Assembly: GCA_965230905.1 (NCBI GenBank)
Contig: OZ246396.1
Span: 1,140,001-1,172,000, forward strand
Reading direction: 5' to 3'
Length of the DNA: 32,000 nt
Source of the DNA: Candidatus Saccharimonadota bacterium
Lineage (GTDB): Bacteria > Patescibacteriota > Gracilibacteria > UBA1369 > 2-02-FULL-48-14
In this document: piece by piece, positions 1 through 32,000 of the stretch
Position numbering within the stretch: the first letter of the stretch is position 1
How the letters are laid out: every line of letters begins with the position of its first letter
Made by a program: the position numbers and the translations under genes
Notes under the pieces: model-generated
What the model was told of the DNA's origin: nothing
Databases searched by the model: none
The model's input: only the letters and a program-made list of their open reading frames with translations

Positions 1-220
1 CACGGATGATTTTTTGCAGGGGACGGTGGAGTTTGGAGTAAACCAGCGTGTAGCAAAGTAGCGTCAAAAAGCTCAGCACGACTACGTGAACCATCCAGGG
101 TTCCAGGTCCGCGTAGGTATTCAAGGCCCAGAGCAAGCCGTAAGAAAGGCCTCCAGCAAAGAGGAAGGAAAGGAAGAGGGTGGCAAAAATGGAGCGGCGT
201 AGAAAGGACATTGCGTCCAT
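1..220 (-). CDS. membrane protein, N-terminal fragment (gene continues past the left edge)
   Basis: A minus-strand ATG at 220 (in-frame ATG also at 211) opens a frame that stays open to base 1. My translation is MDAMSFLRRSIFATLFLSFLFAGGLSYGLLWALNTYADLEPWMVHVVVLSFLTLLCYTLVYSKLHRPLQKIIR, which has two hydrophobic helices. The start overlaps the upstream stop as TAATG. It is absent from the ORF track because it is open-ended. Confidence 0.45.
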   Translation of the reverse strand, partial: MDAMSFLRRSIFATLFLSFLFAGGLSYGLLWALNTYADLEPWMVHVVVLSFLTLLCYTLVYSKLHRPLQKIIR

Positions 221-2628
221 TATAATCTGTTCTTGTGCCTGGAGTCGAGTACTTTCTTAATACTGTGCACTTCGTGGTGCGCGTTGATTTTTTGGTAGAG
301 CTGGTGAAGCAGTAGAAGCGTTTCGTGCGGCAATTCATGGAGCTTCTTGCCCTTTTCTTTGGACAGCAAATGGTTGATTTTATCGGCAATTTTTAGATCT
401 AAGGTGGCTCGCAGCAATTCTCGGAATTGTTTTGGGAAGGTCGCCAGCAGGCTGAAGGTTTTGTTGAACCACTCGTGCGCCGGGTTGCTGAGCGCTTCCA
501 CCAAAGGAGCGATGGTGCTGGCTTCTTCCATTTGTGCCAAGGCCAAGAGCGCGGTTTGCTTAACTTTTTCCGACGTATGGGTGAGGTGCCGCTTGAGCTC
601 GTTTTTAAAGAAGGATTCTTTTATGGTTCCGCAGGCCTCGATCCCTTCACAGAGCACCGTTTCTTTAGGGCTGCTGAGCATTTGGCTCAGGTGGTGACGA
701 AGTTCATTGCGAAGTGCTTTGAACTGCCAGAGGGCGATGATTGCAGCGGCTTTCACCTCCGGATCACGGTCGTCCAAATATTCTTCCAAATAGAATCGCA
801 GATTGGAATCGTGGAAGAGGCGGAGCATGCGGATGAAGCGTGCCTTTTCTTTGGTTTCCTTTTGAATGGTTTCCATGAGGAATTCCGTCAGCGTCTCGGG
901 AGCCAGGTTATAAAAAACATAAACCAATTCCTCTCGGATGGCTTCATTTTGTTCTTTGAGCAGGCGATCCTTCAAGCTTTCGATCACGCGGTAACGAGTG
1001 AAGGATTGTTCCATCAAGGTCTTTTTGAGTTTGTGGAAATGGCTGAGGGCTTGCGCAGCCGCCAGACGCAGGTGTTCGTTTTTGTGGCTGAGCATTTCGA
1101 GCACACTGGAAATGGATTCCGGATCCTCTTGTAGACCCAAGGTGCGCAAAATACTTTCCTTTAAAATCTCCGGTTCATTTTCCCGCTTCAGGATTTTTTG
1201 CAGAGCGCCGGTGGTTTTTTCGTGACCGTGCTGCGCCAAAATTTCAATGGCGTTCAAACGTGTGGGCAGGTCGAGTTTGTGGCTTAAATTGTGTTCGGAC
1301 ATCTGGGTATATTTTTTCCCCATTCCCCAGAGCAAGAAAGTCATCAAAATGCTCATTCCTATGAGTCCAAAGTTTAGAGCAAGGGTTTGTGGAGCTCCTT
1401 TCAAATTCACAGCCACCACAATCATGAGCAAGGTTCCGATCATGGCCCCCAGCGGTTTCATGATTCCTTGCATCCATTCTTTAACATCGCTTCGCACGTG
1501 ATGCGGGATTCCGTAGTACGAAGAATCGTAGGAATTTTTAAACAAAATACCGGTGAGCTCGTATCCTCCACGCGCCATGGCGGCACTGAAGAAGTTGAAA
1601 CGCAGGGTCATCCAAATTAGGTTGAAAAAAGTCACCAGCGGGTGCAGCAGCATGCTGGAGCTGACTCCCAAATAAGTCATGATGCGGCTGGCGAAAATCA
1701 GCTGCATGAAGAGAGCGGCGCTATTAAAAATCACGTGCAGCGTACCCAGTTTTTGTGCAATGAGGTTTTGATAATCTTCGTTCGTGCCTTCTTCGGCCAG
1801 AATCACTTCGCCGTCTTCATGGTGCACCAAGGTCGTTTCTTCCACAGAAAAAACGTCTTGTTGAATGGCTTTGGTGTACTGGAATTCCAAGACATTGATG
1901 ATGGCCCAGTGAAGCACCACCACCACCATTAAGGTTTTTAAGAAAGGAATTTTTTTAATCTCGGCAAAGTTTTCCCGGAGTTTTTTACTCTTCTTTTCTT
2001 CATGAGCCAGTTCCAAGCGGGGAACTTGCATGGTTCGAGCATTGAAGAGCAGCACCACGGGTAAAATGGCCAGCAGCAGGAGCACCCAGAAAAGAATGAA
2101 TTTATAAGTGGGAATATCCGTGGCGAAAAGGCTTAGGCTCAAGCCTCCCATAATACCTCCCACGGTTTCTGCAGATTCAATGATGGGGAAGGTGCGCTGG
2201 CTTTCCAGCGGCGTAAAAAGTTCTTCGTTGAAAAGGGAAACTAGAATGTTGAGCTGGGAAAGCAGGACGGATTCGGCCAGCAAGAAGAAGGCAAAGAATA
2301 AAAGCGTGTCCCGTTCCATGAAGAAAATGGAAACCAGCAGTGATACGGCGGCCACCAGCACCACACTGGTGATCAAAAGTTCACGACGGAATCGTGGCAC
2401 GAGTTTGCGGAAAACCATGGCCCCTAGCATCATGAAGAGCGCGTTTCCCAGGAATAAGCCGGGCAAAAGATCGATTCCGATTCGGCTCAAAAACACGGCT
2501 AAAAGCACGCTTCCTCCAATGATGAATCCAATACGGGCCAGGAAGGTGAGGGCCCAGGCTATACAAATGCGCGGCCACTCCTGATTCGAGAGATTGAGCA
2601 AGCGGTTGAGTTTTTCGGAAATCTGCAT
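220..2628 (-). CDS. polytopic transporter-like membrane domain fused to a C-terminal HEAT-repeat domain (MFS / nucleotide-transporter-like, family not resolved)
   Basis: This is an 802-aa ORF. The first ~440 aa are a series of hydrophobic helices. The last ~350 aa are soluble and helical, with repeated HEAT/PBS-lyase-type units: NEHLRLAAAQALSHF, DPEVKAAAIIALWQF and SEKVKQTALLALAQM. Confidence 0.7.
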   Translation of the reverse strand: MQISEKLNRLLNLSNQEWPRICIAWALTFLARIGFIIGGSVLLAVFLSRIGIDLLPGLFLGNALFMMLGAMVFRKLVPRFRRELLITSVVLVAAVSLLVSIFFMERDTLLFFAFFLLAESVLLSQLNILVSLFNEELFTPLESQRTFPIIESAETVGGIMGGLSLSLFATDIPTYKFILFWVLLLLAILPVVLLFNARTMQVPRLELAHEEKKSKKLRENFAEIKKIPFLKTLMVVVVLHWAIINVLEFQYTKAIQQDVFSVEETTLVHHEDGEVILAEEGTNEDYQNLIAQKLGTLHVIFNSAALFMQLIFASRIMTYLGVSSSMLLHPLVTFFNLIWMTLRFNFFSAAMARGGYELTGILFKNSYDSSYYGIPHHVRSDVKEWMQGIMKPLGAMIGTLLMIVVAVNLKGAPQTLALNFGLIGMSILMTFLLWGMGKKYTQMSEHNLSHKLDLPTRLNAIEILAQHGHEKTTGALQKILKRENEPEILKESILRTLGLQEDPESISSVLEMLSHKNEHLRLAAAQALSHFHKLKKTLMEQSFTRYRVIESLKDRLLKEQNEAIREELVYVFYNLAPETLTEFLMETIQKETKEKARFIRMLRLFHDSNLRFYLEEYLDDRDPEVKAAAIIALWQFKALRNELRHHLSQMLSSPKETVLCEGIEACGTIKESFFKNELKRHLTHTSEKVKQTALLALAQMEEASTIAPLVEALSNPAHEWFNKTFSLLATFPKQFRELLRATLDLKIADKINHLLSKEKGKKLHELPHETLLLLHQLYQKINAHHEVHSIKKVLDSRHKNRL

Positions 2629-2694
2629 TGCAAGAGTGAAATCCGTAAATTATAACATAAATTATTAATTTGAGCAAGTGTCTTTACTCTGAAA

Positions 2695-4242
2695 ATGGCA
2701 AGGTTTGCTACAATGGAGACTATGAAATTTCGAACGTGGTCTGCGGTTGGCTTTGGAGCGCTACTTCTAGCGGTTTCTTCTGTTCTCAGCCGGGTTCTCG
2801 GGGTGCTGCGTGATTATGTTTTCTCAAAAATCTTTGGCATTGGAGAGGAAGGCGGCATTTTTGCTCTCGATGCCTATTACTTAGCTTTTCGCATACCCGA
2901 TCTTCTTTATACGCTGTTGATTTTGGGAGCGCTTTCGGCCGGATTCATTCCTTTGTACACGCGTCTAAAAAAGAAAAATGAAAAAGAAGCGACTGAGTTC
3001 GCCAGCCACGCACTGACCAGTGTGTTTGTTTTGCTCTTGGTGCTGGGCGGCGTTTTGGCTTTTGCGGCTCCTTGGCTGGTTCCGCTTTTGGCGCCGGGCT
3101 TTGATGCGGGCACGCAGGCGGTGGCCGTGGACCTTACGCGCATACTGCTCTTGTCGCCGTTGTTCATGGGCTTGAGTGGGATTTTGCAGGGCGTGGAAAA
3201 CGTACACAAAAAATTCTGGGGATTGGCTTTGGCGCCACTCTTTTACAACGGAAGCATTATTTTGTCGGCGGCGCTGTTTGGACGTGACTATGGGGTTTAT
3301 GCCTTAGCCGTGGGAGTGGCGGTGGGCGCCGTTCTGCACTTTTTGGTTCAGTTGCCAGGCATTTTAAAAACGCCGTTTCGTTACCAGTTGGGTTTGCCAA
3401 AATGGAGCACATCGCTCAAGGAATTTTTCACTCTGGCTTTGCCGCGGATGTTTGGTATGTCGGCGGCGCAGCTCACGCTTTTGGTGGATTTTGCCTTGGC
3501 GTCGGCCATGCCACTCGGTGCGGTTTCCGTTTATAGTTATGCGCTCAATCTTCAGGCCTTTCCGTATGGAGTGGTGGCGGTTTCTTTTTCCGTGGCCATT
3601 TTTTCTACCTTGGCGGAACAAGCCCTCGATAACAATAAACCCGAGTTTGCTCGCACTTTGCAAAACTCTTTCCGCACCATTTGGTTCTGGGCTTTTCCCG
3701 CGGTGGTGGGGCTTTTCTTACTCCGCGAGCCACTCATTGAACTCATTTTGCGAGGCGGGGCTTTTGACGGTGAGGCAGCGCTGATGACCGAAAAAACCTT
3801 TGCCATACTGGTGTGGTCCGCACTTCCGCTCAGTTTAATTCCGCTGTGGTCGCGGGCTTTTTACGCGCTGTCGCGCACCAAAATTCCTGTGGTGGCGGCT
3901 TTGCAAACCATGATTGTGAACACCACGCTGAGTATTTTATTCACGCAGGTTTATGGTATGGGAGTGTACGGGCTGGCGTGGGCAAACCTCATCAGTTCCA
4001 GCATCAACGCCCTTCTACTTTTGATTTTCCTCGCGCGCATTTTGGACCTTTCGCTTATGAAAATTGTGTCGTTAAAAATGGTGGTGCTTAGCGCGGTGGC
4101 CAGCGGGCTCATGGCCGTGGCTTTGCTTAAAATCCCCACGTTCAATTTCCCTCATGTTTTTGTGGAACTCTTGGTGTTCAGCGCCGTGGGCTTTTTGGTC
4201 TACTTGTTGCCTTTCAAGTTCAAGGTCAGCCATAAATCCTGA
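2695..4242 (+). CDS. murJ: lipid II flippase MurJ (MviN family)
   Basis: The N-terminus SRVLGVLRDYVFSKIFG...AYYLAFRIPDLLYTLLILGALSAGFIPLY is the classic MurJ signature. The protein has ~14 hydrophobic helices and is 515 aa. In-frame ATGs at 2713 and 2722 are alternative starts. Confidence 0.9.
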   Translation: MARFATMETMKFRTWSAVGFGALLLAVSSVLSRVLGVLRDYVFSKIFGIGEEGGIFALDAYYLAFRIPDLLYTLLILGALSAGFIPLYTRLKKKNEKEATEFASHALTSVFVLLLVLGGVLAFAAPWLVPLLAPGFDAGTQAVAVDLTRILLLSPLFMGLSGILQGVENVHKKFWGLALAPLFYNGSIILSAALFGRDYGVYALAVGVAVGAVLHFLVQLPGILKTPFRYQLGLPKWSTSLKEFFTLALPRMFGMSAAQLTLLVDFALASAMPLGAVSVYSYALNLQAFPYGVVAVSFSVAIFSTLAEQALDNNKPEFARTLQNSFRTIWFWAFPAVVGLFLLREPLIELILRGGAFDGEAALMTEKTFAILVWSALPLSLIPLWSRAFYALSRTKIPVVAALQTMIVNTTLSILFTQVYGMGVYGLAWANLISSSINALLLLIFLARILDLSLMKIVSLKMVVLSAVASGLMAVALLKIPTFNFPHVFVELLVFSAVGFLVYLLPFKFKVSHKS

Positions 4243-5261
4243 CCCAGTTGACGAGACTTTTTCAGTTGAAGTGGGTGAGCACCGTTGGTGAATGGAACGG
4301 CTTTTTCTCCGAGAAAAACCGGCGCTTGGAAGATTTGAATTTCATCGGCTAAACCGGCCTCCAAAAAAGATTCAAAAACCTCGTGGCCGCCTTCCACCAG
4401 CACCGAAAGAATGCCTTTTTCGTAGAGGGTTTCCATGAGTTCTTCCATGGGCAGGTCTTTGAGCACGAGCACATTGTCGTCGCGAAAAATTTGAGCCGTT
4501 TTGGGGAGTTTGCGTTTGCCCTGCAAAATAATGCGGAGCGGGTTGCGGCCTTCCACCACTCTCACGCCCAGGTGAGGGTCGTCGGCGAGCACGGTTCCGG
4601 CGCCCACTAAAATGGCTTGATGTTCACTGCGTAGAATGTGCACTTGTTTCTGCACTTGTTTCCCGGTGAGTGCGGTTTCTTCGCCCGCCGTTTCCGCTAT
4701 TTTTCCATCCAAACTCAGCGCAGCTTTTAAAGTGATGAAGGGGCGTTTCTTTTTATGAAAAGTATAAAATTCCCGGTTGAGTTCCTCCGCTTCTTCCTTT
4801 AAAAGTCCGACTTCCACTTCAATGCCGGCCGCCTTGAGCGCCGCTGCGCCTTTGCCATTCACTTTGTCGGAAGGGTCGAGTGAGGAGATCACTACTTTGG
4901 CAATTCCGCTTTCAATAATAGCGTCCACGCAAGGTGGTGTTTTGCCGTGGTGGCAGCAGGGTTCCAGCGTTACGTAAAGCGTGGCGCCTTTGGCATCGCA
5001 GTTTTTTAAAGCCTCTACTTCGGCGTGGGCGGCTCCGTACGCCGTGTGGTAGCCTTCGCCGATTCGTTCCCCGTCTTTATTAATAAGCACCGCGCCCACC
5101 ATGGGGTTGGGCAGCGTGAAACCACGGGCTTTTTCAGCTAGGCGCAGGGCTCTTCGCATTTCCCAAGAAGAATGATGTGGCGTTGCCACGTTCTTGTTTA
5201 GCAAACCCTTCGGGTCCGCCTGGGGATTTGCTTTTTCAGACGTGTTTGAGGAGGTGTCCAA
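4200..5261 (-). CDS. ribD: bifunctional riboflavin biosynthesis protein RibD (pyrimidine deaminase / uracil reductase)
   Basis: It has the deaminase zinc motifs HAEVEAL and [14 protein letters not shown], followed by a RibD_C-like reductase half. The track start at 5261 is a TTG. The true start could lie anywhere between 5159 ([16 protein letters not shown]) and 5261. Confidence 0.88.
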
Positions 5262-6441
5262 GTTTATCTTTTTTCGTTTTTAAATATTTTTTAGCAAGGT
5301 GGTGTCCGCCTTCAAATTCCAGCGGCACTTGTTCCGTGACCTTCAGCCCGTGTCCTTCGAGACCCACAATTTTTTGAGGATTGTTGGTGAGCAGACGAAT
5401 GGTGTTGAGTCCCAAATCTTTGAGCATCTGTGCGCCGATTCCGTAGTCACGCAGGTCCGCTTTGAAACCGAGTTTCGCGTTGGCTTCCACGGTGTCGTAG
5501 CCTTCTTCCTTTTGAAGTTTGTAAGCGCGCAGCTTATTCACGAGTCCAATGCCGCGACCTTCCTGACGCATATACAAAATCACGCCTTCTCCCGCGTCTG
5601 AAATGATTTTCATAGCGGCATCGAGTTGAGGTCCGCAGTCGCAGTGCACGCTGTGGAATACATCGCCGGTCATGCATTCGGAGTGAGCACGCACCAGCAC
5701 ATTTTCTTTTCCACTGACATCGCCCTTCACGAGTACTAAGTTTTCACGCTGATCGATGGCGTTTTTGTAAATGATGATTTTGAATGTTCCGTATTCGGTT
5801 TCCAGTTCCGTTTCCACTTCCCGTTCCACCAAAGTTTCTTTCAAACGGCGGTAGGCAATCAAATCTTTAATAGTGATCATCATGAGCCCGTGTTTTTCCG
5901 CAAAAAGTTTGAGGTCGTCGCGTCGAGCCATTTCTCCGTCGTCTTTAGCGATTTCACAAATCATTCCCGCGCCTGTGAGTCCGGCGAGTTCCGCCAAATC
6001 CACAGCGGCTTCGGTGTGTCCGGCGCGCACCAAAACGCCTCCCGCGCGAGCCAAAAGAGGGAAGATGTGTCCGGGTCGATTGAAGTCCGCCGCTTGGCTG
6101 GCGGGGTCTACTAGGGCTTGAATGGTGAGGGCTCGGTCTTTGGCCGAAATTCCCGTGCTAATCCCGTGCTTTAAATCCACTGAAACCGTGAAGTTGCAGC
6201 GACTCATGTCGGGATCTTCACCGGTCATGGGTTCCAGTTTCAGCCGGGAAGTCAGGTCCGTTTTCATGGGCACGCAAATCAGTCCGCGCCCTTCCTTCAT
6301 CATAAAATTCACATCGGCGGGCGTTACCAGCTCGGCCGCCATCACCAAATCACCTTCATTTTCACGGTCTTCATCATCCACCACAATGAGCATTTTCCCG
6401 CTTCTAAACGCGTCGATGGCTTCTTCAATAGGGGTCCACAT
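5236..6441 (-). CDS. ribBA: bifunctional 3,4-dihydroxy-2-butanone-4-phosphate synthase / GTP cyclohydrolase II
   Basis: Motifs present are [47 protein letters not shown] and [20 protein letters not shown] moved the start from the track's TTG (6459) to the ATG at 6441. [16 protein letters not shown] aligns with the known RibBA N-terminus (B. subtilis MFHPIEEALDALKKGE). Confidence 0.9.
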
Positions 6442-6447
6442 GCGTAG

Positions 6448-6453
6448 ATTATA
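6448..6453 (-). promoter_or_regulatory. -10 box TATAAT lying 6 nt upstream of the ribBA ATG (possible leaderless start)
   Basis: The minus strand reads GAGT-TATAAT-CTACGC-ATG. There is no room for a Shine-Dalgarno sequence. Confidence 0.35.
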
Positions 6454-6512
6454 ACTCAAAAGATCTCTTCAGCATAGAGGGCAGTTTAATGCTTCAGAGA
6501 CCTTTGAGTTAT
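6451..6512 (-). terminator. long imperfect hairpin between the tsf stop and the ribBA start (possible tsf terminator or regulatory stem)
   Basis: The arms are 6451-6475 (ataactcaaaagatctcttcagcat) and 6489-6512 (atgcttcagagacctttgagttat). About 21 of 25 positions pair and the loop is 13 nt. On the minus strand the 3' arm contains UCUUUUG. Confidence 0.3.
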
Positions 6513-6530
6513 CCTCAGGAGAGGAGCAAT

Positions 6531-7292
6531 TTATACTTCAAATCGGTGGAAACCTAAAACACTTTCACCACCGAGCAAGTCCTTAACGAGTTGTTCAGGA
6601 TTTTTCACAAAGGGTTGAGTGAGCAGGGCGAATTCTTCACGGAACTTCTTTTCTTTACCTTCCATGATTTTTTCCCAAATGGCCTCAGGTTTTCCTTCGG
6701 TCTTTAGGAGTTCACGCCAGATTTCTTTTTCCTTAGTGATCAAGTCGGCATCGATTTGATCTGGAGAAAGCGTGCGAGGGTTGGCGGCTGCAATGTGCAT
6801 GGCCAAATCTTTCACGAGGTCGTCGTCACCCCCGGTTGTGGCGATCACCACTCCAATACGGTTGTTGAGATGGATGTATTTTCCGAGTTTCTTTCCGCTG
6901 ATTACTTTGCGGTCCTTGATTTCAATTTTTTCTCCCAATTGAATGTTGAGGTCGTTGATTTCGTTGCTGAGGTCGGCATCTTCACCTTCCGTGAGCAAAC
7001 GTTCAGCCAAAGCTTCCGCCTTCTTAATGAAGTCAGCGTTCTTTGCCACGAAGTCGGTTTCACAGGCGAGGGCGAGCATAGCCGCCTTGTCGTCTTTTTG
7101 AACCACGGCTACCACTCCATTTGCAGTGGCACGGTCCGCACGTTCAGCGGCCTTGGTTTCTCCTTTCTTTCGGAGCACTTCAATGGCTTTGTCTTCATCG
7201 CCGTTGGCTTCTTCCAGAGCGTTCTTACAAGCGGTCATAGACACACCGGTTCGTTCGCGGAGACTTTTGATTTGATCGAGTGAAACTGACAT
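6531..7292 (-). CDS. tsf: translation elongation factor Ts
   Basis: The N-terminal UBA-like motif IKSLRERTGVSMTACKNALEEANGDEDKAIEVLRKKG is present, followed by the EF-Ts core (ACETDFVAKN, HIAAANP). Confidence 0.93.
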   Translation of the reverse strand: MSVSLDQIKSLRERTGVSMTACKNALEEANGDEDKAIEVLRKKGETKAAERADRATANGVVAVVQKDDKAAMLALACETDFVAKNADFIKKAEALAERLLTEGEDADLSNEINDLNIQLGEKIEIKDRKVISGKKLGKYIHLNNRIGVVIATTGGDDDLVKDLAMHIAAANPRTLSPDQIDADLITKEKEIWRELLKTEGKPEAIWEKIMEGKEKKFREEFALLTQPFVKNPEQLVKDLLGGESVLGFHRFEV

Positions 7293-7311
7293 TTTTAGTA
7301 AAATTTAAGAA

Positions 7312-7935
7312 TTAAGCTTGAGTCGTAGGAGCAGGAGGTGTTGGAGGAGTGGGCTCTGCAGGCGTAGCTGGAGCTTCAGGAGCAGGAGTTGGCGCAGGCA
7401 TTGGTTCAGGCATGGGAGCTGGTGCTGGAGCCGCCATTGGAGCGGGTTCAGGCATAGGTGCCGGAGCGGGTGCTGGAGTCTCCATAGTAGGAGCAGGAGT
7501 TGCCATAGGTGCTGGGCTTGCTGCAGACGCAGAAGCCGCAGGAGTAGCTGCAGAACCTTTGAACCACTTTTCAAGAGGAATCTTTTGTCCGATTTGAGTA
7601 ACCACTGGGAGAGTGGGTTGTTTTCCGTTAGCGGCTTGCAATCCTCCGTAAATCATAAGGATGAAGAGAGCCAGGAGCACTAGGCTTAAGATCATGGACA
7701 AGAGAGACATGGCCAGTGCTGCCCAGAGAATGCGACTGATGATTTGAAGGAGGATGCTGATAACAATGGCTCCGGCGGCATTCTTGGAGTGCCAAACGTA
7801 AGCGGGTTCACTTCCTTTCTTGATCATCGTGTAGATGAGCACCAGGGGGAAGAAATAGGTTGCAAATGCAAGCCAGTCTTTTGGACCAGAACTTGCAGGA
7901 GCAGGAGTCATAGCTGGGGTAGAGGCGTCAGCCAT
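7312..7935 (-). CDS. small membrane protein (DUF4870-like) with a Pro/Ala-rich low-complexity C-terminal tail
   Basis: This 207-aa protein has three hydrophobic helices (FATYFFPLVLIYTMI, AAGAIVISILLQIISRILWAALAM, LSLVLLALFILMIYGG). An ~80-aa tail follows with reiterated PAPAPMPEP units, encoded by the GC-rich repetitive DNA at ~7320-7560. Confidence 0.65.
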   Translation of the reverse strand: MADASTPAMTPAPASSGPKDWLAFATYFFPLVLIYTMIKKGSEPAYVWHSKNAAGAIVISILLQIISRILWAALAMSLLSMILSLVLLALFILMIYGGLQAANGKQPTLPVVTQIGQKIPLEKWFKGSAATPAASASAASPAPMATPAPTMETPAPAPAPMPEPAPMAAPAPAPMPEPMPAPTPAPEAPATPAEPTPPTPPAPTTQA

Positions 7936-8017
7936 AGCGGGGTGGATTAGAGGTAATATGGACTTAATATTGGTGTGGCTACGCCACGTTTTTGTCTAGC
8001 AGACCTTTCAGGTCCGG

Positions 8018-8716
8018 CTAACGTTTAGCTTTGCGAACTCCGTTTGAAACGGCAGCTCCGATGTGTTTTACGAGGAAAGCAATGGACTTCACAGCATCGT
8101 CGTTAGCAGGAACTACGTAGGCAATTCCATCTGGATCTGCATTGGAATCCACAACGGCCACTACGGTACATTTCATTTTTCGAGCCTCTTGAACCGCGAT
8201 GTGGTCACGTACACAGTCCATAACAAACACCACATCAGGCAGACGTTCCAGGTTAGAAACCCCTCCCAGCGCCTTTTCGAGTTTGTCGATTTGCTTGTTG
8301 AGGTTGGACGCTTCTTTCTTAGTGTATTTGTCGAATTCGCCGGTTACCTTTTGATCCTTCAAGCCGTGAAGGTATTTCACACGAGAACGGATGGTCTTGA
8401 AGTTGGTGAGCAGACCAGGAATCCATTTTGAAGTAACGTAAGGCATTCCGCACTCTTCGGCCGTCTGTTTGATGAGAACGGTGGATTGAGGCTTGGTGCT
8501 CACGAATAAAATGGTCTTACCTTGAGTCGCCGCCGCTTCGAGAAATTCGGTAGCAGCCATAAGCCCTTGGTAGGTCTTATTGAGGTCGAAAATGTGCACT
8601 CCGTTCCTTTTGTCAAAAAGGTAAGAGGCCATCTTAGGGTTCCACTTTGCAGTTCTATGCCCAAAGTGTACGGCATTTGCGAGCATCTCTCGCATGAGGG
8701 TCTTTTGATCAGACAT
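8018..8716 (-). CDS. rpsB: 30S ribosomal protein S2
   Basis: LANAVHFGHRTAKWNPKMASYLF..NGVHIFDLNKT is the S2 signature. The protein is 232 aa, and AAGGA lies 4 nt before the ATG. Confidence 0.95.
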   Translation of the reverse strand: MSDQKTLMREMLANAVHFGHRTAKWNPKMASYLFDKRNGVHIFDLNKTYQGLMAATEFLEAAATQGKTILFVSTKPQSTVLIKQTAEECGMPYVTSKWIPGLLTNFKTIRSRVKYLHGLKDQKVTGEFDKYTKKEASNLNKQIDKLEKALGGVSNLERLPDVVFVMDCVRDHIAVQEARKMKCTVVAVVDSNADPDGIAYVVPANDDAVKSIAFLVKHIGAAVSNGVRKAKR

Positions 8717-8812
8717 GATCCTTAGGGTTAGCGCCTGAAATCGTCATTTTCTGGTTAAACCCCGAAGGGCAGGAAGCAGAATCGGACCGCAGACTTGAGT
8801 TAAAACGGCTTG

Positions 8813-8840
8813 ATTATACCTATAAAATGCCTCTAGGCAA
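8813..8840 (-). promoter_or_regulatory. candidate sigma70-type promoter for rpsB
   Basis: The minus strand reads TTGCCT (8840-8835), a 16-nt spacer, then TATAAT (8818-8813). This would give a ~95-nt leader containing a CCC-UUCG-GGG tetraloop hairpin. Confidence 0.35.
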
Positions 8841-8898
8841 GGTTGATTTGTGATACTACCCAAAAACAGGTATAATGAAATGATTTTATAAAAACGCC

Positions 8899-9546
8899 AT
8901 GCTAACATGTTTGCACTCTAATTCAGAGTTTGATCGTGAGTCCTTTGAGTTTCATTTGAGCGAAGAGGAAAGAAATGGTTTGGTGGAGCTGCGTCATTTG
9001 TCATGGACCGGCAAAGTTTTGAAGCCTGGTGAGAGATGGGGTGTTATTTGGAATAACACTGGGCCTACAAAGAAGGGGTTTCGCCCCCCAACTCTTACGG
9101 AAGATGCAAAACAAGTCATTGGACGATCATATGAGGTCCTAAAAAAGCATTTTGAGAAAAGAAGTCTTACAGTTGAAACTATCACTTTTGTTCAGGAACG
9201 AGCTCCCGATGGGACTGCAGAATCTCTTGCTCGAGTGAATGAATTTAATAAGGCGCTTAAAGATCCGTCGTATCCACATGTTGATGGGCAAGGCTATACT
9301 CAGTACGCTATCCTTGTACTGGATGAAGATGGAGGCGGTACAGAGTTTTTAGAAGGCTCTATTGCCATTTGGAATGTGGCAAGCATCAGGCGCGAAGAAA
9401 TTGCAGAGGCTCTGAATACGAATTCTGCAGATATGAAATTTTTAAATGCAGGACGATTAGGATTCTTCAATGGTGATACTATTCACAATAGAGGGAAATT
9501 TGTATCTGAACTTCCACGTGTTGCTATTATCGTTCAGTTCGTTTAG
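8899..9546 (+). CDS. putative Fe(II)/2-oxoglutarate-dependent oxygenase (prolyl-4-hydroxylase-like fold)
   Basis: Facial-triad-like spacing is present: H127-x-D129 (YPHVDG), a LVLDEDGGGTEF segment (compare YLND..GGET.F), distal H195 (GDTIHNRG) and R207. Residue numbers are my own count. A TATAAT sits at 8871-8876 upstream. Confidence 0.55.
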   Translation: MLTCLHSNSEFDRESFEFHLSEEERNGLVELRHLSWTGKVLKPGERWGVIWNNTGPTKKGFRPPTLTEDAKQVIGRSYEVLKKHFEKRSLTVETITFVQERAPDGTAESLARVNEFNKALKDPSYPHVDGQGYTQYAILVLDEDGGGTEFLEGSIAIWNVASIRREEIAEALNTNSADMKFLNAGRLGFFNGDTIHNRGKFVSELPRVAIIVQFV

Positions 9547-9585
9547 GGAAGATGGTTCACCGCTATTTCTTTCCAGGCAAGCTTA

Positions 9586-9594
9586 TGGTATAAT
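9586..9594 (+). promoter_or_regulatory. extended -10 promoter element (TGgTATAAT) upstream of the kinase-STAS-GT4 genes
   Basis: The sequence tatGGTATAATgg lies at 9586-9594, 22 nt before the ATG at 9617. Confidence 0.4.
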
Positions 9595-9616
9595 GGTTTG
9601 AAGTAATTTGACTGAA

Positions 9617-10213
9617 ATGGATCCAACGCCAAATCAACTCGAACAGACTCCGGAACAGGCTCAAGCTGAGCTGTCTCCCGTCCCAGCGAATCTCATCCCT
9701 TTGGATGAGCGTCCTACCGAAATCACTATTACTATTCCGACCCAGGCGTATTTTATGTCGGGAATTCGGGATTTTGTGGTGAATTTAACCAAGAATTTGA
9801 CCGGATTTTCCAGCCAATGGGCTTTCCGATTTCAAGCGGTGGTGGATGAACTGTGTAATAATGCCATTGAACATGGAAGTGCCGCCGGTGAACGCATCAC
9901 GGTGACCCTCATCAGCACTAAAGGTAAATCCCTGGAAGTGTGGGTGTCAGATACGGGAACCGGAAAAGAAAAGATGAATGCCTCTCAGCTCACTGCGCTG
10001 TTCCAGGAACGACGTCAGGTTATGACGGCTCAATACCTTGGATTCCGCGGACGTGGATTGCCTAAAATCATTGGAGAATGGACGGACGAGATCGTATTTG
10101 AAGACGTTCCAACAGGTGGACTCAAAGTAAAAGTAAAAAAATATTTACGAAAGGAAGAGGACACGGTATTGTCAACAGCGCAAAAAGATCCCACCCATAT
10201 TGTATTAAAGTAA
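9617..10213 (+). CDS. anti-sigma-factor-type serine kinase (RsbW/SpoIIAB-like HATPase_c)
   Basis: It has an N-box (VVDELCNNAIEHG), a G1 box (WVSDTGTG) and a G2-like box (GFRGRGLPKI). I prefer the ATG at 9617; the track uses a TTG at 9608. Confidence 0.8.
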   Translation: MDPTPNQLEQTPEQAQAELSPVPANLIPLDERPTEITITIPTQAYFMSGIRDFVVNLTKNLTGFSSQWAFRFQAVVDELCNNAIEHGSAAGERITVTLISTKGKSLEVWVSDTGTGKEKMNASQLTALFQERRQVMTAQYLGFRGRGLPKIIGEWTDEIVFEDVPTGGLKVKVKKYLRKEEDTVLSTAQKDPTHIVLK

Positions 10214-10220
10214 AAAACTT

Positions 10221-10592
10221 ATGACGCCAATCCAGATTACTATTGAAGATGTGAGTGGAGCTCCAGCCGGAAAGGTGGTGAAGCTTGTGCATATTGCGGG
10301 TCAACTCGACGAAAGCAATGTGGATGAACAAGCCAAGACCATTTATCAGCTGATTGAAGCGAATCCTGCCGGACTCAGCATCATCTTTGATGTGATGGGA
10401 CTGGAATACATGAATAGTAAGTCCATTGGTTATTTGACCGATTGGTACAGCAAAATTTCTGGGAACGGAGGAAAGGTGGTTTTGGCTTCCCCTCGCGAAA
10501 ACATTCTCGATATTCTCCAAGTGGTGGGTCTGACCCAGCTGGTGAATGCGTATCCTTCTCTTGACGAAGCAAAAGCGGCTGTGCTTTCTTGA
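10221..10592 (+). CDS. STAS-domain anti-sigma-factor antagonist (SpoIIAA/RsbV-like)
   Basis: The protein is 123 aa. DVMGLEYMNSKSIGYL aligns with the D-S*-x-G phospho-serine segment of SpoIIAA/RsbV. The start lies 7 nt after the kinase stop. Confidence 0.85.
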   Translation: MTPIQITIEDVSGAPAGKVVKLVHIAGQLDESNVDEQAKTIYQLIEANPAGLSIIFDVMGLEYMNSKSIGYLTDWYSKISGNGGKVVLASPRENILDILQVVGLTQLVNAYPSLDEAKAAVLS

Positions 10593-10599
10593 GGGCACG

Positions 10600-11721
10600 A
10601 TGCTCGATAAGTTAAAAATTGCGATTGTCTGTGACTGGCTCACCGTTTTTGCCGGTGCCGAACGCGTGGTCTACGAGATGCATCAGCTTTTTCCGAACGC
10701 GGTGATTTATACCTCGCTCTATAATAAGAAAGCTTTGCCGGCTTTTAAAAAGGCGGAGGTGCGGGAGTCGGCGCTGCGGTATTTGCCCTTTGCACGGAAA
10801 TTCCACCGGCTCTTTTTACCTTGGATGCCGCTGGCCTTTGAACGCATGGATTTGAGCGAGTTTGATCTGGTGATTTCGTCCAGTCATTCGGCGGCGAAGG
10901 GAATCATTACTCGGCCGGAAACTCTGCATGTGTGCTACTGCCACTCGCCGATGCGCTATGTGTGGGATCAGTCGCATCAATATCAGGATCAATTCAAGGC
11001 GTTCTCGTTGCTGCGGCCGTTTTACCAGCCCATTTTGCATAAAATCCGCATGTGGGACCGAGTGGCGGCGGACCGAGTGGATGAGTTTATTACGAATTCG
11101 GCTTATATTAAGGATCGTGTTAAAAAATATTACAAGCGTGAGAGCACCGTGATCCATCCACCGGTGGATTTACATACTTTTTCGGTGGGCAGGGATCATG
11201 GCGACGCGTATTTGGCGGTGGGACGACTGATTCCGTACAAACGTTTTGATTTGATTGTGAAAGCGGCGGTGAAGATGGGTTTTCCGCTGCAAGTAGTGGG
11301 AGATGGACCGGAGCTGAAGAAATTGAAGCGAATGGCGAAGGGGGCGAACGTGGAATTTTTAGGAAAGATTTCGGATGAGGCTTTGCGCGCTGCGTATCAA
11401 AATGCCAAGGCGCTGATTTTTCCTCAGCAAGAAGATTTTGGAATCGTGCCGCTGGAAGCCATGGCCTGTGGGACGCCGGTGCTTGCGTTTGGCAAAGGTG
11501 GCGCTTTAGAAACCGTGAGCGATGGCGTGTCTGGTTTGTTTTTTGAAGAACAAACGGTGGAATCCTTGATTGCGGCGATTCGAAAGTTCGAGAAAAAACA
11601 CTGGGATGCAGAAAAAGTGGCGGACAGCGTTTCCCAATTTGGTGCGGCGCGTTTCCGCAGTGAGCTACGGCACTTTTTGGAGAAGGCTTGGCGCGAACAT
11701 GAAAAAACTAAAGGTGCTTGA
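10600..11721 (+). CDS. glycosyltransferase, GT4 family
   Basis: The N-terminus MLDKLKIAIVCDWLTVFAGAERVV is typical, and the C-terminal PQQEDFGIVPLEAMACGTPVLAF carries an E-x7-E motif. The start was moved from 10546 to the ATG at 10600, which is preceded by GAGGG and lies 7 nt after the STAS stop. Confidence 0.85.
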   Translation: MLDKLKIAIVCDWLTVFAGAERVVYEMHQLFPNAVIYTSLYNKKALPAFKKAEVRESALRYLPFARKFHRLFLPWMPLAFERMDLSEFDLVISSSHSAAKGIITRPETLHVCYCHSPMRYVWDQSHQYQDQFKAFSLLRPFYQPILHKIRMWDRVAADRVDEFITNSAYIKDRVKKYYKRESTVIHPPVDLHTFSVGRDHGDAYLAVGRLIPYKRFDLIVKAAVKMGFPLQVVGDGPELKKLKRMAKGANVEFLGKISDEALRAAYQNAKALIFPQQEDFGIVPLEAMACGTPVLAFGKGGALETVSDGVSGLFFEEQTVESLIAAIRKFEKKHWDAEKVADSVSQFGAARFRSELRHFLEKAWREHEKTKGA

Positions 11722-11932
11722 TGAGGTCTTCTACGGAAATTTCAGCTTGGCGTAGAATTCCTGCCAAAGTGCCTTTTTTAAGAGCTTTATTGTGGATGGG
11801 AACAACAATTTGCCTATTTCGATCTTCATTAACCAGCACCAAGTGGCTTCCTTTTTGTCTTTGTTCGATAAAGCCGAGTTTCTTCAAAACTTTTACGAGT
11901 TCTTTTGCTTTCAGGATCGGAAGTTTAGGCAT
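11708..11932 (-). CDS. hicA: type II toxin HicA (mRNA interferase)
   Basis: The 74-aa protein contains KELVKVLKKLGF...QKGSHLVL...PIHNKALKKGTLAGILRQAEIS, which matches the HicA/YcfA pattern. Confidence 0.85.
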   Translation of the reverse strand: MPKLPILKAKELVKVLKKLGFIEQRQKGSHLVLVNEDRNRQIVVPIHNKALKKGTLAGILRQAEISVEDLIKHL

Positions 11933-12197
11933 GCAGTGCTCGAGAGGAATCAGTTTTTGTAACTACAATATTCATTCGCAAAACCTTACTGGAGCTTCTC
12001 ACTGGGATGGGAATGCCGCGTTCTTCTAAGACCTCCAAGTATAGCTCAATGGCTTCTTGGATATTTCCTTCAGCTTCCTCAAAAGTATCTCCTTCACTAA
12101 TACAACCAGGCAGGTCAGGTACTTCGGCAGTGAATCCGCCCTCTTCTTGTGGAGTAAAAATGACTTCAAAGTGATATTCGTTGATTACTTTTTTCAT
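11925..12197 (-). CDS. hicB: type II antitoxin HicB (short form)
   Basis: The 90-aa protein contains YHFEVIFTPQEEGGFTAEVPDLPGCISEGDTFEEAEGNIQEAIELYLEVL, the HicB/UPF0150 signature. It overlaps hicA by 8 nt. No obvious C-terminal RHH/HTH domain is present. Confidence 0.85.
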   Translation of the reverse strand: MKKVINEYHFEVIFTPQEEGGFTAEVPDLPGCISEGDTFEEAEGNIQEAIELYLEVLEERGIPIPVRSSSKVLRMNIVVTKTDSSRALHA

Positions 12198-12203
12198 GTA
12201 GAG

Positions 12204-12209
12204 ATTATA
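12204..12209 (-). promoter_or_regulatory. -10 box TATAAT lying 6 nt upstream of the hicB ATG (possible leaderless start)
   Basis: The minus strand reads GGCT-TATAAT-CTCTAC-ATG. It shares the 9-mer TTATAATCT with the ribBA upstream region. Confidence 0.35.
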
Positions 12210-12224
12210 AGCCTACTTTTGGAT

Positions 12225-13856
12225 TCAATCAATTGCCTGTTCTCGAATGGCGTATTTCTGTGGAATTGGAGAAGACATTTCTTTATGGGTGTCAGAGCTC
12301 TGTCGGAGAGTCGTTTCCCAAGGAAAAATAAAATTTTGATCTCTTTCTTCAAAACGGATACGCCAATGTTTGTTGGGCAAGGGAAGTTTTTTCCGCTGAA
12401 GTAATTCCAACTCTTTAGCCTGAATATTAAAAGGGAGTCCGGTCTTTTCACAGAGAAAAACCTTGCCCTTTAGATCTTTATAATCAAGCCCTGTACTCAT
12501 TTTAGAACCTGAATATACCAAAGCGGGGTCATGCTTGCTTTCTGAAGATTTATCCATCCACTCGTAGCCCAGTTCGTCAGCCAGGTTTTTATTTACTTCA
12601 AAGTATTCATTAGCCATGGAATTATTCAAAGCATAGGGACTACAAAAAGGTGGAAAAAACTGACCCCATTCTCCACGGGTCTTCATGTCTGAGATAATTT
12701 CAGCTACTTTCTTTTCATATGCTTCTTTGGTGTACTGCTTGTTTAAGATACAATACTTTCTACGTTTTAAACCTATGCAGCCAAAACATTCTTCTGAGCC
12801 TGGGCAGCTGTCACAATAGGTGAGGAATCGGCAATTATTCCAGCAGTCAAAACACATGCGAAGATAGTAAGCGCCGTAGCCACAACTCATGCTGTTGTAG
12901 CAGAGCTCGCCGGGGTCACCCCACAGGTCAAAGTCTAAACAGTCATTGCAGTGACGAAGACTCGTTCCATTGATACAGTCTTTACTGTATTCAACGATGT
13001 AAGAATTTAAACAATTCTGTGAAAAACTTATGTCGTTGCCCGTACAGTTTTCTGAACCGATAATGTTGGCGTATTTGTGGATGTATCCGACCTTCAAATT
13101 CTCGAGTTGTTTATAACACGCCTCTATGGATTCATGTGTGAGGAATTCATATTTCTTAATTTCTCGTTCGTAATCTTCTTTTGAATACTGTTTGTTTAAG
13201 ATGCAATACTCTTTACCAATCAACCCTACGCACAAGAAGCAGTTTCTACATCGTCTACAGTCATATAAAAAACGACTGTCGGAGCACGCTATACAATAAG
13301 CGCTAAAATCTAAGTTGTAACATGTTCTACAGCTCGTGATTTCGTGACATAAATTACATTCGTGAGCAATGCTCGCATTCATGGTGGACTGAGATCGTTC
13401 AAGATTGATGCTATAGAAACAGTCTTCGTCACTACCAGAGGCAAAAATCATGTGACAGTCTTTGCAGTGATTCACACAATTCACATATGGAGAGTTTGCA
13501 ATTGTACTATCACAAGCCACGCTCATGCGTGGTACTTGTAGTTGAAGCCTGCGAAATTGAACGAAAAAGGATTCTTCTGGATTGTATTCTGCTTCAGGTA
13601 CTTCAAAGTCTTGGGACCACCATAAGTCGTGTTTAAAAACTTTGAACGGAGACTTGGGTGGAAACTGACTCATAATGGTGTCTCCTGAAAGGTCGCACTT
13701 TCTGAAAAATACATTGATCTCGTTACGGAAGGAATAATGGAGAAAACGAATTTGTTTCGCCGTTAAGCCGTGTGGGGGTAAATCAAATTTTTTAAGTAAA
13801 TCTAAATATTCAGGTGAGTGAACTGGTTTTTCGGTGAAATCGATTGTTAGTCTCAT
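12225..13856 (-). CDS. uncharacterised cysteine-rich protein with an internal duplication
   Basis: The protein is 543 aa from the ATG at 13856. The track start at 13973 would overlap the divergent gene by 94 nt. I count ~35 Cys, many as CxxC (CKDC, CNLC, CRTC, CIAC, CRRCRNC, CNDC, CFDC, CDSC, CFGC). Two blocks each end in GL(I/K)..(E/K)YCILNKQY(S/T)KE.YE. The conserved-looking RKCDLSGDTIMSQFPPKSPFKVFKHDLWW lies near the N-terminus. Confidence 0.7.
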   Translation of the reverse strand: MRLTIDFTEKPVHSPEYLDLLKKFDLPPHGLTAKQIRFLHYSFRNEINVFFRKCDLSGDTIMSQFPPKSPFKVFKHDLWWSQDFEVPEAEYNPEESFFVQFRRLQLQVPRMSVACDSTIANSPYVNCVNHCKDCHMIFASGSDEDCFYSINLERSQSTMNASIAHECNLCHEITSCRTCYNLDFSAYCIACSDSRFLYDCRRCRNCFLCVGLIGKEYCILNKQYSKEDYEREIKKYEFLTHESIEACYKQLENLKVGYIHKYANIIGSENCTGNDISFSQNCLNSYIVEYSKDCINGTSLRHCNDCLDFDLWGDPGELCYNSMSCGYGAYYLRMCFDCWNNCRFLTYCDSCPGSEECFGCIGLKRRKYCILNKQYTKEAYEKKVAEIISDMKTRGEWGQFFPPFCSPYALNNSMANEYFEVNKNLADELGYEWMDKSSESKHDPALVYSGSKMSTGLDYKDLKGKVFLCEKTGLPFNIQAKELELLQRKKLPLPNKHWRIRFEERDQNFIFPWETTLRQSSDTHKEMSSPIPQKYAIREQAID

Positions 13857-13879
13857 ATCGCTTATGGTAACTTGCGACC

Positions 13880-14440
13880 ATGAAATTTCGCAAACTTTAT
13901 CTTTGGATTCTGCTCGCAGTATTTGTGGTTTCTGCGGTGATTTCGTATCTTTATTGGAAGGACTTCGAGCCACGGAATAAGGTTTTGGTTTTTGTGACAG
14001 TGGGAATCGATCAAACGGAGCGTCCGGATGAGACGTCTTCGTATGAATTGCAACGTGCGTCCGAGCATTTTTCCGATGTAATCTTGGGGTGGACGCTGGA
14101 GCCGAGCTTTAGACAGGACTTTTTGAAAGAAGCGGGGGCGGATTTTACTGGGCAAAGGCAAGAAAAACAGAATTTGCTCTTTGAAATCACGGATGCAGAG
14201 GAAAATATTAGTGAGGGTGATGTATCGGCGGGAGAGTCTTTCTTGAAAGTTTTGAATGCGCAATTGGCAGAGTACGAGGCGGCGACGCATCAAGGTTATG
14301 TGCTGGCGGTTCAGAATTTATCTTATGAGCTTGGACAGAAGTCACCTTTGCCTATGGTGGGCGACGTTTTGCTTGCACTGGTGCTCGTTGGGGTTCTTTT
14401 GCTAGCCTACGAATATGCTCAGACTCGCCGTCGATCTTAG
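13880..14440 (+). CDS. bitopic membrane protein, possibly a Wzz/polysaccharide co-polymerase-like chain-length factor
   Basis: The protein is 186 aa, with an N-terminal TM (LYLWILLAVFVVSAVISYLY), a C-terminal TM (VGDVLLALVLVGVLLLAY) and a ~130-aa soluble loop between them. It lies immediately upstream of, and overlapping, a glycosyltransferase. The family call is weak. Confidence 0.55.
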   Translation: MKFRKLYLWILLAVFVVSAVISYLYWKDFEPRNKVLVFVTVGIDQTERPDETSSYELQRASEHFSDVILGWTLEPSFRQDFLKEAGADFTGQRQEKQNLLFEITDAEENISEGDVSAGESFLKVLNAQLAEYEAATHQGYVLAVQNLSYELGQKSPLPMVGDVLLALVLVGVLLLAYEYAQTRRRS

Positions 14441-15467
14441 GCCGCTGCTCGAACCGTTTGAAAGCGGAGTGACTCAATACACCAAAGCTTTGGTGAGGGA
14501 GTTTTTGATGCGCACGGATGTGGAGTTGGATCTATATTACCAAGCGCGCACGCGCTGTGAACGCATTCATGAACTTTTTCCGGAGGTGAGGCATATTGCG
14601 CTTTCTAATACTGCTTTTCATGTGCGCTCGCTGCTGGGTTTCCCGCGTTTGCCGGCAGTGTATTTTCCGGTGAAACCGGGGCTTATTTGGATTCCGGACC
14701 GGCGGCCTTTTTATAAAAGCGAGATTCCGTTGGTGATGACCATTCACGATAAAGTGCCGGAGCTGTATTCGTCGACTTTGTCTTTAAAAAGCCGTTTGTG
14801 GCATTTAATTTTTCCTTTGCGGCGTTTGCTCAAACTGTGCAGCGGTGTGGTGGTGCCAAGCTTCACGGTGGGAGCGGCGCTAAAAACTAAACTGCTTAAA
14901 GAAATCACCTATGAAGGCGTGCATTTGGAAAAATCCGTGGCTCCCGCAGCGTCTAAAAAACTGCTCAAAATGCCCTTTTTTTTGATGATCAGCCCCTCTG
15001 ATCCACGCAAACGTTTGGATTGGTTTTTTAAGATGGCGGAGCGATTTCCCAAAGTTAATTTTGTCGTGATTGGACTTAAAGCAACGGACTCACGTTTTGC
15101 AAAATTGAAACTCAAAAAATCTGACAATGTGCATTTGGTGGGTGAGGTGAGTGAGGGCGAAAAAGCTTGGTATTTGAAGCATGCCCGAGCTTTGGTGGCC
15201 ATTAGTAAGTACGAAGGTTTTGATTTGCCGGTGCTCGAGGCGGTGCGCGCCAAATGCCCGGTGATTCTGAGTGACATTCCCGTTCACAATGAGCTCTACA
15301 AAAACGCCTGCATGGTGAAAAATCTCAAGGAATTGGAAGGGGCCATGTACCGAGCCCTCAACGGGAAAATTGAAGTGCCTGAAGCCCGAGGGAACTATGT
15401 GTGGGAGAAAGCGGCGGAGCGGACTTTATTTTTCTTTCTCCGCGTACTCCTTCACAAAGATCGATAG
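14415..15467 (+). CDS. glycosyltransferase, GT1/GT4-type (GT-B fold)
   Basis: The N-terminus MLRLAVDLRPLLEPFESGVTQY is typical of the family. The C-terminal ISKYEGFDLPVLEAVRAKCPVILSDIP carries an E-x7-E motif. Confidence 0.8.
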   Translation: MLRLAVDLRPLLEPFESGVTQYTKALVREFLMRTDVELDLYYQARTRCERIHELFPEVRHIALSNTAFHVRSLLGFPRLPAVYFPVKPGLIWIPDRRPFYKSEIPLVMTIHDKVPELYSSTLSLKSRLWHLIFPLRRLLKLCSGVVVPSFTVGAALKTKLLKEITYEGVHLEKSVAPAASKKLLKMPFFLMISPSDPRKRLDWFFKMAERFPKVNFVVIGLKATDSRFAKLKLKKSDNVHLVGEVSEGEKAWYLKHARALVAISKYEGFDLPVLEAVRAKCPVILSDIPVHNELYKNACMVKNLKELEGAMYRALNGKIEVPEARGNYVWEKAAERTLFFFLRVLLHKDR

Positions 15468-16640
15468 GGTCGTTGCTACGGGAATAGCCATGATCATGCC
15501 CACCACCCCGAGTTTTTCGAGGCCGATCATCATCGCGAGGATGATAATAATTGGGCTGAGGCCCACGGCTTTTCGCATAACCAGCGGAACCAAAATGTTC
15601 CCTTCAATTTGTTGGAGGAAGATGATGAGACCCAGCATCCACACGGCGAGCCAAGGCGATTCGTTGAAGGCAACGAGCACTGCCGGGATACCAGCCGCAA
15701 TGGGTCCTACCACAGGCAAAAGCTCTGCAATACCCGTCATCATGGCCAGTGTGAGCGCGTTGTCTACACCCAGAATCAAAAGCCCTGTGAGGCTCAAAGT
15801 GAACATCAAACACATCAGAATAACTTGGCCACGTAGCCAGTACCCGATTTTTTGTTGAATGGTTTCAATTTTGTTCATGATGTAGGCGCCGTGCTTGGAA
15901 GGGAAAAGCGAAACGAAGAAATCGTTTGCGTCCTTTCCATTCACCACCAAGAAGAAAGTCAAAATCAGCACGAGCACAAAGTTGAAAATGCCGTTGAATA
16001 TGGCTTTGATCACTCCCAAGGTGTCTCCTGCGAGGGTTTGTAGTTCACCCGCAAAACCTTCCAAGGTGGTCTTGAGCTCAGTGATCAGTGCTTCTTTATC
16101 CACATGACTGAGGAAGTCTTGAATCACCGGCTCGAGTCTTTCACCAAAAGGAATGTTCACTTCACCCGCGGCCATTTTTTCTAGCAGACTGGTCAAACTC
16201 TTGGCGAGCTCCAACAGCTGCGTGGCCACCAAAGGTATGAGCTGCGACACAAAGAATCCAAAAATCATCAGCATGATGAGAAAAATACCTATTACGCTTA
16301 TGGCCCGTGGAATCTTGTACCTCCGCAAAGAATTCACGGTGGGCGTCAACGCGGCTGAGAAAAGGATGGCGATGAAAAATATGAGCAGAATTCGAGCGAT
16401 GTCTCCCAGAAAATGACTGAGTGCAATGAGCAAAAGGACCACAGCCGTTGCTTTGGCTGTGCTGATGGGTGAAAAATGAACGATGACTTCCTCTTTCTTC
16501 ACCGGTTTGCTGTCTCGGTCCGGAATTTCTATACGCAGATTTTCTTTACGTTGTTCTTTGAGTTGCTGCAAAGTTTCTCGCAAATGCTTGATATTCTCGG
16601 AAGTGCTGTGGATGAATTTATTGATGCGTTCGTTTTTCAT
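15426..16640 (-). CDS. AI-2E family transporter (PerM/YhhT, UPF0118)
   Basis: The protein is 404 aa and polytopic. Its conserved C-terminal half contains GIAELLPVVGPIAAGIPAVLVAF...FLQQIEGNILVPLVMRKAVGLSP. Confidence 0.85.
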   Translation of the reverse strand: MKNERINKFIHSTSENIKHLRETLQQLKEQRKENLRIEIPDRDSKPVKKEEVIVHFSPISTAKATAVVLLLIALSHFLGDIARILLIFFIAILFSAALTPTVNSLRRYKIPRAISVIGIFLIMLMIFGFFVSQLIPLVATQLLELAKSLTSLLEKMAAGEVNIPFGERLEPVIQDFLSHVDKEALITELKTTLEGFAGELQTLAGDTLGVIKAIFNGIFNFVLVLILTFFLVVNGKDANDFFVSLFPSKHGAYIMNKIETIQQKIGYWLRGQVILMCLMFTLSLTGLLILGVDNALTLAMMTGIAELLPVVGPIAAGIPAVLVAFNESPWLAVWMLGLIIFLQQIEGNILVPLVMRKAVGLSPIIIILAMMIGLEKLGVVGMIMAIPVATTLSIFVKEYAEKEK

Positions 16641-16641
16641 A

Positions 16642-17130
16642 TCAACTGGTGAGAGCGAGTAAAATGATGTTTACGATGATCCAGGAGGAAAGTACGAGTA
16701 CAAAACCTCCAATGGCGTGGGTGATGATGGTTCTCCCTTTCTCTTTATCGTCCGTGAGTCCGCCTGCAATGTAATAGTACGCGCCCACCATGATCATCAG
16801 CACTAGAATCAGTCCGGCTAAGTCGATCACAAACTCAATCGCAAAAATAACGTAGTAGGGAACCATCCAAAACTGAATTTCGCCGGTTTTTAAGGCGCAG
16901 CCTAAAATTGCCTCGATATCTGCTTTTTCTCCTACATCGATCATTTCCTTAAGTTTGTCTTCATCTTGAAAGATTCCTTCCCAAAAGGCCCAGTTGCTTT
17001 GATCATTAGGATCACAGTTGAACCATTCGTCACTGGTTTCGGGAAGAATTGTGGTTGCAGCAAAAGCGTTTGGGGCAAAACAATAAAATGCGGCAAGTCC
17101 CGTGAATAGTATTTTTTTGGCGAGGTTCAT
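16642..17130 (-). CDS. secreted two-TM small protein, type IV secretion pilin-like (TrbC/VirB2-like, CPR 'T4SS_pilin' architecture)
   Basis: It has a signal peptide (MNLAKKILFTGLAAFYCFAPNAFA) and then two C-terminal TM helices joined by a G..D.EKG loop (LILVLMIMVGAYYYIAGGLTDDKEKGRTIITHAIGGFVLVLSSWIIVNIIL). The stop lies 1 nt before the AI-2E start. Confidence 0.5.
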   Translation of the reverse strand: MNLAKKILFTGLAAFYCFAPNAFAATTILPETSDEWFNCDPNDQSNWAFWEGIFQDEDKLKEMIDVGEKADIEAILGCALKTGEIQFWMVPYYVIFAIEFVIDLAGLILVLMIMVGAYYYIAGGLTDDKEKGRTIITHAIGGFVLVLSSWIIVNIILLALTS

Positions 17131-17174
17131 AAATGGCGATTGGCTTTATTAACTCAGAATAGAGGCGCGTCGGC

Positions 17175-17317
17175 AAGTAAAATTTCTTCCCCTGTATCTT
17201 CTCTTCTGAATTTCTTCACCTGGGAGCGAAAGAACTCGGATCATGATCCTCGTCCTTTCTTCCTTTTAATTTACGGTTCATAAATTCAGAAGAGAACCAT
17301 GGAAAGAAATTTTACTT
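17175..17317. repeat. 143-bp three-tier imperfect palindrome (ERIC/MITE-like element or long structured RNA)
   Basis: The outer arms, 17175-17188 and 17304-17317, are 14 bp and perfect. The inner arms, 17199-17213 and 17282-17296, are 15 bp and perfect. The central perfect palindrome GGATCATGATCC lies at 17238-17249, flanked by GAAAG.AC/GT.CTTTC. All three tiers are co-centred within ~4 nt. Confidence 0.75.
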
Positions 17318-17364
17318 TCCTAAACAGAGGAAGACAGTCTTAGTACGTCTGTTTAGGAAATTTT
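17316..17364 (+). terminator. 13-bp perfect hairpin followed by TTTT, 60 nt upstream of der (terminator- or attenuator-like)
   Basis: The arms are tttcctaaacaga (17316-17328) and tctgtttaggaaa (17348-17360), with a 19-nt loop, followed by tttt at 17361-17364. The stem is AT-rich with only 4 G:C pairs, so it is weak for an intrinsic terminator. Confidence 0.35.
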
Positions 17365-17423
17365 GATTAGCGCCTTGAGGTTCTCTTCTAGATTTGCTAA
17401 TCTAAATCGCATTGACCCAAATT

Positions 17424-18851
17424 ATGTCAGCAGTTGTGTCCATTGTCGGAAGACCCAATGTGGGAAAATCTACTCTGTTTAACAGGTTGATTGGCAAGCG
17501 CCGTGCGATTGAATCCGATGTGCCGGGAACGACTCGTGACCGACTCTACGATAAGGTGATGGTTGAGGGTCATCCTATTATTCTCGTGGACACGGGAGGG
17601 CTTGAAACCAAGGCCGGATCCGATATTGAAGCCAATGTTCAGGAACAGTCTGCGGCCGCGATTGCGGGCTCGGATATTATTGTGTTTGTGGTGGATGTGC
17701 GTGAAGAGCTGACGGCGGAAGATTTTCATGCGGCGACTTTGCTGCGAAAGTCTAAGAAGCCGGTGATTTTGGTGGCGAACAAGTGCGACAATCCTAAGTT
17801 TGAAGAACTGCGTTTCAATATGTTTGAACTTGGATTTGGTGAACCGGTGGCGCTGACGGCGCTGCACTCTTTTGGAATCGATGAACTCGAGAGCCGGGTG
17901 GCGGAACAACTGAAGAAACTAGGTTTTGAAAAAGGTGAGGTGGAGGCTGCGGACGACAATCGTATCAAAATCGCCTTTTTAGGACGACCGAATGTGGGGA
18001 AATCTACTCTGGTGAATGCCTTGTTTGGAAAAAAGATGGTGGTGGTTTCGGATGTACCGGGAACGACGCGCGATTCTACGGAAATTCCTTTTGAATACAA
18101 AGACACGGCTTTTACTTTGATCGATACGGCCGGGATTCGACGCCGTGGAAAGATTGAACCGGGTCTGGAAAAATACAGCATTCTGCGCTCTATGGGGGCG
18201 GTGGAATTGGCGGACATTTGTGTGCTTTTGATCGACGCGACCGAAGGGGTGACTAAGCAAGATTGCCACGTCAGCGAATACATTTTGGAACAAAAAAAAG
18301 GACTGATTTTGGTGGTGAACAAGATGGATTTGTATGAAGGAAAGGAGCGCGAAGACCGAGAACACATGCTGGTGCACGATTTGCAAAACACCATGGCGTA
18401 CTTACCGTGGGCACCGGTGATTTTTGGATCCGGGCTCGAACGACGGAACATTTTCCCGGTGCTGGATTTGGCCATTCAAGTGACGGAAGAACGGAACCGC
18501 ATTGTGCCTGCCCAAGACCTCCGTGTGTGGCTCAGCCAAGCGGTTAAAAAACATCCACCGCGAGGAAGCCGAGGAAAGCATCGTTTCAACGTGCTTTCGG
18601 TGGAACAGGTGGATATTTTGCCTCCGACTTTTGTTTTCTACTGTGATTGGCCCGAGATCATGCACTTTTCTTACGGGCGATTTTTGGAGAACGAGCTGCG
18701 TTCACAATTTGGATTCAATGGAACCAGTTTGCGCATGTTGTTCCGAAAACCGGGCGAACGTGGACCTAAGCACAAACGAAAAGGAGCTCTCGATGCCGAG
18801 AAGCCGGAAGAGTTCACGGTGATCGATGATGGGATCGACGAGGAGCAGTGA
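17424..18851 (+). CDS. der: ribosome-associated GTPase Der (EngA), double GTPase plus KH-like domain
   Basis: There are two P-loops (GRPNVGKST at both domain starts), two DTGG/DTAG motifs and two NKCD/NKMD motifs. I prefer the ATG at 17424 (MSAVVSIVGRPNVGKS); the track uses a TTG at 17412. Confidence 0.93.
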   Translation: MSAVVSIVGRPNVGKSTLFNRLIGKRRAIESDVPGTTRDRLYDKVMVEGHPIILVDTGGLETKAGSDIEANVQEQSAAAIAGSDIIVFVVDVREELTAEDFHAATLLRKSKKPVILVANKCDNPKFEELRFNMFELGFGEPVALTALHSFGIDELESRVAEQLKKLGFEKGEVEAADDNRIKIAFLGRPNVGKSTLVNALFGKKMVVVSDVPGTTRDSTEIPFEYKDTAFTLIDTAGIRRRGKIEPGLEKYSILRSMGAVELADICVLLIDATEGVTKQDCHVSEYILEQKKGLILVVNKMDLYEGKEREDREHMLVHDLQNTMAYLPWAPVIFGSGLERRNIFPVLDLAIQVTEERNRIVPAQDLRVWLSQAVKKHPPRGSRGKHRFNVLSVEQVDILPPTFVFYCDWPEIMHFSYGRFLENELRSQFGFNGTSLRMLFRKPGERGPKHKRKGALDAEKPEEFTVIDDGIDEEQ

Positions 18852-19775
18852 TTAAAGCAGTTCGTTGAGTAAGGCCACCCATTCCTTGCGAATTTCTGAG
18901 CGGCGATCTTTATCGTGGAACTTGAGCATCGTGGGGGAGATAACGGTGCCGCTGCGATCTTTAAGGTCGTAAAATTTATCTTTGGCTCGGCGAATTTGTT
19001 TCTCACGTGTTTTTACTTCCCATTCGTCCTTATTGAGGATTTTTTCAGCCCAGCTTTTCATTTTATCTTGAAACGGAGTGGCTTTCCGGAAGAAACGGCG
19101 GTGAGGCGTTACGGTTCTAAAATATTCTTCCAGCCAGGCACGATTTTCTTCCAGAATTTTTTCGTACACCGTGTAGTCCCCGGCAATGGGCTCCAAGGTT
19201 TTGAGCCAGTAGGCAAGGTAAATATCATAGGGTTCTTGGGCGAGTTTTTTGAAATCGGTGGAATCTTCCGAAAGGTAGAAGCTTAGGCAGAAACGTCCTT
19301 CGGTTTTATTCCCGTGGCGGCGGACTCCAAAGAGGCTGGTGAGTACGGTGAGGCAGAGTCGGGCCAGGAAGAGGCGATTTTTTTCGGTGACCACAAGCAG
19401 GTCGATGTCGCTGCCTTCGTCTACGGCATAAATGGGTAAACTGTTGCAGACGCAGACCAGTTTTACAAAAGGACAGATTGAAAAGAGCCATTGGTAGCGG
19501 CGTACCTTTTTCCAGAGTTTTCGGGAACGCTGTACTTTTTCAAAGAATTTTTCGTGAAAAGCAGGGTCGCTGGAAAGGGAATAATAACCTTCCGTGAGTT
19601 TAATGAGCGGGCTTTCCTTGAGGTAAATGCTGATCTTTTCTTCATCCGGCTGCGCGAAAAACAAATGTTCACTCAGTTCGCTGCGGGTCAGGGGGACTTC
19701 AAAGAGCTGGAAATACGCAAGCGTGGAGAGCACCGCCTGCTTCATGTTCATGTTTTTTGGAAAGACTTCGCTCAT
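18852..19775 (-). CDS. Pol-beta-superfamily nucleotidyltransferase-domain protein with an N-terminal winged-helix-like region
   Basis: The protein is 307 aa. VCVCNSLPIYAVDEGSDIDLLVV fits the h[GN]S-x(10)-DhDh minimal NTase motif. The N-terminal segment is AVLSTLAYFQLFEVPLTRSELSEHL. Function is unknown. Confidence 0.55.
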   Translation of the reverse strand: MSEVFPKNMNMKQAVLSTLAYFQLFEVPLTRSELSEHLFFAQPDEEKISIYLKESPLIKLTEGYYSLSSDPAFHEKFFEKVQRSRKLWKKVRRYQWLFSICPFVKLVCVCNSLPIYAVDEGSDIDLLVVTEKNRLFLARLCLTVLTSLFGVRRHGNKTEGRFCLSFYLSEDSTDFKKLAQEPYDIYLAYWLKTLEPIAGDYTVYEKILEENRAWLEEYFRTVTPHRRFFRKATPFQDKMKSWAEKILNKDEWEVKTREKQIRRAKDKFYDLKDRSGTVISPTMLKFHDKDRRSEIRKEWVALLNELL

Positions 19776-19813
19776 TTGCCTTAGTGAAGGACTTATCTTA
19801 ACATGAGATTACT

Positions 19814-22087
19814 ATGGCTCAAAAGAAGATCGAAGCGCTACTCAAAAAATTGCCGTCTACGCCCGGCGTTTATAAAATGAGGGATGGCGAGGGGCGGATT
19901 TTGTACGTGGGGAAGGCAAAAAACCTGAATAAGCGTGTGCGCTCGTATTTTAGAAAAACCGTGAAAGCCGTGCGAACGGAAAAGATGCTTGAGCACGTGG
20001 AGGATTTGGAATGGATTGAAGTGGGCAGCGATTTGGAAGCCCTGATGCTGGAAACGAATTTGATCAAAGAGTTCCGTCCCAAATACAACGTGCTGATGAA
20101 GGACGATAAGAATTACGTATATATAAAGATCACGAAGAATGAGGATTATCCACGGATTGAAATTGTGCGAAAGGTTTTGAAAGATGGCGCACGCTATTTT
20201 GGACCAAAAACGGCGGCTCATACGGTGAAGAAAACGCTGGGTCTTTTGCAGAAACTCTTTATGTACCGCAGTTGCGACCTTGGTATTGATTGGAACGACG
20301 GCGCCGCGAAAGTGACTCGAAAAACCATCGCGTATCCGTGCCTGGATTACCATATTAAGCGCTGCGCCGCTCCTTGTATCGGAAAAATTTCTCCTGAAGA
20401 TTATGGCCGTTCTATTGAGAGGATTGAGTATTTTTTAGAAGGGAAAAGTGGGGAAATCGAAAAATCTTTAGAAGACCAGATGAACGCCTGCGTGGCTAAA
20501 AAGGAATATGAAAAGGCCGCACTGGTACGTGACAAATTGCTTTCACTTCGGCAACTTTTTGACAGCAAGCAAATCGTCACGTCGCCGGATTTGGAAAACA
20601 TGGATATTTTGGGCTTTGTGCTGGAAGGTGGCAAAGCATATTTGAATCTCTTTATGCTGCGGAATGGCAAGCTGATTGATCAAGAAAATTTCATTGCGGA
20701 TGCGGGTGGGTATGAAGCCGGCGAAGAAGACCAGGCGCAGGAAGTGGTGGAAGCTTTTTTGTATCAGTATTATGAAAAGGCGACTCAAATTCCGCCGCAG
20801 ATTTTGATTCCTGTGGAGTTTGAAGAGGCCGATTTTTTCATGACTTGGGCTGGGAATCAGGCGGGGCGACGGGTGAAATTGATCACGCCCGAACGTGGGA
20901 AGAAACACAAACTCGTGGAGCTGGCCGAAAAAAATGCTCGCAGCTTTTTGAAACAAAACAAGGCTCGTTGGGAGAGCATGGCTCCTTCCGATCAAGAGGC
21001 TTTGGAGGAACTTTCTCATGCACTGAGTTTGCCCAAGCCGCCTAAACGCATGGAGTGTTATGACAATTCGCATCTCGGTGGCACGGACACGGTGGCTTCC
21101 ATGGTGGTTTTTGAAAATGGCGTCGCTAAGAAATCGGATTATCGCAAATTCAAACTGCAAACTTTGGTGGATGGCGAGATCGACGACTTCAAGGCCATGA
21201 GCGAAATTTTGCTTCGTCGTCTTTCTCACTTGCAGCCCGTGCCTGCGGGAATTCAAATTCGCAAGGCAGCTAAAACCAATGTGCCGGGCATCCAAACCTT
21301 GCTTAAAGAATGGCGCAACACCGAAGAAATTGAAGGCAATTTGAATGAATACCAGGTGGTGCTTAAAGACAAAAAAGTCCTTGGATTTTTGCGACTTTTG
21401 CCGGGAAAGGACGCCACCTATCTTATAAAAGCTCTCTATGTTACGCCGAAAGCTCGTGAGCAAAGGCTGGGTCGAGCACTTATTTTTTGTGCGCTTGAAA
21501 AAACAAAGGCCAAGCGAATTTATGTGACGTGCGTAAGTGAAATGGAACCGTTCTACGAAAAGCTAGGCTTTGAAAAAATCAAAACCTTTCCATCAGAATT
21601 TTCTGAGCAGCTTTTGCCACTCCTAATGGCTTACGATCCTTCCAAACACCACGATGCTTCTTTTGAGACTAAACCGGATCTCATTGTAATCGATGGAGGG
21701 AAAGGCCAGCTCAGTGCTGCACTTAAAAGCCGCGATGCCCTCGGTCTCACTATTCCTATGATTGGTCTGGCAAAACGTGAAGAGGATGTATTTATTCCCG
21801 GCGCAAGTTTCCCTCTCCTCATTCCAAAAGACTCCAAGGCCTCGTACTTGCTGCAACGAATCCGCGACGAAGCCCACCGTTTTGCCATTACGTTCCAAAA
21901 AGACTCTCGCAAAAAACATATAACGCATTCTGTGCTCGATGAAATTCCGGGTATTGGAAAGGCCACTAAAATGAAACTTTTGAAGAAGTTTGGGTCGCTC
22001 GAAAAAATCAAACAAACGAGTGCAGAGGAGCTGACTGAGCTAGTGGGGAAGCGTCTAGCTGAGAAGATCTCCTTATTCTTCCGGTAA
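19814..22087 (+). CDS. uvrC: excinuclease ABC subunit C with a nested GNAT-like insertion
   Basis: It has a GIY-YIG domain (PGVYKMRDGEGRILYVGKAKNLNKRVRSYF), a UVR domain (EYEKAALVRDKLLSL), an endonuclease domain (ECYDNSHLGG ... PDLIVIDGGKGQL ... IGLAKREE ... RIRDEAHRFAITF) and a C-terminal HhH (LDEIPGIGKATKMKLLKKFGS). The protein is 757 aa, against ~600 aa for typical UvrC. Confidence 0.93.
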   Translation: MAQKKIEALLKKLPSTPGVYKMRDGEGRILYVGKAKNLNKRVRSYFRKTVKAVRTEKMLEHVEDLEWIEVGSDLEALMLETNLIKEFRPKYNVLMKDDKNYVYIKITKNEDYPRIEIVRKVLKDGARYFGPKTAAHTVKKTLGLLQKLFMYRSCDLGIDWNDGAAKVTRKTIAYPCLDYHIKRCAAPCIGKISPEDYGRSIERIEYFLEGKSGEIEKSLEDQMNACVAKKEYEKAALVRDKLLSLRQLFDSKQIVTSPDLENMDILGFVLEGGKAYLNLFMLRNGKLIDQENFIADAGGYEAGEEDQAQEVVEAFLYQYYEKATQIPPQILIPVEFEEADFFMTWAGNQAGRRVKLITPERGKKHKLVELAEKNARSFLKQNKARWESMAPSDQEALEELSHALSLPKPPKRMECYDNSHLGGTDTVASMVVFENGVAKKSDYRKFKLQTLVDGEIDDFKAMSEILLRRLSHLQPVPAGIQIRKAAKTNVPGIQTLLKEWRNTEEIEGNLNEYQVVLKDKKVLGFLRLLPGKDATYLIKALYVTPKAREQRLGRALIFCALEKTKAKRIYVTCVSEMEPFYEKLGFEKIKTFPSEFSEQLLPLLMAYDPSKHHDASFETKPDLIVIDGGKGQLSAALKSRDALGLTIPMIGLAKREEDVFIPGASFPLLIPKDSKASYLLQRIRDEAHRFAITFQKDSRKKHITHSVLDEIPGIGKATKMKLLKKFGSLEKIKQTSAEELTELVGKRLAEKISLFFR

Positions 22088-22471
22088 ATTCTCCTGAACT
22101 TTCTTTTTAGTGAGTCCCAGCTGAGCCAAGATGTCTTTGGCACGCTCACCGAGTGAGGGTCTGATCAGTGCCTGAAGGCGCTTTACTAAACTTTCGATGT
22201 TATCTTCTCTTATATGGTAAACATTGTCTTTAACTCGATCATGACCTGGATACCTACTTCTTAAGCCTGCTTTGAGTTGATCAGTATCCGTTAACAATTT
22301 TCTGGCAAGTTCTGGATCTTGCGTTCTCTCAGCTACGTTGTAGAGCGCTTCTCCCGATAAACGGTAGATTTCTTCAACAGGCATGGCTTTAGCAACTCGT
22401 ACATGATCTTGCCAAGTCATTTCAAGGCCTGGAATGCCTCGGTCTCCTCCTACTTTTGAGAATCTTGCCAT
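22073..22471 (-). CDS. hypothetical protein (132 aa, soluble, helical)
   Basis: This is the only long ORF in this interval and it has ordinary amino-acid composition. It overlaps the uvrC 3' end by 15 nt. I recognise no motif. Confidence 0.5.
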   Translation of the reverse strand: MARFSKVGGDRGIPGLEMTWQDHVRVAKAMPVEEIYRLSGEALYNVAERTQDPELARKLLTDTDQLKAGLRSRYPGHDRVKDNVYHIREDNIESLVKRLQALIRPSLGERAKDILAQLGLTKKKVQENLPEE

Positions 22472-22656
22472 AGAAGTTAATTAATGGCTAATCTTATCAA
22501 AATCTTGTGGTTTTGTAAACCCGGGCAGAAAGTATTTTAGCTAGTTTCCAAAAATAGGTCCGTAGTAACGCTGTTTAATTTCTACTTCTCTTTCCGAGCA
22601 CCATTGGTTCTAGCTAGCGCAGAGTTCGTGTATAATGACTTCACTAATCAAAAACC

Positions 22657-23097
22657 ATGAACCAAGAAACCCTTCTCAGTGAACTCAAAGCGTCCATGAT
22701 AGCCAAGGATGAACTTAAAACCTCCGTGCTGCGCATGCTCAAGGCTGAAGTTTTGAAAATTCAAACCGATGGAACGGGCACAGAAATTACAGAAGACTTG
22801 ATTCAGAACCTTATTCAAAAAATGGTGAAGCAACGTAAGGATTCCGTTGAGCAATTTACACAAGGCGGACGACCTGAACTGGCTGAAAAGGAAGAAAAAG
22901 AAATCGCCCTCCTCATGGCTTATATGCCTGCCCAAATGAGCGAAGACGAGGTGCGTGCCGAGGTTCAAGCCACCAAAGCTGCACTCGGCATCACTGACAA
23001 AAGCGGCCTCGGAAAACTCATGGGCGCGCTGATGGGCAAGCTCAAAGGAAAGGCTGACGGAGCGATGATTAAGAAGATGGTGGAAGAATCTTTTTAA
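22657..23097 (+). CDS. yqeY: GatB/YqeY domain-containing protein
   Basis: LKASMIAKDELKTSVLRMLKAEV...KQRKDSVEQFTQGGRPELAEKEEKEIALLMAYMP...KLMGALMGKLKGKADG is the YqeY family pattern. A TATAAT lies at 22631-22636. Confidence 0.85.
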   Translation: MNQETLLSELKASMIAKDELKTSVLRMLKAEVLKIQTDGTGTEITEDLIQNLIQKMVKQRKDSVEQFTQGGRPELAEKEEKEIALLMAYMPAQMSEDEVRAEVQATKAALGITDKSGLGKLMGALMGKLKGKADGAMIKKMVEESF

Positions 23098-23531
23098 AGG
23101 GAAATCACGTGTTCCGTGATGTTGATTTCAACGTGGTAGTTGATCTCTTCACCGGTAGCGCTGTCGGTCGTGCTGATTTCTTTATAAGAAATGTCGAAGA
23201 GTGAGTCGGCGTTGAAGGCGTCTGTTTGAGTACTGAGATTGTAGAAGGCCTCCCAGGTGATGGTTTTCATTTTTGCTGGATTTTCACCATCACGAATATT
23301 CACGGTAACCGTGGCGTCGCTCACCTCGTAACGTTCAGCTTCCACGGTAGGATTGCTGATGCTTCCGTCTTCCTCAATTACAACCGGGTCCATGGTGAAA
23401 GAAACGGCATCCACTGCAGTGATGTGAGCGATGCTGATGCTGGTCTCAGAAGTTTCGCTGTTTTCGGTAGGAATGCATCCTGTTAGCAACAAAGAAGCAA
23501 GCAAGGCCGTGTACAGTTTGGATATTTTCAT
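23094..23531 (-). CDS. lipoprotein, unknown function
   Basis: Starting at the ATG at 23531 gives MKISKLYTALLASLLLTGC, a signal peptide with the lipobox LLTGC. The track's longer N-terminus (to 23579) runs into the tRNA and is rejected. Confidence 0.65.
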   Translation of the reverse strand: MKISKLYTALLASLLLTGCIPTENSETSETSISIAHITAVDAVSFTMDPVVIEEDGSISNPTVEAERYEVSDATVTVNIRDGENPAKMKTITWEAFYNLSTQTDAFNADSLFDISYKEISTTDSATGEEINYHVEINITEHVISL

Positions 23532-23549
23532 GATCGAAGAGGGTGAGTG

Positions 23550-23638
23550 TGGTGCCGGAAGTGGGGGTCGAACCCACACTTCCGATGAAGGAAACGGGAT
23601 TTTGAGTCCCGCGCGTCTGCCAATTCCGCCATTCCGGC
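23550..23638 (-). tRNA. tRNA-Leu (anticodon CAA), long variable arm, CCA encoded
   Basis: The minus strand reads GCCGGAA-UG-GCG-GAAUUGGCAGA-CGC-G-CGGGA-CUCAAAA-UCCCG-UUUCCUUCAUCGGAAGU-GUGGG-UUCGACC-CCCAC-UUCCGGC-A-CCA. The 7-bp acceptor, D, anticodon and T stems all pair. The T-loop is UUCGACC. Confidence 0.92.
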
Positions 23639-23714
23639 ACGGGTCGTAAATTACACTATTTGTTTGGCGGAAACAATATGCTATTCTCTCTGCGCCATTA
23701 ATTTAATCCACACT

Positions 23715-24413
23715 ATGTTTTCAAAGAACAATAACGCTCAAACCCTTTGGGTTGGTCTCAGTTTTCTTGCGGTCGGCCTTATGCTCGGACTTTTGGTATC
23801 TGGTGGCGGCAGCTCTCTAGGCCTTAATAACAACGCAGTTCCTGATGAAGAAACGGTGGCTCCCGAAGTGGATCCTGATACTTTGGAAGTGGTGGATGTG
23901 AGCATCGACGACGATGCGGTTTTGGGTGATGTGAATGCGCCGGTGACCATTGTGGAATTCAGCGATTTCCAATGTCCTTACTGCCGTACTTTTTATGACG
24001 AAACCTTGCCGCTCCTTATTAAGAACTATGTAGAAACGGGAAAAGTTAAGATTATTTACCGGGATTTCCCTTTGAGTGGGCACGCTCAGGCCAACATTGC
24101 CGCGCAAGCAGCTGAATGTGTGGGCGATGAGCAATATTACGCTTTCCACGACTGGCTCTTTGAAAACGTTTCTCTATGGTCCGGTAAAACGGATGCGCAG
24201 GAAGTCATGATCACGGCGGCTCAGGATAACTTGGATGTGAACATCCGAAGCTGTTTGGAGAGCGGTGAAATGGCGGACGAAGTGAATGCAGATATGACCG
24301 CAGGACGAGGTTACGGAGTCACCGGAACGCCCTCCTTCTTTATCAACGGAAAAAAACTTGTGGGCGCTTGGCCTTACGAAGTCTTTGAATCTGTGATAGA
24401 GTCCGAACTCTAA
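23715..24413 (+). CDS. DsbA-family thiol:disulfide oxidoreductase (membrane-anchored, thioredoxin fold)
   Basis: It has an N-terminal TM anchor (LWVGLSFLAVGLMLGLLV) and the active site FSDFQCPYCRTF, followed by TGTPSFFINGKKL (cis-Pro region). I prefer the ATG at 23715 over the track start at 23664. Confidence 0.85.
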   Translation: MFSKNNNAQTLWVGLSFLAVGLMLGLLVSGGGSSLGLNNNAVPDEETVAPEVDPDTLEVVDVSIDDDAVLGDVNAPVTIVEFSDFQCPYCRTFYDETLPLLIKNYVETGKVKIIYRDFPLSGHAQANIAAQAAECVGDEQYYAFHDWLFENVSLWSGKTDAQEVMITAAQDNLDVNIRSCLESGEMADEVNADMTAGRGYGVTGTPSFFINGKKLVGAWPYEVFESVIESEL

Positions 24414-24448
24414 TTAGGCACTTCAGTGTCAATAAAAAGGTAATAAAT

Positions 24449-25834
24449 ATGTTTTTCGATGAAGTTCAGCTCGAACTTGAAGGGGGAAAAGGCGGAGATG
24501 GGTTTGTTTTTTTTCACCGTGAAAAGTTTGTGGAATGCGGTGCTCCCGATGGAGGGAACGGTGGAAACGGGGGGAGTTTGATTCTGGAAGCGAGCGACAA
24601 TTTCAATACTTTGCAGCACTTTACCGGTTCAAAACACTTTCAAGCCAAGAAAGGAGAACGTGGATTCCGAAATAATATGGCGGGACACGCCGGCGAGGAT
24701 GTGATTCTGTTCGTGCCCGTGGGAACCTTGATTTATGATCAAGATACTAAGGAGCTTTTGGTTGATCTTAAAAAACACGGTCAGCGCTTTTTGGCGGCTC
24801 GTGGTGGACGGGGAGGGTATGGAAATGCCAACTTCATGTCCAGCGTCCGTCAGGCGCCTAAATTTGCCGAGATTGGAGATGTGGGTGAGCTTCGAAAGGT
24901 TCGTTTTGAACTTCGACTGGTGGCCGATGTGGGGCTGGTGGGATTTCCGTCAGCCGGGAAGTCGACTTTGATTTCACACGTTTCGTCCGCGCGTCCTAAA
25001 ATCGCTGCGTATCCGTTCACGACCATTATCCCCAACTTGGGAGTGGTGTATTTATCGGATTTTGGCGGAAGCAAGGACCAGAGCTTTGTGATTGCCGACA
25101 TGCCGGGAATTATTGAAGGCGCTTCGGAAGGAAAAGGGCTCGGGGATGCGTTTTTGAAGCACATTTCCCGTACCGCGACCTTGATTTATGTGCTCGATCC
25201 ATTCTCTTATGAAGGACGCAGCGTGGTGGATCAGTTCCGAACTTTGCAGGACGAGCTCAAAAAATACGATGCTGAACTGGCTGAAAAAGACTTCTTTGTG
25301 GTGATGAACAAGATCGATTCCATTCCTGATGAGGACCGTGAAAGACTGCAAAAGGAATTCTTGAAGGCCTTTCCTAAAATGAAGAAAAAGTTCCGCTTGG
25401 TTTCCGGAGTGAGCGGGGAGGGTTTGAATAAACTCATGTTTGAACTTTATGAATTGGTGGAGAAGCACCGTCAAAAGGCGCCCGTGGCGTCTACTAATGA
25501 AGAAATGATCGAGTATAAACCTCTGGAATTTGTGGACGACCGATCTTTTGAAGTAGAAAAAATGTACGAAGTGGACCTGGAGGATTTTGATCAGACTATT
25601 GAAGGACTCACGATTGAGCCAGAACTGCTGCCCAAACGTACGCTTTATAAGGTTACCGGGAAGCGAATTGAACAGATTTCCCGCATGACGAACCCTGAGT
25701 ATGAAGGAGCGGTGGAGCGCGTGTATGATGTGCTCAAGAAAATGAAAATCCAAAACGCCCTCATTCGTATTAAGGCCAAAACGGGGGATTTGATCAAAAT
25801 TGGCCCTCATATCTACGAATTTCACGACCTATGA
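24449..25834 (+). CDS. obg: GTPase Obg (CgtA) with a C-terminal OCT-type domain
   Basis: It has a Gly-rich Obg fold (GGKGGDG...GGNGGNGGS...ARGGRGGYGN), a G domain (GFPSAGKSTL, DMPGIIEGA, NKID) and an extra ~100-aa C-terminal domain. Confidence 0.93.
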   Translation: MFFDEVQLELEGGKGGDGFVFFHREKFVECGAPDGGNGGNGGSLILEASDNFNTLQHFTGSKHFQAKKGERGFRNNMAGHAGEDVILFVPVGTLIYDQDTKELLVDLKKHGQRFLAARGGRGGYGNANFMSSVRQAPKFAEIGDVGELRKVRFELRLVADVGLVGFPSAGKSTLISHVSSARPKIAAYPFTTIIPNLGVVYLSDFGGSKDQSFVIADMPGIIEGASEGKGLGDAFLKHISRTATLIYVLDPFSYEGRSVVDQFRTLQDELKKYDAELAEKDFFVVMNKIDSIPDEDRERLQKEFLKAFPKMKKKFRLVSGVSGEGLNKLMFELYELVEKHRQKAPVASTNEEMIEYKPLEFVDDRSFEVEKMYEVDLEDFDQTIEGLTIEPELLPKRTLYKVTGKRIEQISRMTNPEYEGAVERVYDVLKKMKIQNALIRIKAKTGDLIKIGPHIYEFHDL

Positions 25835-26367
25835 AGCTCATCTGCGGACTTGGAAACCCCGGCAAGAAATACAACAACACCCGCCACAATGTGGGCTTTG
25901 TCTTTATGGCGGAATTTGCCAAAAAACACGAATTCCCTCCTTTTGAAGAGCGAGGAAAGTCACTGGTGAGTGAAAAAGGCAATGGCGAGGACAAAATGAT
26001 TTTAATGCTGCCGCTGACTTTCATGAATTTGTCGGGTGAAGCCGTGCGCGAAGTGATGGACTTTTATAAGATTGAACCCAAGGATTTTTACACCGTTTAT
26101 GATGATGTGGATTTGCCTCTGGGCAAGCTGCGTTTTCGCGAAAGCGGTTCGGCGGGCACCCACAACGGAATGAAATCGGTGATTCAGCACCTGGCAACCA
26201 TGGATTTCCCGCGCCTTCGTATCGGTATTGAATCTCGAGGAGAGATTGCCCCGGAACAGATGGACCTGCATACTTTTGTGCTGGCGCCATTTTTACCTGA
26301 AGAGAAGGTGATTTTGAAGGAGGCTATTGCTGAAGGCATGGAAATCTTGGAAAAAGCTCTTGCTTAA
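25831..26367 (+). CDS. pth: peptidyl-tRNA hydrolase
   Basis: MKLICGLGNPGKKYNNTRHNVGF ... GSAGTHNGMKS are present. The start overlaps the obg stop (ATGA). Confidence 0.93.
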   Translation: MKLICGLGNPGKKYNNTRHNVGFVFMAEFAKKHEFPPFEERGKSLVSEKGNGEDKMILMLPLTFMNLSGEAVREVMDFYKIEPKDFYTVYDDVDLPLGKLRFRESGSAGTHNGMKSVIQHLATMDFPRLRIGIESRGEIAPEQMDLHTFVLAPFLPEEKVILKEAIAEGMEILEKALA

Positions 26368-26413
26368 CCGAGGAATATTCCGTAGAGTAACCCCGATTTA
26401 AATTCTCAAACCT

Positions 26414-26845
26414 ATGTTCGCAGTCGTTTATCTTGGTGGAAAGCAATACCGTCTCCGTGAAAAGGACGAAATTGAGGTAGAAAAAGTAGATACTGAAGAA
26501 GGAAAGAACTTCAAAATCAACGAAGTGCTTTTGATGGGTGAAGAAGATGGAAGCGGACTCAAGATTGGAATGCCTTTTGTAGCCGGAGCGCACGTAGAAT
26601 GTCAGGTGGTTGAACAAGGAAAAGGAGAAAAGATGTACATCTCAACCTACCAAGCTAAGAAACGAACGCACCGTCGCCAAGGTCACCGTCAGTTTTTCAG
26701 CACCATCAAGGTGCTTAAGATCTCTGCCGTTGAAAAGAAGGTGAGCGCTGCTAAAGATGAGCCTGAAATGAAGGAGGCTAAGGAAGAAGTGGTGGCTAAA
26801 AAGCCAGCTGCTAAGAAAGCTCCTGCAAAGAAAAAGGCTGAGTAA
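26414..26845 (+). CDS. rplU: 50S ribosomal protein L21 with a Lys/Ala-rich C-terminal extension
   Basis: The core is MFAVVYLGGKQYRLREKDEIEVEKV ... KKRTHRRQGHRQFFSTIKV. The tail is AAKDEPEMKEAKEEVVAKKPAAKKAPAKKKAE. Confidence 0.93.
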   Translation: MFAVVYLGGKQYRLREKDEIEVEKVDTEEGKNFKINEVLLMGEEDGSGLKIGMPFVAGAHVECQVVEQGKGEKMYISTYQAKKRTHRRQGHRQFFSTIKVLKISAVEKKVSAAKDEPEMKEAKEEVVAKKPAAKKAPAKKKAE

Positions 26846-26850
26846 TTATT

Positions 26851-27336
26851 ATGAGACTTTCTGGACTTCCACTTGTTTTAGCTGCTTGTACTACTGAAAC
26901 CGAAGCTCCGGGGTCTATTCTTGTGTCTGATTTTTCAGAAACTTCAACGGATGCCAGGGATGAGCGTTTGGAGGCAGAGCTGAGCAGTGAACTAAAGCTG
27001 AACTTTGGTAAATGTGAGGCTGTTTTTAGTACGGGTCCTTCCTATATTAGAAACTGTCCAAAACTAGAGGAGGGGGACCTCGGTCACAAATTAGTAAGAG
27101 ATAGTGGGTATTTCCAGAAAAATTATCATACGGGGAAGTGGAGTGTTTGTGAGTATGAAGATGGAAAACCTGTAGATGAAGTACATGTAGAAGCTTATTG
27201 TACGGATTTCGTTCACAGTAATGGGAATCCTGCTTGGCATCCTACGTATGCTACTTCTGACCTAAAGCTGGAAGAAGGATTACAAAAAGATCCTCGCTCA
27301 AGAAGGGGCTGCTGTGGAGCCGCTCGAGTCTATTAA
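26851..27336 (+). CDS. putative lipoprotein, unknown function
   Basis: MRLSGLPLVLAAC carries the lipobox LAAC. The mature part has 6 further Cys. The DNA is lower in GC. The start lies 5 nt after the rplU stop. Confidence 0.5.
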   Translation: MRLSGLPLVLAACTTETEAPGSILVSDFSETSTDARDERLEAELSSELKLNFGKCEAVFSTGPSYIRNCPKLEEGDLGHKLVRDSGYFQKNYHTGKWSVCEYEDGKPVDEVHVEAYCTDFVHSNGNPAWHPTYATSDLKLEEGLQKDPRSRRGCCGAARVY

Positions 27337-27364
27337 AAAATTAAGCCAATTTAAACCCTATCAA

Positions 27365-27769
27365 ATGCTTGGAATAAACAATCTAGAGGTTCTTTTGAAG
27401 TCTATGCAACCAGAACTTGTATCGGGTGAGTTTGTGTTTTGTACTAGCGTTGAGCCGATAGTAGTAGATTTTTTACTGTCTTTTAAAGAAAATGAGGGTT
27501 GGACGTATATTTTAACTCGTAAGAAGGCTGATGAATTGAAGCTTAGCTATTCCACCGTTTGGGCGATGATTACCCTCAATGTGCATTCTGACCTGGAAGC
27601 TGTTGGTTTTTTAGCTGCTTTGACCCCTAAGTTGGCTGCCGAGGGTATTAGCGTGAATGTAGTCTCTGCTTTTTATCACGATCATCTATTTGTGCCAGCT
27701 GCTAAAAAAGACCAGGCGCTTGCCATATTAAAAAGTGTTTCTGAATTCACCCCCGGGAGTGAACTTTAA
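27365..27769 (+). CDS. ACT-domain protein (DUF2241/ACT_3 plus ACT_7-like)
   Basis: MLGINNLEVLLKSMQPELVSGEFVFCTS and NVHSDLEAVGFLAALTPKLAAEGISVNVVSAFYHDHLFVP match my memory of this family. The start was moved from the GTG at 27314 to the ATG at 27365, which removes the overlap with the previous ORF. Confidence 0.6.
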   Translation: MLGINNLEVLLKSMQPELVSGEFVFCTSVEPIVVDFLLSFKENEGWTYILTRKKADELKLSYSTVWAMITLNVHSDLEAVGFLAALTPKLAAEGISVNVVSAFYHDHLFVPAAKKDQALAILKSVSEFTPGSEL

Positions 27770-28665
27770 GCCAGTTTCAGTTTTTGTAAATCCTCAGGAA
27801 GCTGTGCTTCGTAGACCTTTCCGTCGATTTCGACGCGGGCGGCGTGGAGGAATTGGCGTTTGAGGCCGTATTTTTCGCGGAATTCGGCGTTGAATTTTTT
27901 GTCTCCGTAAAGTGGGTCGCAAACTACGGGGTGGCCGATGCTCGCCAGGTGAACGCGAATCTGATGGGTCCGGCCGGTTTCGATGTTTACACGTAGCAGA
28001 GTGTAGCCGCGGTAGGTGGAATCTACTTCAAAAGTGGTGATGGCGTTCTTGCCTTGATTGCTCACGGCCATTCGCTGACGGTCCACACTGTGACGGGAAA
28101 TAGGGGCTTCGATACGGCCTTTTTTGCTCTTGGGTAAGCCTTTTACCAGGGCTAAATAGGTCTTTTTAACCTTACGGTCGTGGAAAAGCTTAGAAAATTT
28201 CTGGTGAGTGACGTCGTTTTTGGCAATCAGAAGCACTCCAGAAGTGTCTTTATCGAGACGGTGCACGATTCCGGGACGTCGTTCGCCGCCGATTCCGCTC
28301 AGATTTTTACAGTGGGCGAGGACCGCGTGCACAATGGTGCCGCCGCTGTGACCGGATTCATCAGGGTGAACCACGATTCCGGCGGGTTTGTTGATCACCA
28401 GGAGGTTTTTGTCTTCAAAAATGATATCTAATGGAATGTCTTCTGCGATCAGTTTAGAGTCTTTGAGCTCGGGAGTGCGGTAGAGCAATTCGTCGCCTTC
28501 TTTCACCTTAGTGTTGGCTTTTTCGGACTTATGGTTGAGGTAGACGCATTTTTCTTTAATGTAGCGCTGCACTTGGCTGCGAGAAATCTTGAGAAATTCG
28601 GTTAAAAAGTGGTCTAAGCGAGTTCCTTCATCTTCCTTTTTGAATGTGTAGCTTTGAAATTGCAT
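27766..28665 (-). CDS. rluD: RluA-family 23S rRNA pseudouridine synthase (RluD-like, N-terminal S4 domain)
   Basis: It has an S4 segment (TRLDHFLTEFLKISRSQVQRYIKE), the catalytic motif HRLDKDTSGVLLIAK, and GRTHQIRVHLA. Confidence 0.9.
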   Translation of the reverse strand: MQFQSYTFKKEDEGTRLDHFLTEFLKISRSQVQRYIKEKCVYLNHKSEKANTKVKEGDELLYRTPELKDSKLIAEDIPLDIIFEDKNLLVINKPAGIVVHPDESGHSGGTIVHAVLAHCKNLSGIGGERRPGIVHRLDKDTSGVLLIAKNDVTHQKFSKLFHDRKVKKTYLALVKGLPKSKKGRIEAPISRHSVDRQRMAVSNQGKNAITTFEVDSTYRGYTLLRVNIETGRTHQIRVHLASIGHPVVCDPLYGDKKFNAEFREKYGLKRQFLHAARVEIDGKVYEAQLPEDLQKLKLA

Positions 28666-28716
28666 TTTTGAGGGGGCTTTGTTAATTTGATCTAAGTAAC
28701 TTTACAGGAAAAAACT

Positions 28717-29919
28717 ATGTCCGTGAATACCGATGAAAAAGCGATCGATTTGCTACTTTCTTTGGGGGTTGCCGATGTGATCGTAAAAGAAGATCTGAAA
28801 AAGAAATTAATGAGCGGGAAAAAGCTGCGCGTTAAGCTGGGAATCGACCCGACGGGTTTTGATTTACACCTGGGGCATATGGTGGTGGTGCACAAACTCC
28901 GTGAGTTTCAGGAATTGGGGCATCAAATCATTTTGCTGTTTGGAAATTTCACCGGGCAGATCGGAGACCCCACGGGAAAAAATGAAACTCGCAAACAACG
29001 CAGCCAAGAAGAACTGGAAAAAAATGCTCAGGGTTATATGGATCAAGTTTCCCATGTGCTCGACGTGACTAAAGTAGAAGTGCGTTGGAATGCTGAATGG
29101 CTCGCGCCGCTGAATTTTTCGGATGTGGTTTTGCTGGCGTCTCAATTCACGGTGGCACAAATGCTGGAGCGTGACATGTTCCAAGAACGCATCAAGCACG
29201 ATCAACCGATTTCCGTGCACGAATTCATGTATCCGCTGATGCAAGGCTACGATTCCGTGGCACTGGAGGCGGATGTAGAGCTGGGTGGAACGGATCAAAC
29301 CTTTAACCTGCTCGCTGGACGCACTTTACAAAAAGCCTACGGCCAGGAACCTCAAAATATTCTCACGGTGCCGATTTTAGTGGGAACGGATGGAACCATG
29401 AAGATGGGAAAGACCACCGGGAACTACATTGGTGTTGCCGAGAAGCCTGAAGATATTTTTGGAAAAACCATGTCGATACCCGATGAACAGATTCCAATTT
29501 ATTTGGAACTGGCTGGACGAATGGATCGTGATGAGATTGCTGAATTCAAGACGCGTTTAGCGGGTGGAGAAAATCCACGCAATATTAAGATGGAACTCGG
29601 TCACGCGATTGTGGAGATCTACCACGGCGAAAAGGCAGCGCGGGCTGCGGAGGAACATTTCAAAACGGTTCACCAACGTCGAGAAGTGCCTGATGAAATT
29701 GAAGAAGTGAAGGTGGGTGGAGAAAAATGGAACATTGTGGATTTGATTTCAGAGCTCGGACTCGCTGCCACTAAGAGCGACGCTCGTCGTTTGGTGGAAG
29801 GCGGAGGGGTAAAATGGGAAGGTGTGAAGGTTGAGGATGTGAAGGCTGAGGTGACGTTGACGAAGAACGGGGCTTTATTGCAGGTAGGGAAGAGGCATTT
29901 TAGGAGGGTGAAGAGTTAG
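28717..29919 (+). CDS. tyrS: tyrosine--tRNA ligase
   Basis: It has a HIGH-type motif (DLHLGH), a KMSKS-type motif (KMGKT) and a C-terminal S4-like domain (TKSDARRLVEGGGVKWEGVKV). The protein is 400 aa. Confidence 0.9.
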   Translation: MSVNTDEKAIDLLLSLGVADVIVKEDLKKKLMSGKKLRVKLGIDPTGFDLHLGHMVVVHKLREFQELGHQIILLFGNFTGQIGDPTGKNETRKQRSQEELEKNAQGYMDQVSHVLDVTKVEVRWNAEWLAPLNFSDVVLLASQFTVAQMLERDMFQERIKHDQPISVHEFMYPLMQGYDSVALEADVELGGTDQTFNLLAGRTLQKAYGQEPQNILTVPILVGTDGTMKMGKTTGNYIGVAEKPEDIFGKTMSIPDEQIPIYLELAGRMDRDEIAEFKTRLAGGENPRNIKMELGHAIVEIYHGEKAARAAEEHFKTVHQRREVPDEIEEVKVGGEKWNIVDLISELGLAATKSDARRLVEGGGVKWEGVKVEDVKAEVTLTKNGALLQVGKRHFRRVKS

Positions 29920-30713
29920 TTCAGTTCATCCAATGCTTTTTGTGCAGCTGCATCGCTCTCTTTTTTGTCGTGCTCCAAACTTTTTTTCATTTTGTCGGCC
30001 TTTTTTTGTTGAAGATTGTCTCTCATATGAGCGAGTGACATCAGAAAATTTAGGCCGAAGGCAATATCACGTGTCTGGTAATGCTCTGCTAATCCCTTCT
30101 CACTATCATCTAAAGTCATGTCAAATCCTCCTTTTGGTTCTAAGGACAAATAACTTGGGTCCGAGGTCTCTCCATCCCATCCCCATTCAAAACCAACACC
30201 TAGGAGGGGGGAGTTGCCCTCATTGCGATAGGAGGGGGCAACTTCAATTGATTGACTGGTTTCCATTCCCCAAAATATTCGTGCAATTTCTTTTGGATCC
30301 TCAGTATTGTAAAGTTCAGAAATGAGTTCTCTAACTTCGTGAGTGAGTTCTTTGTGTGCAGTTTCTATCTCAGGTATGAATTCTTTAAGCGTTCGGCCCC
30401 ATTCGGTATGATTCTTAAGGGCTGCATCCCATGTTTCGAGCTGCTGACCTCTACTAGTTGTATCATAATTTATCTGTCTATCGCTAGCTGGTGCTACTTC
30501 AGTTGCAGTAGAGTTTACAGCGGAAGTTTTTATTCTAGACGCCAACCAGTAATGTAGAGTTTTTTTGTCAGTAAAATCGCCAGGATTTTTTAATTTAGCG
30601 TAATTGGGCCATTTTTTAAGATCTACAGAGTCTATCTTTTGTTGCAGAGCATCTTCAGGCTTCAAGGTGGAAGCTTCGATAGACTCTGGCGTTTGATTAG
30701 GCTTTTCTGACAT
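29916..30713 (-). CDS. hypothetical protein (265 aa), orphan, lower-GC
   Basis: This is the only long ORF in the interval. It has no signal peptide, and I recognise no motif. It has a Trp/Gly-rich segment (LLGVGFEWGWDGETSDPSY) and a Lys-rich helical tail. Confidence 0.55.
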   Translation of the reverse strand: MSEKPNQTPESIEASTLKPEDALQQKIDSVDLKKWPNYAKLKNPGDFTDKKTLHYWLASRIKTSAVNSTATEVAPASDRQINYDTTSRGQQLETWDAALKNHTEWGRTLKEFIPEIETAHKELTHEVRELISELYNTEDPKEIARIFWGMETSQSIEVAPSYRNEGNSPLLGVGFEWGWDGETSDPSYLSLEPKGGFDMTLDDSEKGLAEHYQTRDIAFGLNFLMSLAHMRDNLQQKKADKMKKSLEHDKKESDAAAQKALDELN

Positions 30714-30744
30714 ATTTGTTTTGTTTAGAAAAATATGATTTCTA

Positions 30745-30775
30745 ATTATAATAACACAATACCCCCCCCTGTAAA
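30745..30775 (-). promoter_or_regulatory. candidate promoter with a G8 homopolymer in the -35/-10 spacer
   Basis: The minus strand reads TTTACA (30775-30770), then GGGGGGGG (30769-30762), then TATTG, then TGT-TATTAT (extended -10, 30756-30748), which overlaps TATAAT (30750-30745). The orphan gene's ATG at 30713 lies ~31-34 nt downstream of the two candidate -10 boxes. Confidence 0.4.
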
Positions 30776-30987
30776 GTGGCTCGGTGTTGTAAGTGTTTTT
30801 CTAGTTGATTGGCTGTAAATTTCCTAGCGTCCAACCACTTTTTATGAGAAAATTCGAAATCCAAGAACCCATCCAGGATGAACGGCATAATACCTTTTGA
30901 GCACAATGAGAAAGGAAGTCAGTCTGTCACAAATTGTGACCAACTGAAAATGAAATCTGCCGATGTGGCTAATGTAGAAACTCTTTC

Positions 30988-32000
30988 ATGATCGACTATC
31001 GTCTTGATGCCCGGATCTTGAAGACTCGCGAGAATTATATCGCGCTTTTGAAGGAGATGGGGATTAAGACGCTGCGGGATTTGCTTTTGTATTTTCCACG
31101 GGATTACCGAGATGAGCAGGAATTTACACGCATCAATGAGATGCGAACGGATGAGATCAATGTTATACAAGTTAAGATCAAATCGATCTTGAATGTGCCG
31201 ACTAGGGCAGGGAAGGTGATGACGCGGGCGGTGGTTTGTGATGCGACGGGAGAATTGCCGGTGATGTGGTTCAGCCAGCCGCATATTAAACAGATGTTTT
31301 TTAAGGGAAGTGAAATAATTTTGACGGGAAAATTGAAGTTTGAAAAGGGGAGGATGATGATGCTGAGCCCCAAGTACGAAAAACCGGCTAAGGTGCTGCT
31401 GCACACCGGGCGAATTGTGCCCGTTTACCCTGAAAAAGATGAGATAACGAGCAAGTGGCTGCGGGAGAAAATTCATATGATGCTGCCGTACGCGCAGTAT
31501 TTTGAAGATTTTATGCCGGAAAAGATTTTGCAGGAAGAAGGTTTGATGCGACTGCCGGATGCCATTTACCATGTGCACTTTGCCAAAGACGAGGAGCATT
31601 TGACCAAGGCACGTGAACGCTTGGCTTTCGACGAGCTATTTATGCTGCAATTTTTGGCGCTGAAACGAAAGAAATTATGGAAAGTGGCCGCTGCGGGTGA
31701 AGGAAAGAAGCTGGAAAATGTGAATTTGGAGGCTTTTTTGGATTCTTTGCCGTTCAAGCTCACCGGGGCACAGTTTCGGGTGATCGCGGAGATTTTTGAA
31801 GATTTTGCCAAGGGATTCCCGATGATCCGTTTGGTTCAAGGAGATGTGGGGGCGGGTAAAACCGTGGTGGCAGCGGCGGCGATTTATGCGATGAAGCTGG
31901 AGGGATACCAGTCGGCACTCATGGCGCCTACGGAAATTTTGGCACGGCAGCACTTTAAAACACTCGTACGTTTGTTGACACCGTTTGGATTTAACGTGCA
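30988..32000 (+). CDS. recG: ATP-dependent DNA helicase RecG, N-terminal part (runs off the right edge)
   Basis: My own translation from the ATG at 30988, the first ATG after an in-frame TAA at 30970, is open to the window end. It reads MIDYRLDARILK...LRDLLLYFPRDYRDE (wedge-domain N-terminus) ... LPFKLTGAQFRVIAEI...VQGDVGAGKTVVAAAA...MAPTEILARQH (helicase motifs I/Ia). It is absent from the ORF track because it is open-ended. Confidence 0.9.
   Translation, partial: MIDYRLDARILKTRENYIALLKEMGIKTLRDLLLYFPRDYRDEQEFTRINEMRTDEINVIQVKIKSILNVPTRAGKVMTRAVVCDATGELPVMWFSQPHIKQMFFKGSEIILTGKLKFEKGRMMMLSPKYEKPAKVLLHTGRIVPVYPEKDEITSKWLREKIHMMLPYAQYFEDFMPEKILQEEGLMRLPDAIYHVHFAKDEEHLTKARERLAFDELFMLQFLALKRKKLWKVAAAGEGKKLENVNLEAFLDSLPFKLTGAQFRVIAEIFEDFAKGFPMIRLVQGDVGAGKTVVAAAAIYAMKLEGYQSALMAPTEILARQHFKTLVRLLTPFGFNV

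Follow-up and report, generated by a model that had tools for sequence, protein, structure and literature searches.

The window analysed here is a stretch of 32,000 nucleotides from a Candidatus Saccharimonadota bacterium (contig OZ246396.1, positions 1,140,001 to 1,172,000). A minus-strand open reading frame in the window encodes 543 amino acids plus stop, corresponding to a protein of about 63 kDa. Exactly 35 cysteines are present, where the original prediction, which had been made from the letters of the sequence, had estimated about 35. The gene lies next to a toxin-antitoxin pair within an accessory islet. The annotated features are as follows:

11692-13864, no strand: accessory islet (hicA, hicB and the cysteine-rich gene), with flanks that match adjacent DNA in G001, G003, G004 and G006
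11708-12197, minus strand: hicB (11925-12197) and hicA (11708-11932), directly downstream of the cysteine-rich gene; Pfam matches HicA_toxin (3e-20) and HicB_lk_antitox (9e-13)
12225-13856, minus strand: cysteine-rich gene, a divergent orphan member ('W subfamily') of an unnamed Patescibacteria Cys-ladder family
13572-13856, minus strand: N-terminal module, about residues 1-95, a degenerate treble-clef or zinc-ribbon pair (hhalign against the C-terminal module, E 8e-26)
13149-13505, minus strand: Cys block 1, residues 118-236, a Cys ladder with a period of about 12 residues, ending in CRRCRNCFLC...EYCILNKQYSKEDYE
13186-13210, no strand: 25-nt repeat, copy 1, encoding YCILNKQY of block 1
13059-13148, minus strand: helical linker, residues 237-266 (DSSP on the model: helices 226-236 and 241-257)
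12696-13058, minus strand: Cys block 2, residues 267-387, all-beta, ending in CDSC..CFGC...KYCILNKQYTKEAYE
12733-12757, no strand: 25-nt repeat, copy 2, encoding YCILNKQY of block 2, with 23/25 identity to 13186-13210
12552-12674, minus strand: post-block segment, about residues 395-435, highly conserved, EWGQFFPP..SPYALNNSMANEYF...G.EW
12234-12461, minus strand: C-terminal module, residues 466-541, homologous to the N-terminal module; C469 is kept and the last Cys4 ribbon of the relatives is lost

The ATG at 13856 was taken as the start codon because all the orthologues are 543 amino acids long and begin with MRL, and because the GTG at 13973, which would give a longer protein, lies outside the inserted DNA. 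This GTG was ruled out as it is found in flanking DNA that is also present in genomes without the gene, whereas the ATG lies 8 nt within the insertion boundary. Neither a hydrophobic segment (maximum KD-19 value 0.86) nor a signal-like N-terminus was found in the protein, which is best read as cytoplasmic.

Repeat architecture and structure model

The protein consists of an N-terminal ribbon module, two Cys-ladder blocks of about 120 residues each, an EWGxFFP segment and a C-terminal ribbon module. The internal duplication and the related termini, both of which had been proposed originally, were confirmed with a profile built from 115 homologues. The two blocks (residues 118-236 and 267-387) align in hhalign with a probability of 99.9% and an E value of 1.1e-36, and the terminal modules (residues 3-77 and 468-541) with 99.7% and 8.2e-26. 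Self-BLAST of the single sequence did not detect the duplication, and the profile comparison was therefore needed to show it. At the DNA level the two 25-nt copies lie 453 nt apart as predicted, and both code for (E/K)YCILNKQY, the motif at the end of each block.

All of the CxxC pairs named in the original prediction were found (CKDC131, CNLC167, CRTC176, CIAC188, CRRC200/CRNC203/CFLC206, CNDC303, CFDC335, CDSC348 and CFGC357). The strongest signal within the Cys blocks is the autocorrelation at a lag of 12 residues, and at the end of each block there is a strand followed by a helix, with the sequence (Y)C(I)LNKQYSKEEYE. In the family alignment N221 and N372 are invariant while K373, Q374, Y375, E396, G398, F401 and P402 are nearly so. 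The segment RKCDLSGDTIMSQFPPKSPFKVF..WW, which had been noted as a probable conserved core, is among the best-conserved parts of the family; across the 115 sequences the post-block residues E396, G398, F400, F401, P402, N411, A415, G430 and W433 are nearly invariant. The N-terminal module, which is modelled with pLDDT values of 86-98, keeps an RNE..F.RKCDLSG..I.SQFP core.

The AlphaFold2 model is of high confidence (pLDDT 87.8, pTM 0.90) and has all the modules packed into one compact body. Foldseek, which had been proposed as a check on the predicted structure, gave no match at E<=0.001 against PDB and BFVD. Its best matches are left-handed beta-helix proteins (E 0.03-0.1, TM 0.08-0.14), and since this likeness is not significant, our description of the blocks as a solenoid rests on their periodicity and on DSSP. 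A sequence search of the PDB with the single protein found nothing, and the same search with the 115-sequence profile gave only LIM-finger matches, which are marginal (E 0.02-0.1) and fall on a ribbon that is missing from the copy in the window.

Cysteine conservation and loss of the terminal zinc ligands

The core cysteines are 87-99% conserved throughout the family, with C200, C203, C206 and C209 at 92-99%. Metal binding by the family is plausible, as the original prediction had suggested, and this conservation makes it most likely that several structural zinc ions would be bound in the core and would rigidify a beta-rich scaffold.

The terminal modules differ between the window's protein and its relatives. 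In the relatives they match zf_Tbcl (PF13451) in 16 of 28 cases and zf_Tbcl_2 (PF23477) in 8 of 28, and can be recognised from their sequences as treble-clef zinc fingers. The window's protein stays below the Pfam gathering threshold for both and does not match either of them even at E<=1. The two CxxC pairs expected to ligate zinc in such fingers are not present. The ligand positions of its N-terminal module read T4, F7, T32 and Q35; these columns hold cysteine in 72-91% of the other members, against 0% in the W subfamily. At the C-terminal module the ligand columns (positions 520, 523 and 537 of the W subfamily, and one that is gapped in it) hold cysteine in 92-98% of the other members compared with 8% of the W subfamily. 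A total of eight ligand cysteines have been lost in this subfamily, and we infer that it does without the Cys4 zinc sites at both termini. The sites would be dispensable because they have been lost while the ratio of non-synonymous to synonymous substitution stays low (dN/dS 0.08, with dS 0.41, between the window's gene and its closest orthologue). The window's copy is under strong purifying selection.

An accessory insertion from a large Patescibacteria family

No match to the window's protein was found in Pfam or NCBIfam scans, and the PHROGs scan gave nothing usable, the sole match being a marginal one to phrog_15341 (E 0.004). The original statement that no characterised family could be named thus held in the Pfam, NCBIfam, PDB sequence and Foldseek comparisons. 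There is likewise no Pfam model for the 270-residue core of the family, no structural relative was found, and no description of the family was found in the literature on its Pfam/TIGR zinc-finger names, on DUF8128 or on Patescibacteria Cys-rich arrays.

Homologues are abundant. Among the candidates 3,899 homologues of the protein were found, and at 50% identity the family falls into 6,054 clusters with E<=1e-3, 2,568 of which reach E<=1e-30. Nearly all of the clusters are 540-600 amino acids long (about 550) with full-length matches, and they occur mostly in Peregrinibacteria, Gracilibacteria and other Patescibacteria. The phyletic profile, another of the checks proposed originally, points to a very large family that is essentially specific to these ultra-small bacteria and that has neither a name nor a characterised member. 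Members outside the W subfamily share about 31-40% identity with the window's protein over 84-97% of its length (E values of 1e-80 to 1e-104), for the paralogues encoded in the same genome the E values are 1e-51 to 1e-83, and the protein has the two homologous blocks with C(I)LNKQYSKEEYE and the EWGxFFP segment that mark the family. Neither a lack of homologues nor broken reading frames, named at the outset as grounds for abandoning the prediction, was encountered, as the gene is conserved and intact in relatives. It is a real, strongly conserved and divergent stand-alone copy within the family.

The gene is an accessory single-gene insertion that some genomes of the genus carry and others lack. 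Four genomes of the same genus (G001, G003, G004 and G006) have an empty site, with the flanks only 16-18 bp apart in G003 and G006. The closest orthologue (94% identity) occurs at the same site in a fifth genome, G005, where hicBA is absent and the cysteine-rich gene abuts a glycosyltransferase gene. The original prediction had placed the protein next to a toxin-antitoxin pair; its reading as a repeat protein built by internal duplication stands, but a functional tie to this pair is not supported, since hicBA is missing at the closest orthologous locus and the more distant orthologues are in unrelated contexts. The hicBA pair is a separate nested cassette and an incidental neighbour, and it appears to be an independent, later insertion. 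A promoter-like site with a 10/12 match was also observed at 12232-12204.

Orthologues of the W type were found in one of 39 relatives. The W subfamily forms a monophyletic group with 100/100 support, and its stem measures 1.15 substitutions per site. The gene contexts differ in every W-type locus, and no conserved neighbour was found across these loci. Two open reading frames (254 and 217 amino acids) beside the P0007 orthologue have no homologue in the window's genome. The window's copy was probably acquired laterally, as one more variant beside 11 resident paralogues. Its composition was not relied on as an argument for lateral transfer because a GC3 of 0.406 puts the gene no lower than the 14th percentile within its genome. 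No match to the protein was found in phage and plasmid collections or in a PADLOC scan.

Paralogue array, VirD4-like ATPase and proposed role

The genome of 1.3 Mb carries 12 family paralogues including the window's copy, which together make up about 1.5% of its DNA. Nine of them stand in tandem at 251-268 kb and are followed directly, at 268359-270602 of the genome, by a gene for an ATPase of 747 amino acids that matches TrwB_AAD_bind (6.6e-9) and T4SS-DNA_transf (1.3e-7), with intact Walker A and B motifs. No transmembrane segment is predicted in this ATPase, unlike two other type IV coupling protein (T4CP) paralogues of the genome, and its gene lies about 780 kb from a virB4-like gene. The window's copy is solitary and outside the array; because about 880 kb separates it from the array ATPase, the case for linking the two comes from its relatives. 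Location in an array is typical of the family and not universal, with several of 77 loci being single-copy. At 18 of the 77 loci, which are from other species, the ATPase gene is no more than 10 kb away and in most cases follows immediately on the last family copy. Among 40 related genomes, which are not independent samples, a full-length orthologue of the array-type ATPase (at least 51% identity) occurs in 31 of the 32 that have the family and in none of the eight that do not. Contrasts within genera fit this co-occurrence (G007 against G017, and G021 against G012 and G023), and the one exception, G019, has two family copies and no array-type ATPase.

We lean slightly towards the view that the window's protein is a cytoplasmic, probably zinc-stabilised repeat scaffold that works with the VirD4-like ATPase, and that this accessory copy was probably acquired laterally. 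Zinc held by the core cysteines would rigidify the scaffold. Synteny and co-occurrence suggest that family members cooperate with the soluble VirD4/TrwB-type ATPase (FtsK-HerA superfamily) at the downstream end of the array, for which they might serve as clients or specificity adaptors; the many diversified paralogues would then provide alternative specificities. A point against this view is that a distant t4cp homologue proved non-essential when Tn-seq was applied to another Patescibacterium (PMC12102498).

Among the rival explanations, secreted cargo is unlikely though it has several points in its favour. Here the proteins would be effectors that the VirD4-like coupling ATPase passes to the type IV secretion system of Patescibacteria for delivery into a host cell, with the window's copy as one more effector variant. 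The family adjoins and co-occurs with an ATPase of the T4CP type, effector repertoires are typically encoded in arrays of diversified paralogues, the C-terminal modules are rich in Arg, and the genome has the virB4-like gene as well as pilin-like genes of a type IV secretion system, including one at 16642-17130 in the window. However, the array ATPase has no membrane anchor and is distant from virB4, and a rigid multi-zinc fold would need to be unfolded for translocation. Moreover, only 148 of 5,713 Patescibacteria t4cp genes were found near virB4, and a possible exaptation of the t4cp genes for other functions has been suggested (PMC12102498). A stand-alone nucleic-acid-binding or conflict (defence or addiction) factor, mobile with toxin-antitoxin modules and independent of the ATPase, is less probable still. 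Its presence or absence within the genus, the patchy distribution, the adjoining hicBA, an HTH_3/HI1420-type pair within a few kb at another locus (L010) and the derivation of the terminal modules from Arg-rich zinc ribbons would all suit such a factor, but the PADLOC, phage and plasmid results, the missing hicBA at the closest orthologous locus, the lack of any conserved neighbour at W-type loci and the loss of the ribbon zinc ligands in the W subfamily speak against it.

We consider it very unlikely that the cysteines bind iron-sulfur clusters in a redox or electron-transfer component. The best-conserved motif, CxxCxxCxxC (C200-C209), resembles ferredoxin-type spacing and these organisms are anaerobes, but the motif does not have the CxxCxxCxxxCP form of ferredoxin-type 4Fe-4S proteins and the homologous position in block 2 is spaced differently (CxxCx5CxxC). 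In addition, no Fe-S Pfam family matches, no redox partner is conserved nearby, and the terminal modules of the relatives are classed as zinc fingers. An exported, disulfide-bonded surface protein is the least credible of these explanations. Related Peregrinibacteria and Peribacteria genomes are known for Cys-rich surface proteins, but those of Peribacteria average 1,655 amino acids and mostly carry signal peptides (Anantharaman et al. 2016, PMC4736985). The protein in the window has neither a signal peptide nor a transmembrane segment, its family is about 550 amino acids long, and its terminal modules are ribbons of an intracellular type.

Returning to the scaffold that works with the VirD4-like ATPase, a bolder extension is possible, although we regard it as rather doubtful. 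The Cys-ladder family and the membrane-less ATPase may form an undescribed, Patescibacteria-wide cytoplasmic machine that handles DNA or protein at the expense of ATP in an epibiotic lifestyle. The diversified paralogues would be its cargo or its interchangeable specificity modules, and single ones would be swapped laterally between lineages so that the specificity changes. If true, the thousands of 'orphan' t4cp genes of the literature would gain a defined partner set. The role of these orphan genes was left open by a 2025 survey (PMC12102498). The near-perfect co-occurrence and synteny with one soluble VirD4-like ATPase clade suggest a concrete partner for such genes, in a reduced genome that invests heavily in one family without a name or a Pfam core model. 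The copy in the window suggests that individual members of the family pass from genome to genome as insertions of one gene; together with the apparent dispensability of the terminal zinc sites, this mobility would make it a natural minimal construct for biochemistry.

The family can be compared with several known systems. It shares the broad lineage, the high cysteine content and the clustering of genes with the extracellular Cys-rich proteins of Peribacteria, but it was rejected as identical to them on size and export signal and is a different family (PMC4736985). The terminal modules are homologous to those modules of the relatives that match the probable treble-clef fingers zf_Tbcl, zf_Tbcl_2 and TIGR04272 (CxxC-x17-CxxC), and F.I...E..F..K..LP.P is retained in the window's protein, although all four ligand cysteines of its N-terminal finger have been replaced; the Pfam families, for their part, have not been characterised and span less than 15% of the protein. 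The likeness to the LIM-domain fingers of CRP1, CRP2 and muscle LIM protein is marginal and involves the last C-terminal ribbon of the family, which is lost in the window's protein.

The blocks recall Cys-laddered beta-helices and the left-handed hexapeptide beta-helices of LpxA, GlmU and gamma-carbonic anhydrase, in that they have a period of about 12 residues with a cysteine at every rung and the model shows short, regularly spaced beta strands. The window's protein does not belong to the left-handed, hexapeptide-repeat type by structural match or by motif, as it lacks [LIV]-G-x4 and has a period of 12 and not of 6 or 18. The Tenebrio antifreeze protein is a Cys-laddered beta-helix with 12-residue coils, but it is extracellular and disulfide-bonded, unlike the cytoplasmic protein described here.

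Conjugation systems differ in that no relaxase or conjugation genes are found nearby and the window's copy is unlinked to the ATPase. Compared with the type IV coupling proteins (VirD4, TrwB and TraD), the array ATPase is without a transmembrane anchor and far from virB4, whereas the likeness to them lies in the TrwB/VirD4-like ATPase at which the family arrays end and with which they co-occur; the family proteins may be its clients.

Repeat architecture and terminal modules

The protein encoded by the minus-strand ORF at 12225-13856 is 543 residues long, 35 of them cysteines, and has 11 overlapping CxxC motifs; all of the CxxC pairs listed in the original prediction are present in it. The start was placed at the ATG at 13856, which lies within an inserted segment at 8 nt from its boundary, because the close homologues are all 543 aa long with the N-terminus MRL and the alternative GTG at 13973 falls outside the insertion. 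The longer ORF opened by this GTG was rejected, the codon lying in flank DNA common to genomes without the gene.

The two copies of a 25-nt DNA repeat, 12733-12757 and 13186-13210, agree at 23/25 positions with a spacing of 453 nt, as predicted, and encode YCILNKQY, the closing motif of both cysteine blocks. The internal duplication was not found by self-BLAST of the single 543-aa sequence; it was examined by hhalign on sub-alignments cut from a 115-sequence family alignment. Both proposed relationships were recovered, the first between the two cysteine blocks (118-236 versus 267-387; probability 99.9%, E 1.1e-36) and the second between the termini (N-module 3-77 versus C-module 468-541; 99.7%, E 8.2e-26), and control comparisons of a block with a terminus gave no match. 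The original observation on this ORF was borne out in full. Profile autocorrelation peaks at lag 12 inside each block, and in block 1 also at lag 24, so each block is in turn a ladder of ~12-residue rungs, each with an x-(N/D)-C motif.

The AlphaFold2 model built on the 115-sequence alignment is a confidently predicted single body (mean pLDDT 87.8, pTM 0.90) in which block 2 forms a series of regularly spaced beta strands and a long helix follows each block. The ligand-less N-module (pLDDT 86-98) and the C-module (84-94) are well modelled, and the first half of block 1 is the only weaker region (60-73). Foldseek against PDB and BFVD returned no match at E<=0.001; the best PDB matches were the left-handed beta-helix enzymes GlmU, LpxD and gamma-carbonic anhydrase (E 0.03-0.1, TM ~0.1), and local matches to small phage 'zinc-ribbon domain' proteins were also found. 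The family profile gave only marginal LIM-finger matches among PDB sequences, on a ribbon missing from this protein. From these results the core has no recognisable solved relative, and 'beta-solenoid or hairpin-stack with a cysteine ladder' serves to describe it, not to classify it.

In typical family members the terminal modules match zf_Tbcl_2 (16/28 sequences) and zf_Tbcl (8/28), both of which are 'probable treble clef' zinc fingers in Pfam. In the N-terminal finger, the four ligand columns hold cysteine in 72-91% of members outside the W subfamily, the divergent clade that includes the window's copy; in this copy they are occupied by T4, F7, T32 and Q35. The last C-terminal ribbon has likewise lost its four cysteines, whose conservation elsewhere is 92-98%, and among the 12 W-subfamily members only the homologue P0013 keeps this ribbon. 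Two terminal Cys4 sites have been lost in the W subfamily. Since the modules of relatives match zinc-finger models and the ligand cysteines are lost here, the related termini of the original prediction are degenerate zinc ribbons. Eleven core cysteines are kept (C134, C170, C179, C191, C200, C203, C206, C209, C348, C360 and C369), which are 86-99% conserved family-wide, and the W subfamily has added C115, C127, C131, C303, C319, C342 and C405.

Another solitary paralogue of ~505 aa occurs in the same genome (C1:~1105286-1106800, minus strand). It ends directly after the first C-terminal ribbon (...RKRNELIPFPY*), the last ribbon being lost by truncation and not by substitution, and same-genus genomes have equivalent ~505-aa copies that stop at this point.

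Insertion site and origin of the gene

An orthologue of the W type (>55% identity) was found in one of 39 relatives, the same-genus genome G005 (94% amino acid identity); all other family matches in these relatives are at most 38% identical to the window's copy. Window positions 9000-17200 were aligned to five same-genus genomes. The two flanks of the site lie 16-18 bp apart in G003 and G006, and the site is also empty in G001 and G004. The features at the site are as follows.

~11692-13864: inserted segment, exactly hicA, hicB and the cysteine-rich gene
11700-12224: minimal hicB-hicA cassette right after the stop codon of the cysteine-rich gene, absent from the otherwise collinear G005 locus
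12232-12204: promoter-like site TTGATT-17-TATAAT (10/12 match), just upstream of hicBA and overlapping the 3' end of the cysteine-rich gene

The cysteine-rich gene is an accessory single-gene insertion that is polymorphic among same-genus genomes. At the same site in G005 its stop codon abuts the glycosyltransferase gene. Because the gene is present there and hicBA is absent, the latter is a separate nested cassette of ~0.5 kb, and the cysteine-rich gene is independent of it. A functional tie to the toxin-antitoxin pair is not supported by this closest orthologous locus.

Several features of the surroundings were also recorded. The left junction (11692-11721) lies inside the last ~10 codons of a GT4 glycosyltransferase gene (10546-11721), so the C-terminal tail of this protein depends on whether a genome has the islet; the gene end overlaps that of hicA by 14 nt. 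The right flank holds a 186-aa ORF (13880-14440, plus strand) with a hydrophobic segment at each terminus and no Pfam match, which is kept in all same-genus genomes. At 9608-10592, adjoining genes for an HATPase_c_2 anti-sigma-type kinase (201 aa) and a STAS-domain protein (123 aa) resemble a partner-switching pair of the RsbW/RsbV kind, here in a reduced genome. The AI-2E family transporter gene at 15426-16640 adjoins one for a 162-aa protein (16642-17130, minus strand) that carries a T4SS_pilin (PF18895) hairpin at its C-terminal end.

In a maximum-likelihood tree the window's copy groups with metagenomic relatives of 60-85% identity in a clade (support 100/100) that has a long stem of 1.15 substitutions per site and short tips, and outside which all 11 other paralogues of the genome fall. 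The contexts of this clade are unrelated, one locus lying beside pnp/rpsO (L115), another after an orphan 254-aa ORF (L009) and a third isolated (L010); P0013 belongs to an array of three copies in a genome of 40% GC, with a T4CP-like ATPase 4 kb away. The window's copy has a GC content of 0.400 and a GC3 of 0.406, with eight of the nine copies in the array of its own genome being higher (GC 0.45-0.48, GC3 0.52-0.57) and the ninth, A6, at 0.413 and 0.466. Composition alone is weak evidence for import because this GC3 is only at the 14th percentile of the genome's genes. Phage and plasmid collections gave no match. The window's copy was probably imported. Comparison with the G005 orthologue gave a dS of 0.41, a dN of 0.032 and a dN/dS of 0.08, a low ratio that marks the gene as functional.

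Tandem arrays and a soluble VirD4-like ATPase

The genome, a single contig of 1,306,353 bp (99.45% complete) on which the window occupies 1,140,001-1,172,000, contains 12 family members that make up ~1.5% of its DNA. Most of them are found at one locus.

251,039-268,109: nine family copies, head to tail
268,359-270,602: array ATPase of 747 aa, directly after the last copy

The array is broken only by two TrmB-type regulators and a NYN-domain gene on the opposite strand. The array ATPase matches TrwB_AAD_bind (6.6e-9), T4SS-DNA_transf (1.3e-7) and TraG-D_C, and both its Walker A (GKSGTGKS) and Walker B (FYFYVDEF) motifs are intact. No transmembrane segment was predicted in it, whereas two other T4CP-like paralogues (~1,123 and ~1,230 kb) have a predicted N-terminal one. 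The only VirB4-like gene of the genome is ~780 kb away. The array ATPase also matches phrog_5156, a phage family of unknown function (E 1.7e-66).

Of 77 loci, taken from contigs at one genome per species, most are tandem arrays, with up to nine copies in 21 kb. An array-type ATPase lies within 10 kb in at least 18 of the 77, mostly on the same strand and just behind the final copy; the count is a minimum, as many arrays extend beyond the fetched flank. The family is present in 32 of 40 related genomes and was not found in eight. Of the 32, 31 have a full-length orthologue of the array ATPase (>=51% identity, N-terminal 200 residues included); the eight have none, only more distant TM-bearing paralogues (<=48% identity over residues ~180-725). 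Within-genus contrasts are seen between G007 and G017 and between G021 and both G012 and G023, and the sole exception, G019, has two family copies and no array-type ATPase. Counts are given without a P value because related genomes are not independent. The ATPase adjoins the array in G001, G003, G004, G008, G010, G012, G014, G017, G018, G022, G023, G029 and G039. Both synteny and co-occurrence link the family to one soluble VirD4-like ATPase clade.

In G014 (C1:216760-218993) the ATPase orthologue is split into two overlapping frames with an in-frame TGA; a frameshift, a pseudogene or faulty assembly may account for this, and eight family copies are still present.

Possible roles and comparison with described proteins

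The window's copy is a real, selected repeat protein with a defined domain architecture and membership of a huge unnamed family. It is predicted to be cytoplasmic, as its maximum 19-residue Kyte-Doolittle value is 0.86, with no hydrophobic segment, and no signal-like N-terminus was found. Judged by their conservation, the core cysteines would bind structural zinc, and family members would act with the ATPase as clients or specificity adaptors. Following lateral acquisition, the window's copy would plug into this resident system.

Family proteins might instead be T4SS cargo, a reading weakened by an array ATPase that has no membrane anchor and lies far from virB4. For the window's copy, a rival is a role as a stand-alone gene in nucleic-acid binding or conflict, against which stand the lack of a defence-model match (PADLOC) and of a conserved neighbour at W-type loci. 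Its cysteines could also belong to an Fe-S protein, but the two homologous blocks space the motif differently and no Fe-S family was matched, or to an exported disulfide-bonded protein, for which the export signal is absent. A structural-zinc protein working with the resident ATPase is the reading that we prefer.

No match to the 543-aa protein was found in Pfam, NCBIfam, PDB sequences or PADLOC, and none of significance in PHROGs. A word-seeded search returned 3,899 homologues, and an exhaustive profile search covering 1.84 billion representatives at 50% identity returned 6,054 clusters with E<=1e-3, of which 2,568 reach E<=1e-30, nearly all of them 540-600 aa and aligned end to end. Named hosts are Peregrinibacteria/Peribacteria, Gracilibacteria, Abawacabacteria, Nomurabacteria, Liptonbacteria and 'Patescibacteria group', plus one Bdellovibrionota contig of 3.26 Mb; a few short contigs with other labels are possibly binning noise. 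The Bdellovibrionota MAG (L065), from a predatory-bacterium lineage outside Patescibacteria, carries one full-length member, and no T4CP-like ATPase was found within 10 kb of it.

The literature searched held no published description of the family and nothing on its core fold, function or ATPase partner; thousands of members are labelled 'hypothetical protein' or 'zinc-ribbon domain containing protein' in databases. Identity with the large cysteine-rich proteins of Peribacteria, which are ~1,655 aa and have signal peptides (PMC4736985), was rejected, as these are a different set. Across 2,918 Patescibacteria genomes a 2025 survey counted 5,713 VirD4-type t4cp genes, of which only 148 lie near virB4, and its authors raised possible exaptation; arrays of the present family are not mentioned there (PMC12102498). 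The window's copy is new as a solitary, mobile variant without terminal zinc ligands, and its zinc-ribbon ends are its sole tie to anything described.

Follow-up and report, generated by a model that had tools for sequence, protein, structure and literature searches.

The window, the 32,000-nucleotide stretch of DNA analysed here, carries a uvrC gene that encodes a protein of 757 amino acids in the standard genetic code; TGA is the stop codon in 8 of the 28 window open reading frames (ORFs). The features of the gene, with residues numbered along the encoded protein, are listed below.

19814–22087, + strand: uvrC gene (757-aa ORF, standard genetic code; TIGR00194 match)
19865–20089, + strand: GIY-YIG 3′-incision nuclease domain, residues 18–92 (PF01541, E = 3.9e-11)
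20462–20554, + strand: UVR (UvrB-binding) motif, residues 217–247 (PF02151, 30.2 bits, cut-off 21.5)
20597–20956, + strand: central inactive RNase H1-like domain, residues 262–381 (PF22920, E = 4.6e-31)
21017–21232, + strand: N-terminal part of the catalytic RNase H-like (RNase H2) domain (PF08459, stretch 402–474)
21233–21652, + strand: nested GNAT-fold module, residues 474–613 (three GNAT Pfam families, AF2, Foldseek)
21455–21478, + strand: β4–α3 cofactor loop (motif A region), R548-E-Q-R-L-G-R-A555 (alignment with canonical homologues)
21554–21556, + strand: Tyr581 in α4, FYEKLGF (alignment position)
21653–21913, + strand: C-terminal part of the RNase H2 domain (PF08459, resumed at profile position 70)
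21935–22078, + strand: (HhH)2 DNA-binding domain, residues 708–755 (PF14520, 40.9 bits; PF12826, 28.9 bits)

The whole protein scores 548 bits against the TIGR00194 uvrC equivalog (cut-off 285.45) and 546.6 against NF001824 (cut-off 451). Its GIY-YIG domain matches 1yd6 and 1ycz in Foldseek with a TMt of about 0.9, and none of 100 homologues deviates at the GIY-YIG residues Y31, R41, E80 and N92 or at C154, C184 and C188 of the Cys cluster. The inactive central RNase H1-like domain of UvrC and the DDH catalytic triad of its RNase H-like domain have been described previously (PMC10085695). In the window protein, D417 (nt 21062–21064) and the DDF..M.E.L.RR helix lie in the N-terminal part of the RNase H2 domain, and D627 (nt 21692–21694) and H688 (nt 21875–21877) in its C-terminal part; both parts align to the solved structures 2nrt, 3c65 and 8b0q, with D417, D627 and H688 on the corresponding residues. 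D417, D458, R468, R469, P621, D627, G628, G629, E686 and H688 are invariant in the same 100 homologues, and the PF14520 and PF12826 matches together cover residues 708–757. These matches show a bona fide UvrC: the two nuclease sites are intact, and so are its Cys cluster, UVR motif and (HhH)2 domain. Neither uvrA nor uvrB was identified among the subset of window ORFs scanned against Pfam.

The unusual feature of this UvrC is an extra segment of about 140 residues between the helix that ends in RR469 and the strand that carries the catalytic D627. The PF08459 (UvrC_RNaseH_dom) match is split by it: residues 402–474 cover profile positions 2–72, and the second stretch picks up near residue 621, at profile position 70. 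When the window protein is aligned with HMMER to the solved UvrCs, its residues 472 and 619/620 fall on near-adjacent chain positions (74 and 82 in 3c65, 81 and 83 in 2nrt, 78 and 87 in 8b0q), so that about 146 window residues stand against 1–8 in these structures. We place the insert proper at residues 474–613 because F617-x3-P621 already matches the 'F/W-x-x-x-P-D-L' of ordinary UvrCs. The initial annotation had proposed 140–150 extra in-frame residues here; the measured 140 bear this out, its coordinates for residues 470 (nt 21221) and 620 (nt 21673) agree with the ORF, and alignment with the Thermotoga maritima, Geobacillus and Deinococcus proteins fixes the site. Its figure of about a dozen residues for canonical UvrCs holds for many of them but not for all. 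Across 63 control UvrCs taken from GTDB genomes throughout bacteria, 13–71 residues, mostly 15–30, separate the RR helix from DGGxGQ, compared with 157 in the window protein. These controls come from a genome scan with the full-length alignment, in which most of the matches listed were ordinary UvrCs of unrelated phyla; the Peribacteria genome described below was also among them. The longest control loops, of 45–71 aa, belong to some Chloroflexota and Acidimicrobiales, and none of the 63 approaches 150 aa. The αA–β4 loop of UvrC is naturally variable in length.

The insert folds as a GNAT. It scores above the cut-offs of three acetyltransferase families: Acetyltransf_7 (PF13508, 42.4 bits, cut-off 27), Acetyltransf_10 (PF13673, 32.7 bits, cut-off 23.6) and Acetyltransf_1 (PF00583, 32.3 bits, cut-off 20.7). 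An AF2 model of the insert alone has a pLDDT of 94.5 and a pTM of 0.87, with its elements in the order expected for a GNAT (a mixed β1–β7 sheet with helices α1, α3 and α4) and the fold core, β1 to β7, spanning approximately residues 481–607. Foldseek retrieves 751 PDB matches to this model at E ≤ 0.001; all 50 listed are of the acetyltransferase fold, and 2r8v and 3d8p, each with a TMq of 0.75, are the top structural matches among those listed. The strands and helices named in the initial annotation coincide with the predicted β2–β4 and β5/α4, and its proposal of a complete minimal GNAT fold is well founded on these scores. Our analysis confirms that a GNAT-fold domain, autonomous and about 140 aa long, is inserted in the αA–β4 surface loop of the UvrC RNase H-like domain, flanked by the first and second catalytic Asp residues (D417 and D627) of this 5′-incision domain, as had been suggested. 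The host domain is intact despite the split, matching 2nrr with a TMt of 0.88. In the topology of the host fold, the αA–β4 loop joins β4 at the end opposite D627, so the module should protrude away from the DDH site and lie on the opposite face, leaving the active site undisturbed. The full-length AF2 model has a pLDDT of 85.5, with about 90 in the insert, and a pTM of only 0.51.

Among free-standing proteins, the module is closest to generic GNATs about 145 aa long that weakly resemble amino-acid N-acetyltransferases, ArsN2 and RimI. No named acetyltransferase family among the amino-acid N-acetyltransferases PRK07757 and PRK07922, ArsN2 and RimI is reached by the insert at its NCBIfam cut-off: the best score, to PRK07757, is 34.7 bits against a cut-off of 154, with 23.6 against 125 for the ArsN2 model and 20.9 against 86.4 for RimI. 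As hints to a substrate, the NCBIfam and PDB sequence searches give only generic, sub-threshold GNAT matches. The insert is slightly more basic than both the rest of UvrC and the free GNAT relatives, the excess being small.

UvrCs with the same insert, which the initial annotation suggested seeking among proteins longer than 700 aa, are abundant among the relatives. The insert occupies the same site in all 99 full-length relatives that we aligned (43–93% identity), and its length is 118–173 aa in all 100 aligned sequences. The 120 best matches to the full-length query are 558–797 aa long, the shorter ones being partial, and are called UvrC of Candidatus Gracilibacteria wherever they are named; the aligned relatives, where named, have the same label. 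An exhaustive profile search adds that at least 75 of the best 150 representatives of 50%-identity clusters are UvrCs with the module at approximately residues 470–660. A word-indexed search with the insert alone returned only three matches, and it took the full-length query together with the exhaustive search by profile to find the relatives. One Candidatus Peribacteria genome (L001) carries a degenerate insert of the same size at the same site, and it is on this genome and a few NCBI labels reading 'Candidatus Gracilibacteria bacterium' that the taxonomic placement is based. We found no description of the UvrC–GNAT architecture in the open-access literature, which upholds the novelty proposed initially with regard to description; the architecture is nevertheless not rare in databases, where it is abundant under the plain name UvrC.

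The module diverges faster than its host. Median identity is 24% in the insert and 51% in the rest of the protein, and the insert has roughly double the dN. The dN/dS ratios, 0.06–0.14 for the insert and 0.03–0.05 for the rest of UvrC, are usable as orders of magnitude only because dS is saturated (above 1.3, and in some comparisons undefined). At these values, the insert appears to be held under purifying selection across the lineage.

The cofactor site has had a more varied history than the fold. Aligned with canonical homologues, motif A of the window module reads R548-E-Q-R551-L-G553, with Arg in place of the first Gly, and this position is Arg or Lys throughout the window's subclade. The initial annotation had assigned motif A to QRLGRA, encoded by CAA AGG CTG GGT CGA GCA at nt 21461–21478. 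This register, Q550-R-L-G-R-A555, does fit Q/R-x-x-G-x-G/A literally, but it is shifted by two residues from the homologous one and is not conserved in near relatives, the nearest of which have QRLGRS, KRLGRS or KKLGRS. Helix α3 begins at L552 in the model. An equivalent variant of the first Gly is seen in the solved GNAT 3d8p, which has R-N-L-K-I-G. The Arg in the window motif A could weaken pyrophosphate binding. Tyr581 in α4 stands where GNATs usually have their general-acid Tyr, and its catalytic role is putative.

By the state of the cofactor loop, the 100 sequences comprise 22 canonical, 21 variant (including that of the window), 37 loop-deleted and 20 degenerate modules; the loop is deleted or degenerate in 57 of the 100 orthologues. 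The α4 Tyr is present in 100% of the canonical and variant groups. In the degenerate group it is still the commonest residue at this position, at only 40%, and in the loop-deleted group Phe is the commonest, at 49%. Across the canonical and variant groups, R548, G553, L556 and Y581 are 86–100% conserved, and within the window's variant group the values are 100% for G553 and Y581, 95% for L552 and 90% for R548. A simple distance tree (neighbour joining) marks loop deletion as the property of one deep clade, with other degenerate lineages scattered. GNAT Pfam models match only 43 of 76 inserts, and ten residues in and just beyond the module are conserved in all loop groups (K484, K487, G524, Y570, G585, P593, K611, D614, S616 and F617). 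K484/K487, an EKxKxKR stretch and a K-x-F-P-x-x-F motif mark three surfaces that are conserved.

We lean, with moderate confidence, towards a history in which an active GNAT was inserted once, long ago, the window lineage still binds the cofactor and the role common to the clade is non-catalytic. The single insertion would have occurred in the ancestor of a large code-11 Gracilibacteria/Peribacteria lineage of the CPR, and every sampled descendant would have kept the module under purifying selection. The window lineage appears to have largely preserved the cofactor site: its loop is of the proper length, and conservation extends to Arg548, Gly553 and Tyr581, which is why this module most likely still binds (acetyl-)CoA. 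It may also transfer acetyl, with a lysine in the repair complex or some small molecule as the acceptor. A function common to the clade would be non-catalytic, given that more than half of the orthologues have no loop, one large clade has no Tyr and the domain is always kept. The module would most likely offer a structural surface or one that contacts DNA or a partner protein, or else the split host domain would require it in order to fold. A coupling of repair to acetyl-CoA, which the initial annotation offered as speculation, cannot be a clade-wide function because 57 of the 100 orthologues have no cofactor loop.

The same loss of the loop can be read as a sign that the window module, too, is a pure pseudoenzyme, a GNAT-shaped structural or interaction domain that has ceased to bind acetyl-CoA, much like the HAT-like domain of O-GlcNAcase, and that is kept solely because it is needed by the split RNase H domain or for contact with a partner. 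We regard this as rather unlikely, though worth taking seriously. Retention of the domain where the loop has gone, the Arg at the first Gly of the window motif A and the roughly twofold faster evolution of the insert all speak for it; the near-complete conservation of G553, Y581, L552 and R548 in the window's own group, however, is hard to square with a dead site. Loop and α4 Tyr are moreover absent together in the deleted-loop clade, implying that both are functional where they are retained. The R-x-x-K-x-G variant of solved 3d8p and the three GNAT Pfam scores above cut-off further weigh against a wholly inert module. A different suggestion, which we consider improbable, is that an ordinary housekeeping acetyltransferase, its target perhaps an amino acid, some small molecule or a ribosomal protein, happens to be lodged in the UvrC of a streamlined genome, the fusion serving only co-expression and the chemistry being unrelated to repair. 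It draws on the generic nature of the nearest free-standing GNATs, and on the leucyl-tRNA synthetases of Patescibacteria, which also carry extra enzyme domains (GNAT, NUDIX and hydrolases among them), an assortment which suggests that unrelated enzymes are commonly nested in one another in this radiation. Yet decay of activity in most lineages with retention of the domain would be unexpected for such an enzyme, scores to named acetyltransferase families are far under their cut-offs, and nesting within a catalytic domain would presumably be a costlier route to co-expression than terminal fusion. As to the synthetase GNAT modules, a test of whether they derive from the UvrC insert favoured no direction: their distance to UvrC inserts is about the same as that to free GNATs.

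It is extremely improbable that the insert is an artefact of chimeric assembly or selfish DNA such as an intein or a mobile insertion. GC content does dip slightly across it, to 0.42–0.46 from 0.46–0.51 in the flanks, but the reading frame runs through unbroken, the insert appears to be under purifying selection and independent assemblies from ENA, JGI, NCBI and Logan encode more than 100 proteins with the same in-frame insert. Three of these assemblies, made independently, share a conserved gene order around uvrC. The independent assemblies effectively refute a misassembly. An intein is rejected as well: the junctions L473/Q474 and H613/D614 have neither Cys/Ser/Thr nor His-Asn, and no Hint or intein family is among the Pfam matches of the protein at E ≤ 1. 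A search for repeats and signs of mobile elements flanking the insert gave only short chance matches.

A bolder extension of the favoured history, that of an ancient insertion with cofactor binding preserved in the window lineage, would tie 5′ incision or the turnover of UvrC to acetyl-CoA in the lineages that retain the cofactor site, this one among them, and would see the small-GNAT subfamily as recurrently 'insertable' in nucleic-acid enzymes of Patescibacteria. We find it doubtful. Such a gate could operate through acetylation of UvrC itself or of a partner, or through allosteric binding of the cofactor beside β4, the strand with Asp627. If true, nucleotide excision repair in these ultra-small CPR bacteria would be gated directly by metabolism, and small GNATs would have colonised loops of several nucleic-acid enzymes in Patescibacteria, for example UvrC and a leucyl-tRNA synthetase with two modules.

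UvrC is among the most conserved and best-studied repair enzymes of bacteria, and apart from short loops its domain plan had been regarded as essentially fixed. A nested domain with an enzyme fold, kept across a deep CPR lineage, indicates that the nuclease core tolerates, and perhaps exploits, a large insertion. The extra domain is invisible in annotations of Gracilibacteria-type genomes because the proteins are named simply 'UvrC'. Within the clade, GNAT modules that look active, that are variant or that have decayed share one structural context and form a natural series suited to questions about acetyl-CoA and acetylation in bacterial excision repair and about the passage from enzyme to pseudoenzyme.

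Compared with known systems, the window protein has the same domain order as canonical UvrC (TIGR00194; 2nrt and 2nrr from T. maritima, 3c65 from Geobacillus, 8b0q from D. radiodurans): GIY-YIG, Cys cluster, UVR, RNase H1-like, RNase H2 with DDH, and (HhH)2. Canonical UvrC differs in having no separate folded domain in the αA–β4 loop, where the solved structures have the 1–8 residues given above and the sampled UvrCs at most about 65. The species-specific loops described for UvrC are short, such as the 17 aa between β6 and β7 in D. radiodurans (PMC10085695). The module itself resembles small single-domain GNATs, with TMq values of 0.67–0.75 to 3d8p (from Staphylococcus aureus), 2q7b, 2r8v (the NAT domain of N-acetylglutamate synthase), 5yge (ArgA) and 5xxr (RibT). 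It has in common with them the order of secondary structure, a V-x-P-x-x-R...G loop and the 'YExxGF' of α4, and with 3d8p also the variant at the first Gly (Lys in 3d8p) and an 'LP..F' tail. These GNATs are free-standing or terminal, whereas the UvrC module is nested in the catalytic domain of another enzyme, and most UvrC orthologues, unlike them, have lost the cofactor loop. The loop-less 57% of orthologues may be likened to the HAT-like domain of O-GlcNAcase, which reportedly keeps the GNAT fold without acetyl-CoA-binding features; that domain is terminal and not nested, and the window copy appears to retain most cofactor-site residues. In the Tn5, hAT and RAG1 transposases, a whole domain is inserted in the RNase H-like core between catalytic residues. 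The transposase insertion comes after the second Asp, and the inserted domain is all-α or another DNA-contacting domain, not an enzyme fold. The likeness between these insertion domains and the UvrC module would be one of plan, with no homology.

The 757-aa protein is unambiguously UvrC, scoring 548 bits against TIGR00194 (cut-off 285), and its domains are arranged as follows.

Features of uvrC and its product (domains from Pfam)
nt 19814–22087, + strand: uvrC, 757 aa, a single long open reading frame (ORF)
residues 18–92, + strand: GIY-YIG domain
residues 217–247, + strand: UVR domain
residues 262–381, + strand: central UvrC_RNaseH domain
residues 708–757, + strand: C-terminal HhH pair

The catalytic C-terminal RNase H-like domain (UvrC_RNaseH_dom; hereafter RNase H2) is split by Pfam: residues 402–474 cover profile positions 2–72, and a second stretch starts at about residue 621, profile position 70. 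Invariant throughout 100 aligned homologues are the GIY-YIG catalytic residues Y31, R41, E80 and N92, the RNase H catalytic residues D417, D627 and H688 (the DDH triad that PMC10085695 defines for the D. radiodurans and T. maritima enzymes) and three of the cluster cysteines. A full-length AlphaFold2 model built with 100 homologues as input (mean pLDDT 85.5, approximately 90 in the insert; pTM 0.51) was compared with solved structures using Foldseek, matching the split RNase H domain to 2nrr (TMt 0.88; 298 alignment columns, 139-residue target) and the GIY-YIG domain to 1ycz/1yd6 (TM approximately 0.9). The defining features of UvrC are present wherever they can be tested, placing the protein within UvrC.

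The coordinates proposed for the extra segment in the initial annotation are exact. As suggested there, its site was fixed against solved UvrCs: HMMER alignments to three C-terminal halves place residues 472 and 619/620 at chain positions 74 and 82 (3c65), 81 and 83 (2nrt), and 78 and 87 (8b0q), such that approximately 146 residues stand where solved UvrCs have a 1–8-residue connection. F617-x3-P621 corresponds to the ‘F/W-x-x-x-P-D-L’ of ordinary UvrCs, and the insert proper is therefore residues 474–613 (nt 21233–21652). In the window protein, 157 residues separate the ‘D[FY]..M.E.L..R’ helix from ‘DGGxGQ’, versus 13–71, mostly 15–30, in 63 control UvrCs from many phyla, obtained as a by-product of a genome scan aimed at relatives. 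Loops of 45–71 residues occur in some Chloroflexota/Dehalococcoidia and Acidimicrobiales UvrCs (loci L015, L016, L026 and L042), none of them domain-sized; the αA–β4 loop seems to be a general hotspot of UvrC length variation.

The proposal that this segment is GNAT-like is borne out by profiles and by structure prediction. Three families exceed their gathering scores on the insert: Acetyltransf_7 (42.4 bits versus 27), Acetyltransf_10 (32.7 versus 23.6) and Acetyltransf_1 (32.3 versus 20.7). Modelled alone, the insert adopts a confident GNAT fold (pLDDT 94.5, pTM 0.87) with the element order β1-α1-β2-β3-β4-α3-β5-α4-β6-β7. Its best Foldseek matches in the PDB are the NAT domain of N-acetylglutamate synthase (2r8v) and S. 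aureus 3d8p, both with a TMq of 0.75, followed by ArgA, serotonin N-acetyltransferase, Gcn5 and others. Judging from RNase H topology, the insert meets host strand β4 (623–626) at the end opposite D627, and would thus be expected to point away from the face that holds the active site. The insert is a GNAT superfamily member, with every testable defining feature present except motif A, which is a variant.

The initial annotation read motif A as QRLGRA. This stretch is indeed encoded by nt 21461–21478, but as motif A it is a two-residue-shifted coincidence, not kept in the nearest relatives. In the register set by homologues with a textbook motif, for example ‘V-T-P-K-A-R-E-S-G-I-G-K-G-L’, the window loop reads R548-E-Q-R551-L-G553, with Arg in place of the first Gly. 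A solved GNAT, 3d8p, has R-N-L-K-I-G in the equivalent loop, and the variant by itself therefore does not disqualify the site. Among 100 sequences, the loop is canonical in 22, a first-Gly variant in 21 (including the window protein), deleted in 37 and otherwise degenerate in 20; a GNAT Pfam match is kept in only 43 of 76 inserts. In both the canonical and the variant group, conservation is 86–100% for R548, G553, L556 and the α4 tyrosine Y581, which stands where GNATs usually have their general acid; these positions are lost together in the deleted-loop group. Conserved in every group are K484, K487, G524, Y570, G585, P593, K611, D614, S616 and F617.

The insertion is widespread among relatives. 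The best 120 database relatives share 43–93% identity, the named ones being UvrCs of ‘Candidatus Gracilibacteria bacterium’. The initial annotation had proposed looking for UvrCs longer than 700 aa with the insertion; full-length relatives are all approximately 700–800 aa, and all 100 that were aligned have the insert at the same site (118–173 aa, median 151). When 1.84 billion cluster representatives were searched exhaustively with a profile of the insert, 142 matched at E ≤ 1e-10; of the top 150, at least 75 are UvrCs in which the match falls at approximately residues 470–660. One GTDB genome with the label Candidatus Peribacteria carries an insert of equal size, though degenerate.

An artefactual insert is effectively ruled out by independent assemblies, shared gene order and low dN/dS. 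Three assemblies (Logan SRR22388191, Logan SRR31757421 and NCBI GCA_040960375.1) have the same architecture within a common order: AI-2E transporter, pilin-like gene, Der, unknown gene, UvrC-GNAT, YqeY, DsbA-like, Obg and Pth. Against these three, dN/dS is approximately 0.06–0.14 for the insert and 0.03–0.05 for the rest of the gene, figures good to an order of magnitude given saturated dS. Pfam matches in the window UvrC include no intein signature, and no meaningful repeats flank the insert. Genes around uvrC are ordinary chromosomal housekeeping genes. TGA ends 8 of 28 long window ORFs, and the organism therefore uses the standard genetic code. The name ‘Candidatus Gracilibacteria’ is often linked with code 25 (UGA=Gly); the window organism is probably a code-11 lineage, Peribacteria/Peregrinibacteria-like.

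Several neighbouring ORFs were also observed. The 307-aa ORF at 18852–19775 (−), divergent from uvrC, has no Pfam match and has counterparts of 297–299 aa at the same position in all three syntenic relatives (loci L083–L085); its ‘GSDIDLLVV’ stretch gives us the impression of a nucleotidyltransferase-fold protein. ORFs 22073–22471 (−), overlapping the uvrC 3′ end by 15 nt, and 23094–23579 (−) lie either side of yqeY, without Pfam matches. The uvrC–yqeY junction is direct in L084 and L085 and holds a different 232-aa gene in L083, so this spot is variable among close relatives. The 162-aa ORF 16642–17130 (−) lies at the syntenic position where the relatives have, between their AI-2E transporter gene and der, ORFs of 162–166 aa that carry a T4SS_pilin (PF18895) flag. 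The 802-aa ORF 220–2628 (−) has a HEAT-repeat block (residues ~450–530) as its sole recognizable feature, unusual in a small-genome bacterium.

In a distance tree built from the UvrC core, the loop deletion characterizes a single deep clade. Degenerate loops also turn up in other lineages interspersed with canonical ones, and the GNAT domain is retained in every lineage. The simplest history would be that a functional small GNAT was inserted once, long ago, into a permissive RNase H2 loop; the cofactor site would then have been lost repeatedly, with the fold always kept. Acetyl transfer therefore cannot be the role conserved across the clade; a structural role or an interaction surface is more likely. 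Net basic charge per 100 aa is +4.4 for the insert, +2.3 for the rest of UvrC and +0.7 for free GNAT relatives, a mild basicity that hints at proximity to nucleic acid. Cofactor-site residues are tightly constrained in the window subclade, and the window protein itself probably binds (acetyl-)CoA, possibly with catalysis. Its closest relatives among free-standing proteins are generic GNATs of approximately 145 aa; resemblance to amino-acid N-acetyltransferases, ArsN2 and RimI lies far below curated cut-offs, and no named acetyltransferase family fits the insert.

The insert profile also matched a 1093-aa leucyl-tRNA synthetase (LeuRS), database protein P0141 (E=3e-21), encoded in two independent assemblies (L081 10001–13282 and L082 6567–9848). 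Two nested GNAT-like modules (residues ~236–357 and 549–646) lie either side of its CP1 editing domain; the UvrC insert falls in their small-GNAT subfamily (26–28% identity, including the ‘K-x-I/F-P-x-x-F/W’ tail), and the modules are about equidistant from UvrC inserts and free GNATs. Within the best 120 LeuRS relatives, this arrangement is confined to P0141 and P0275. Many LeuRS labelled ‘Patescibacteria group bacterium’ (within P0277–P0391) are 900–1350 aa, with additional Pfam domains such as NUDIX, Ser_hydrolase, alpha/beta-hydrolase, Ham1 and IS200-like Y1 transposase. A 599-aa class-I aminoacyl-tRNA synthetase fragment (P0239/P0272), present in ENA and JGI data, has a GNAT module (residues 362–482) directly after the anticodon-binding domain. 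Nested or fused enzyme-fold domains may be recurrent in housekeeping proteins of this radiation.

No description of a UvrC-GNAT protein was found in the open-access literature, and the single Gracilibacteria genome paper to mention uvrC passes over the insert. UvrC and GNAT are each known; the novelty is their architecture, which is well supported as an observation and moderately surprising for a repair specialist. A 2023 structural study described only short species-specific RNase H2 loops in UvrC, suggested as possible partner-binding sites (PMC10085695). Where solved UvrCs have a 1–8-residue connection, the window UvrC has a GNAT-fold insert, and unlike free-standing small GNATs this one is nested in UvrC.
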